DNA from: Methanosarcinales archaeon | GTDB lineage: Archaea > Halobacteriota > Methanosarcinia > Methanosarcinales > Methanogasteraceae | Reading direction: 5' to 3' | Length of the DNA: 43,200 nucleotides | Assembly (NCBI GenBank): GCA_030625165.1 | Contig: DAOURL010000002.1 | Span: forward strand, 1-43,200 | In this document: in pieces, positions 1 to 43,200 of the stretch | Layout: each line of letters opens with the position of its first letter | Numbering within the stretch: position 1 is the first letter of the stretch | Position numbers and translations under genes: made by a program | The notes under the pieces: model-generated | What the model saw: only the letters and a program-made list of their open reading frames with translations | What the model was told of the DNA's origin: nothing | Databases searched by the model: none

Positions 1-471
1 CCCGATCCGTCCCACGCTGGCTTTGTCTTTCGGACCCGGCTTGATCCGGCAGTCGTAGACCGATAATTCCTCAAAATCCGTCACGATGGACAATGGCAGT
101 TTTGCGCTCCATGCGTACCGCCTCAGTTGGTATGCAGGGCTAATGTCCTGTTTTATGTTTACAGATGGTTTCTTCGCTTCGACAAAGAACTTCCTCTGAC
201 CTCCGATTCTGAAACTGTAATCCGGCGCTCTGGTCGAACGCCCCACCTTTATCGCATCCTCGTGAACAACGTCCTTATACTGTTCTGCGTGACCTTGCTT
301 ATTGCTCACATCCCAGCCCAGAGCTTCAAAGAACGGGTTAATAAATTCCTGCCTTACCTGCGTTTCGTTATATGTTGGCTTTTTGTAGACGTCAAGATTA
401 TACCTGAACCGCTCAACAAGTTTCTTGACCTTCTCTTTTGCTTGATCTTTCATTCCACCCTCCAGCATCAT
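1..471 (-). CDS. Type IIG restriction-modification enzyme / PglX-like N6-adenine DNA methyltransferase, N-terminal part only (gene runs off the window)
   Basis: Reverse-strand translation from the ATG at 471 (absent from the ORF track because the frame leaves the window): MMLEGGMKDQAKEKVKKLVERFRYNLDVYKKPTYNETQVRQEFINPFFEALGWDVSNKQG..APDYSFRIGGQRKFFVEAKKPSVNI..AYQLRRYAWSAKLPLSIVTDFEELSVYDC. The ETQVRQEFINPFFxALGWDV / PDY..FFVEAKKP / QLRRYAW block is the PD-(D/E)xK head typical of Eco57I/MmeI-like type IIG enzymes and BREX PglX. Confidence 0.6.
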   Translation of the reverse strand, partial: MMLEGGMKDQAKEKVKKLVERFRYNLDVYKKPTYNETQVRQEFINPFFEALGWDVSNKQGHAEQYKDVVHEDAIKVGRSTRAPDYSFRIGGQRKFFVEAKKPSVNIKQDISPAYQLRRYAWSAKLPLSIVTDFEELSVYDCRIKPGPKDKASVGRIG

Positions 472-588
472 ATTGGAAATGGTAAGCCATGAGTCATTAT
501 AGTTACTGTAGAATCGTACGGATTTTTTCCCGAAACCATCCGGCAAGAAAAGAAGAATATGACGCCACCTCCACAGTAACATCTCAGG

Positions 589-724
589 TCATCGCAGAAA
601 AAGGGTTGTTTGATGAAAATTGATCATGCCAGTGGGTGCAGATGCGATCGCTCGCTTGCCGTAGACTACCGCGTGAACGCCCGAAGAGATATATTTTTCC
701 GGGTGCAGAGCAGGTTGTGGTCAT
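589..724 (-). pseudogene. Mevalonate kinase (GHMP kinase) 5' fragment, frameshifted and truncated
   Basis: Reverse strand reads GGAGATAAC-ATG then MTTTCSAPGKIYLFG. After one extra nucleotide the next frame reads VHAVVYGKRAIASAP..stop. SAPGKIxLFGEHAVVYGxxAIA is the canonical mevalonate kinase N-terminus. Only about 30 codons of similarity remain. Confidence 0.5.
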
Positions 725-804
725 GTTATCTCCATTCTCGCATCATGGTATTTCTTCTGCCGTTCGAGCATCGTTTGCTTTTTGTATCGGGGATCAGGAA
801 TTAC

Positions 805-1608
805 CTATTTTTTTTCAGATATTCTTTCATTCAGATATTCTTTTAAATGGTTTTGAATTTTCCGTATATCTTCAGTATCAGGCAGGTCAGCAATGATCTT
901 CTCAATAATCCGCCTTTGTTGAATCTGAAGGAATGCCTGGGTAAAATTGATGTCAAATATCCAACCCAGTTGCAGGAGTTTCATATCATTAAATGTTTTC
1001 AACTCATGGGAATTTGAAACCCGGTTGTTAAGGATATCTTCAACAAAGCAAAGTGAATATTCCGGCGTATCAGGAAGTTCAAGCTCCAATGCAGGGTTGC
1101 GATGCTCATGACGTTTTCCATAATAGTTCGTCACAACCCGCCATATATCCAATTTGTCCGCATCCCGTACTAATTTTGAATACAGTAAACAATCGGGGGT
1201 TTCGCAAGCGGTATCGGGAAGTTTACGCACATTGTGGTAGCCTATAGCTTTGTAAGCGATGGAACGTTGTGTTTCTGTGAGCCGGCTTAATACGCCTGTT
1301 TCTTCTAAAACCTTCAGCCCAAGAGTTGCGTGGTTCTCCGATACTTTGTCATTAAAAGTGCCATAAGTCCTGAATTGTTCAAAGCGACCTATGTCGTGAA
1401 ATAATGCGATGGTATCAGCCAGACAAAGTGCATTTTTATTGAGATCCAGGGCTTTGCATAGCTGAAGGATCTCCTTACAAACACGTAGCGAGTGTTCTTC
1501 TTTAAGTCTGATATTCTTCTGGATTCTTGGATCTTCCGAGTAAAAACCTTTTACGTAATTTCGAAACCATGAATGGAAAAAGGCAGTGTCCACATTATTC
1601 TCTATCAT
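805..1608 (-). CDS. HD-domain metal-dependent phosphohydrolase
   Basis: 267 aa with H..HD (EEHSLRV..ALFHDIGR) and a downstream RDADKLD motif. AT-richer than the neighbouring operon. Confidence 0.8.
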   Translation of the reverse strand: MIENNVDTAFFHSWFRNYVKGFYSEDPRIQKNIRLKEEHSLRVCKEILQLCKALDLNKNALCLADTIALFHDIGRFEQFRTYGTFNDKVSENHATLGLKVLEETGVLSRLTETQRSIAYKAIGYHNVRKLPDTACETPDCLLYSKLVRDADKLDIWRVVTNYYGKRHEHRNPALELELPDTPEYSLCFVEDILNNRVSNSHELKTFNDMKLLQLGWIFDINFTQAFLQIQQRRIIEKIIADLPDTEDIRKIQNHLKEYLNERISEKK

Positions 1609-1648
1609 GTCTATCCTTCTTGTTGTTCAGCTCTTTTCATCTACACTT

Positions 1649-1915
1649 CTATCTCGCCTTACGATTCGCTGAGCCATTTGACTGCCTCACCATCCTCACG
1701 GAATAAACATCCTCGCAACTAACATCCAACCAGTCGAAACTCCCGGATTCCATGACAAGCTGCATAAGTTCTTGAGTGGAGATCTCGTCAGTCAGAACCG
1801 AGATAGTCTTTAACTCCCGCCGCGCTATCACGAAAGCCGCGAAGATCTCGACTTCTGCACGTTCCTGAGGTGCCATATTATCAAGTAATTGTGAGAGCTT
1901 TTTTGATACAGGCAT
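1649..1915 (-). CDS. Small hypothetical protein (antitoxin-like tail), co-oriented 40 nt upstream of the HD gene
   Basis: 88-aa ORF preceded by GAGGTGA 5 nt before the ATG and an ATTTAAAC TATA-like box further upstream. The C-terminal SFDWLD..EDVYS resembles small addiction-module components. No firm family assignment. Confidence 0.4.
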   Translation of the reverse strand: MPVSKKLSQLLDNMAPQERAEVEIFAAFVIARRELKTISVLTDEISTQELMQLVMESGSFDWLDVSCEDVYSVRMVRQSNGSANRKAR

Positions 1916-2011
1916 AATTCACCTCTCTATCATTATTTCCTAAATAATTTACCTTTACGCCACAATGGTTTAAATGATGCATTTGCCTGCCCGACTATAC
2001 CACCCACAAAA

Positions 2012-3775
2012 TCAACCACCGCCTTTCGCGACCCCGATCAGCTGTTTCGTGTACGGGTGCTCAGGACTTGCGATGACACGGTGCGCTGGCGCGTTTTCCA
2101 CGATCTTGCCACCATGCAACACCGCGATCCGGTCGCTCACCTTGCGTGCAACCCCGATGTCGTGGGTCACAAAGAGCATGGAGATGCCACGCTCGTTCTG
2201 CAGGTCGAGGAGGAGTCGCAGAACCTTTGCCTGGACGCTCGGGTCGAGGAAAGACGTCGATTCATCCGCGATGAGCAGGTCCGGCGCAAGTATCAGCGCA
2301 CGTGCTATAGCCACCCGCTGCAACTCACCTCCGCTTAATTCATGCGGATATTTCTGCAGAAAATACTCATCATCCGGCAGCTGCACCTCTCGAAGCGCGC
2401 TTTCGATCCTACCCCCGGATTCGTCATCAAATTCGTCGTGTATGTGTAGAGGCTCCGCAATCGCCTCAAACACCGTGAACCTGTGACTGATCGAGTCTCT
2501 TGGTGACTGGTAGACGATCCCAACCGTTTTTGCAAGCTCTTTCCGGTCGATATCCGAAACCCTCCTTCCCCGAAAGAGAATCTCCCCGCCATCCGGCTTG
2601 ATCGTGCCTGCGATCGTATATGCAAGCGTGGTCTTCCCGGATCCGGTCTCGCCCACGAGTGCGAGGATTTCCCCCTCGTCGAGAGTGAGAGAGACATCAC
2701 TCAGGACCCGGAGGTCATTATACGACTTCGAGATGTCTTTCACAGATATCATGGTCGCTATGCCGCCGCGGTGGCAGACGACATAACCATCCCGGTCGGT
2801 GCCATCCATACCACCTGCAGCATCCCTACCGCCCACACCACCCGTACCATCCCTGCCCCTCGGCGTTGCGCATGGTTGCTTCTGCGAGCAGACACCGATC
2901 GATTGCGTGCATCTCGGCTGGAAGATGCAGCTGCAACGCCCGCTTGACCGGGAAAACATGGATGGCGGAACACCTCTCACGCCTGCAAGGTCCTTAGCAC
3001 GCTCCATCATCGGAAACGACCGGACGAGCGCACGGGTGTACGGATGGCGTGGCGCATCCAGGAGTTCATGGGATGGCAGGGATTCGAGAATGCTACCGAA
3101 ATAGAGCACTTCGCAGCGACAAGAGCATAATGGAACAAAGGAGAGATCATGGGTTATCAGAAGCACTGCCTTACCTGCATCCACCTGTTCGTTTATCACC
3201 TTTGCAAGGTATGATTTCGTGATCGCATCGACAGACGCAACAGGTTCGTCGAGCACGAGGATTCCCGGGTCTGTGATCAGCGCCATCGCCATCAGGACCC
3301 GTTGCCGCTCCCCGGCACTGATCTGATGCGGGTACAGGACATCGCGCCCCTCTTTTATCTTTAGGTAATCGAGCATACTTCTGGATCTGTCCAGTGCGGA
3401 ACTCCTGGATTCTCCGTTCTTGATCAGCGGTTCGGCGATCTGATCGATGATCCGGTGAACCGGGTTTAGCACGTCCCCATAATTCTGAAACACGATGGCG
3501 ATCTCGTTCCACCGGATCGTTTCCATCTCCGAATCGGAAAGACCGGATATATCGGTGCCGCCCACGAGGACCTGCCCGGTCATCACAGCGCTTGGTGCCA
3601 GGAGTTTCATGGATGCGAGTGCGAGCGTCGATTTTCCGGAACCTGACTCCCCGACCACAGAAACGCACTCGCCCTCATTTATTTTAATAGATATGTTGTC
3701 CAGAGCAGTTGCACAGTCATCAGGCGAACCTGATACCCTGTACTGCACATTAAGATTCTTAAATTGGAGTGGCAT
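2012..3775 (-). CDS. Fused double ATPase of a Dpp/Opp/Nik-type ABC importer (DppD-DppF fusion)
   Basis: 587 aa with two Walker A motifs (GESGSGKST, GETGSGKTT), two signature motifs (ISAGERQR, LSGGELQR) and two oligopeptide-type HPYT boxes (RHPYTRAL, EHPYTKQL). The halves are joined by a Gly/Asp-rich linker. Confidence 0.9.
   Translation of the reverse strand: MPLQFKNLNVQYRVSGSPDDCATALDNISIKINEGECVSVVGESGSGKSTLALASMKLLAPSAVMTGQVLVGGTDISGLSDSEMETIRWNEIAIVFQNYGDVLNPVHRIIDQIAEPLIKNGESRSSALDRSRSMLDYLKIKEGRDVLYPHQISAGERQRVLMAMALITDPGILVLDEPVASVDAITKSYLAKVINEQVDAGKAVLLITHDLSFVPLCSCRCEVLYFGSILESLPSHELLDAPRHPYTRALVRSFPMMERAKDLAGVRGVPPSMFSRSSGRCSCIFQPRCTQSIGVCSQKQPCATPRGRDGTGGVGGRDAAGGMDGTDRDGYVVCHRGGIATMISVKDISKSYNDLRVLSDVSLTLDEGEILALVGETGSGKTTLAYTIAGTIKPDGGEILFRGRRVSDIDRKELAKTVGIVYQSPRDSISHRFTVFEAIAEPLHIHDEFDDESGGRIESALREVQLPDDEYFLQKYPHELSGGELQRVAIARALILAPDLLIADESTSFLDPSVQAKVLRLLLDLQNERGISMLFVTHDIGVARKVSDRIAVLHGGKIVENAPAHRVIASPEHPYTKQLIGVAKGGG
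2786..2857 (-). repeat. Imperfect 27-bp in-frame tandem repeat forming the inter-domain linker of the fused ABC ATPase
   Basis: The minus strand encodes GRDGTGGVG / GRDAAGGMD / GTDRDG. Units span 2857-2831, 2830-2804 and 2803-2786. Confidence 0.6.
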
Positions 3776-4616
3776 TGTTCCTCCTCAGTCTCGGATCGAA
3801 TATCTCTTCTATAGCGTAAGATATGAATCCAAGCGAGATGATAAGCAGTGAAAGTGCGATAACTGGTGGAAGCAGCCAGTTGAACCAGACATCGAGATAC
3901 AGGTAGCGCATCGCATAACTCATCATGATCCCGAGACTTTTTGTGGTTGGATCGAATATTCCGAGGAACGATAAACCGGCTTCCATGAAGACCGCGATCC
4001 GGGCTTTTGTGACAAACCCCATCGCATACAGCGGAAAGAGTTCTGGCATGACATGCCTGTACATGATATAACTCGTCGGTGCGCCCGCGTTCTTTGCAGC
4101 TTTTACATACAGTTTCGTCTTAAGTGAGAGCGTTTGTGCCCGCACCCCTCTTGCTGTGGTCTGCCATAGCACAAGCGAGAGCGCAATTATCAGAACGGTG
4201 GTGGACGGCTTGAAGTACGCTGCAATCAGTATCAGTATCATGATCGTTGGTATCGCAAGCAGGGCATCAGCGATTCTCATGACGACCATGTCATACATCC
4301 CGCCGATCAACGCGGCAGAGACGCCGAGTACGAGCCCGATCGTGCAGGCGATGGCTGCAACCGCTATTCCGAAGAGAATCGAGGTTCGAAGTGACCATAC
4401 GAGTTCGCTATATATGTCATAACCGATATCATTGGTTCCGAGTGGATGTTCCCAAGATGGTGGCTGGAACGCCGGGGCTGAGTAATCCCATGGATCGTGT
4501 GGTGCGATTACCGGGGCAAGGATCGCTGTTGTGATCAGTAACAAGATGAGCATGAGTCCGGCAACACCAATTTTATCCTTTTTAAACTCTTTAAATGGTT
4601 TAATATGCATTTTCAA
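3759..4616 (-). CDS. ABC transporter permease, DppC/OppC/NikC type
   Basis: 285 aa, multi-TM, with a typical BPD-type permease core. Overlaps both neighbouring genes of the operon. Confidence 0.9.
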   Translation of the reverse strand: MKMHIKPFKEFKKDKIGVAGLMLILLLITTAILAPVIAPHDPWDYSAPAFQPPSWEHPLGTNDIGYDIYSELVWSLRTSILFGIAVAAIACTIGLVLGVSAALIGGMYDMVVMRIADALLAIPTIMILILIAAYFKPSTTVLIIALSLVLWQTTARGVRAQTLSLKTKLYVKAAKNAGAPTSYIMYRHVMPELFPLYAMGFVTKARIAVFMEAGLSFLGIFDPTTKSLGIMMSYAMRYLYLDVWFNWLLPPVIALSLLIISLGFISYAIEEIFDPRLRRNNATPI

Positions 4617-5574
4617 CCCTCGGATCGATCTTTTTATACATCAGGTCCACAACAATGTTTATCAGGAGTACCATAAGTACTGATACCGTGAGAATCCCTT
4701 GCATCAGCGGAAGATCACGGTTTGATATCGCACTGTACGTCAGAAGCCCGAGCCCCGGGTACGCAAAGATAGTTTCGATGAAAAGCGCGCCCGTTATGAG
4801 GTATGCTAGCCTGATACCGATCCTTGTTGCGAACGGGAGTATCGCATTCCTTGCAGCGTGAAGATACTTTATCCTGCGCTTTTTGATGCCCTTTGCACGG
4901 GCTGTGAGCACGTAGGGCTCGCGAATCGTGAGCATCATGCTGTTTCTGATCAGGAGATAGTCGCCAGGAATCATAGAGAGCGTGAGCGTTGCAAGCGGCA
5001 GCACAAGGTGCCATAAGACGTCCTTGATATGCCCGATGCCCTCTACACTCGAGTACGGCGTCATTGCGCCTGCACTCGGAAACCATCCGAAGTACAGACA
5101 GAATACCGTGAGCGCTATGATGCCGAGTGCAATAGACGGGATGCCGTCGAGTAGCAGCATGAATGTGAGGAGCGCTTCGTCGAACCGTCCGCCGCGCCGC
5201 CACGAACTCTCAACGCCGAGCACGATTCCCGCGACGGCTGACAGAATAAACGAGGTACCCACAAGAAGCAGCGTCCACGGCAGAGCACCCATTATGAGAT
5301 CCGCGGTGGATGCGTGGCAGATGTATGAATATCCGAGATCTCCGTGTGCGAGCTGTGTGATGTATGCCAGAAACTGCTCATGAAGCGGCAGGTCGAGCCC
5401 ATGCATCCGGACGAGTTCCGCATACATCTCTTCAGTCATCGCTATCTCGTGACCGCTGTACATCGCAATTATCGCGTCGCCGGGCAGAAGCCGCGGTAAC
5501 AGGAAATTGAGGAAGAGGAGGAAAAGTATGGTCAGCAGATATGCTGCGACCATCTTCACCGCTCTTTTTCGCAT
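4600..5574 (-). CDS. ABC transporter permease, DppB/OppB/NikB type
   Basis: 324 aa, multi-TM, in operon position between the binding protein and the second permease. Confidence 0.9.
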   Translation of the reverse strand: MRKRAVKMVAAYLLTILFLLFLNFLLPRLLPGDAIIAMYSGHEIAMTEEMYAELVRMHGLDLPLHEQFLAYITQLAHGDLGYSYICHASTADLIMGALPWTLLLVGTSFILSAVAGIVLGVESSWRRGGRFDEALLTFMLLLDGIPSIALGIIALTVFCLYFGWFPSAGAMTPYSSVEGIGHIKDVLWHLVLPLATLTLSMIPGDYLLIRNSMMLTIREPYVLTARAKGIKKRRIKYLHAARNAILPFATRIGIRLAYLITGALFIETIFAYPGLGLLTYSAISNRDLPLMQGILTVSVLMVLLINIVVDLMYKKIDPRVENAY

Positions 5575-5575
5575 T

Positions 5576-7324
5576 TTAGGGCTTCCTTTTGGAGAGTTTT
5601 ATCTGCAAGGTCACGAATGCCATTAGAATTGCTATCATTGCCAAACCCGGCGCGATCGGGGTCGACTGTGCAGCAGTTCCCGTTTCTATGGCTGTTGTTT
5701 CTGCGGTTTCCACGCCCGTGCTGGCGCCATCCCCGATCAGAGCGAACTTGTTCTGCGGGATCGGGATTCCTTTGGCGATTCCTCCGATCGTGTAGAACCA
5801 CTCGACTCCGGCATCAGGATCGTACGCGTAGTAGCTTGTCGGGTAATAGAGTGAGATTGCGGGAAGCTCCCTTGCGTAGACGTTCTGCGCCTCATAGACC
5901 GCCGCACGCCTCTTTGCAGGATCCATCTCATGCATCAGATCATCAAAGAGGTTGTTTAACTCCTCGCTCTCGTTGTATCGTGCTGTATTCGGACTCGGCT
6001 TGGACCCTGGAACCTGTATAGTCATTTCATAGAGGATCTTCGGATCGCCGCCGATGGCGCCATGTCCTGAGATTGCGAGATCAAAGTCCTGGTTGACCAC
6101 CTTTGTGTCGACCACCTTTGTGTCAAGGGAGGTCAGATCGATCCGTATCCCAACTTTTTCGAGCTGGTTTTTGAGGATCTCCCCGTCCCTGTCAGGTGTG
6201 GGCTGTCCACCGACACCGATCATCGAGATGAGCACCTGAAGTTCCAGCGGCTTGCCGTCCTTTGTGAAGACACCATCCTCCATGACATAGCCTAGCGTTG
6301 AGATCATTTCCTTCGCCTTATCAGGGTTGTACGGGTAGTTGGGAACATTCGGGCTTGCCCACACGCTCTCGCTTGAGATCAGTCCGTAACTTGCAGGCTT
6401 TCCGTGCCCTCTTAAGGATTTATCCACAAACTCATCCTGGTTGATCGCATAGCAAAGAGCCTGCCTGAATACGATATTATCAAGCGGCTCTCTGTTGTGG
6501 TTGATCATCAGTTTCTTGTTCCAGTAATGCGGACCCTCTATCACGACGAACCCGCGCGCTCTCATGGTATCCACCATATCGGGTTTCACATCAGCAAAAT
6601 CGACCTCGCCGTTCTGAAGAGCCATCTGCGGGTCGCCGGTCTTCACATAGATCAGCCGGTCAATGATCGGTCTTCCGAGATGATACTCGTCGAATGCCTC
6701 GTACCGGTAGGTTCCGTGCTCCTTATTGAAATCGGCGTACTTGAAAGGACCGCACCCCATGAATGCACCATCCCCCACAAAGTCCATCGGGTTTGCGACG
6801 TTTTTCCAGATGTGTTCTGGCAGAATCGGCATCGTGCCGCCGATATCCTCCATAAACGGCGCGTACGGGCTGCTCATGTATATCTTAACCGTGTGCGGAT
6901 CTATTACTTCTGCCCGGTCCACACTATCGAGAACAACCCACCCATAAGGATGCTCCTTCATGTACGCTATGGTGAAGGCGACATCATCGGCAGTCACTGG
7001 CTCACCGTCGTGCCACTTTGCATTCTCTGCCAGATTAAAGACGTAAACGTCTTCTTCGGGTGAGTATTCCCAGTCTTCTGCCAGCAAGGGAATCGGACCT
7101 GCGGTCTCGTTCTTCCATACAAGCGTATCAAAGATGAAATGCATCCTCACGTATCCGGGTCCCCGTGCATAAGAAAGATACGGGGACGGATTTCCCCAAT
7201 CGCCTGTTTTATCTGCGATCCTGACCTCTCGCTCCGCAGCAGCACTGATTGCGGGCGTGAGCAGACAGAGGCACATTATTACAGATGCAATCAGTATCAC
7301 TGATGCGATCAGTATCCGTTTCAT
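5576..7324 (-). CDS. Family-5 solute-binding protein (DppA/OppA/NikA-like), membrane anchored
   Basis: Long SBP_bac_5-like body with an N-terminal signal/TM segment and a C-terminal Thr/Ala-rich linker plus TM anchor (archaeal style). I prefer the ATG at 7324 (MKRILIAS..). It forms an ATGA stop/start overlap with fmdE. Confidence 0.85.
   Translation of the reverse strand: MKRILIASVILIASVIMCLCLLTPAISAAAEREVRIADKTGDWGNPSPYLSYARGPGYVRMHFIFDTLVWKNETAGPIPLLAEDWEYSPEEDVYVFNLAENAKWHDGEPVTADDVAFTIAYMKEHPYGWVVLDSVDRAEVIDPHTVKIYMSSPYAPFMEDIGGTMPILPEHIWKNVANPMDFVGDGAFMGCGPFKYADFNKEHGTYRYEAFDEYHLGRPIIDRLIYVKTGDPQMALQNGEVDFADVKPDMVDTMRARGFVVIEGPHYWNKKLMINHNREPLDNIVFRQALCYAINQDEFVDKSLRGHGKPASYGLISSESVWASPNVPNYPYNPDKAKEMISTLGYVMEDGVFTKDGKPLELQVLISMIGVGGQPTPDRDGEILKNQLEKVGIRIDLTSLDTKVVDTKVVNQDFDLAISGHGAIGGDPKILYEMTIQVPGSKPSPNTARYNESEELNNLFDDLMHEMDPAKRRAAVYEAQNVYARELPAISLYYPTSYYAYDPDAGVEWFYTIGGIAKGIPIPQNKFALIGDGASTGVETAETTAIETGTAAQSTPIAPGLAMIAILMAFVTLQIKLSKRKP
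6095..6124 (-). repeat. Perfect 2 x 15-bp in-frame tandem duplication inside the binding-protein gene
   Basis: GACCACCTTTGTGTC occurs twice back to back and encodes DTKVVDTKVV. Confidence 0.9.
7284..7319 (-). repeat. 2 x 18-bp in-frame tandem duplication in the signal peptide of the binding protein
   Basis: GATGCAATCAGTATCACT / GATGCGATCAGTATCCGT (15/18 identical) encodes ILIASVILIASV. Confidence 0.8.
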
Positions 7325-7926
7325 CCCATCAACTCCTCGAAACACGGGATGCAGTGTGGTGCACCGTCCAGAAGCCGGATCCGCGTCTCCATCACAGGTT
7401 CGCCGCAGCTATCGCAGCATACCGATTCGTGGATATGCGCCATCGGTAGCGGTTCTGGAGTGATCACCTCTATGCTCAGAAGATCCGCTTCCGGGAGATC
7501 CAATAGCGCATTGCTTTTTTCGATGTGCAACCGCTTGAACTCCTCCATTTCAGCAGGAGTTGCTGTTTTCTCTTTGACTTTGGCGAAGAGGTCCAGATGA
7601 TGTTTGTCCGTTATGACTGCCTCTTCCTTGACGGAAATCCTAATTGCCTTCTGGTTTTCACGGTTCATGAATGTATAGACGTATTTGCCAAAATCCTTGA
7701 AGATCAGGTTCCCTTTACCAAACGTACATCCGGTCAGCACCTGGATGGCATCCACGCCGCAGGAGCTGTTCTCGACGATTGCAACCAATTCCTCATCCTT
7801 AGCAGGCTTCCCCAGTTCTCTCAACGCAACCAGAGAGACCCGCAGTCCCATCGCAAGTCCGGGACACTGGTGTCCGTGAAACCGGATAGCAGTCTCGAGT
7901 AGGGATTTAGTATCAGTAGAGTCCAT
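7321..7926 (-). CDS. FmdE/FwdE-domain protein with C-terminal zinc ribbon
   Basis: The N-terminal AIRFHGHQCPGLAMG motif is characteristic of the formylmethanofuran dehydrogenase subunit E domain. The C-terminus has CDSCGE...CIPC. It is the first gene of the ABC operon. Confidence 0.85.
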   Translation of the reverse strand: MDSTDTKSLLETAIRFHGHQCPGLAMGLRVSLVALRELGKPAKDEELVAIVENSSCGVDAIQVLTGCTFGKGNLIFKDFGKYVYTFMNRENQKAIRISVKEEAVITDKHHLDLFAKVKEKTATPAEMEEFKRLHIEKSNALLDLPEADLLSIEVITPEPLPMAHIHESVCCDSCGEPVMETRIRLLDGAPHCIPCFEELMG

Positions 7927-7993
7927 ATCCTACGCTACTTATTGATACTACTAAAAGTTTTTGTTGAGTGATTTAACAGGAGTCTGAGAAAGT

Positions 7994-8001
7994 TTTATAT
8001 A
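7994..8001 (+). promoter_or_regulatory. TATA box candidate for the S-layer-type gene
   Basis: AAAG-TTTATATA lies about 78 nt upstream of the ATG at 8079. GAGGT lies about 15 nt upstream of the start. Confidence 0.4.
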
Positions 8002-8078
8002 GCATGAAATTATTGTGCTTTGGAAGTAGCAGTAATAACTACTATAGATGTAGTAAAAGCGTATGAGGTATAAATAAA

Positions 8079-9272
8079 ATGGACAGAAATAACACTTTAA
8101 AATCGATAACTATCGGCATAGTGCTGGTGCTATCGATCGTAGCGCTATGTGCCGGCACCGTATCTGCAAAGCCAATAGAGATACGGGCCCTGCCGGGATC
8201 GATCACGACCGGTTCTGATATGTATCTCGATGGGTTCAATTTCTCGGCGTTACAGTATTCTATTAAGAAGAACACCACTGTAGAATTCCTCAATCTCCAC
8301 TTCGCCAGTAACGGGACGATCAAAGAAGACGGTGCGGTTTACACGACAAGTACGTGCAAGGGTTCTATGCGGTTTATCTGGTTCATGGGCTGCGAATACC
8401 GCTCGCTCGATCCGGATAAGGCGAATCTCTTGAGTAAGATACTGATCTGTTTCGATAAATATGATGCGCCAGCAGAGGGTAATACAAAGAAGACTCTGGC
8501 AACCGGCGAGAGATGGGAACTTAAGGAAGGGTACAGTCTTGTGGCATCGCAGGTTGACCTCATAGGCAATAAAGTATACCTAAATATTTATAAAAATGGT
8601 GAAGCTGTGTACGATGAGGTTCTCCAACCAGGGGACTATTTCGTGTACAACGAGACCATCGACGATGTGGAGGACATTACCCTCTTCACGTGCCACGTTG
8701 ATTCGGCGTTCCGCGGAACCGATTCCAATGTCGTGATACTGAGTGTGGTGAGGCAGTACTCGGATAATCCAAAGAAGATTGAGATCGGCGATGAGTACGG
8801 GGACTTTGAGGTGAAAGAGATCACAGATAAGAAGATCACACTCAAGAACGCCAACACGATATCCTTTTCGCTCTTTGAACGAGAGGAACTGCTTGGCGAT
8901 TGGATAAAGTTTAGGGTTTCTGAGAATGGGTGGTGGGGCTATGCATATACCGAGATCGCGCTTGCAGCTCCGGAAGTCAGGGAATCCACCGGAAACCCCG
9001 GGTTGCCACCAGTCGAGACTGCGGTAACAAACAGCACTCCAACCACCGCGCCAACCAGTGTGGCAGATACCAGTGTGGCAGATGCCAGTGGCGACACTGA
9101 CGCTTCCGAAGACGCGCCCGCCCTGCCTCCGGAGGATGCCAGCGCCACGGAAAACAACCCTGCACAGGAGACTGGAACTGATGCCGCGCATACGGAATCT
9201 GTTCCGGGTTTCGGGGTTCTGTCTGCTATCGCTGGACTTTTTGCGGTCGCATATATTAGACGGCTGAAGTGA
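8079..9272 (+). CDS. Surface (S-layer family, DUF1608-type) protein with PGF-CTERM archaeosortase signal
   Basis: Signal peptide, a DUF1608-like core (GERWELKEGYSLVASQVDLIGNKVYLNIYKNGEAVYDE), a Thr/Ser/Ala/Asp-rich linker, and a terminal PGFGVLSAIAGLFAVAYIRRLK. Confidence 0.75.
   Translation: MDRNNTLKSITIGIVLVLSIVALCAGTVSAKPIEIRALPGSITTGSDMYLDGFNFSALQYSIKKNTTVEFLNLHFASNGTIKEDGAVYTTSTCKGSMRFIWFMGCEYRSLDPDKANLLSKILICFDKYDAPAEGNTKKTLATGERWELKEGYSLVASQVDLIGNKVYLNIYKNGEAVYDEVLQPGDYFVYNETIDDVEDITLFTCHVDSAFRGTDSNVVILSVVRQYSDNPKKIEIGDEYGDFEVKEITDKKITLKNANTISFSLFEREELLGDWIKFRVSENGWWGYAYTEIALAAPEVRESTGNPGLPPVETAVTNSTPTTAPTSVADTSVADASGDTDASEDAPALPPEDASATENNPAQETGTDAAHTESVPGFGVLSAIAGLFAVAYIRRLK
9055..9091 (+). 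repeat. 2.5 x 15-bp in-frame tandem repeat in the surface-protein linker
   Basis: CCAGTGTGGCAGATA / CCAGTGTGGCAGATG / CCAGTGG encodes TSVADTSVADASG. Confidence 0.85.
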
Positions 9273-9298
9273 AAGGGGCGGATACCGGAGACTCTTGC

Positions 9299-9331
9299 AA
9301 GACCTGTGACAGATGTTCACAGGTCTTTTTT
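9299..9331 (+). terminator. Hairpin plus oligo-T terminator after the surface-protein gene
   Basis: AAGACCTGTGA-cagatgt-TCACAGGTCTT is followed by TTTT. It starts 27 nt after the stop codon. Confidence 0.6.
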
Positions 9332-9488
9332 ACCTTTATATAGGGCAGATGTGCCAGATGCATCCCGAGCAGAAGCAGCCGGCTGGGTGGGAACTGTGAT
9401 CGGTTATGGGCGGCGGCATCAGCCCTGTAAACCAAATAGGTTAATATAGAAGGATGTTATAGATTAACATAATTACACAGGTGATTTC

Positions 9489-9884
9489 ATGGCAAATAGG
9501 AATATTATAGAAAAGATACTTGGTCCGCCGATGCCGAAAAAATCTGTAGACCCTGATAAGTATCACAATATCAGTCTCGATGACTACGATGAGGTCATAG
9601 AAGATGCGCCGGCAGAGACGTATATACGCGTTGCGGAACTGAGCAATCTTGATGGAATTCCCGATCTAAGAAAGGAGATATACGACGGAAATATCGTGAT
9701 TGTTGATATCTCGCTGATAAAGCGGGACAAGATGATACTCGAACGCGCGCTTCGTGACCTGCGGGATGTGGTAAGTGATGTGCACGGAGATATCGCAGGA
9801 CTCGGCGAGGATATGGTGATCACGACTCCGACAGGCATCAGGATCGATCGTACACGGCTTGGTGGGCAGACGACGGCATATTGA
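9489..9884 (+). CDS. sepF: Cell division protein SepF homologue (DUF552)
   Basis: 131 aa. YIRVAELSNLDGIPDLRKEIYDGNIVIVDISLIKRDK..ERALRDLRDVV..HGDIAGLGEDMV matches the archaeal SepF layout. AGGTGA precedes the ATG. Confidence 0.75.
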   Translation: MANRNIIEKILGPPMPKKSVDPDKYHNISLDDYDEVIEDAPAETYIRVAELSNLDGIPDLRKEIYDGNIVIVDISLIKRDKMILERALRDLRDVVSDVHGDIAGLGEDMVITTPTGIRIDRTRLGGQTTAY

Positions 9885-9885
9885 T

Positions 9886-11280
9886 ATGAAGATCAACAGC
9901 CCTCTGCAGGCTTACGAGTACCTGCCGAAGACGAACTGCGGGGACTGTGGGGAACCGACATGCATGGCGTTTGCCTCGCATCTGATCGATCGGTCGATGA
10001 AGGCAGAGGAGTGCCCGCCACTGCTCGACGAAACATATAAAGATAATTATAACACGCTCGTCGATCTGCTTGCGCCTGAGATACGCGAGGTCGTAATCGG
10101 AACCGGCGACCATGCGATCACCATCGGCGGGGATGATGTGTTGTATCGGCACAAGCTGACCTTCTTTAATAAAACCGCCTTCGCTTATGACGTGTGGGAC
10201 ACAATGAGCGAGGAAGAACTGGTCAAACGCGTCAACGATATTCAGAACTACAAAAAATTTTACATCGGCGAGTTCCTGACACTTGACGCGGTTGCGATCA
10301 GATGCACATCCGGCGATGCGGATCAGTTCGCGCAAACGACCGCGAAAGTGATGGAAACGACCGAACTGCCGCTTCTGCTATGTTCGCTTGATCCGGAGGT
10401 TCTTGGTGCAGGACTTGCCGTTGCTGCCGATCGAAAGCCACTGATCTATGCCGCAACTACTGAAAACTGGCGCGATGTTGCAGAGCTTGCACTCACACAT
10501 AACGTCCCTGTGGTGCTCTCTGCGCCAAACGATCCGGATGCCTTAAAATCGCTTGCACTGACGTTTGCGTCGGCGGGCATCACCGACCTCGTGCTCGATC
10601 CGGGGACGTCTCCGACAGACGGGCTGCGGGACTCCTTTGAGAACTTCCTGAAAATCAGGCGTGCAGGGATCGACGGGCAGACCGATATCGCATATCCTCT
10701 GATGGCGGTTCCCATGACCGTCTGGGAACGTTTCGATGGTATAAGTGCGGCATACTGGGAGAGCGTGCTTGCATCGATCTTCACGGTCAGGTACGGGGAC
10801 ATCATGATCATGCACAGCATCGAGCCGTACTCGCTCCTTCCGGAACTGCATATCAGGGACACGGTCTACACCGACCCGAGAAAGCCGGTGATGGTCGATG
10901 CGGGCGTCTTTGAGGTCGGCTCGCCTGACCGGAAGTCGCCTGTCTTCGTAACAGCGAACTTTGCGCTGACATATTATACGGTGGAGAGCGATCTGGCGTC
11001 CAATGATATCGACTGCTATCTCTGCGTGGTGGATACCGACGGCATCGGCGTCGAGGCGGCGGTGGCAGGCGGGCAGCTCACTGCGGCAAAGATCAAGGAC
11101 ATGTTCGATTCAGCAGGATTTGATGTGCAGGAGAAGACCGACCACGGCGCAATTATCCTTCCGGGACTTGCTGCACGGCTGCAAGGAGATGTTGAGGATA
11201 CAACCGGGCTTAACGTGATGATCGGACCTCCTGATTCAGGACAGATCCCGCGGTGGATGGAATCGAAGTGGGAGTCGTGA
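9886..11280 (+). CDS. cdhE: Acetyl-CoA decarbonylase/synthase complex gamma subunit (corrinoid Fe-S protein large subunit)
   Basis: MKINSPLQAYEYLPKTNCGDCGEPTCMAFA is the N-terminal 4Fe-4S motif. Full-length collinearity with Methanosarcina CdhE as I remember it (GGDDVLYRHKLTFFNKT, FALTYYTVESDL, DTDGIGVEAA, PGLAARLQGD). I prefer the ATG at 9886 over the track start at 9859. Confidence 0.9.
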   Translation: MKINSPLQAYEYLPKTNCGDCGEPTCMAFASHLIDRSMKAEECPPLLDETYKDNYNTLVDLLAPEIREVVIGTGDHAITIGGDDVLYRHKLTFFNKTAFAYDVWDTMSEEELVKRVNDIQNYKKFYIGEFLTLDAVAIRCTSGDADQFAQTTAKVMETTELPLLLCSLDPEVLGAGLAVAADRKPLIYAATTENWRDVAELALTHNVPVVLSAPNDPDALKSLALTFASAGITDLVLDPGTSPTDGLRDSFENFLKIRRAGIDGQTDIAYPLMAVPMTVWERFDGISAAYWESVLASIFTVRYGDIMIMHSIEPYSLLPELHIRDTVYTDPRKPVMVDAGVFEVGSPDRKSPVFVTANFALTYYTVESDLASNDIDCYLCVVDTDGIGVEAAVAGGQLTAAKIKDMFDSAGFDVQEKTDHGAIILPGLAARLQGDVEDTTGLNVMIGPPDSGQIPRWMESKWES

Positions 11281-11283
11281 GGG

Positions 11284-11302
11284 TTTCACTTTCACCCCGC
11301 TC
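11284..11302 (+). promoter_or_regulatory. (TTTCAC)2-CCCGCTC element, 12 nt upstream of a TTTATATA box (11315-11322)
   Basis: The same 19-mer occurs at 15573-15591 upstream of radA, with near-identical spacing to a TATA-like box. Confidence 0.45.
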
Positions 11303-11396
11303 TTGGATTACTGATTTATATATGTGGGCTGATGTGCATATCAAGGACTTGCACAGCCCTACACGATTCTGGGCGGACCTGCAGATTCCTCCCCTC

Positions 11397-11409
11397 TTTT
11401 TATTTTTTT
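11397..11409 (+). terminator. Oligo-T termination signal in the cdhE-uvrC spacer
   Basis: CCTCCCCTC-TTTTTATTTTTTT. Archaeal RNA polymerase terminates at such T tracts. Confidence 0.5.
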
Positions 11410-11502
11410 AACAACCCCGTCCAGACCCCCGACCCGTAAGATTCATTGCGGGTCCCGCTCGCATTACATATCAGACCGCAGGTAAGCGACTCTGAAAGAA
11501 CC

Positions 11503-13053
11503 ATGATCTGCCCATCCGGACTCCCGGAAAACCCAGGATGCTATCTCTTCAAAGATGCCGCTGATAACATAATCTACGTGGGGAAAGCAAAGAATCTCAA
11601 AAAGCGCGTCCATAGTTACTTCCAGAGACGCGAGCGCGACCCAAAGACCGAGGTCCTCGTAGAGAAAGCAGATTCTGTCGATTTCATCGTCACGGACAGC
11701 GAACTCGAGGCGCTGATCCTTGAAAACACCCTCATTAAGCGACACCAGCCGAGATATAATATCGACCTTAAGGATGCGAAGAGTTACGCATACATCCGGA
11801 TCACGGACGAGGAATTTCCGCGTATCGGGATTGCACGGAGGTTGGACGGAAGCGGAAGTTTCTTTGGTCCGTTTGTCACTGCAAAGGAGCGCGACTATAT
11901 CCTTTCGGTCGTGAAAAAGACGTTTAAGCTGCGATCATGTCGCAGACTCCCGAAACGGGCGTGTCTCAGGTACCATATCGGGTCGTGCAGCGCGCCGTGT
12001 ATCGGAAAGATCAGCAGCGAGGAGTACCGCACGCAAGTCGCCCGGGCGCAGTCGCATCTCCGCGGGAATACGAGCGATCTGATCCGGTCTTTATCGCAGG
12101 AGATGGCAGAAAAATCGATGGAACAGGAATTTGAGTTTGCGATGGAACTCAGGGACCAGATCGCTGCCATCGAGCACCTTGCAGAACGCCAGTATGTGGA
12201 TCGGCAGAAGAACTACGATGAGGATGTCATCAACTACGTGAAAAGCGATGGCAAGGTCTATCTCATGCTCTTCAACGTGTACAAGGGCATGCTCGCAGAC
12301 AAGCAGGAGTTTGTCTTCGATGAGCGCGAGGAGGTGATCGACGAGTTCCTTGTGCAGTACTACTCAGAGCACTGCCCGCCGCCCGAACTGATCCTGCCCT
12401 CGCAGGTAAGTGACGTGATCCCGGATTTCCTCATCCGTAGGAGCGGGCGGCGGGTCAGGATCACGATCCCGAAGCGGGGTGAGAAGAAGAAGCTGCTCGA
12501 TCTCGTCAGGAAGAACATCGAGATTTCATTCTTTGGCGGGCAGATCAAACTTGAGGCGCTGAAAAACCTTCTCGGGCTTCCCCGCGTCCCCACGGTCATC
12601 GAGTGCTTCGACATCTCCCACCTATCAGGCACGTCGATGGTCGCATCGATGGTGCAGTACAGGGCAGGAAAGCCGGATAAACGGAATTACAGGCGGTTCA
12701 AGATCAGGACGGTCGAGAAGATCGACGATTTCGCTGCCATTGCCGAGGTCGTGCGGAGACGGTATTCGCGCCTGAAAAGGGAGGATGGTGAATTCCCGGA
12801 TCTGGTAATCATCGATGGCGGAAAGGGGCAGCTCTCGGCAGCCCGCGGGGAGATTGAGAGGCTCGGGCTCAGGATTCCAATCATCTCCATCGCCAAGCGA
12901 GAGGAAGAGATCTATGTGCCGGGTCTCACCCATCCCCTGCCTTCTGACCGGAAGGATAAAGCATCGCTCTTTGTTCAGGAGATCCGGGATGAGGCGCACC
13001 GGTTCGCAGTCGCGTACCACCGGCTGCTCAGGCGAAAAGCGGTGGTGTCATGA
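11503..13053 (+). CDS. uvrC: Excinuclease ABC subunit C (short form without the C-terminal HhH2 domain)
   Basis: GIY-YIG (GCYLFKDAADNIIYVGKAKNLKKRVHSYF), UVR domain (FEFAMELRDQIAAIEHL), RNase H-like endonuclease domain (IECFDISHLSG..IIDGGKGQL) and IRDEAHRFAVAYHR. I prefer the ATG at 11503 (TTACATAT box about 32 nt upstream). Confidence 0.9.
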   Translation: MICPSGLPENPGCYLFKDAADNIIYVGKAKNLKKRVHSYFQRRERDPKTEVLVEKADSVDFIVTDSELEALILENTLIKRHQPRYNIDLKDAKSYAYIRITDEEFPRIGIARRLDGSGSFFGPFVTAKERDYILSVVKKTFKLRSCRRLPKRACLRYHIGSCSAPCIGKISSEEYRTQVARAQSHLRGNTSDLIRSLSQEMAEKSMEQEFEFAMELRDQIAAIEHLAERQYVDRQKNYDEDVINYVKSDGKVYLMLFNVYKGMLADKQEFVFDEREEVIDEFLVQYYSEHCPPPELILPSQVSDVIPDFLIRRSGRRVRITIPKRGEKKKLLDLVRKNIEISFFGGQIKLEALKNLLGLPRVPTVIECFDISHLSGTSMVASMVQYRAGKPDKRNYRRFKIRTVEKIDDFAAIAEVVRRRYSRLKREDGEFPDLVIIDGGKGQLSAARGEIERLGLRIPIISIAKREEEIYVPGLTHPLPSDRKDKASLFVQEIRDEAHRFAVAYHRLLRRKAVVS

Positions 13054-13060
13054 TCTTTCG

Positions 13061-13287
13061 GCTCTCTGGTAATTCGCGTTGCACACACTTTTTCGCCCTT
13101 ATAGAGGATCTGGCCATGATAAGGAAGATTAAACCACAGAGGACACGGAGGACACAGAGTGTTGTTATTTTTCCCTTTTGCCGCCTCTGTGTCCCTCTGT
13201 GATCTCCGTGGTTTTCCAAAACCTTATTCCAAAAATATCAAAAAGTCTCACGGGTTTTAGTCACTGCAACGCGAGATACCCAAGACC
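13061..13287. mobile_element. MITE-like element, family A, copy 1, with 10-bp target-site duplication
   Basis: 23-bp imperfect TIRs (GCTCTCTGGTAATTCGCGTTGCA versus the reverse complement GGTCTTGGGTATCTCGCGTTGCA, 18/23). Flanking perfect direct repeats TGATCTTTCG sit at 13051-13060 and 13288-13297. The central long hairpin spans 13131-13215. It has no coding capacity. Confidence 0.7.
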
Positions 13288-13361
13288 TGATCTTTCGCGG
13301 TTTGCGGTGTGACGTTTATAGCCATTGAAGCCGAACAACTCTTCTGAAGTTCAGACCGACC

Positions 13362-13967
13362 ATGTTAGAACACTCGACCCACCCCGGCTACCAGATCCAC
13401 CTCGCAGATGATGTATACGAACCGGCAGAGGACTCCTACCTCTTAATCGACGTCGCACTAAATGAGATCGCGGGATCAAAGCAGCGATTGCGCATCATCG
13501 AGATCGGCACAGGCTCAGGGATCGTGACAGCGGCTATGATGCGAGATGCGCCGGAACACAGATACGCGGCAACCGATATCAGCCCCCATGCGGTAGCGTG
13601 TGCAAAGGCAAACCGCGTGCCTGTGATCCGTGCGGATCTCTTCAGCGGGATCAGGGGAAGATTCGATCTGATCATCTTTAATTCGCCGTATCTCCCGACC
13701 GCACCAGCCGAGCGGGTCGATGGCTGGCTCGATTATGCATGGAACGGCGGGGAGGATGGGCGGGCGGTCATCGACCGGTTCCTCGAGCGGGCTCAAGCGT
13801 TTCTCGCAGACCGCGGAAGCATCCTGCTCTTGCTCTCATCGCTGACCGGCATCGAGACTGTGCGTGAGCGCATGGCGTCGGCGGGTCTTGTGGTGCACGA
13901 GGTGGCGAGCATTCGATGCCCGGGCGAGCGGCTCGTGGTGCTGCGTGGATCACTTTCGTCAAAATAG
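13362..13967 (+). CDS. HemK-related (PrmC/Mtq2-like) SAM-dependent methyltransferase
   Basis: DVYEPAEDSYLL, SAM-binding IIEIGTGSGIV, and the catalytic NSPY (NPPY-type) motif. 201 aa, as in the archaeal HemK-related family. Confidence 0.8.
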   Translation: MLEHSTHPGYQIHLADDVYEPAEDSYLLIDVALNEIAGSKQRLRIIEIGTGSGIVTAAMMRDAPEHRYAATDISPHAVACAKANRVPVIRADLFSGIRGRFDLIIFNSPYLPTAPAERVDGWLDYAWNGGEDGRAVIDRFLERAQAFLADRGSILLLLSSLTGIETVRERMASAGLVVHEVASIRCPGERLVVLRGSLSSK

Positions 13968-14077
13968 AGTATAAAATATAATTTTGTTGTGTGCCAATCG
14001 TTGTTGTGGATCGTTATACAGTCTGCAGTGATGTACAGAGATCGTTTGGTTTGAGTACGCTGGGTTTGGTTAATTTT

Positions 14078-14440
14078 TTATTCATCTTTTTCTGCGCTAA
14101 CGTACATTTCCATGTCGCCACGAGAATATACTTGTTCTAAAATTCCCTGTAAAGTTTCAGCGAGTTTTTTGGCAGCCACATGGGACATATATATCCGAGT
14201 TCCATCGAGGAGAACTTTGTCGTCTTTCTTGATGCCAGGCATTTGAAGGAAGTCTATGTACACATCTCTATGGGTAGCTTGAATATATGCAAGATTTGAG
14301 TAGTGAACTGCAGATATATCTGGTACAATATCTTCCGGATCGAATCGGTAAATTTCTCCTAAATCGATTAAAACTGATTTTGCTTCTTCGTCTGAAGCTC
14401 TTTCTTCTTCCAGTACATCCTTTTCTTTTTCAGTAGTCAT
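14078..14440 (-). CDS. DUF3467-like small protein
   Basis: HYSNLAYIQATHRDVYIDFLQMPG resembles the YSN..V.HS..EF.LDF core of DUF3467. I prefer the ATG at 14440 over the TTG at 14449. Lies in the AT-rich islet. Confidence 0.5.
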   Translation of the reverse strand: MTTEKEKDVLEEERASDEEAKSVLIDLGEIYRFDPEDIVPDISAVHYSNLAYIQATHRDVYIDFLQMPGIKKDDKVLLDGTRIYMSHVAAKKLAETLQGILEQVYSRGDMEMYVSAEKDE

Positions 14441-14445
14441 AAAAA

Positions 14446-14964
14446 TCAAGCCTGCCCTGAAGCTAATATAACATTTTCTCCATATTGTTGTCCTTCACCT
14501 GCGAAGAATTTATCAGTCCAAATTCTGCCGTTGCATTCATATTGAGCCATAGTGGCAACAGCTAATGGCTGTACTTTGTGCCTTAGCACTTTCAAGTAGT
14601 AATCCAAAATAGCAGTATCCATACATTCCGTTCCATCTCTATCGTCTATCGAAGCATATGACAGGAATGTTAATGCAATAATTTTTTTTGCTTTCAAATT
14701 TAAACGATAAACAGGATGTTGTATATCGCTTATGTCTTTTTCAAGTAACCCGAGATTTGTAAGATTGGCAAGAGCTTTTCTAACGGTTGGTGCTCTAGCT
14801 CCAGTCATCTCTTCAAAATATTTGGGTCGATAGTCGCGATAGGGGTCAGCTACAACCTCTTCAATGATCTTTGTCTGTACATTATCCCCAAAAAGTCCAC
14901 CGTAGGGTTTGTCGAGATACATCTCAAATTCCCTTGGTAACTCTGGTAAGTGTTCTTCTGCCAT
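14446..14964 (-). CDS. Winged-helix transcriptional regulator-like protein
   Basis: 172 aa. YFEEMTGARAPTVRKALANLTNLGLLEK..VYRLN is a wHTH recognition helix plus wing. Lies in the AT-rich islet. Confidence 0.6.
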   Translation of the reverse strand: MAEEHLPELPREFEMYLDKPYGGLFGDNVQTKIIEEVVADPYRDYRPKYFEEMTGARAPTVRKALANLTNLGLLEKDISDIQHPVYRLNLKAKKIIALTFLSYASIDDRDGTECMDTAILDYYLKVLRHKVQPLAVATMAQYECNGRIWTDKFFAGEGQQYGENVILASGQA

Positions 14965-14992
14965 GTTAATTCATTCATAGCATCTTCTCTTA

Positions 14993-15262
14993 TTAAACCT
15001 TTGTCTTATTTTCTGTAACAGAAAATATTTTTTCCAATTGCTTTTTATGTCTATGATGGGGAACTTCAAGATCATAGTGCGATATCCATTGGGATGCCCA
15101 CACCTGATTTTCTAATTTAACTACTTTTTCTCCTTTATATCGATATATGCCTATGTATTGTGGACTTAATCCTTTGACAACACTTTCAATATCGAGTCCT
15201 TCAGCTTCCCATTTTTTCTTACATCGCTCAATCTCCTGATCGATCCGCGTTTTATTAGCCAT
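14993..15262 (-). CDS. Hypothetical small protein
   Basis: 89-aa ORF, first gene of the three-gene AT-rich cassette. No recognisable motif. Confidence 0.4.
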   Translation of the reverse strand: MANKTRIDQEIERCKKKWEAEGLDIESVVKGLSPQYIGIYRYKGEKVVKLENQVWASQWISHYDLEVPHHRHKKQLEKIFSVTENKTKV

Positions 15263-15554
15263 GAAAGAAATTTAGCAACAGGGTATGTTGGATCTGGCGG
15301 ATTAGGAACAACGGCCCGATTTTTATCGACTGCACTACGGGAAGAAAGTTTCGTATTATCGGACATTACCGCATTTTCTTATATCGTAGATAGATAAACC
15401 TGCTCATTTTAACTAAACAATGCCGTACACACACGACTCACCAATCCCCATAGCCAATCACGCACCCCCCGCCCACACTCATCCCATCGCCCGACCTCAG
15501 CCCATGGATGCCACTGACTCAAGCAAAGCGAAGTCAGGGGTCGGTGACGCCATG

Positions 15555-15591
15555 GTTCACTTTCAATTTCACTTTCACTTTCACCCCGCTC
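15555..15591 (+). promoter_or_regulatory. (TTTCAC)-type hexamer array (5 units) plus CCCGCTC, 11 nt upstream of the radA TATA-like box (TTAATACT, 15603-15610)
   Basis: GTTCAC TTTCAA TTTCAC TTTCAC TTTCAC CCCGCTC. The TATA centre lies about 26 nt before 15633, so radA (ATG at 15639) would be nearly leaderless. Confidence 0.5.
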
Positions 15592-15638
15592 ATGCCAAAC
15601 GGTTAATACTCCCCCAAAGACAGTTTGATCTGATCACC

Positions 15639-16613
15639 ATGAACGAAATATCGATAGAGGAACTCCCGGGTATCGGTCCTGCGACCGCTGAGAAACTGAA
15701 GGATGCGGGATTTAATTCAATCGAGGCGATTGCTGTTGCGTCGCCCTCGGAACTTGCGGGAACCGCGGAGATCGGGGAATCTACCGCTGTCAAGATCATC
15801 GCGGCAGCACGAACCTCTGCTGATGTCGGCGGATTCGAGACCGGAGACGCCATCCTCGAGCGCAGAAAAGAGATCGGCAAACTCAAGCTCGGATGCACCG
15901 AGGTTGACAACATGATGGGCGGGGGATTTGAAACACAGGCGATTACAGAGGTGTATGGCGAGTTTGGTTCCGGAAAGACGCAGATTGCGCATCAACTCGC
16001 AGTAAATGTGCAGTTACCGGTCGGCATGGGTGGACTATACGGATCTGTGATCATCATCGACACAGAGAACACATTCCGACCGGACCGGATCACAAGCATG
16101 GTGGAGGGTGCGTCAAAGAGATACGAAACCGAGTACGATCCCGAGGAATTCCTAAAAAACATCCATGTTGCCCGTGCATACAACTCCAACCATCAGATCC
16201 TTCTCATGGACACCGCATCCGAACTTGCGGATTCGCTCCGGGATACTGATAAGCCGGTACGCCTCCTGATTGTCGATTCGCTGACAGCGCACTTCCGGGC
16301 AGAGTATGTCGGCAGGGGCACGCTTGCTGACAGGCAGCAGAAATTAAACAAGCATCTGCACGCCCTCATGCGATTTGGCGACCTCCACAATGCGATGGTC
16401 TTTGTGACCAATCAGGTTATGTCAAAGCCAGATGCATTCTTCGGCGATCCGACAAAACCGATCGGCGGGCACATTCTCGGGCACACCTCGACATTCCGGC
16501 TATATCTGCGGAAATCGAAAGGCGACAAGCGGGTTGCAAAACTGGTCGACTCACCCAATCTGCCAGACGGCGAGGCACTATACACAGTGACACCGGAGGG
16601 GCTCTTCGATTGA
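15639..16613 (+). CDS. radA: DNA repair and recombination protein RadA
   Basis: N-terminal HhH ([18 protein letters not shown]), Walker [10 protein letters not shown], Walker B LLIVDS, about 324 aa. The track ORF start at 15420 is an upstream read-through of repeat DNA. Confidence 0.95.
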
Positions 16614-17284
16614 TTGTGAAGGCGATTGCGATCGATATCGATGGCACGCTGACGCACAAGGACCGGAGCATCGACTGCCGCGCAGTAGAGTGCCTTCGCT
16701 CGCTTGATATCCCGATCGTGCTCGCTACAGGTAACGTGCTCTGCTTTGCAAGGGCGGCAGCGAAACTGATCGGAACCGGCGGGCAGATCATCGCGGAGAA
16801 CGGCGGCGTGGTCTCGCTTGAATACGATGGCAGGGAGTACTACAATGGCGATATCGATGCATGTGAACGTGCGTTTGATGCATTGACAGAACATCTTGGT
16901 GTGCATATCCAAAAACTCGATCCAGAGTACAGAAAGACCGATATAGCGCTTCGGAGGAACTTTGATGCTGCGGATGCGCGGCAGATCGTTGGCGAGGATA
17001 TCGATGTTGTGGATTCGGGATACGCCATCCATCTAAAGAGCAAGGATGTGGACAAGGGAACCGGACTCTTCCGGATAGCTGGTCTCATGGGTATCGATGC
17101 AAGCGACTTTGCTGCCATCGGGGACTCTGAAAACGATCTGCAACTGCTTGCCGCGGCTGGATTTGGGGTCGCTGTCGGTAATGCGCATCCGGCGCTTGCG
17201 GCTGCTGCCGATCTCGTGACCGCTGGCGAGTATGGCGCAGGCGTTGTCGAGGCGATCCAGTATCTGGCATCTTGCAAGATCTGA
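16610..17284 (+). CDS. Phosphoglycolate phosphatase, archaeal HAD-IIB type
   Basis: AIDIDGTLT (HAD motif I), [15 protein letters not shown]. The TTG start overlaps the radA stop. Confidence 0.8.
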
Positions 17285-17312
17285 TCCCCACCGCATTCAG
17301 ACGGCGTAAACC

Positions 17313-20027
17313 TCAAACCCGGTTCTCATCATAATACCGGTCCAGAATCTCGACGATATTCCGCACCTCACAGTCCACCCTGTTCTTCGCAAGACCGTGC
17401 CTGAACTGGAGTTCGCAACTCGGGCAGGTGGTGACAACCACATCAGGATCGATCTTTCGGATATCGTTAAGTTTCCTCTCGAATATCCTCGCAGAGAGGT
17501 CCGAATGCAAGAAACTGTATGTGCCAGCCCCGCCGCAGCACCCATCCCCGAGTTCGACAAACTCTGATACAACCTTCGCAAGTATCCCGCCCCCGTTCCC
17601 AACGCCAGCAGCGGCGAGATGGCAGGGGTTGTGATATGCTGCACGGATATCAAGTTTCTTTCCCGAAAACATGCTATCGTCAAGATGCTTCGCAAGAAAC
17701 TCGCCGATATCATAAGTGATCGACGATACCCTCGCCGCGGCGTCGCCCAGTTCGTCCCCTTCCAGCAGCTCCCCGAATTTCTTAAGCATCATGGTGCAGG
17801 AGGCGCACGAGGTCACGATGGCATCGTATCTCTCGTCAGCGAATGTGGCGACGTTCTTCCTTGCGGTCTCCTTTACCAGATCGTAAAGCCCTTCCTCGAT
17901 CATCGGAAGCCCGCAGCACTGCTGCTCCGGGATAAAGACATTGAATCCACCCTTTGCAAGCACCCTGATCATCGAATCGATGACTTGATCATCGAATAGC
18001 GCGGATGCACACCCCACAAACACCGCGACATTCATCGCATCCGGATTCTGTTCCTGCACACACTCATCGAGTACCAGCGGTTCTCTCCTGATCTTCGGAA
18101 GATCCCTCCCAAGGAGCGTTCCTGCCACCGGCATTGCGATTCTCCCAAAGAACCGGGAATACCGCTCGAATCGGTTGTAATTAGATGCCCATATACGCAT
18201 CGCCTGTCTGGCATACAGGGGCGGGGTCTTCTGGGAAAAGAGCAGTTCTCCGATACTCGCATGGCTCGGGCATCTGGTCGCGCACCGGAGACAGCCGAGA
18301 CATGCGCCAAGCATCTTTCCTGCACTGCGCGACTCGCCATGCCCTGGATTTTCGAGTTTTCGGAACCTCGCAAGCTGTAGAAACGACCTCGAACCCGATT
18401 CTCCTTTCAATGTGATCGATATCGGGCAGACCGATTTGCAGTACCCGCAGTTGATGCACTTTTTTTCAAATCTGTTTATATATTCTGTTGGGTATTTTAT
18501 ATCATCCGTGATCTGCCTGTCGCTGAAGATTACATCAGGATTCAGGATGTCGTCAGGGTCAAAAATCTCCTTTATCTGCTGCATGTAACCGTATATCCTT
18601 CCACCCCACTCTTTTTTGAGGAACATCGTCCTGAGTCTGCCCATCCCGTGCTCGCCGGTCATGGTGCCGCCATACTTGAATACGACATCGTAAACCCTGT
18701 CCACCAGTTCAGGCAGCATATCGATGTTTTTTGGGTCGTTTAAGTTCAGCATCGGTCTGATATGCAGATTCCCTGATCCTGCGTGTCCGTAGACTGCAGA
18801 AGTTATGCCATATTCATCGAATATCTCATGCAGATCGCATATCAGCGGTGCAAGATCGGGTACGCTAACAGCAACGTCATCGATGAACGCATCCGGCTTC
18901 ATATCCTCATCATAGTTTGTCAGGATCGGGACAAGCGCTTTTCTGACAACCCATATCCTTTCCTGCACTTCTTCGTCCTCTGATTCGGAAAAAATTAAAC
19001 AAACATCATACCGCTCATGAATCATCCGTTCAAGATCGTCTATCTTTGATTTTCGGTCGTCGCCCTCGAATTCAACGAAGAGCGCACGTGCATTCGCAGG
19101 TATGCCCATATCGGGATGCTCTGCCCGGACAATTTCAAGAGAGGTTGAGTCCATCATCTCGATCTTTACAGGATCGAGTTTCTTGATGTGCTGGACTGCA
19201 TCACCGGCATCGTATAACTTTTTGAAGTATATCGCACTGATAGCCGTTCCCGATACAAGCGGGAGAACCTTCAGTCGTATTCGTGTGAAGATACCAAGAG
19301 TTCCGACGCTTCCGGACATCAGATGTGCGATCATACCGCCGATGTGGTCATGATCAAGCATCGCCCTGATATTATATCCGCTTGCAGTTTTTACGTCCCT
19401 TTTCGATTCGAGGTGTGCTATTGTATCGGTGTCAGCAAGTATCTGATTTTTTAGTCCGAGTAATCCGCCTGATATCCTGTCAGGAATGGTCTCTGCTCTG
19501 GCGGTATCGATGATCTCGCCGTCTGCTGATACAAACTCCACATCGGTCACGTAATCGTCTGTGGTTCCGTACTTCACAGACTTCGCCCCGCTCGCCTTCG
19601 TCCCGATATTGCCACCTATCATACAGATCTCAGAACTTGACGGGTCTGACGGGAGAAATAACCCTTTTTCACCGAGATATGCCTGAAGGTCATTTATTAC
19701 GACTCCTGGCTCCACATCAACAAAGAACTCCCCGTCTTTCTCCACAATATCAAAAATGCGGTTCATTTTCTTCGAGATATCCAGAATAATCCCCTTGCCA
19801 AGGCAGCTTCCTGCGAGATTGGTTCCGGCAGCCCTTGCTGTGACGGAAATTCCAAGTTCCTTTGCCGCCTTCACACACACGCTAACGTCTTCTGCATCTG
19901 CCGGGCAGACCACTGCAGACGGCAGGACCTGATAGATGCTCGCATCGGTTGAGTAGCAGTACAGCGTCGCAAGATCGGTGTACACCTCACCTCTGACGTT
20001 TTGGAGTGCTTTTTTGGTGTGGTTCAT
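17313..20027 (-). CDS. FAD-linked oxidase (GlcD/D-lactate dehydrogenase-like) fused to an Fe-S/CCG-domain subunit (GlcF-like)
   Basis: 904 aa. An N-terminal FAD_binding_4-type domain, two ferredoxin motifs (CINCGYCKSVCP, CLGCLRCATRCP), and C-terminal cysteine-rich CCG-type repeats. Confidence 0.85.
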   Translation of the reverse strand: MNHTKKALQNVRGEVYTDLATLYCYSTDASIYQVLPSAVVCPADAEDVSVCVKAAKELGISVTARAAGTNLAGSCLGKGIILDISKKMNRIFDIVEKDGEFFVDVEPGVVINDLQAYLGEKGLFLPSDPSSSEICMIGGNIGTKASGAKSVKYGTTDDYVTDVEFVSADGEIIDTARAETIPDRISGGLLGLKNQILADTDTIAHLESKRDVKTASGYNIRAMLDHDHIGGMIAHLMSGSVGTLGIFTRIRLKVLPLVSGTAISAIYFKKLYDAGDAVQHIKKLDPVKIEMMDSTSLEIVRAEHPDMGIPANARALFVEFEGDDRKSKIDDLERMIHERYDVCLIFSESEDEEVQERIWVVRKALVPILTNYDEDMKPDAFIDDVAVSVPDLAPLICDLHEIFDEYGITSAVYGHAGSGNLHIRPMLNLNDPKNIDMLPELVDRVYDVVFKYGGTMTGEHGMGRLRTMFLKKEWGGRIYGYMQQIKEIFDPDDILNPDVIFSDRQITDDIKYPTEYINRFEKKCINCGYCKSVCPISITLKGESGSRSFLQLARFRKLENPGHGESRSAGKMLGACLGCLRCATRCPSHASIGELLFSQKTPPLYARQAMRIWASNYNRFERYSRFFGRIAMPVAGTLLGRDLPKIRREPLVLDECVQEQNPDAMNVAVFVGCASALFDDQVIDSMIRVLAKGGFNVFIPEQQCCGLPMIEEGLYDLVKETARKNVATFADERYDAIVTSCASCTMMLKKFGELLEGDELGDAAARVSSITYDIGEFLAKHLDDSMFSGKKLDIRAAYHNPCHLAAAGVGNGGGILAKVVSEFVELGDGCCGGAGTYSFLHSDLSARIFERKLNDIRKIDPDVVVTTCPSCELQFRHGLAKNRVDCEVRNIVEILDRYYDENRV

Positions 20028-20061
20028 CCTTTACCCTCCGGATCGAAGACAACGTATTCAT

Positions 20062-20088
20062 AATCTCTGAAATCTCTGAAATCTCTGA
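20062..20088. repeat. 3 x 9-bp perfect tandem repeat in a divergent intergenic region
   Basis: AATCTCTGA occurs three times. Confidence 0.9.
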
Positions 20089-20229
20089 ACTTCTTACTGG
20101 CATCAATCTTTCTGGCGATTATTACATAATACTCCCCTCTATTTTTGTTCCCATCCCATCAACCCATGCCTTCAGAGCCCCTGAAATGCAAAGATTATAA
20201 GTCCATAACGCGCATATATCGAGGCATAC

Positions 20230-21300
20230 ATGTTCGATCCACAAACACTCGTCGTCCCTGACGGCACCAGGATGGAGGAGCGTACTATTGTGGTTGACGG
20301 TGGTGCGATCATCGGTGGCAGTACCAGCATCGAATACGGCGTCATCGCAGATGAGATCACGATCGGTGAGAACGTGAAGATCTATGGCGAGGTCTCTGCA
20401 CGTTCGGATGTTTACATCGACCGCCGGTCTGAGATCGGAGGCACTGTGCGTGCGAATGGCGACGCCCATCTTGGCGAGTTTACGAAGATCGATGGCAAAC
20501 TCGCTGTCGCAGGCAATCTTGACATCGGGGATCATGTATCGATCAAGGACGGATTCGAGGCGAGGGGCTGGATCACGATCAGAAACCCAATACCGCTCAT
20601 CATCTTCCTGTATCTGTACCTGAGTGAGCTGATACGCAGCGGCAAGGACGAAGAGGTAGAAAGAGCATTGGATGATCTCTTTTCCGATGATTCGGATGGT
20701 GTCGATACCCCGATGATGATACTGCCTGCCAAATCCAGAATCACGCTCAGCGCGATCGAAACAGGTAAGCCCGCACATATCGGAGACGACTGCCGGCTGC
20801 AAGGCAACATCCGTGCAGAATCGGTAGCTATGGGCAGCAACATAACCTTATTCGGAAGCATCAGGGCTAAAGACATCACGATCCGTGAAAATTGTATTGT
20901 TCATGGGAATATCGATGCGAGTGGTAACGTCAGCATCGGTAGTGGCAACCACGTGCTTGGCGATCTCCGTGCACAGGCTATCAATATCCATCGCAGCGCG
21001 GTAGTGGACGGCACGATGGACGCACCCCGCGGCATTGTGGTCGAGGAGACTGTAAGCGAGGTGGAAGAAGCAAGAAAGCCAGAAGCGGTTGAAAAGCAAA
21101 AAGAAGTGGGAACGCCAGAAGCGGAAGCAAAAGTAGGGGTAAAGAGAGCGAAGGATAAGAAATATGCAAGATCCGACAGAAATAGAGGACGAAAGCAATT
21201 TACAAAACCGCGAAGCAGGAGAGACAAACATAGTAGGGCGAAGGGGTATGGACGTGGGCAGAGATATTACGTACGAAGACGTGGCACAGAGCGTCATTGA
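20230..21300 (+). CDS. Bactofilin-like (polymer-forming, beta-helix repeat) protein with central hydrophobic segment and very basic tail
   Basis: Two blocks of short G/V/I-periodic repeats (..IGENVKIYGEVSARSDVYIDRRSEIGGTVRANGDAHLG.. and ..NITLFGSIRAKDITIRENCIVHGNIDASGNVSIGSGNHVLGDL..), separated by IPLIIFLYLYLSELI. The C-terminus is K/R-rich. Confidence 0.65.
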   Translation: MFDPQTLVVPDGTRMEERTIVVDGGAIIGGSTSIEYGVIADEITIGENVKIYGEVSARSDVYIDRRSEIGGTVRANGDAHLGEFTKIDGKLAVAGNLDIGDHVSIKDGFEARGWITIRNPIPLIIFLYLYLSELIRSGKDEEVERALDDLFSDDSDGVDTPMMILPAKSRITLSAIETGKPAHIGDDCRLQGNIRAESVAMGSNITLFGSIRAKDITIRENCIVHGNIDASGNVSIGSGNHVLGDLRAQAINIHRSAVVDGTMDAPRGIVVEETVSEVEEARKPEAVEKQKEVGTPEAEAKVGVKRAKDKKYARSDRNRGRKQFTKPRSRRDKHSRAKGYGRGQRYYVRRRGTERH

Positions 21301-22111
21301 CCTGCTTCTGAGGGCTGAGACCCGGCTTCCCGACGACGTGACCGCAGCACTAACGGATGCGCACGGGCGCGAGACCGATCCCACCGCAAGAGCGCAGATC
21401 GAGGCGATTCTTGAGAACATCGAACTCGCAGCGGCGCGAAAAGTTCCGATCTGCCAGGATACCGGAATACTGATATTCTTTGTCGAGATCGGAAGGGATT
21501 GCACGATTGATTTTAATATTAAGGATGCGATACGGGACGGTGTTAAAAAAGCAACCGAGATCGTACCGCTCAGACCAAACGCGGTGCATCCGACCAGGAG
21601 AGAGCCGTCCGGAAACGTTGGAATCGGACTGCCTGACATCATTCTTGATATCAGCGAGGGGGACCGCATAAGAATTACTGTGATGCCGAAAGGTGCTGGA
21701 AGTGAGAATGTGAGTCGGCTTGCGATGCTTAACCCCTCGCAGGTAGCGGATATCAAGCGGTTCGTACTCGAGACCGTCGCAGATGCCGGAGGGAAGCCGT
21801 GTCCCCCCATAATCGTTGGTGTCGGGATCGGCGGATCCTTTGACAAGGCAGCCCGCCTTGCAAAGAAGGCGTTACTGCGTGAAATCTACGATAACGCCTC
21901 CGGCGTCGACGCTTGCACTATGGACGATTTCGAGCTGGAGATACTCGATGCGATCAATTCACTCGGCATCGGCACGATGGGGCTTGGCGGAGATATCACC
22001 GCGCTTGCCGTGCATATCGAGTATGCGCACTGCCACACCGCATCGCTTCCTGTTGCTGTGAACATCCAGTGCTGGGCGAACCGGAGAGCGAGCGTGGAAC
22101 TTGGCAGGTGA
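21248..22111 (+). CDS. fumA: Class I fumarate hydratase / tartrate dehydratase, alpha (N-terminal) subunit
   Basis: MDVGRDITYEDVAQSVIDLL..LPDDV..PICQDTGILIFFVEIG..NVGIGLP is typical of the Fe-S hydro-lyase alpha subunit. I prefer the ATG at 21248 over the track start at 21164. Confidence 0.85.
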   Translation: MDVGRDITYEDVAQSVIDLLLRAETRLPDDVTAALTDAHGRETDPTARAQIEAILENIELAAARKVPICQDTGILIFFVEIGRDCTIDFNIKDAIRDGVKKATEIVPLRPNAVHPTRREPSGNVGIGLPDIILDISEGDRIRITVMPKGAGSENVSRLAMLNPSQVADIKRFVLETVADAGGKPCPPIIVGVGIGGSFDKAARLAKKALLREIYDNASGVDACTMDDFELEILDAINSLGIGTMGLGGDITALAVHIEYAHCHTASLPVAVNIQCWANRRASVELGR

Positions 22112-22157
22112 TCTTTCTGGCGTCTTGTGGTAGGTCTTTGGTAACGACTCTGTCGTC

Positions 22158-22436
22158 GACGCTTGCGTTATCTCGCGTCGCAGTGACCAAAAACCCGGAG
22201 ACTTTTTGATATTTTCGAAATAGGGTTTTTTGGAAAACCACAGAGGACACAGAGTGACACAGAGGGGGCGAAAGATGAAAATAACAACTCTCTGTGATCC
22301 TCTGTGCTCTCTGTGGTTTAATCTTCCTTAACGCCGAAGGCGTCGATGCTCGATCTTGAGAATGTCGACACCGCATTACCATAACCGGATCCTTGTGAAG
22401 TGAAAAAGTGCATGCATTCACGAATTACCAGAGAGC
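22158..22436. mobile_element. MITE-like element, family A, copy 2 (inverted relative to copy 1, about 50 bp longer)
   Basis: Collinear with the reverse complement of 13061-13287 (TATCTCGCGTCGCAGTGAC..GACTTTTTGATATTTT..hairpin 22234-22319..CGAATTACCAGAGAGC). Carries extra internal sequence at about 22330-22400. Confidence 0.6.
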
Positions 22437-22537
22437 CTTTGTGGTTTCATTATGCCACTTCGCATCCCTGACCGGGAAAACAACTCCCATAATCCACGCG
22501 ACCGTTAAGATGCAAACAGGATGATACAGATGCATAA

Positions 22538-24142
22538 ATGTTCGAACCAGCCTGCCGCGAGATCCTTGAGCAGATCCTGAATCACGGGATAACAAGCGAG
22601 CGTGAGCTTGATGCCGCCAAGAAGCGGGTCAGCGCAAAGTACAAACTCCGGAGTCTCCCAAAGAATTCGGAGATCCTTCTGCTCTGCTCTGCGGATGAGC
22701 GTGCCCGTGCGATCCATCTGTTGCAGCGAAAGTCGGTCCGCACGATATCAGGCGTTGCCGTGGTTGCGGTGATGACTTCGCCGCACCCGTGCCCGCATGG
22801 CGCATGTATCCCGTGCCCGGGCGGTCCCGCATCCGAATTCCAGACACCGCAGAGTTATATGGGCAGAGAGCCCGCCACGATGCGTGCGATCCAGTGCGGC
22901 TACGATCCGTACAAGCAGGTGGCAGTCCGGCTGCGGCAGTTGCAGAGCATCGGGCATCCGGTAGACAAGGTCGAACTGATCGTGATGGGCGGGACGTTCA
23001 CAGCCCGCCCGCCGGATTACCAGCAGTGGTTTGTCGGGCGGTCGATTTCGGCTATGAACGATTTTGGTGGCGCGGGCGTGCCCGATCAGGATATCGATCT
23101 CGATATCGAATCCGTGATTGACATGAACGAGACCGCTGCGGTCAGGAATATCGGGATCACCTTTGAAACCCGCCCGGATCACCTGTCCACCGTGGAGATC
23201 GACCGCCTGCTCGAGATGGGCGCAACGAAGGTGGAAGTCGGGGTTCAGAGCATCTATGACCGCGTACTCGAGAAGATCGATCGCGGGCATACCGTGCAGG
23301 ACGCAATCGCTGCCAACAAGCGTTTGCGTGACAGCGGGCTTAAGGTCGGATTCCATATAATGGTCGGGCTTCCCGGATCTGGTGCCAACGATGACCTGAA
23401 CATGTTTAAGACGCTCTTTAACGATCCTGCGTTCTGCCCTGACCACCTGAAGATCTATCCCACGCTAGTCACCGAGGGAACCGTGCTCCACCGGTGGTGG
23501 AAGGATGGCAGCTACCAGTCGCTTGACAACGTTTCAGCGATCGGGCTGCTCGCAGATATCAAGAGCGTGCTTCCAAAATGGGTGCGGCTGCAGCGGATCC
23601 AGCGGGACATTCCCGCGCAGCAGATCGCGGCAGGTGTCACAAAGAGCAACATCCGCCAGCTTGCAGAAGAGCGGCTCAGGTCGATGGGTGGGTCATGCAG
23701 GTGCATCAGGTGCCGCGAGGTCGGACATGCATCGCTGCACGGAAGGGTGCCTGAGAAGATTGAACTGTTGATCGAGACGTACAGTGCATGTGGCGGAACC
23801 GAGCACTTCATATCGTTTGAAGATACGGAAAACAATATCCTGATCGGTTTTCTGCGGCTGCGGTTCCCGGATTCTCCGCACCGGATAGAACTAGCAAACG
23901 CTGCTCTCGTGCGTGAACTGGTGGTGTACGGGAGGATGGTGCCATTGGGTGAAGAATCCAGCCCTCGTAGGGATCAGTGGCAGCACAGGGGTTACGGGCG
24001 TGAACTGCTCGCTGCTGCAGAGGATCTTGCATCCAAGCACGGATTTTCAAAAATCGCGGTTACAAGTGGTATCGGTGTGCGTGAGTATTACAGGAAGCGC
24101 GGTTATGTGCGCGAGGGCGCATACATGGTGAAGTACCTTTAA
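22538..24142 (+). CDS. elp3: ELP3-family radical-SAM / GNAT acetyltransferase (tRNA wobble-uridine modification)
   Basis: 534 aa. A radical-SAM core with a Cys cluster (CPHGACIPCPGG) and a C-terminal GNAT (WQHRGYGRELL). Confidence 0.9.
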   Translation: MFEPACREILEQILNHGITSERELDAAKKRVSAKYKLRSLPKNSEILLLCSADERARAIHLLQRKSVRTISGVAVVAVMTSPHPCPHGACIPCPGGPASEFQTPQSYMGREPATMRAIQCGYDPYKQVAVRLRQLQSIGHPVDKVELIVMGGTFTARPPDYQQWFVGRSISAMNDFGGAGVPDQDIDLDIESVIDMNETAAVRNIGITFETRPDHLSTVEIDRLLEMGATKVEVGVQSIYDRVLEKIDRGHTVQDAIAANKRLRDSGLKVGFHIMVGLPGSGANDDLNMFKTLFNDPAFCPDHLKIYPTLVTEGTVLHRWWKDGSYQSLDNVSAIGLLADIKSVLPKWVRLQRIQRDIPAQQIAAGVTKSNIRQLAEERLRSMGGSCRCIRCREVGHASLHGRVPEKIELLIETYSACGGTEHFISFEDTENNILIGFLRLRFPDSPHRIELANAALVRELVVYGRMVPLGEESSPRRDQWQHRGYGRELLAAAEDLASKHGFSKIAVTSGIGVREYYRKRGYVREGAYMVKYL

Positions 24143-24324
24143 CCGGGCCAGGTTCCGTACTGAAACCCAAGAGCGATCGCGAATATGCCAGCGACAACAG
24201 CGATTACGACAACGGTCTTTGGATTGATGCGTATCGCGGTCTCGTCTGCCTCGTAATATCTCATCAGACCCGCAGAAGACATAAGTCCGCTGCCGCTTGC
24301 TTTCTTTTTAGCCATTGATGTCAT
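24139..24324 (-). CDS. secG: Preprotein translocase subunit Sec61-beta (archaeal SecG)
   Basis: MAKKKASGSGLMSSAGLMRYYE..I.I.PKTVVVIAVV plus a C-terminal TM segment. The start may be the second ATG (24315). Confidence 0.7.
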   Translation of the reverse strand: MTSMAKKKASGSGLMSSAGLMRYYEADETAIRINPKTVVVIAVVAGIFAIALGFQYGTWPG

Positions 24325-24409
24325 TATCTCTGGCGATGTTACATAAACGTTTCTACCCTTAGATGAAGGGTTACTTTATTATGTATCTGCTACAGAATAT
24401 ACCTATTAC

Positions 24410-24787
24410 ATGAGTGTAAGGATTATGGCTGTGGACGATGAACCGGATACGGTAGACCTGATCACACTGGTGCTTGAAAATGAGGGATATGAGGTGCTGC
24501 CAGCTTACAGCGGCAGAGATGCGTTGGAAATGCTTAAAGATACAAAACCCGATCTGATCCTGCTGGATATTATGATGGAAGATATCGATGGCTGGGGGGT
24601 GTACGAATCAATCCGTAAAAACAAGGAAACGAAGAATATTCCGGTGGTGATGCTCACAGCAAAGGCGCAGTCCATCGATAAGATGATCGGTCTGCATGTT
24701 GTCGGGGTCGATGAATATATCACCAAGCCATTCGGTCACAGAGAGTTGATCGATGGTATAAAGAAGCACCTGCCAGTGACTGGATGA
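24410..24787 (+). CDS. Single-domain response regulator (CheY-like receiver)
   Basis: MAVDDEPD, phospho-acceptor LILLDIMM, VVMLTAK, and ITKPF. Confidence 0.85.
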   Translation: MSVRIMAVDDEPDTVDLITLVLENEGYEVLPAYSGRDALEMLKDTKPDLILLDIMMEDIDGWGVYESIRKNKETKNIPVVMLTAKAQSIDKMIGLHVVGVDEYITKPFGHRELIDGIKKHLPVTG

Positions 24788-24794
24788 GGGTGAG

Positions 24795-25229
24795 ATGGAC
24801 TACAAGGCGGGCTCGATTGGCAGGGTGTTCATCGCACGCATCGATCATGATGAGGATCTGCTTGACGAACTCGTCAAACTCGCAAGATCAGAAGAGATCA
24901 GCTATGCATTCTTCATGCTGATAGGTGCGGTTAAGAATATGCAGGTCGTGACCGGACCGAAGGAGGACACTGTCCCGCCGGATCCGATGTGGCGCTCGAT
25001 CACGGGTGCTTGCGAGATACTCGGCATCGGAAACATCCTCTGGAAGGACGGGAACCCGAGCATCCATCTCCATGCCGCGCTTGGTAAGGGAAACGACGTG
25101 ACTGTCGGCTGTCTGCGTGATAGCGTCGATGCATACCTCACCACCGAAGCCATCATATTCGAGATATCAGGCATCGCTGCAGAACGGGTGTACGACGACA
25201 AGTACGGGATTGCACGGATGGTGTTATGA
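24795..25229 (+). CDS. PPC/DUF296-domain protein
   Basis: 144 aa. GRVFIARIDHDEDLLDELVKLA..FFMLIGAVKNMQV and the later HLHAALG match the PPC (DUF296) fold pattern. Confidence 0.7.
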   Translation: MDYKAGSIGRVFIARIDHDEDLLDELVKLARSEEISYAFFMLIGAVKNMQVVTGPKEDTVPPDPMWRSITGACEILGIGNILWKDGNPSIHLHAALGKGNDVTVGCLRDSVDAYLTTEAIIFEISGIAAERVYDDKYGIARMVL

Positions 25230-26392
25230 TGAAATATCTATATCAGGACTCTGTAAAACTCCCCACCGATCGTGATTTCATTCACGATCTGGAGGCGCTA
25301 CTGGACGTGACCGCGGCGGTAGTTCCGCTTGAAGACGAGATCATCTCGGCTAATAACGAAGTGGAAGAGAGCCACCATGCGAAGGATAGGAAAATCGCAG
25401 GGCTGAGAACATTCGAAAGCGAGGTGACGAGGCAGATGAACGAGATCGTCAGGGATGGCGGCATCGATGAGATGCAGGTCTGCAAGAATGCGATCATAGA
25501 TGTGTGTGCATCATGCGTGGATCAGCAGAAGGCAAAGATCGATTCCGAGTCTGATACGTCACTAACTGATCTGGCTGAGAAGATCGACCTCAACGCGGAG
25601 CGTATCTGCAAGATACTCAGTCCGTTTCTCGAATTCGGCGTGTATGGCGCCAGATTTACATATTCGCTCGAATCGGAGGGGAAGAAGGGGCTCCACGGCG
25701 AGTTCAAAGCAGATCTGGGCGAGCTATCATTCGCTTATGAACTGCGGTTTAAGGATGCGGTCACTGTGAAGCAGCTGGTTGGTTCGTTCGCAATTCCGGT
25801 ACCGAAAAAGGCAGGGATATTCCACAGTGAAGAAGCGGTTAAGATGATAGACATGTCGAATCACCGTTTGGATGACGTTAAATACATAAATAACCAGATA
25901 ACCGCAGAATTTAAGGATAAGAGGGGCGCAAAAATAGTCCGTATCGAGATGAAAACTGCCACCGAGGATTATTCGATAGTATATGAAGGTGCAGAGCCGG
26001 TCAATCTGACAAGAGACGAATTGGTCTCAAAAGAGATCGATAGCAAGGGGGTCATAGACCTCATGCATGCGGTGACCGGTTATGTGAAGGATAACAGAAG
26101 ACGCGAGGTTGCGACGCTTGTGAGACTGACGTTTAATGGCATGAATGTGATCAGGGAACCGCTCGTCTCTGATGCGCTGAAGGTCATACTCGCGGAATAC
26201 GGCAGATTCGCAAACGAATGTATCGCACACGGGGCGGCAAAGGACGAATTCGTGATAAAGATCGAATCGGACGACGGTACAAGGACTGAGAAATACATGT
26301 CGATCTCGACGGTCAAGGATCATCTGCTCGGGATCGGGGAAGCGGGCGCGGAACTGGCGGATGCATTCGGACTGGGGACAAGCGCGTCATGA
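25226..26392 (+). CDS. Uncharacterised 388-aa protein, translationally coupled to the PPC-domain gene
   Basis: The ATGATGA overlap with the upstream stop supports co-translation. An acidic, probably helical N-terminal third is followed by a mixed C-terminal part. I recognise no motif. Confidence 0.6.
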   Translation: MMKYLYQDSVKLPTDRDFIHDLEALLDVTAAVVPLEDEIISANNEVEESHHAKDRKIAGLRTFESEVTRQMNEIVRDGGIDEMQVCKNAIIDVCASCVDQQKAKIDSESDTSLTDLAEKIDLNAERICKILSPFLEFGVYGARFTYSLESEGKKGLHGEFKADLGELSFAYELRFKDAVTVKQLVGSFAIPVPKKAGIFHSEEAVKMIDMSNHRLDDVKYINNQITAEFKDKRGAKIVRIEMKTATEDYSIVYEGAEPVNLTRDELVSKEIDSKGVIDLMHAVTGYVKDNRRREVATLVRLTFNGMNVIREPLVSDALKVILAEYGRFANECIAHGAAKDEFVIKIESDDGTRTEKYMSISTVKDHLLGIGEAGAELADAFGLGTSAS

Positions 26393-26476
26393 CAATGTGT
26401 AGGAACTGCCGTGCCCTGTGGTTGTGGTGCTGACAGTCCCACCACAAGCCATATAGTACACCCTCAGGTATAATAC

Positions 26477-26494
26477 TTATGAATGTATTCATAA
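26477..26494. promoter_or_regulatory. Perfect inverted repeat TTATGAAT-GT-ATTCATAA just downstream of a GTATAATA TATA-like box
   Basis: Located about 85 nt upstream of the NYN-LOTUS gene ATG, between the putative TATA (26468-26475) and the expected TSS. This geometry suits an operator. Confidence 0.35.
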
Positions 26495-26579
26495 ACCTGG
26501 GACGGGGATTTTCACTCCTCAAAGTTATTGTAAGAATGTTTTTAAATCTATTGAACGGTAATAGGAGTGTGATCCAAGT

Positions 26580-27338
26580 ATGATTGACCAATTTAATGAT
26601 ACCGATAAGATAAAAATTGCTTTGCTGATAGATGGAGATAATGCACAAGCGACTCTAATTGAAAAAATCTTAGCTGAAACGGGTAAACACGGACCAATTA
26701 CGATAAGACGTATTTATGGCGACTGGACTACACCAAATATGAATAGGTGGAAAGAGACTTTAAATAATCTTGCAATTCAACCAATTCAACAGTTCCGTTA
26801 TACTGTTGGCAAGAACTCCACAGATAGTGCTATGATTATTGATGCAATGGATATCCTTCATGACGGTTCAGTAGAAGGTTTTTGTATCGTTTCCAGTGAC
26901 AGTGATTATACAAGACTTGCAACTAGAATCCGTGAAAGTGGTATTTTTGTGATGGGGATTGGTAAAAGCACAACACCAAAGGCATTCGTAAACGCATGCA
27001 AAATGTTCATTTATACTGAAAATCTAACATCCGGAGATTCTATCCCGGGAAATGAAACGGGATCAACGCGTTCATTAACAACCGGTGAAAAAGCGAAAGT
27101 AGCGGATCCGATTCCATTACTCAAAGAAGCTTTTGAAATGGCTTTAGGGGAGGATAGTTGGGCACATTTGAGTGCGATGGGAAATTGTTTACTCCAGTTA
27201 GATCCGGGTTTTGATCCAAGGTCGTATGGATACAAACAATTATCCCTACTTGTTAAGGCGCATTCAAATTTATTTGAATTAAAAAATATCAAGATGAAAA
27301 ATGGCCCTGATGTTTTTTATATAAAAATCAAAGATTAG
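26580..27338 (+). CDS. NYN (LabA/PIN-like) nuclease domain protein with C-terminal OST-HTH/LOTUS domain
   Basis: IALLIDGDNA..RIYGDW..DSAMIIDAMD..FCIVSSDSDYTRLATRIRESG..VMGIG is the NYN/LabA signature. The C-terminal approx. 70 aa (WAHLSAMGNCLLQLDPGFDPRSYGYKQLSLLVKA) is LOTUS-like. The gene is AT-rich. Confidence 0.8.
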   Translation: MIDQFNDTDKIKIALLIDGDNAQATLIEKILAETGKHGPITIRRIYGDWTTPNMNRWKETLNNLAIQPIQQFRYTVGKNSTDSAMIIDAMDILHDGSVEGFCIVSSDSDYTRLATRIRESGIFVMGIGKSTTPKAFVNACKMFIYTENLTSGDSIPGNETGSTRSLTTGEKAKVADPIPLLKEAFEMALGEDSWAHLSAMGNCLLQLDPGFDPRSYGYKQLSLLVKAHSNLFELKNIKMKNGPDVFYIKIKD

Positions 27339-27382
27339 AAATTTTTAGCTTCACAGAGTTGGCGAATAATTTAAGAAAAATT

Positions 27383-27618
27383 GTAACTACTCAGGTACCT
27401 AAAACCACTATCGGGGGACTTCACTATGCAGGGACTACTCGGGACGTGGGGGGTACTGTAATCAAACCGGGAATTTAACCGCAGAGTACGCGGAGGGACG
27501 CGGAGGGGAAATAAACGGTTAAATGCTCTGCGTTCCTCTGCGCCCTCCGCGGTTATTTTTCTTGCCAGAAAGTACATGATCGCAATCGGGCGACCAATCA
27601 ACATACCTGAGTAGTTAC
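27383..27618. mobile_element. MITE-like element, family B, copy 1, with 8-bp target-site duplication
   Basis: Perfect 15-bp TIRs GTAACTACTCAGGTA / TACCTGAGTAGTTAC. Flanking direct repeats GAAAAATT sit at 27375-27382 and 27619-27626. Central hairpin at 27477-27554. More than 85% alike to 42967-43200. Confidence 0.8.
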
Positions 27619-27771
27619 GAAAAATTCCCGTTACAAACACCCTTTAGCGCGACATGATGCATCGCTTCAGGCAAGAACAAAACGAGCCCCATAAAAGAAG
27701 CAGAGTTATTATAGTGCGGAAAGAACAAGTTAAACCTACTCAAATCGAACATAAAACACAGGAGATATGAC

Positions 27772-28590
27772 ATGAAACATGTAAGAATAATCGCAGTCGT
27801 GTTCGCTCTTGCACTCGCAATTGCATGGAGCGGCTGCGTGGACTCAGATTCCGACAAACAGAAGGAATCACAAGAAGAGAGCGTACCATCCGGCACCGCA
27901 CATTATCTCGATCTGATCGATGTGACTTCCCTGCACTACAAAGCTACAGTATCCGCCGATGACGGGGGTGCTGCCGTATTCGAGGAATGGCGCAAGAAAT
28001 CCGGAGACGTCTGGTTCTTCAAGTCGGTGATCAGCAGTAACCAGGGCGCGGATTCTGTGACCATTTTGCAGAACGCGGACGGGATGTATATTATAGATGA
28101 GGAGAGCGGCACAGCGATCAAAACCGGAGAATGTTCTGATGATAACATTGGATATATGAACCCGTCCTGGGCGGCGTATGGTTGCTATAGCGACGATTCC
28201 GCATGGGATGATAGCTGGATCATAGACCGCGACACAACATGTCTGGGTCGCAAAGCCGTCAAACTGGACTATGGCAAGGTGTGGCAACTTGCCGGAACAC
28301 TTAACCGCGAAGATATCGACACGGAAAGAGCTGATCTGATCGTGGACAAGCAGACCGGGTTCACGCTGCTACTCGACTGGGCATGTACATACGAGGGCAA
28401 ATCCGAGAGCGTGCGCTACGAGGTCACCGAGTTTGATGTGGACACAAATATCCCGGACAGTACGTTTGACCTCCCTGCCGATGCGAAGATGGTTGATCTC
28501 ACGGCGCTTGGCGAAATGGGTGGCGAGATGCCCGATGAGATGCCTGACATGGCGTCTGGCGGACCCGGATTGCCTCCGCTTCCTGAGTGA
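27772..28590 (+). CDS. Secreted lipoprotein-like protein of unknown function
   Basis: Signal peptide ending in the lipobox-like AWSGC. The C-terminus has repeated GEMPDEMPD and is proline-rich. Confidence 0.6.
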   Translation: MKHVRIIAVVFALALAIAWSGCVDSDSDKQKESQEESVPSGTAHYLDLIDVTSLHYKATVSADDGGAAVFEEWRKKSGDVWFFKSVISSNQGADSVTILQNADGMYIIDEESGTAIKTGECSDDNIGYMNPSWAAYGCYSDDSAWDDSWIIDRDTTCLGRKAVKLDYGKVWQLAGTLNREDIDTERADLIVDKQTGFTLLLDWACTYEGKSESVRYEVTEFDVDTNIPDSTFDLPADAKMVDLTALGEMGGEMPDEMPDMASGGPGLPPLPE

Positions 28591-28620
28591 TGGGTATCAA
28601 AACCCATCTTTTTTTGTTTT
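28591..28620 (+). terminator. Small hairpin plus long T tract
   Basis: TGGGT-atcaaa-ACCCA then TCTTTTTTTGTTTT, immediately after the stop codon. Confidence 0.5.
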
Positions 28621-28705
28621 CAGTCGTGCGAATCAGTTACCGGTTGAAACGACCAAGAGTTTCCGCCCAACAACTTTACAACCATCCGATCCCGATATCT
28701 GAATC

Positions 28706-29791
28706 ATGAACCGGATACGTGCATGTCTCTATCTCTCGGTCTTTGTGATCATGGGGCTCTCGGATGCGGTCGTGCCGATTCTCCCGGATCTCTCTGATGA
28801 AACGTTTGTGCAGAGCATGATCTTCTCCGCGTACTTTGCAGGCGCACTCGTCTCAATGATCCCGCTCGGGATGCTTGCGGACCGGTACGGAAATCCGCGG
28901 TTCATCCTGCTCAGTATCGTTCTGACAATCATATCCGGATTACTGATCCTCTTATCCGACTCCCCCCAGATCCTCGTGTCTGCGCGTTTTGTCGAAGGGT
29001 GCGCCTGCGGGGCTTTCTTTCCGGCAGCGTTCTCGATGATTGCGAAATTTAAGAATCGAAGGAAGTACATAGGAGAGTTTACTTTTCTGATCAATATCGG
29101 GCTTGCTCTCGGTGTTGCAGCCGCTGCCGCGCTTAAGTATTACCATCCGAAAGGTGGAATACTGGTATTTGCCTTGCTCGCCATCCCTGCACTGGTGCTT
29201 GCGATTTCACTGAAACAGGAGCCCGATGATCCCGATGTCCCGCCTGCACCGCAGAGGATTTCAGGTATATTTGCGATCCTTTCCGATGCGCGGTATCTAC
29301 AGATATGGGTGATCGCCTTCGTCTTATTTGGTGCGACAGGGGTTATTGTTGCTTATTTCCCATCTTTCACGGATTTAACACCGTCTCCTCTGGGACTTGC
29401 ACTTTCCGGCGTCTATTTTGGAGCGATGATAACCTCGCTCATCGGCGGTCGTGCGTGTACCACTGAACGCTGGCTGATCCGGGCAGGTGCGCTGATAACC
29501 GGAATCGGCATCGTGGCGACCATATACCATCCGATCGGGCTTACCATCATGGGTGCCGGATCCGGGTTTGCGATGGTCGGGCTTGTCGCAGGGGTTGCAT
29601 CTCTCGGTTCTGATCGGGGCATGGCGATGGGGGTCTTCAATACATGCACTTATGCCGGATTTGCTACACTTCCGGTATTTGCGGCAGGAATTCTCTTGTA
29701 TGTCGATTATGTAGCACTCTTCGGAATCGCCGGAGTCGCTGTGGGCGCGCTCACTCTCTTTCCGTTGCATGCGCTTGCGGTGAAGCGGTGA
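28706..29791 (+). CDS. MFS transporter
   Basis: 361 aa, about 12 predicted TM helices, and the LGMLADRYGNPR loop motif between TM2 and TM3 typical of MFS. Confidence 0.85.
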   Translation: MNRIRACLYLSVFVIMGLSDAVVPILPDLSDETFVQSMIFSAYFAGALVSMIPLGMLADRYGNPRFILLSIVLTIISGLLILLSDSPQILVSARFVEGCACGAFFPAAFSMIAKFKNRRKYIGEFTFLINIGLALGVAAAAALKYYHPKGGILVFALLAIPALVLAISLKQEPDDPDVPPAPQRISGIFAILSDARYLQIWVIAFVLFGATGVIVAYFPSFTDLTPSPLGLALSGVYFGAMITSLIGGRACTTERWLIRAGALITGIGIVATIYHPIGLTIMGAGSGFAMVGLVAGVASLGSDRGMAMGVFNTCTYAGFATLPVFAAGILLYVDYVALFGIAGVAVGALTLFPLHALAVKR

Positions 29792-29860
29792 TCCATCCGC
29801 CCCCTATTATAGAGGTTCGCGCAAAGTGGCATGGTATGACCGCCCCACCGCGCCGCAAGG

Positions 29861-29868
29861 TTTATATA
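29861..29868 (+). promoter_or_regulatory. TATA box of hairpin-RNA copy A
   Basis: CAAGG-TTTATATA. The TATA centre lies 26-27 nt before the first stem base (29892). Confidence 0.6.
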
Positions 29869-29891
29869 GTAGTACGTAGTAGTGGTGTACC

Positions 29892-29966
29892 ATGCGAGCG
29901 GGTTTCTAAAAACTCTTTTTAACCACACTAACCCCCACTCCCCACTTCCCACACTCCCGCTCGCAT
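29892..29966 (+). ncRNA. Candidate hairpin sRNA, copy A
   Basis: ATGCGAGCGGG (29892-29902) pairs with CCCGCTCGCAT (29956-29966). The 53-nt loop is G-free. Confidence 0.5.
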
Positions 29967-30103
29967 ATCCCCCTCACAAGTTATTCAGTTTTGACTACGA
30001 CTACAGTCTAACGACTACAGTCTAATTGGTGGCAGGCCTGTGTATGGCAATGTTGGCTGTGAATATGTCAGGATTATAGTGAATATCCTGTTGAACCGCA
30101 AGG

Positions 30104-30111
30104 TTTAAATA
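30104..30111 (+). promoter_or_regulatory. TATA box of hairpin-RNA copy B
   Basis: CAAGG-TTTAAATA. The TATA centre lies 26-27 nt before 30134. Confidence 0.6.
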
Positions 30112-30133
30112 ATATCACAATACAATATAACAT

Positions 30134-30213
30134 ATATGCGAGCGGGGTTTTGAAAAAAACTCTTTTAACTACTAACCACACACCCCTCAACCTCCACACT
30201 CCCGCTCGCATAT
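30134..30213 (+). ncRNA. Candidate hairpin sRNA, copy B
   Basis: ATATGCGAGCGGG (30134-30146) pairs perfectly with CCCGCTCGCATAT (30201-30213). The loop is C/A/T-only apart from two G residues near its 5' end. Confidence 0.5.
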
Positions 30214-30350
30214 CCTTCTTACAAGTTCTCCACTTTCGATTGTTTCAGTTTTGACTACGACTATGGTCTGATGGGTAGTAGGTCTGCGTATGGCAACGTT
30301 GGATGTGAATATGTCAGGATTATTGTAGAGATCCTGTTGAACCCATAAGG

Positions 30351-30358
30351 TTTAAATA
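30351..30358 (+). promoter_or_regulatory. TATA box of hairpin-RNA copy C
   Basis: TAAGG-TTTAAATA. The TATA centre lies 26-27 nt before 30381. Confidence 0.6.
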
Positions 30359-30380
30359 ATAGCACAATGCAATATGACAT

Positions 30381-30469
30381 ATATGCGAGCGGGTTTTTGA
30401 AAAAAACTCTTTTTTCACCACTAACTCCACACTATACCCCCCTCAAACCCCACACTCCCGCTCGCATAT
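30381..30469 (+). ncRNA. Candidate hairpin sRNA, copy C
   Basis: ATATGCGAGCGGG (30381-30393) pairs with CCCGCTCGCATAT (30457-30469). The loop is 63 nt. Confidence 0.5.
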
Positions 30470-30815
30470 CCCTTTATACCGTGTTTCCGAAAAGTTTCTG
30501 TAATGTCATCCGTAATCCACCTCATTCGTGAAATTTGTGTGTGAAAGAAGTCGCATCACCGATTGCCTCATCAACTATCCTTCCATTCAGGGTAATCCTG
30601 CTCTGGAATGCGTGGATGGCGACTTTGCGGATGCTTCGCATTAACGCTTGCGCGTTGGGAACGTGGAAAGTCAGAAAGTCCGGGTTCCGGATCAACTGCC
30701 CTGATAAAGACGCTACCCCTTAAGAACCAGATAAATCGATAGCCGTAACATGAATCACATCTTAAATACTGATAAATACCTTGCCACACATAACACCGTA
30801 CCGGAGTAGGATACC

Positions 30816-32198
30816 ATGAAACAACTCGAGATTCTCGCAGCTCCGCTCGAAGAGAGGTCGCTCAAACTCCTCCTCTTCGGCGCGGGCGAACTCGGAAAAG
30901 AGATCGCGATAGAAGCCCAGCGCCTCGGCATGGAGGTCATCGCTGTGGATCGATACGAACGAGCACCAGCACAGCAGGTCGCGCACAAGTCGTACACCGT
31001 CAACATGATGGATGCGAATGCGATGCGTTCGATCGTGGATCGGGAACTACCTGATATCATCATACCGGAGATCGAGGCGATCGACCTCGATGTTCTCTTC
31101 GAGTTCGAGGAGGACGGGTATCTGGTCACGCCGAACGCAGCGGCAACTCATGCGGCGATGAACCGGGAGCGCATCAGGGAGTTAATCGTGAAATCGGGCG
31201 TTAAAACAGGCGCGTACGCGTACACCCGCACAGACGATCTCTCTGAGTTTACAGACGCTGTCGAGAAGATAGGGTATCCGTGCTTCTCAAAGGCGATCAT
31301 GTCGAGCAGCGGCAAGGGCTCGTACTTCATCGAGAGCCGCGATGACATCGAAGCAGCGATGGACGCTGCCAGATACGAGACCCGCGGATCAGGCGAACGT
31401 GCGATCATCGAGGAGTACATCCCGTTTAATACCGAGGTCACAGAACTTGCTGTGAGGCATCTGGATGAGGACGGCAACATCGTCACCACATTCCCAAAGC
31501 CGGTCGGGCACTACCAGATCGATGGCGATTACCACTCATCGTGGCAGAGTCCGAATATCGAGGAGTATCTTCCGTACAACGTGGATGATATCGGAAAGTC
31601 TGTCGAAAAAGACCCCGAGCTTGCGAAAGAGGCGGAAAGGAAGATTTACGATGCTGCACGCCGGATCACGGACGAACTGGGTGGAGTCGGCGTCTTCGGA
31701 TGCGAACTCTTCGTCCGTGTCAGGGATGGCAAAGTCGAGGTCTATGGCAACGAATGTGCGCCCCGTCCGCACGATACCGGTATGGTTACGTATATCTCGC
31801 ATCCGCAGGGCTTTAATGAGGGCGGCTTGCATGTGCGTGCGATCACAGGACTTCCGGTTCCAGCGAGGATCGAGGATGGTTATCGGCTCTTCGACCCACT
31901 GATGCCAGCGGCATCCCACGTGATCATCTCACCAGCCCAGGGGTTCGATCCGATGTACAAAGGCATCTTCGATGCGATGTCTGTGCCGGGCACCAATATC
32001 CAGCTCTTCGGAAAGCCGCTTGCGTATCACAGCGGGTGGATCGTTGAAGAGCGGATGGGCATCGCGCTTGCCATGGGCGCAGACGCGTTCGATGCGAAAA
32101 GGAAGTCTGAAGTTGCTGCGCACAAGATCCTGATCAGGACTGCGACAGACAGGGAATGGCGCGGGCAGGAAGAGACGCGGATGCATGTAGCGGTGTAG
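30816..32198 (+). CDS. purT: Formate-dependent phosphoribosylglycinamide formyltransferase (GAR transformylase 2)
   Basis: KLLLFGAGELGKEIAIEAQRLGMEVIAVDRY..AP..VAH and an ATP-grasp body match PurT. About 70 aa longer than the E. coli protein, with an internal insertion and a C-terminal extension. Confidence 0.85.
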   Translation: MKQLEILAAPLEERSLKLLLFGAGELGKEIAIEAQRLGMEVIAVDRYERAPAQQVAHKSYTVNMMDANAMRSIVDRELPDIIIPEIEAIDLDVLFEFEEDGYLVTPNAAATHAAMNRERIRELIVKSGVKTGAYAYTRTDDLSEFTDAVEKIGYPCFSKAIMSSSGKGSYFIESRDDIEAAMDAARYETRGSGERAIIEEYIPFNTEVTELAVRHLDEDGNIVTTFPKPVGHYQIDGDYHSSWQSPNIEEYLPYNVDDIGKSVEKDPELAKEAERKIYDAARRITDELGGVGVFGCELFVRVRDGKVEVYGNECAPRPHDTGMVTYISHPQGFNEGGLHVRAITGLPVPARIEDGYRLFDPLMPAASHVIISPAQGFDPMYKGIFDAMSVPGTNIQLFGKPLAYHSGWIVEERMGIALAMGADAFDAKRKSEVAAHKILIRTATDREWRGQEETRMHVAV

Positions 32199-32314
32199 GG
32201 ATGGTTTTCGGGCTATTTCCTGATCGCGAGCACTTGCGGGTCTCAAACCAAACATCGGGAGCAACTCGAGCACATGCAAGATACGAGACCCCCTCCGCCA
32301 TCGAAAACATCCCC

Positions 32315-32743
32315 CTACACCACGTCATCCACGAATTTGAGCAGACCCCGGGCGTCACTGATCTTCTTCTGCAGTACCTTCCTGCGGACATCCTTATCCG
32401 GATGTGCTCCGTTCTCGATCCCTTTCAGATCTATGATCGCACGCAAAAGACCGGACGCTTCTTTGTACAGGTCTTCCGCCTCTTCTCTCGTGATAGTTTC
32501 CCTCGCAAGAGCGTTTTCGTCGCACGTCTCCTTCTCCTCAAGGGCACGGATCAGCGACTCGATCCCGGCAGTCTCCGACTCTGTCAGTTCTTTCTTGTTG
32601 ATGAGCCGCCAGACCAATTCGTGAAGCGGAATCTCGGTTCCATCGATCTCAAATACGTCCGGGATCTCAGCACCGACCCACGCCAGGTATCCGTGCAACC
32701 CGTGCAACAGTTTCTCCCGCTCGTTTACCGATAGTCGCCCCAT
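32315..32743 (-). CDS. Hypothetical protein (helical, acidic)
   Basis: 142-aa ORF immediately downstream of lonB on the same strand. No recognisable motif. Confidence 0.5.
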   Translation of the reverse strand: MGRLSVNEREKLLHGLHGYLAWVGAEIPDVFEIDGTEIPLHELVWRLINKKELTESETAGIESLIRALEEKETCDENALARETITREEAEDLYKEASGLLRAIIDLKGIENGAHPDKDVRRKVLQKKISDARGLLKFVDDVV

Positions 32744-32787
32744 TATCTCACATCGAATAACCTGTATGTGCTAAGCTGCTGCCCTGT

Positions 32788-34725
32788 TCATCGCGAAGCG
32801 CCAGCGCCATAAGAGGGGGCTGGCAGGTTGATATCAGGGATCGGGATGCTAACCCTCTTCGAGAACCGCTTGATCGTCTCAAGTAAGCCGTCCTTCTCCT
32901 TTCCGACAAGACTCAACTCGAGCACCTCAGTGATCTTTGAGACCGGTACGATCGTTATCATATCACGATACTTATCCTCGATCAGGACATCGTCCTCGTT
33001 CGCTTTCGGTATGATCACGGTCTTGATGCCAGCCTGCGCCGCAGCCTCGATCTTGTATGTTACGCCTCCAACCGGCAGCACGTCACCCCGCACAGAGAGC
33101 GAGCCCGTCATTGCGATGGACTGGTCGATCGGGATACCCTCGAATGCCGATATCACCGCGGTTGCGATAGAGATCGATGCGCTATCGCCCTCCACGCCCT
33201 CGTAAGTGCCGATGAACTGGACATGGATGTCCATGTTCGCGGTATCTCTACCTGTAATCTTTTTGATGAGTGCTGACACGTTCTGAACGGCTTCTTTTGC
33301 GATATCCTTGAGCATTCCTGTTGCGATCAACTTGCCTTCATGTTTGGATAGCGCTGGTGTCACCTCTGCCATGATCGGGAGAACGATCCCTGAATCGCCG
33401 CCCATGATGGCAAGCCCGTTTACCCTGCCGATCTCTGCGCCCTTCTTGTGGTACATCCTGTAGTCCATGCGCTGCTCCAGATACTGGTCTGCAAGCTGCT
33501 GTTCAACCGATCTTGACATCTGCTTTGCAGTGAGAACGTGTGATGCGGTCACCTCTTGCGCGCCCGCTGCATGGGCGACATCGCCTGCCACCCTGACAAG
33601 ACCGCCGAGATCGCGTAATTTCAGCGTAAGATGGCCTTTTCTTCCGGCACGCCTCCTTGCCTCCCGTAAAACCTCTTGCACAGCACTCTTATCAAAGTGG
33701 GGAATCTTTCCGTCCTTCTCAACCTCCTGTGCAACGAATCGAACGATCTTCCTCCGGTTTTCCGGAGTATCATCCATCGAATCACGCATATAAATCTCAT
33801 AGCCGTATCCCTTGATCCGGGAGCGTAGTGCTGGATGCATACCCTCCATGGCATCCAGATTCCCTGCCGCAATCATGATAAAGTTGCATGGTACCGGATA
33901 CGTCTTGACAAGTGCACCCGAACTGCGTTCTGACTGTCCTGTGATTGCATACTCCTTCTCCTGCAGTGCTGTGAGTAGACTCTGCTGGGATTCGGGGCGC
34001 AGGATATTGATCTCATCGATGAATAGGACCCCTTTGTGCGCCTTGTGGATGTCCCCTGCCTCGACCCGGTCATGGGATGGCGTCTCGAGTCCGCCTGACT
34101 GGAACGGGTCGTGACGGACATCGCCTAAGAGTGCGCCTGAATGTGCGCCGGTAGCGTCCAAGAACGGTGCCGTGTCCTTATTTGCATTGTTCACGATCAG
34201 TTTTGGTATGATTGCTTTATCACCCTGCACAAACTGTCTGCCGATGACCATAATCAACAGAACAGCGAGAATCCCCCATAACAGAGCCATACCGCCGAGA
34301 GATGCGGCATAAAGAAGGATCGCGAATCCGACGATCATCAGAATTGTATTTTTTAACTGTGCTTTCCGATTAGCTTCCATTTTATGGGCGTTGATGATCT
34401 GTATTCCTTTCCCTGCCCTTACCTCCCGAATTCTTGGGTTGTTCGCATCTTCCGGATTGTGGTAGATAAGTATGTCCTTTAATTCCTCTTTTGGGAGAAG
34501 TTCAGCCATCGCCTGAGCAAGCATAGACTTACCAGTTCCGGGAGTTCCGATCAGCATCACATGCCTTCGCTGCTGCGCTGCCTTCTTGATAATCTCGCTT
34601 GCCTGTTCCTGCCCAATCACCTGATCGATCAAGAGCGGTGGAACCTCAAGATCCTTTGTGGACTCGATCTCAATTCCGCCGAGCAGGTCATCGTTCGTTT
34701 CATCACTCATTGTAGAACTCTTCAT
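32788..34725 (-). CDS. lonB: Archaeal membrane-bound Lon protease (LonB)
   Basis: Walker A GTPGTGKS, two TM helices inserted in the AAA+ module ([35 protein letters not shown]), and a C-terminal Lon proteolytic domain ([16 protein letters not shown]). Confidence 0.95.
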
Positions 34726-34893
34726 CAGTCGTCATATAAATGTTCGCTCAAGCATTCAAGAAAAAACACATTGATATTTCAGTACTAATATTTAAGTTTT
34801 CTTTCGGAGGTTGGGTGGCGTGACTTCCTCCCGCTGCAAGTAGCAGGGTCTTATGCCGCATATCTATAAGCGAGGGATTACAACGTTATTACA

Positions 34894-37197
34894 ATGAGCA
34901 GGTACATCTCGCATCCGCTGATCCGGAAGGATATGATCGAGCAGCGGCTGTACCAGCTCTCAGTCACTTCGTCTGCGCTCAAAAGTTCGTGCCTGGCTGT
35001 GCTGCCGACAGGGCTTGGAAAGACGATCGTTGCGCTCATGGTGATCGCAGCACGGCTGAACGATCTCGGAGGCAAGGTAATGATCCTCTCGCCGACAAAG
35101 CCACTTGTGGAGCAGCATTCCGATTTTTTCAGGCAGGCGCTTCCCGGCTGCACGGTTGCAACGTTTACAGGAAGCATCCCGCCTGAAAAGCGGGCAGAAC
35201 TCTGGAAAGACTCGCAGGTCATCGTCTCTACGCCGCAGGTCATCGAGAACGATCTCCGTGCAAGGCGCATCGATCTTCGTGACGTGGTGCATATCACATT
35301 CGATGAGGCGCACCGTGCGGTCGGCAGATATGCTTACGTCTACATTGCGAAGCGGTATTTCGAGGATCTCAGTGCGGGTGCCGGGGCGGATGTCGATGCG
35401 GGAGCGGGTGCAGATGCAAAGTCGCGGCTCGTGCTTGGCATAACCGCAAGTCCTGGAAGCAATCCGGAGACGATCGCTGATGTATGCGAGAACCTCCATA
35501 TCGAGTGCGTGGAGGTAAAAAGCGAGACCGATTCCGATGTGATCCCGTACCTGCATGACCGGGACATCGAGTGGGTGCGTGTCGAGATACCTTCCAAGAT
35601 TAGGGAGTTAAAACAGGTACTTCTGAAGGTGCTTGCGGATCGGTCCTCGAAAATAACGGATTTTGGTTTTAATGTCTCGCCGGATTCGTCGAAGCGGGAA
35701 CTACTCGACCTGCAGAGCAAACTCCATGCGCAGGTCGCCGAAGGGGGCGACAGGGATTCATTCTCCGCAATCTCGATTCTTGCCGAGATCTTCAAGATCA
35801 GCCATGCGATCGAACTCGGGGAGACGCAAGGAGTGGAGGCACTTGTACGCTACTTCGACCGCTTGAATGCGGAGGCGCGATCCGGAAGCGGGAGCAAGGC
35901 ATCGAAGCGTCTTGCCATGGATCCTGATATGCGCCGTGCGATTGCGATGCTTTCCGCGTGTGACGAGGAGCATCCGAAACTGGATGCGGTTCGGAGGATC
36001 GTTGCAGATCAACTGCGAGGCAACCTTGATTCAAGGGTGATCGTCTTCACAAACTTCCGTGACAGCGCGGAGATGGTGACAAAGGCACTTTCTGATGTGG
36101 ACGGGGTTTCTGCGGTCAGGTTCGTCGGGCAGGCAAGCAAATACAAGGATAAGGGCTTGACCCAGAAGCAGCAGACCGAGATCATCAGCAAATTCAGGTC
36201 AGGAGAGTACAACACACTCGTGGCGACATCAGTTGCAGAGGAAGGACTTGATATCCCATCGACAGACCTTGTCCTCTTCTATGAGCCGGTTCCGTCAGAG
36301 ATACGCACGATCCAGAGGAAAGGGAGGACCGGCAGGAAGCGCGCAGGCAGGATCGTTGTTTTGATTGCGAAAGGATCGCGGGATGAGGCGGCATACTGGA
36401 TCAGCGCACGGAAAGAGGCGAAGATGCTCGCAACAATTGCGAATATGAGCGGATCGCGGTCGAAGTCGAAGCCGGTCTCGATGCCGATGTCGAGACCGAT
36501 TAGGGAGCCTGCAATCGAGCGGACGCAACTGGCAGAGTTTTCAGAGGAGGGTCTGGTCGCATACATCGACCACAGGGAGATCCGGTCTGGCGTATCGCAG
36601 ATCCTTGAGGCGGCAGGGGTCGAGGTGGTAATGCGGACGCTTGAGATCGGGGACTACCTCTTGAGCGATCGTGTCTGTGTCGAGCGAAAGACCACAAGTG
36701 ATTTTATCAGTTCGCTGATCAGCGGACGGCGTGAGTTGTTCGGGCAGATTTCGGATCTTGCACGGACGTTTGACAAACCTGTGCTGATCATCGAGGGGAA
36801 CGACCTTTACGGGCAGAGACAGATTCATCCGAATGCGGTACGCGGCGCACTCACGGCTATAGCGATCGATTTTGGCGTGCCGATCCTCATGAGCAAGGAC
36901 GCTGAGGATACCGCGCTGATGCTTGCAGCGATTGCGAGAAGAGAGCAGCAGGATCACGGGCGGGAGGTCGTGATGCACGGCAAGCGGTCTGCGATGATGC
37001 TTCCGCAGCAGCAGGAGTATGTCGTCTCAGCAATGCCTGAGATCGGACCTGTCGTTGCGAAGAATCTGCTCAAGCACTTCGGAACGGTTGCCGCGGTGAT
37101 GAGCGCGAGCCGCGAGGAACTGATGACCGTGGAGCTAGTCGGACCGAAGACCGCGGACCGGATACGCGAGGTGGTCGGAGGGGAGTACAAGGGGTGA
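34894..37197 (+). CDS. hef: Hef helicase/nuclease (archaeal XPF/FANCM homologue)
   Basis: Helicase motifs PTGLGKT, FDEAH and a later TSVAEEGLDIP. An ERCC4 nuclease (GDYLLSDRVCVERKT) and a C-terminal HhH2. Confidence 0.9.
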   Translation: MSRYISHPLIRKDMIEQRLYQLSVTSSALKSSCLAVLPTGLGKTIVALMVIAARLNDLGGKVMILSPTKPLVEQHSDFFRQALPGCTVATFTGSIPPEKRAELWKDSQVIVSTPQVIENDLRARRIDLRDVVHITFDEAHRAVGRYAYVYIAKRYFEDLSAGAGADVDAGAGADAKSRLVLGITASPGSNPETIADVCENLHIECVEVKSETDSDVIPYLHDRDIEWVRVEIPSKIRELKQVLLKVLADRSSKITDFGFNVSPDSSKRELLDLQSKLHAQVAEGGDRDSFSAISILAEIFKISHAIELGETQGVEALVRYFDRLNAEARSGSGSKASKRLAMDPDMRRAIAMLSACDEEHPKLDAVRRIVADQLRGNLDSRVIVFTNFRDSAEMVTKALSDVDGVSAVRFVGQASKYKDKGLTQKQQTEIISKFRSGEYNTLVATSVAEEGLDIPSTDLVLFYEPVPSEIRTIQRKGRTGRKRAGRIVVLIAKGSRDEAAYWISARKEAKMLATIANMSGSRSKSKPVSMPMSRPIREPAIERTQLAEFSEEGLVAYIDHREIRSGVSQILEAAGVEVVMRTLEIGDYLLSDRVCVERKTTSDFISSLISGRRELFGQISDLARTFDKPVLIIEGNDLYGQRQIHPNAVRGALTAIAIDFGVPILMSKDAEDTALMLAAIARREQQDHGREVVMHGKRSAMMLPQQQEYVVSAMPEIGPVVAKNLLKHFGTVAAVMSASREELMTVELVGPKTADRIREVVGGEYKG

Positions 37198-37261
37198 AGA
37201 GGTGTTGATAAATCATGAATCGGAGTCTTAAATACCGGAAAGTCGGTCAGGGAGTCTCTGT

Positions 37262-37591
37262 ATGAGGATCTGGGACGTGCCTCCTGACCGGATGTGCCGC
37301 AATCATCTGCTCGGCGAGCACAGGGAAATCCATGCCGTGTGGTCGATAATAACCAACAACAAGAAAGCGTATTCGAACCATCCTGAGATCCTGCGGTGGA
37401 GGGGGCGGCTCAAGGCGCTGTACCTCCGGCATGAGGAACTGGTTACCGAGATGGCGGCGAGGGGGTATAAGCATCATACGCCAATGGATCCAGAACTTGC
37501 GACAGGGGAATCCGTACAGACAGAATTCGTTGCAACTTATGAGGAACAGATCCGAATATTGAGAGAGCGGGGATGCGAATGCAGGGTGTGA
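37262..37591 (+). CDS. Pyrimidine-dimer DNA glycosylase (endonuclease V / DenV-like) family protein
   Basis: MRIWDVPPDRMCRNHLLGEHREIHAVWSII..KKAYSNHPEILRW matches the remembered MR.W...P..L....LLGEHRE.H pattern of the Pyr_excise family. Confidence 0.55.
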   Translation: MRIWDVPPDRMCRNHLLGEHREIHAVWSIITNNKKAYSNHPEILRWRGRLKALYLRHEELVTEMAARGYKHHTPMDPELATGESVQTEFVATYEEQIRILRERGCECRV

Positions 37592-37713
37592 TCTGAGGAT
37601 GAGTACAAGATAGGGGGGCTCCAGGAACTGGTCGGATACACGAGGTGGCAGGAGGAGCGTATAAAGGGGATGGGCGGCGATTAGGTATCATTGCGGTGCA
37701 GAACAGCGAGTCT

Positions 37714-37729
37714 GCACAAAGCTTTGTGC
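37714..37729. promoter_or_regulatory. Perfect 16-bp palindrome GCACAAAGCTTTGTGC at the GC/AT boundary of the islet
   Basis: Lies about 40 nt upstream of a TTTTTATAG TATA-like stretch and 118 nt upstream of the ATG at 37847. Confidence 0.3.
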
Positions 37730-37846
37730 CAAAGGCATTGACACAGATGAAAAGCTTTTCAGAATATTTTTTATAGTATAAGTTCGTAATTGTAACATAA
37801 TGGAAATGCAGTGTTAGCAATTGGGTATAATAGGAGACAATTTGAT

Positions 37847-38950
37847 ATGGACTTCATAGATCAGCTAAAAGGATTATCCAGCCAGATTTCTAAACAATTG
37901 GATCATATAGGAACGGAAGAAGCAACAAAGAACGCCCTTGTTATGCCATTTATTAATATTTTAGGATACAATGTTTTCGATCCTGCGGAAGTTGTGCCAG
38001 AATTTACTTGTGATGTTGGTACAAAGAAAGGGGAAAAAGTTGATTATGCCATAATAAAGGATGGAAATCCGATTATATTATTTGAGTGTAAATCTGCAAA
38101 CTCTGATCTGGAAAAGGAACATGCAGCCCAACTTTATAGATATTTTTCAGTTACTAAAGTGAGGGTTGGGGTTCTAACTAATGGAATTATTTATAAATTT
38201 TATAGTGATCTTGAAGACACCAACAAATTGGACGAAAAGCCATTTCTCGAACTTGATATGCTTGACATAAAGGAACCTCTTTTGGAAGAATTGAAACGTT
38301 TTAGAAAAGAATCGTTTGATGAAGTTGGCATAGTATCATCAGCAAGCGAGTTAAAATATACGAAAGAAATGAAAAGGATTCTTGGGGAAGAATTGAATTC
38401 GCCTTCTGAAGAATTTGTCAGATTCTTCACAAAACAGGTTTACTCTGGCAAACTGACAAAGCGAGTCAAGGAAGATTTCAAGGATATTACTCATCGTGCT
38501 TTCAAACAATTTGTCAATGAAAAGATAAGTGACAGATTGAAATCCGCGTTAGAGGAAGAAGTTGGTAGTGATGTCCAAGAGGTTGAGAATCTTGAAGAGG
38601 AAAAAGATGATGGGATTGTCACGACAGAAGAAGAGGTAGAGGGTTTTCATATCGTTCGTGCAATATTGTATGAAATTACTGACCCTGAAAGAATCACTTT
38701 AAGAGATAGGAAAAATTATTGCAACGTTCTTTTAGACAATAATATTAAAAAACGGGTTTGCCGGTTCTACTTCGATGGTAAACAGAAATATGTTGGATTC
38801 TTCGATGAAAACAAAGTGGAAGAAAAGGTGCAGATAGATAAATTGAGTGATATCTATAAATATGCTGAGAAACTCAAAGCAACAATCGGTTATTATGAGG
38901 GAAATATCCCATCTGAAGCTCATCCGGAAAAATCGGTATCGAGTTCTTGA
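37847..38950 (+). CDS. Stand-alone HsdR_N-type (PD-(D/E)xK) restriction-endonuclease-like protein with uncharacterised C-terminal domain
   Basis: EEATKNALVMPFINILGYNVFDP..EKVDYAII..PIILFECKSAN..AAQLYRYF is the N-terminal nuclease module of type I HsdR. I prefer the ATG at 37847 (AGGAG 9 nt upstream) over the GTG at 37811. The gene is AT-rich. Confidence 0.7.
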   Translation: MDFIDQLKGLSSQISKQLDHIGTEEATKNALVMPFINILGYNVFDPAEVVPEFTCDVGTKKGEKVDYAIIKDGNPIILFECKSANSDLEKEHAAQLYRYFSVTKVRVGVLTNGIIYKFYSDLEDTNKLDEKPFLELDMLDIKEPLLEELKRFRKESFDEVGIVSSASELKYTKEMKRILGEELNSPSEEFVRFFTKQVYSGKLTKRVKEDFKDITHRAFKQFVNEKISDRLKSALEEEVGSDVQEVENLEEEKDDGIVTTEEEVEGFHIVRAILYEITDPERITLRDRKNYCNVLLDNNIKKRVCRFYFDGKQKYVGFFDENKVEEKVQIDKLSDIYKYAEKLKATIGYYEGNIPSEAHPEKSVSSS

Positions 38951-38991
38951 TGGGAGTAATGGTTTCGTTCAGGTATGAAGAGAGGTAGAAA

Positions 38992-39213
38992 ATGAAATTT
39001 CAGGTTGTGATTGAAGAAGATCTGGAAGATGGTGGGTATGTTGTGCATTGCCCGGCTCTCAAAGGGTGTTGGTCACAGGGAGACACGATGGAAGAAGCGT
39101 TGGGGAATATAAAAGAGGCTATTGTCGGATATTTAAAGACATTAAACGATAGAGCGATGCACGATGTTAAAAGCCCCGATAGAGCTCTGATCAAAGAAGT
39201 AGCGGTGATCTAA
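38992..39213 (+). CDS. hicB: HicB-family antitoxin (UPF0150 domain only)
   Basis: MKFQVVIEEDLEDGGYVVHCPALKGCWSQGDTMEEALGNIKEAI is the classic HicB N-domain. Confidence 0.8.
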   Translation: MKFQVVIEEDLEDGGYVVHCPALKGCWSQGDTMEEALGNIKEAIVGYLKTLNDRAMHDVKSPDRALIKEVAVI

Positions 39214-39217
39214 TATC

Positions 39218-39463
39218 GTGGATAAACTTCCTCGGTGGTCGGGCAGGAAGATAATCCGCGTATTCAAGAAAGCCGGTTGGATCGTGGATCGTATCGAGGG
39301 AAGTCATCATATTCTGGTAAAGGAAGGGGTAGAAGAGATCCTATCTGTACCGGTGCATGGAACTAAGCCAATAAAGGTTGGACTCCTAAAAGGACTGATA
39401 AAAGATGCGGGACTTACGAATGAAGAGTTTCTATGGCTTTGTTATAAAAAGAGGAGGGGGTAG
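39218..39463 (+). CDS. hicA: HicA-family mRNA interferase toxin
   Basis: GRKIIRVFKKAGWIVDRIEGSHHIL..VPVHGTKPIKVGLLKGLIKDAGL. GTG start 5 nt after the hicB stop. Confidence 0.8.
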   Translation: MDKLPRWSGRKIIRVFKKAGWIVDRIEGSHHILVKEGVEEILSVPVHGTKPIKVGLLKGLIKDAGLTNEEFLWLCYKKRRG

Positions 39464-39502
39464 AAGTGCTTAAAGTTCAAAAGAATCCGATCGAGGAACA
39501 CA

Positions 39503-39919
39503 ATGGATAAAAAGCGAATAGCGCGGTACGTGAGCAAGATTCAGTTGATCGAGGAGCGCATAGAGGATATCCAGTCATGGGAATGCGATTTTACCACAGA
39601 TAAACGCTCCCGTCTTGCGATCTACAAGGCGATGCAGGAGATTGTGGAGGCGAGCATGGATGTGCTTGCAATGCGCCTGAAAGATTCGGAAAAACTGCCG
39701 ATGGATGATTACACCAACATCGACCGGGCGTACAAGTCCGGGATCATCGATGAAAGAATAAAATATGCACTGGAAGAAGCGAATGGACTGCGAAATCGCC
39801 TTGTTCACGGATACAACGGCATCGACGAAACCGTGGCACTGGAATCGATGAAGTCGCTCTTCCCACTTTTTGAAGCGTATATAGAACGGATGAGGCAATG
39901 GTTGAAAGAACTGATCTGA
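39503..39919 (+). CDS. hepT: HepT-type HEPN (DUF86) toxin
   Basis: 138 aa with the R-x4-H HEPN motif in GLRNRLVHGY. Confidence 0.8.
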   Translation: MDKKRIARYVSKIQLIEERIEDIQSWECDFTTDKRSRLAIYKAMQEIVEASMDVLAMRLKDSEKLPMDDYTNIDRAYKSGIIDERIKYALEEANGLRNRLVHGYNGIDETVALESMKSLFPLFEAYIERMRQWLKELI

Positions 39920-40296
39920 AGACGTTAAGGGGTGATTTCTCCTTTATCAAGGATAATCCACGCGTGAGCGGGGTGTTGCTGTTCGGATCGCGGGTGAACG
40001 GTGATATCACGAGGGGTGACTATGATATCTGTGTCGTATCACCCGAGTCGAAGCCGTCTGTTGTGCTATCAGAAATCTATCGACATGTCGATGTACATTC
40101 AAAAAGGTATGATGTGTATACGTTTGAGGAATTGCCGCTTTATATGAAGATGGAGGTGATTTCAAACCACGAAATTATATTTGCGAGGGACGTGCCGGAG
40201 TTGTACGAATATTTCTATTTCTTCAGGAAACTGTGGAAAGAACAGGAGATGCGGCAGAACGTCTCTGTTGCGGAGATGGCGGGGATGATTGGGTAG
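39898..40296 (+). CDS. mntA: MNT-type minimal nucleotidyltransferase (MntA-like antitoxin)
   Basis: GVLLFGSRVNGDITRGDYDICVV is the hG[GS]x9-13Dh[DE]h motif. Overlaps hepT by 22 nt. Confidence 0.75.
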   Translation: MVERTDLKTLRGDFSFIKDNPRVSGVLLFGSRVNGDITRGDYDICVVSPESKPSVVLSEIYRHVDVHSKRYDVYTFEELPLYMKMEVISNHEIIFARDVPELYEYFYFFRKLWKEQEMRQNVSVAEMAGMIG

Positions 40297-40402
40297 GGTT
40301 TGTTTTTTAAGATAGTCAGATCGCGCTGCTTGACATCGCAACACCGAGCAGATGCAAATCTGCGTTATCTTCATTACCCACCCCACACCATACCCGCAAT
40401 AG

Positions 40403-41242
40403 ATGTCTGATGAACGAGAACGAGAACTCTTCGAGCAGAGGTACCGGCAGTGGATCGTATCGATCGCATCCGAGATCGCAGTCTCGATGAGAAAACTCGA
40501 TCCGCCCCGGATAAAGGAGTTGCTCGAACGATGCAAAGGGTACGAAAGAGACCCGCCATCGATGTACGATGCCATCTCAGATGACGTCCGTGCACGGATG
40601 GGGCGAATGGTTGGAGGCGACCGATTGCAGGGCATCTTGATGCTGTCGTCGAATGCGGTTGCGTTCTCGCCGTCGATATTCATGCAGCGCCCGAGCGTTC
40701 TCGATTACACGATCGCTATGAACAGGCGATTCTTCTTTAAAACCGGCTGGTTCTCAATAATCGTAGTCAGCCAACCCTACATCGAGCAAGCAACCGACAA
40801 CATGCTCCACTTTGTCCTCGAACACGAACTGATCCAGAACGCAATGTATACCGAGCACGTGGAGCGTTACGGGCATCTCTTCCTTGCTCCCGGTGAGAAA
40901 CGCGCGATCGATGAGAAAGCGATGGAGCAGGCGATCGAGCAGTCAGGAATCACGGAAGAAGAGCACTTGAGAGAACATGAGTTGATGGACGAGATTGCGA
41001 CGTATTCGCCTGTTGTGCCAAAATCCTTTGCAGAGACCTCGCTCTTTGAGTACCTCGAAAAATACTGGGATGATGTAAAAGATCTCGGAGTCAAAGGGGA
41101 AACCGAGTCCGAAAAGGAGTTTGAGGCGATGATCTCCCAGAACTCCGGGTGGCTTGATTTTTCGCATGAAACGTATGGATTGTTCCTCGCAGGGTTAAAG
41201 CGGGAACTGGATCTCACGTATCTGGAGTACGGGTATGCGTGA
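40403..41242 (+). CDS. Uncharacterised 279-aa protein
   Basis: ORF with native GC content. It contains HFVLEHELIQ (HExxH-like, but the last His is replaced by Gln). No family recognised. Confidence 0.5.
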   Translation: MSDERERELFEQRYRQWIVSIASEIAVSMRKLDPPRIKELLERCKGYERDPPSMYDAISDDVRARMGRMVGGDRLQGILMLSSNAVAFSPSIFMQRPSVLDYTIAMNRRFFFKTGWFSIIVVSQPYIEQATDNMLHFVLEHELIQNAMYTEHVERYGHLFLAPGEKRAIDEKAMEQAIEQSGITEEEHLREHELMDEIATYSPVVPKSFAETSLFEYLEKYWDDVKDLGVKGETESEKEFEAMISQNSGWLDFSHETYGLFLAGLKRELDLTYLEYGYA

Positions 41243-41329
41243 CCTTCATCTCGTGTCGCATCCACCTGTTCGTCAGTTCCGGTCGGGCAGAAATCTATTT
41301 TACCAGACAACGCCGACTTAACAGCGATC

Positions 41330-42526
41330 ATGCACCTCACACCGTCCGAAGAACTTATCTTAAACGGCGAGCAGGGCTATGTCCTGCAAAAGGCGATGGA
41401 GATACTCGCAGCGCTCGGCGATATCTATGATGCCGACCGGCTGATACCCATAAAGAGCACCCAGATCGCGGGAGTGTCCTACAAGAACATAGGCGAAGCC
41501 GGGCTTGAATGGATATCCGGTCTCAGCGGCACGGTCAAGGTTCCATCGGTACTCAATCCGGCAGGGCTTGACCGTGTGCGGTGGAGGGAACTATCGATAT
41601 CAGAGGAGTTCGCCGCAAAACAGGATGAGGTTATCCGCGCTTACGAGAGCTTGGGCATCCTTCCGTGGTGCACCTGCACGCCTTACGAGATACGGACAGA
41701 TCTCGCCATGCCCGGAGACCATCTTGCATGGAGCGAGTCGTCTGCTGTGGCTTATGCGAACTCTGTCATCGGAGCACGGACAAACCGGGAAGGCGGTCCC
41801 TCTGCTCTTGCCGCGGCATTGATCGGGAAGACGCCGAACTACGGCTACCACCTCGACGAGAACCGGCTGCCGTCCATCGCAATCCATGTCGAGGGGAGAC
41901 TCCGCGGCGCGGATTATGGCGCACTCGGCTACATCGCAGGCGCAATCGCAGGATCAGGGGTCCCGATCTTTTCGCTTGAGTCCGTGCCCACAAACGATGA
42001 ACGGAAAGCCCTTGGTGCGGCGATGGCTGCATCAGGCGCTGTTGCGCTCCACTACATCGAGGGTGCGCCGCCTCTGCCACCTACACTGCCGCATCTGCAT
42101 CCGCATCCGCCCCCTGGTGCGCGTGACATTGGCGAGCCGGTCATCATCGAACATGCCGAGATCGAGGAGGTGTACCAGACGCACCAGTGCGATCCCGACC
42201 TCATCGCAATCGGCTGTCCGCACTGTTCTGCAACCGAACTTGTGAGACTACGGGACCTGCTTGCTGGTAAGACCGTGACAAAGGAGTTCTGGATCTTCAC
42301 ATCAGGGATAATGCGGGATCGGCACCCAGACCTCGTGGCAGGGATCGAATCGAGCGGTGCAAAGGTGATATGCGATACGTGCATGGTGGTCTCGCCGCTC
42401 TGTGAACGCTTCCGTTGCATGATGGTCTCTTCCGGAAAGGCGCTCGCTTACGTTCCGCAGATGTGTGGGTCAGATGCCGTGCTCGGCAGCATCGAGGACT
42501 GCGTGAGGTCAGCGGTCGCGCCATAA
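41330..42526 (+). CDS. Aconitase X catalytic-domain protein (DUF521), probable phosphomevalonate dehydratase large subunit
   Basis: MHLTPSEELILNGEQGYVLQKAMEILAALGDIYDADRLIPIKSTQIAGVSYKNIGEAGLEW.. is a typical AcnX N-terminus, and the size is about 400 aa. The role in the archaeal mevalonate pathway is established for homologues. Confidence 0.75.
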   Translation: MHLTPSEELILNGEQGYVLQKAMEILAALGDIYDADRLIPIKSTQIAGVSYKNIGEAGLEWISGLSGTVKVPSVLNPAGLDRVRWRELSISEEFAAKQDEVIRAYESLGILPWCTCTPYEIRTDLAMPGDHLAWSESSAVAYANSVIGARTNREGGPSALAAALIGKTPNYGYHLDENRLPSIAIHVEGRLRGADYGALGYIAGAIAGSGVPIFSLESVPTNDERKALGAAMAASGAVALHYIEGAPPLPPTLPHLHPHPPPGARDIGEPVIIEHAEIEEVYQTHQCDPDLIAIGCPHCSATELVRLRDLLAGKTVTKEFWIFTSGIMRDRHPDLVAGIESSGAKVICDTCMVVSPLCERFRCMMVSSGKALAYVPQMCGSDAVLGSIEDCVRSAVAP

Positions 42527-42605
42527 CGCTGATACTCTTGATTCTGCCCATATCCGGAGATGGTTTCGGGTACGATGTATTCCGATCGCAAACTAATGAA
42601 GACTC

Positions 42606-42698
42606 GATTACTCTTCCGGAACTATCATGAGACTTTGTTATGCTGGCACTACCTGGACCGGAACCAAACAGGGAAGTTAACCGCAGAGGACGCAAGAG
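42606..42698. mobile_element. MITE family B, truncated or degenerate copy (left half only)
   Basis: ACTATCATGAGACTTTG..GGCACTACCTGGACCGGAACCAAACAGGGAAGTTAACCGCAGAGGACGCAAGAG aligns with the left half of copies 42722-42946 and 27383-27618. It lacks the right hairpin arm and the right TIR. Confidence 0.5.
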
Positions 42699-42721
42699 CC
42701 CGTGAAGAAGGACGAAAAAAA

Positions 42722-42946
42722 GTAACTACTCAAGTACCTAAAACACTATCACGAGACTTCACCTATACCGGCACTATCTGACCCGGGACATACCGGAACC
42801 AAACAGGGAATTTAACCGCGGAGGGCGCAGAGGAACGCGGAGGAGGCTAAAAACTCTGCGAACCTCTGCGTACTCCGCGGTTATTTTTCTTGACAGAAAG
42901 CACAGGATCGCAATCAGGAGACCAATCAGCATACCTGAGTAGTTAC
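42722..42946. mobile_element. MITE family B, copy 2
   Basis: TIRs GTAACTACTCAAGTA / TACCTGAGTAGTTAC. Hairpin core at 42814-42882. The most diverged full copy. Confidence 0.75.
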
Positions 42947-42966
42947 TTTTTTTCTTTTCTTTTTCC

Positions 42967-43200
42967 GTAACTACACAGGTACCTAAACCACTATCGGGGG
43001 ACTTCACTATGCAGGGACTACCCGAGACATGGGCATACTGTAACCAAACAGGGAATTTAACCGCAGAGTGCGCGGAGGGGCGCGGAGGGGGGATAAATGG
43101 TTAAATGCTCTGCGTTCCTCTGCGCCCTCCGCGGTTATTTTTCTTGTCAGAAAGTGCAGGATCACAATCGGGAGACCAATCAACATACCTGAGTAGTTAC
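42967..43200. mobile_element. MITE family B, copy 3 (ends exactly at the window edge)
   Basis: GTAACTACACAGGTA ... TACCTGAGTAGTTAC. Hairpin core at 43059-43136. Nearly identical to copy 1. Confidence 0.8.

Follow-up and report, generated by a model that had tools for sequence, protein, structure and literature searches.

Tandem promoter–hairpin units in ANME-2c archaea: a predicted small RNA gene family not described before

Three head-to-tail units in the window (that is, the whole 43,200-nucleotide stretch of DNA analysed here) are, on sequence grounds, predicted members of a small RNA gene family that is new to the literature and in which each copy has its own promoter. To date the family is known only from ANME-2c archaea, methane oxidisers that are responsible for much of the anaerobic methane oxidation in marine settings and have no pure culture, and we found no literature on the small RNAs or RNA biology of this lineage. 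We consider it very probable that these are genuine plus-strand RNA genes, and we lean towards reading the three units as tandem paralogues of an ANME-2c-specific small RNA family, each an independent transcription unit, with a proposed pairing or decoy role. Multiple copies, extreme conservation and a promoter like that of stable RNA genes together suggest that the RNA is abundant and has an important role specific to this lineage, although we infer its transcription start site, 3′ end and abundance from the DNA. The covariance model of the family (model R1) may serve as a genomic marker of the lineage and open a way into the study of post-transcriptional regulation in ANME archaea.

Architecture of the units

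Each unit has the order AAGGTTTAWATA (BRE/TATA), 23–24 nt, ATGCGAGCGGG (5′ arm), a G-poor loop of 53–63 nt and CCCGCTCGCAT (3′ arm), and the features are collected in Table 1. A unit of about 245 bp repeated head to tail three times, as given in the preliminary description, agrees with the period-246 array found by TRF at 29908–30471 (2.3 copies, 79% matches); unit 3 consists of promoter and hairpin only and lacks the spacer of approximately 130 nt.

Table 1. Positions of the array and its parts in the window
Feature	Position	Strand	Remarks
Three head-to-tail units	29857–30469	+	between MFS transporter gene and purT
BRE/TATA, unit 1 (AAGG-TTTATATA)	29857–29868	+	exact pattern match
Hairpin RNA gene (predicted), copy 1	29892–29966	+	model R1 85.9 bits; MFE −19.5 kcal/mol, z = −6.8
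Inter-unit spacer 1	29967–30099	+	conservation poor except promoter-proximal end
BRE/TATA, unit 2 (AAGG-TTTAAATA)	30100–30111	+	exact pattern match
Hairpin RNA gene (predicted), copy 2	30134–30213	+	model R1 84.1 bits over 30136–30211; fold
Inter-unit spacer 2	30214–30346	+	homologous to spacer 1
BRE/TATA, unit 3 (AAGG-TTTAAATA)	30347–30358	+	exact pattern match
Hairpin RNA gene (predicted), copy 3	30381–30469	+	model R1 84.4 bits over 30383–30467; fold

The promoter sequence AAGGTTTAWATA has three exact matches, one per unit, against 0.15 expected, and the TATA octamer ends 23–24 nt ahead of the first helix base in all three units; the fixed promoter-to-stem geometry described earlier is thus arithmetically correct, and the same distance recurs throughout the family wherever the upstream sequence reaches far enough. 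Stable-RNA genes of methanogens carry an ‘ATGC box B’ at their start sites. The methanogen TATA box (TWTATATA) lies at approximately −31 to −24, with variable TATA–TSS spacing (PMC2699501; PMC5378194), and the octamer found here (TTTATATA or TTTAAATA), accompanied by an A/G-rich BRE at approximately −31 to −24, resembles the box A (TTTATATA) arrangement described for methanogen stable-RNA and other strong promoters (PMC2699501). Box A defines a promoter class and not an RNA family, and the likeness implies only that the genes look strongly and constitutively transcribed.

The arm ATGCGAGCGGG is joined by its perfect complement three times (29892/29956, 30136/30201 and 30383/30457), and with up to one mismatch allowed the arm has 8 matches in the window (1.3 expected), a count reached by none of 100 shuffles. 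Copy 1 forms an 11-bp helix (29892–29902 with 29956–29966) around a 53-nt loop that has no G at all. Copies 2 and 3 have a longer helix of 13 bp (AT...AT): in copy 2 it pairs 30134–30146 with 30201–30213 and closes a loop of 54 nt that has two G and includes ACCUCC, and in copy 3 it pairs 30381–30393 with 30457–30469 and closes a loop of 63 nt (63–68 nt in the orthologues) that has one. Given fold energies of −19.5 to −22.2 kcal/mol (z = −5.7 to −8.1), the arms, the gaps between them and the folds all bear out the 11–13-bp stem and nearly G-free loop reported before, and because the loop has virtually no G it should be unable to fold on itself. With its filters off, model R1 recovered only these three copies from the whole window, the next best hit scoring 14.6 bits (E = 0.21); a lone CCCGCTCGCAT half-site at 11454–11464, which lacks a partner arm and a promoter, was taken as a chance occurrence.

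T-rich stretches had been noted after the 3′ stem, yet only T4 runs at +23 and +38 are present there, and these are not conserved in the family: among 67 distinct exact-stem copies, no conserved run of four or more T follows the 3′ arm. The conserved T5–7 run sits inside the loop, 20–30 nt past the first helix base, and an intrinsic or oligo-T terminator hairpin was rejected on this pattern (that is, a conserved run in the loop and none directly after the stem). As the loop run resembles an archaeal oligo-T termination signal, 20–30 nt into the predicted transcript, it could truncate transcripts ahead of the 3′ arm. The statement that there is no ORF is not literally correct: mechanical ORFs of 34–54 amino acids do cross the hairpins, as expected given that the sequence is G-free. 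Indels in the loops of orthologues disrupt the reading frames of these ORFs, and we rejected a coding role on this inconsistency. A leaderless five-codon micro-ORF (MRAGF) was also rejected, being broken or extended in some family members.

At its promoter-proximal end, spacer 1 carries CAGGAT-N10-ATCCTG (30069–30090) followed by CTGTTGAAC; it also contains a 14-nt tandem duplication at 29997–30025 that is specific to this window. A MITE-like element with a 235-bp unit and 15-bp terminal inverted repeats at its ends lies at 27384–27618.

Distribution and conservation of the family

A scan of 185,579 species genomes for the exact stem returned 47 loci, against approximately two chance matches by our own estimate, and 46 of them have a G-poor loop. 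All but one of these 46 belong to MAGs labelled ANME-2, ANME-2c, Ca. Methanogaster, Methanosarcinales or Methanobacteriota; the remaining one is labelled Desulfuromonadales, yet matches the archaeal copies. The 47th locus (Gemmatales) looks like a chance match and was set aside. Metagenomes yielded 30 further loci, 29 of which are family members, under a pattern (transitions only, with pairs 3–4 fixed) that limited which stem changes were visible. Overall, model R1 finds approximately 110 copies, spread over approximately 75 contigs; almost all of these contigs come from MAGs of ANME-2c (Ca. Methanogaster/Methanogasteraceae) and from seep metagenomes. Across 428 kb of loci the model revealed no further divergent members. 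The module occupies at least six syntenic intergenic loci, and a MAG carries three to seven or more copies, arranged in tandem arrays. Its neighbours are thermosome, purT, leuA-like, HflX, GHMP-kinase, CbiD and cyclase genes, and the elements, which are always intergenic, lie upstream of, divergent from or convergent with these genes depending on the locus. Two cyclase homologues (57% and 53% identity) are non-syntenic and lack the element, the latter being probably bacterial, as it stands beside sigma-70 genes.

Among 12 orthologous contigs of copy 1, the BRE/TATA is 98.6% identical (0.986) and the hairpin 98.8% (0.988; 4 of 75 columns variable), with identities of 0.767 for the TATA–TSS spacer, 0.73–0.76 for the 3′ flank, 0.734 for the upstream intergenic DNA and 0.897 for the end of the MFS coding sequence. 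The conserved block coincides exactly with promoter plus hairpin, and neighbouring protein-coding DNA is less well conserved than the RNA (approximately 90% versus 98.8%). In one contig in which the adjacent cyclase protein is only 73% identical, a near-identical RNA is retained (85.5 bits).

The stem variants are paired in 99.3% of cells. Three stem pairs show compensatory double changes (A-U to G-C, C-G to U-A and G-C to A-U). Wobble pairs (G·U or U·G) account for 13 cells, and the three unpaired cells all fall at the loop-closing pair; the observed covariation score was reached by none of 500 shuffles. In a minus-strand RNA the G·U changes would be A·C mismatches. Taken together, compensatory and G·U changes with only three unpaired cells point to a plus-strand RNA helix rather than a DNA palindrome, and a helix kept by compensation and wobble, combined with a conservation block that matches the predicted transcript, is the generic signature of a structured non-coding RNA. 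The earlier argument for function at the RNA level, as opposed to a DNA repeat, is strengthened by these changes as well as by the conserved block and the promoter at its fixed distance.

The loops of the 67 distinct exact-stem copies contain 1572 C, 1046 A, 1028 T and 46 G (1.2% G) and range from 47 to 75 nt across the family. Their 5′ part is conserved (an A-run, a U5–7 run and then ACCAC) and is followed by C/A-rich tracts (CCACAC, CCCCAC, CUCCC), reading …AACCACACUAACCCCCACUCCCCACUUCCCACACU in the Methanogaster type and …ACCACAUUCCC…CCCUCCCUCCAUGUR in a second clade.

Relation to known RNA and repeat classes

No Rfam family had a match anywhere in the window at gathering thresholds, and a search of 29700–30900 with Rfam 15 at E values up to 10 gave only sub-threshold chance similarities to S15 (12.9 bits) and SgrS (9.1 bits); with approximately 110 members at conserved loci, the reading of the self-contained promoter and closed-hairpin modules as a new small RNA gene family, suspected in the preliminary description, is supported. 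That description had also seen no tRNA, C/D-box or H/ACA signature, and we concur. ARAGORN found no tRNA or tmRNA genes in the window. A C/D box sRNA has a C box (RUGAUGA) near its 5′ end, a D box (CUGA) near its 3′ end and a k-turn with tandem G·A pairs; here the ends form a perfect Watson–Crick helix, and GA-containing boxes are impossible because the loops are 1.2% G. An H/ACA sRNA is a hairpin that holds an internal pseudouridylation pocket, carries a k-turn or k-loop in its upper stem and is followed by a 3′ ACA, whereas the present element is one uninterrupted helix with no upper stem and no conserved ACA after it. CRISPR arrays consist of identical direct repeats of 25–40 bp and unique spacers of similar length, and were rejected because repetition here, with a period of 246 bp, extends to the entire unit, ‘spacer’ included.

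Likenesses of a looser kind exist. Y RNAs and vault RNAs (approximately 80–110 nt) have paired ends, a conserved stem and a large pyrimidine-rich loop, and their genes have TATA-type promoters of their own and are often clustered, but the likeness is in architecture only: the host is archaeal, the family matches neither Y_RNA nor YrlA in Rfam, its helix is a perfect 11–13 bp without the bulged Ro-binding motif, and no Ro/TROVE gene was seen near the elements. The C-rich-seed sRNAs RsaE and RoxS of Firmicutes are analogous. Methanosarcina mazei, of the order Methanosarcinales, has intergenic sRNA genes with their own promoters (sRNA154, through its loop 2, and sRNA41) whose exposed pyrimidine-rich loops mask purine-rich ribosome-binding sites (PMC5867862), and some ANME-2c loops likewise contain ACCUCC or CCCUCC. 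However, these M. mazei RNAs have no sequence or Rfam similarity to the ANME-2c family, which is set apart by a single near-invariant clamp helix, a G-free loop of 50–70 nt and multi-copy tandem arrays, and CCUCC is not universal in its loops (22 of 60 distinct loops, near the composition-based prediction). Compared with the archaeal sRNAs described to date, this architecture is unusual in combining an invariant clamp helix with a G-free loop that is forced to stay single-stranded.

Possible roles and competing readings

We suggest that the strong BRE/TATA of methanogen type (AARGTTTAWATA) sets initiation at, or a few nucleotides from, the first base of (AU)AUGCGAGCGGG, giving a transcript of 75–90 nt in which the near-invariant, GC-rich clamp helix of 11–13 bp would close a loop of 47–75 nt and shield both RNA ends. 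The loop U-run is a candidate binding site for Sm-like (SmAP/Lsm) proteins, and the constantly single-stranded C-rich tract may pair with G-rich RNA, possible targets being Shine–Dalgarno-like GGAGG or GGGG or another G-rich site, such that the RNAs might act in trans as antisense regulators or decoys. A pairing or decoy role has a precedent in the anti-RBS loops of M. mazei sRNA154 and sRNA41 (PMC5867862), and base pairing with a G-rich target as the mechanism is put forward only tentatively. Complementary 11-mers occur at chance level in 484 kb of ANME-2c DNA, RNAduplex energies of the loop against 13,593 windows are no better than those of a reversed-loop control, and the regions upstream of the genes in the window have only ordinary GGAG-type Shine–Dalgarno motifs, which are partly present.

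The near-invariant helix could equally mean sequence-specific recognition by a protein. In a credible though unlikely alternative, the RNA is real but acts as a protein-binding scaffold or decoy (similar to Y RNA, CrcZ or CsrB), its helix and CA/C-rich motifs being recognition sites for one or more RNA-binding proteins (Sm-like, KH or cold-shock-type) and not pairing seeds. The absence of signal in the target searches is consistent with this, as are the near-invariance of the helix sequence itself, beyond pairing, across clades with diverged loops, the recurrence of CCACAC, ACCACA and CCCCAC at 2–5 fold over composition, and the motif duplications and wide loop range, which fit a multivalent platform. 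Yet no partner protein gene is linked to any locus, we know of no archaeal C-rich-RNA-binding regulator, and the whole 53-nt loop, beyond the short motifs, is 99% conserved within the Methanogaster clade. That distal-loop conservation, together with the 3′ arm and the compensatory changes, would also be left unexplained by a short promoter-proximal transcript or attenuator, in which a leaderless MRAGF-stop micro-ORF would start at the AUG of the 5′ arm and termination or read-through would occur at the loop U5–7 run. An AUG at the predicted +1, a stop at codon 6 in most subfamilies (UAA or UGA, via different codons) and a T5–7 run 6–12 nt past that stop speak for such a device, but the micro-ORF is destroyed (AUGUGA) or lengthened to 11 or approximately 37 codons in some members, and we regard it as very unlikely.

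A repeat acting at the DNA level, be it a palindromic mobile element of the MITE or REP kind or a DNA palindrome bound by a protein, in either case with an incidental AT-rich box, seems highly improbable. Similar to MITEs and REP-type repeats, the elements are short, intergenic and present in many copies per genome with 11-bp inverted arms, they can be tandem, their tandem copy number varies from one to three at orthologous loci, and copies often lie at contig ends. However, the arms enclose only 50–70 bp, one-sided stem changes are G·U in 13 cases and A·C in three (a strand bias unexpected in duplex DNA), the strand asymmetry of the loop is extreme at 1.2% G, positions are syntenic and not scattered insertion sites, and the promoter is conserved at a fixed upstream distance. 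In addition, plasmid and phage collections gave no blastn match to the unit, IMG/VR viral contigs contain no occurrence of the exact-stem pattern, and the genuine MITE in the window, with its longer terminal repeats, is differently built. Nor do we give much more than passing credence to a cis-acting leader, 5′ UTR element or extra promoter for the downstream gene: purT, two thermosome genes and a leuA-like gene do have elements 100–575 nt upstream in the same orientation, but at other loci the elements converge on or diverge from both flanking genes (HflX/GHMP kinase, CbiD and GHMP kinase/radical SAM), the DNA between element and gene is not conserved, and each tandem copy has its own promoter.

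Beyond the trans-acting pairing or decoy RNA that we favour, a rather doubtful but far-reaching reading is that the RNA is a component of an unrecognised, abundant ANME-2c ribonucleoprotein or decoy system and not an ordinary antisense regulator. The invariant clamp helix would then be a protein handle, and the clade-diverged, expandable, G-free C/A-rich loop a multivalent platform that titrates a C/CA-binding protein or globally sequesters G-rich sequences (for example, Shine–Dalgarno sites or G-quadruplex-prone RNA or DNA); if true, the family would constitute a new class of structural or regulatory RNAs in archaea. The loops themselves expand by short motif duplication, as in L003:744, where CAAACCCCA occurs three times.

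Architecture of the array

The array lies in the 1-kb intergenic region between the stop of the MFS-transporter gene and the purT-like gene (see table), and a three-way alignment resolved its period of 246 (Tandem Repeats Finder, window) into two complete units and a third that stops just past its own hairpin. Each unit carries one exact match to AAGGTTTAWATA (that is, AAGG and the TATA octamer; three matches versus 0.15 expected by chance), from which the first helix arm, ATGCGAGCGGG, begins 23–24 nt in the 3′ direction; its perfect complement follows after 53, 54 and 63 nt (copies 1, 2 and 3), and in copies 2 and 3 the helix reaches 13 bp through flanking AT/AT. Re-deriving the motif, arm positions and spacings reproduced the coordinates and promoter-to-stem geometry of the preliminary description. 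The + strand RNAs of the three copies each fold into one clamp helix with an open loop (−19.5 to −22.2 kcal/mol; z = −5.7 to −8.1), and R1, a covariance model of the RNA family, has exactly three matches in the window. The 14-nt tandem duplication within spacer 1 is missing at all orthologous loci and is thus a recent insertion in the window lineage. In units 2 and 3, an inverted repeat lies directly 5′ of the BRE/TATA; it is conserved above the remaining spacer among orthologues and could be a transcription-factor site. A lone exact arm copy elsewhere in the window is probably due to chance, since neither a second arm nor a promoter nor a C-rich loop accompanies it.

Positions of the array and other features in the window
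Feature	Position	Remark
Lone arm copy	11454–11464	CCCGCTCGCAT on +; − strand match; adjoins start of ORF 11446–13053
NYN (RNase) + OST-HTH/LOTUS (RNA-binding) domain protein gene	26580–27338	2.5 kb upstream of sRNA array
MITE-like repeat	27384–27618	
MFS-transporter gene	28706–29791	Pfam MFS_1
AAGGTTTAWATA, units 1, 2 and 3	29857, 30100, 30347	start positions
Period-246 array	29908–30471	
Duplication of ACGACTACAGTCTA	29997–30025	2.1 copies
CAGGAT-N10-ATCCTG, then CTGTTGAAC	30069–30090, 30315–30336	units 2 and 3
purT-like ATP-grasp gene	30816–32198	
MITE-like repeats	42722–43200	running past window end

In all family members whose upstream sequence is long enough, AARG-TTTAWATA ends 23–24 nt ahead of the helix. 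Methanogens have a TATA box, TWTATATA, at about −31 to −24 (in stable-RNA genes known as 'box A', TTTATATA; PMC2699501), and on sequence grounds AARG-TTTAWATA is such a box. Transcription is predicted to start at the first helix base or a few nucleotides away; as the TATA–TSS distance varies in methanogens (PMC2699501), being about 19–22 nt in Methanolobus (PMC5378194), the start is placed only to within a few nucleotides of that base.

The 11-bp helix is nearly invariant family-wide and closes a loop of 47–75 nt with 1.2% G (C 1572, A 1046, U 1028 and G 46 in 67 distinct exact-stem copies). The 5′ part of the loop is conserved throughout the family ((UUUCU)A4-9 … U5-7 A(A)CCAC), and the remainder is C/A-rich (55% C, 30% A and 1.7% G) and repeatedly shows the motifs CCACAC, ACCACA and CCCCAC; loop length changes by duplication of short C-rich motifs. 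The loop at L003:744–840 is enlarged by a triplicated CAAACCCCA motif. In the third copy at the HflX locus (L038:6517–6585, L051:1716–1784 and L074:1846–1914) the U-run is interrupted (UUUGUG), the loop is shorter and several pairs are G·U; R1 scores are lower (56–60 bits), and the copy may be decaying or diverging. Both cases represent paralogue turnover within arrays.

The T-rich stretches previously noted 3′ of the stem proved to be T4 runs only (at +23 and +38), none of them conserved family-wide, and no conserved T-run follows the second arm in the 67 distinct exact-stem copies; the element is therefore not a terminator hairpin. The sole conserved T-run (T5–7) lies inside the loop, 20–30 nt past the first helix base, where archaeal RNA polymerase would be expected to terminate in part; the run is either read through or part of regulation.

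Distribution and genomic setting

A scan for ATGCGAGCGGG-N40–70-CCCGCTCGCAT with exact arms, in which each prokaryotic species was represented by a single genome, returned 47 loci versus about 2 expected by chance (our estimate). The loop is G-poor in 46, of which 45 lie in ANME-2, ANME-2c (methane-oxidising archaea), Ca. Methanogaster, Methanosarcinales or Methanobacteriota MAGs. Locus L016 (MAXT01000059.1) is labelled Desulfuromonadales bacterium and its copy is identical to ANME-2c MAG copies in L013 and L018; the contig was probably mis-binned from the ANME partner of a syntrophic consortium. The 47th locus, in a Gemmatales MAG, has 20 G in its loop and looks like a chance match. A metagenome scan (arms degenerate for transitions only) yielded 30 further loci, one of which (L053) is unrelated, and R1, trained on 60 distinct members, recovered about 110 copies across the scanned loci. 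Viral contigs, plasmids and phages contained no family match. Single MAGs carry 3–7 copies, which are minimum figures, since copies often lie at contig ends, and the window-type locus has 1 to 3 copies depending on the genome. L020 shares 96.6% identity with the window across 4.3 kb, which assigns the window to an ANME-2c archaeon.

By Blast clustering the loci fall into four or more syntenic groups, with some singletons besides, and the elements are always intergenic. They lie between MFS and purT (the window and nine genome loci), in pairs between thermosome and a divergent cyclase and putative methyltransferase, singly or severally some 100 nt ahead of another thermosome gene, in threes between convergent HflX and GHMP kinase genes, between GHMP kinase and radical-SAM genes, adjoining cbiD and upstream of a leuA-like gene. 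As their orientation to these neighbours varies, they are presumably separate transcription units and not leaders. Two clades, Methanogaster-type and a second, have cyclase proteins about 67% identical; second-clade loops differ (AAAAUAACUUUUUUACCACAUUCCC…CCCUCCCUCCAUGUR), and helix and promoter are the same.

None of the papers searched ties ANME-2c to small RNAs and no Rfam model fits; we file the family as new among archaeal intergenic sRNA genes and unusual in architecture. The preliminary proposal of a new sRNA family is supported, except for its 3′ terminator detail; the RNA would be highly conserved, multi-copy and lineage-specific in an uncultured archaeon of biogeochemical importance.

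Selection footprint and stem evolution

In an alignment of 12 distinct orthologues of copy 1, mean pairwise identity is 0.897 at the MFS coding end, 0.734 in upstream intergenic DNA, 0.986 in the BRE/TATA, 0.767 in the TATA-to-helix spacer, 0.988 across helix–loop–helix (4 of 75 columns variable), 0.730 in the 30 nt after the helix and 0.758 in the following 100 nt. The conserved block thus comprises promoter and hairpin, ending at the final helix base, and a near-identical RNA is kept on a contig with a neighbouring cyclase only 73% identical.

Among 37 distinct arm combinations (gapless rows of both arms plus 8 loop nt on each side), 99.3% of stem cells are paired. Compensatory double changes occur at pair 1 (A-U to G-C; L056, L060, L070 and L072), pair 8 (C-G to U-A; L068) and pair 9 (G-C to A-U; L014/L066), one-sided changes to G·U or U·G at eight pairs (13 cells in total), and the only three unpaired cells are A·C, all at the loop-closing pair 11. 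The observed covariation score and double-change cell count were reached by none of 500 shuffles. No transversion was found in the arms by either an any-substitution search (up to three per arm) or the R1 search of all loci; the variants themselves were ascertained with exact arms only (genome scan) or transitions only (metagenome pattern). Extreme G depletion of the loop is present in every subfamily. Each + strand G·U would be A·C, and hence unpaired, in a minus-strand RNA, a bias not expected of duplex DNA. Footprint, stem evolution and strand asymmetry together are evidence for the + strand RNA as the functional molecule, and render a MITE/REP-type DNA repeat unlikely.

Candidate roles and rival identities

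Known RNA classes offer no match: Rfam and tRNA searches were empty, and the combination of perfect helix and G-free loop excludes C/D and H/ACA signatures, neither of which the preliminary description had seen. CRISPR was rejected for the array. Its description as ORF-free needs qualification: mechanical ORFs of 34–54 aa exist and are not conserved. Frames across the loop are open because G is scarce and UAA is the only possible stop, and they shift among orthologues, so coding was rejected. A leaderless micro-ORF (AUG-CGA-GCG-GGN-UUY-stop) has been lost (AUGUGA) or lengthened in part of the family and would leave the 3′ arm unexplained.

Comparative analysis establishes a family of promoter-equipped, strongly constrained, putative + strand RNA hairpin genes. 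We suggest that the helix joins both ends of an RNA of about 75–90 nt, probably stabilising it, and that the loop, lacking the G needed for G-C or G-U pairs, would be single-stranded. Whole loops are 99% conserved within a clade and different between clades, which points to a co-evolving, sequence-specific partner, the simplest being a G-rich RNA segment. The A-run and U-run could pair weakly as an A-U hairpin or be bound by an Sm-like protein. The principal alternative, a scaffold or decoy RNA that binds protein, is favoured by the invariant helix sequence and by loop growth through motif duplication. Pairing with a G-rich RNA would resemble sRNA154 and sRNA41 of M. mazei (same order), whose pyrimidine-rich loops mask the RBS (PMC5867862), in that several family loops contain ACCUCC or CCCUCC; CCUCC is not universal, and target complementarity in 484 kb of ANME-2c DNA is at background level.

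A separate, unrelated MITE-like repeat family is also present in the window and provides a contrast to the RNA family; a single copy separates the NYN/LOTUS gene from the ORF after it, and about two stand in tandem after an AcnX gene. Its unit of about 235–245 bp begins and ends in 15-bp terminal inverted repeats that match perfectly (GTAACTACTCAGGTA … TACCTGAGTAGTTAC), and encloses a very stable, GC-rich hairpin with a U5 run behind it (hairpin energy about −60 kcal/mol; z about −8 to −11).
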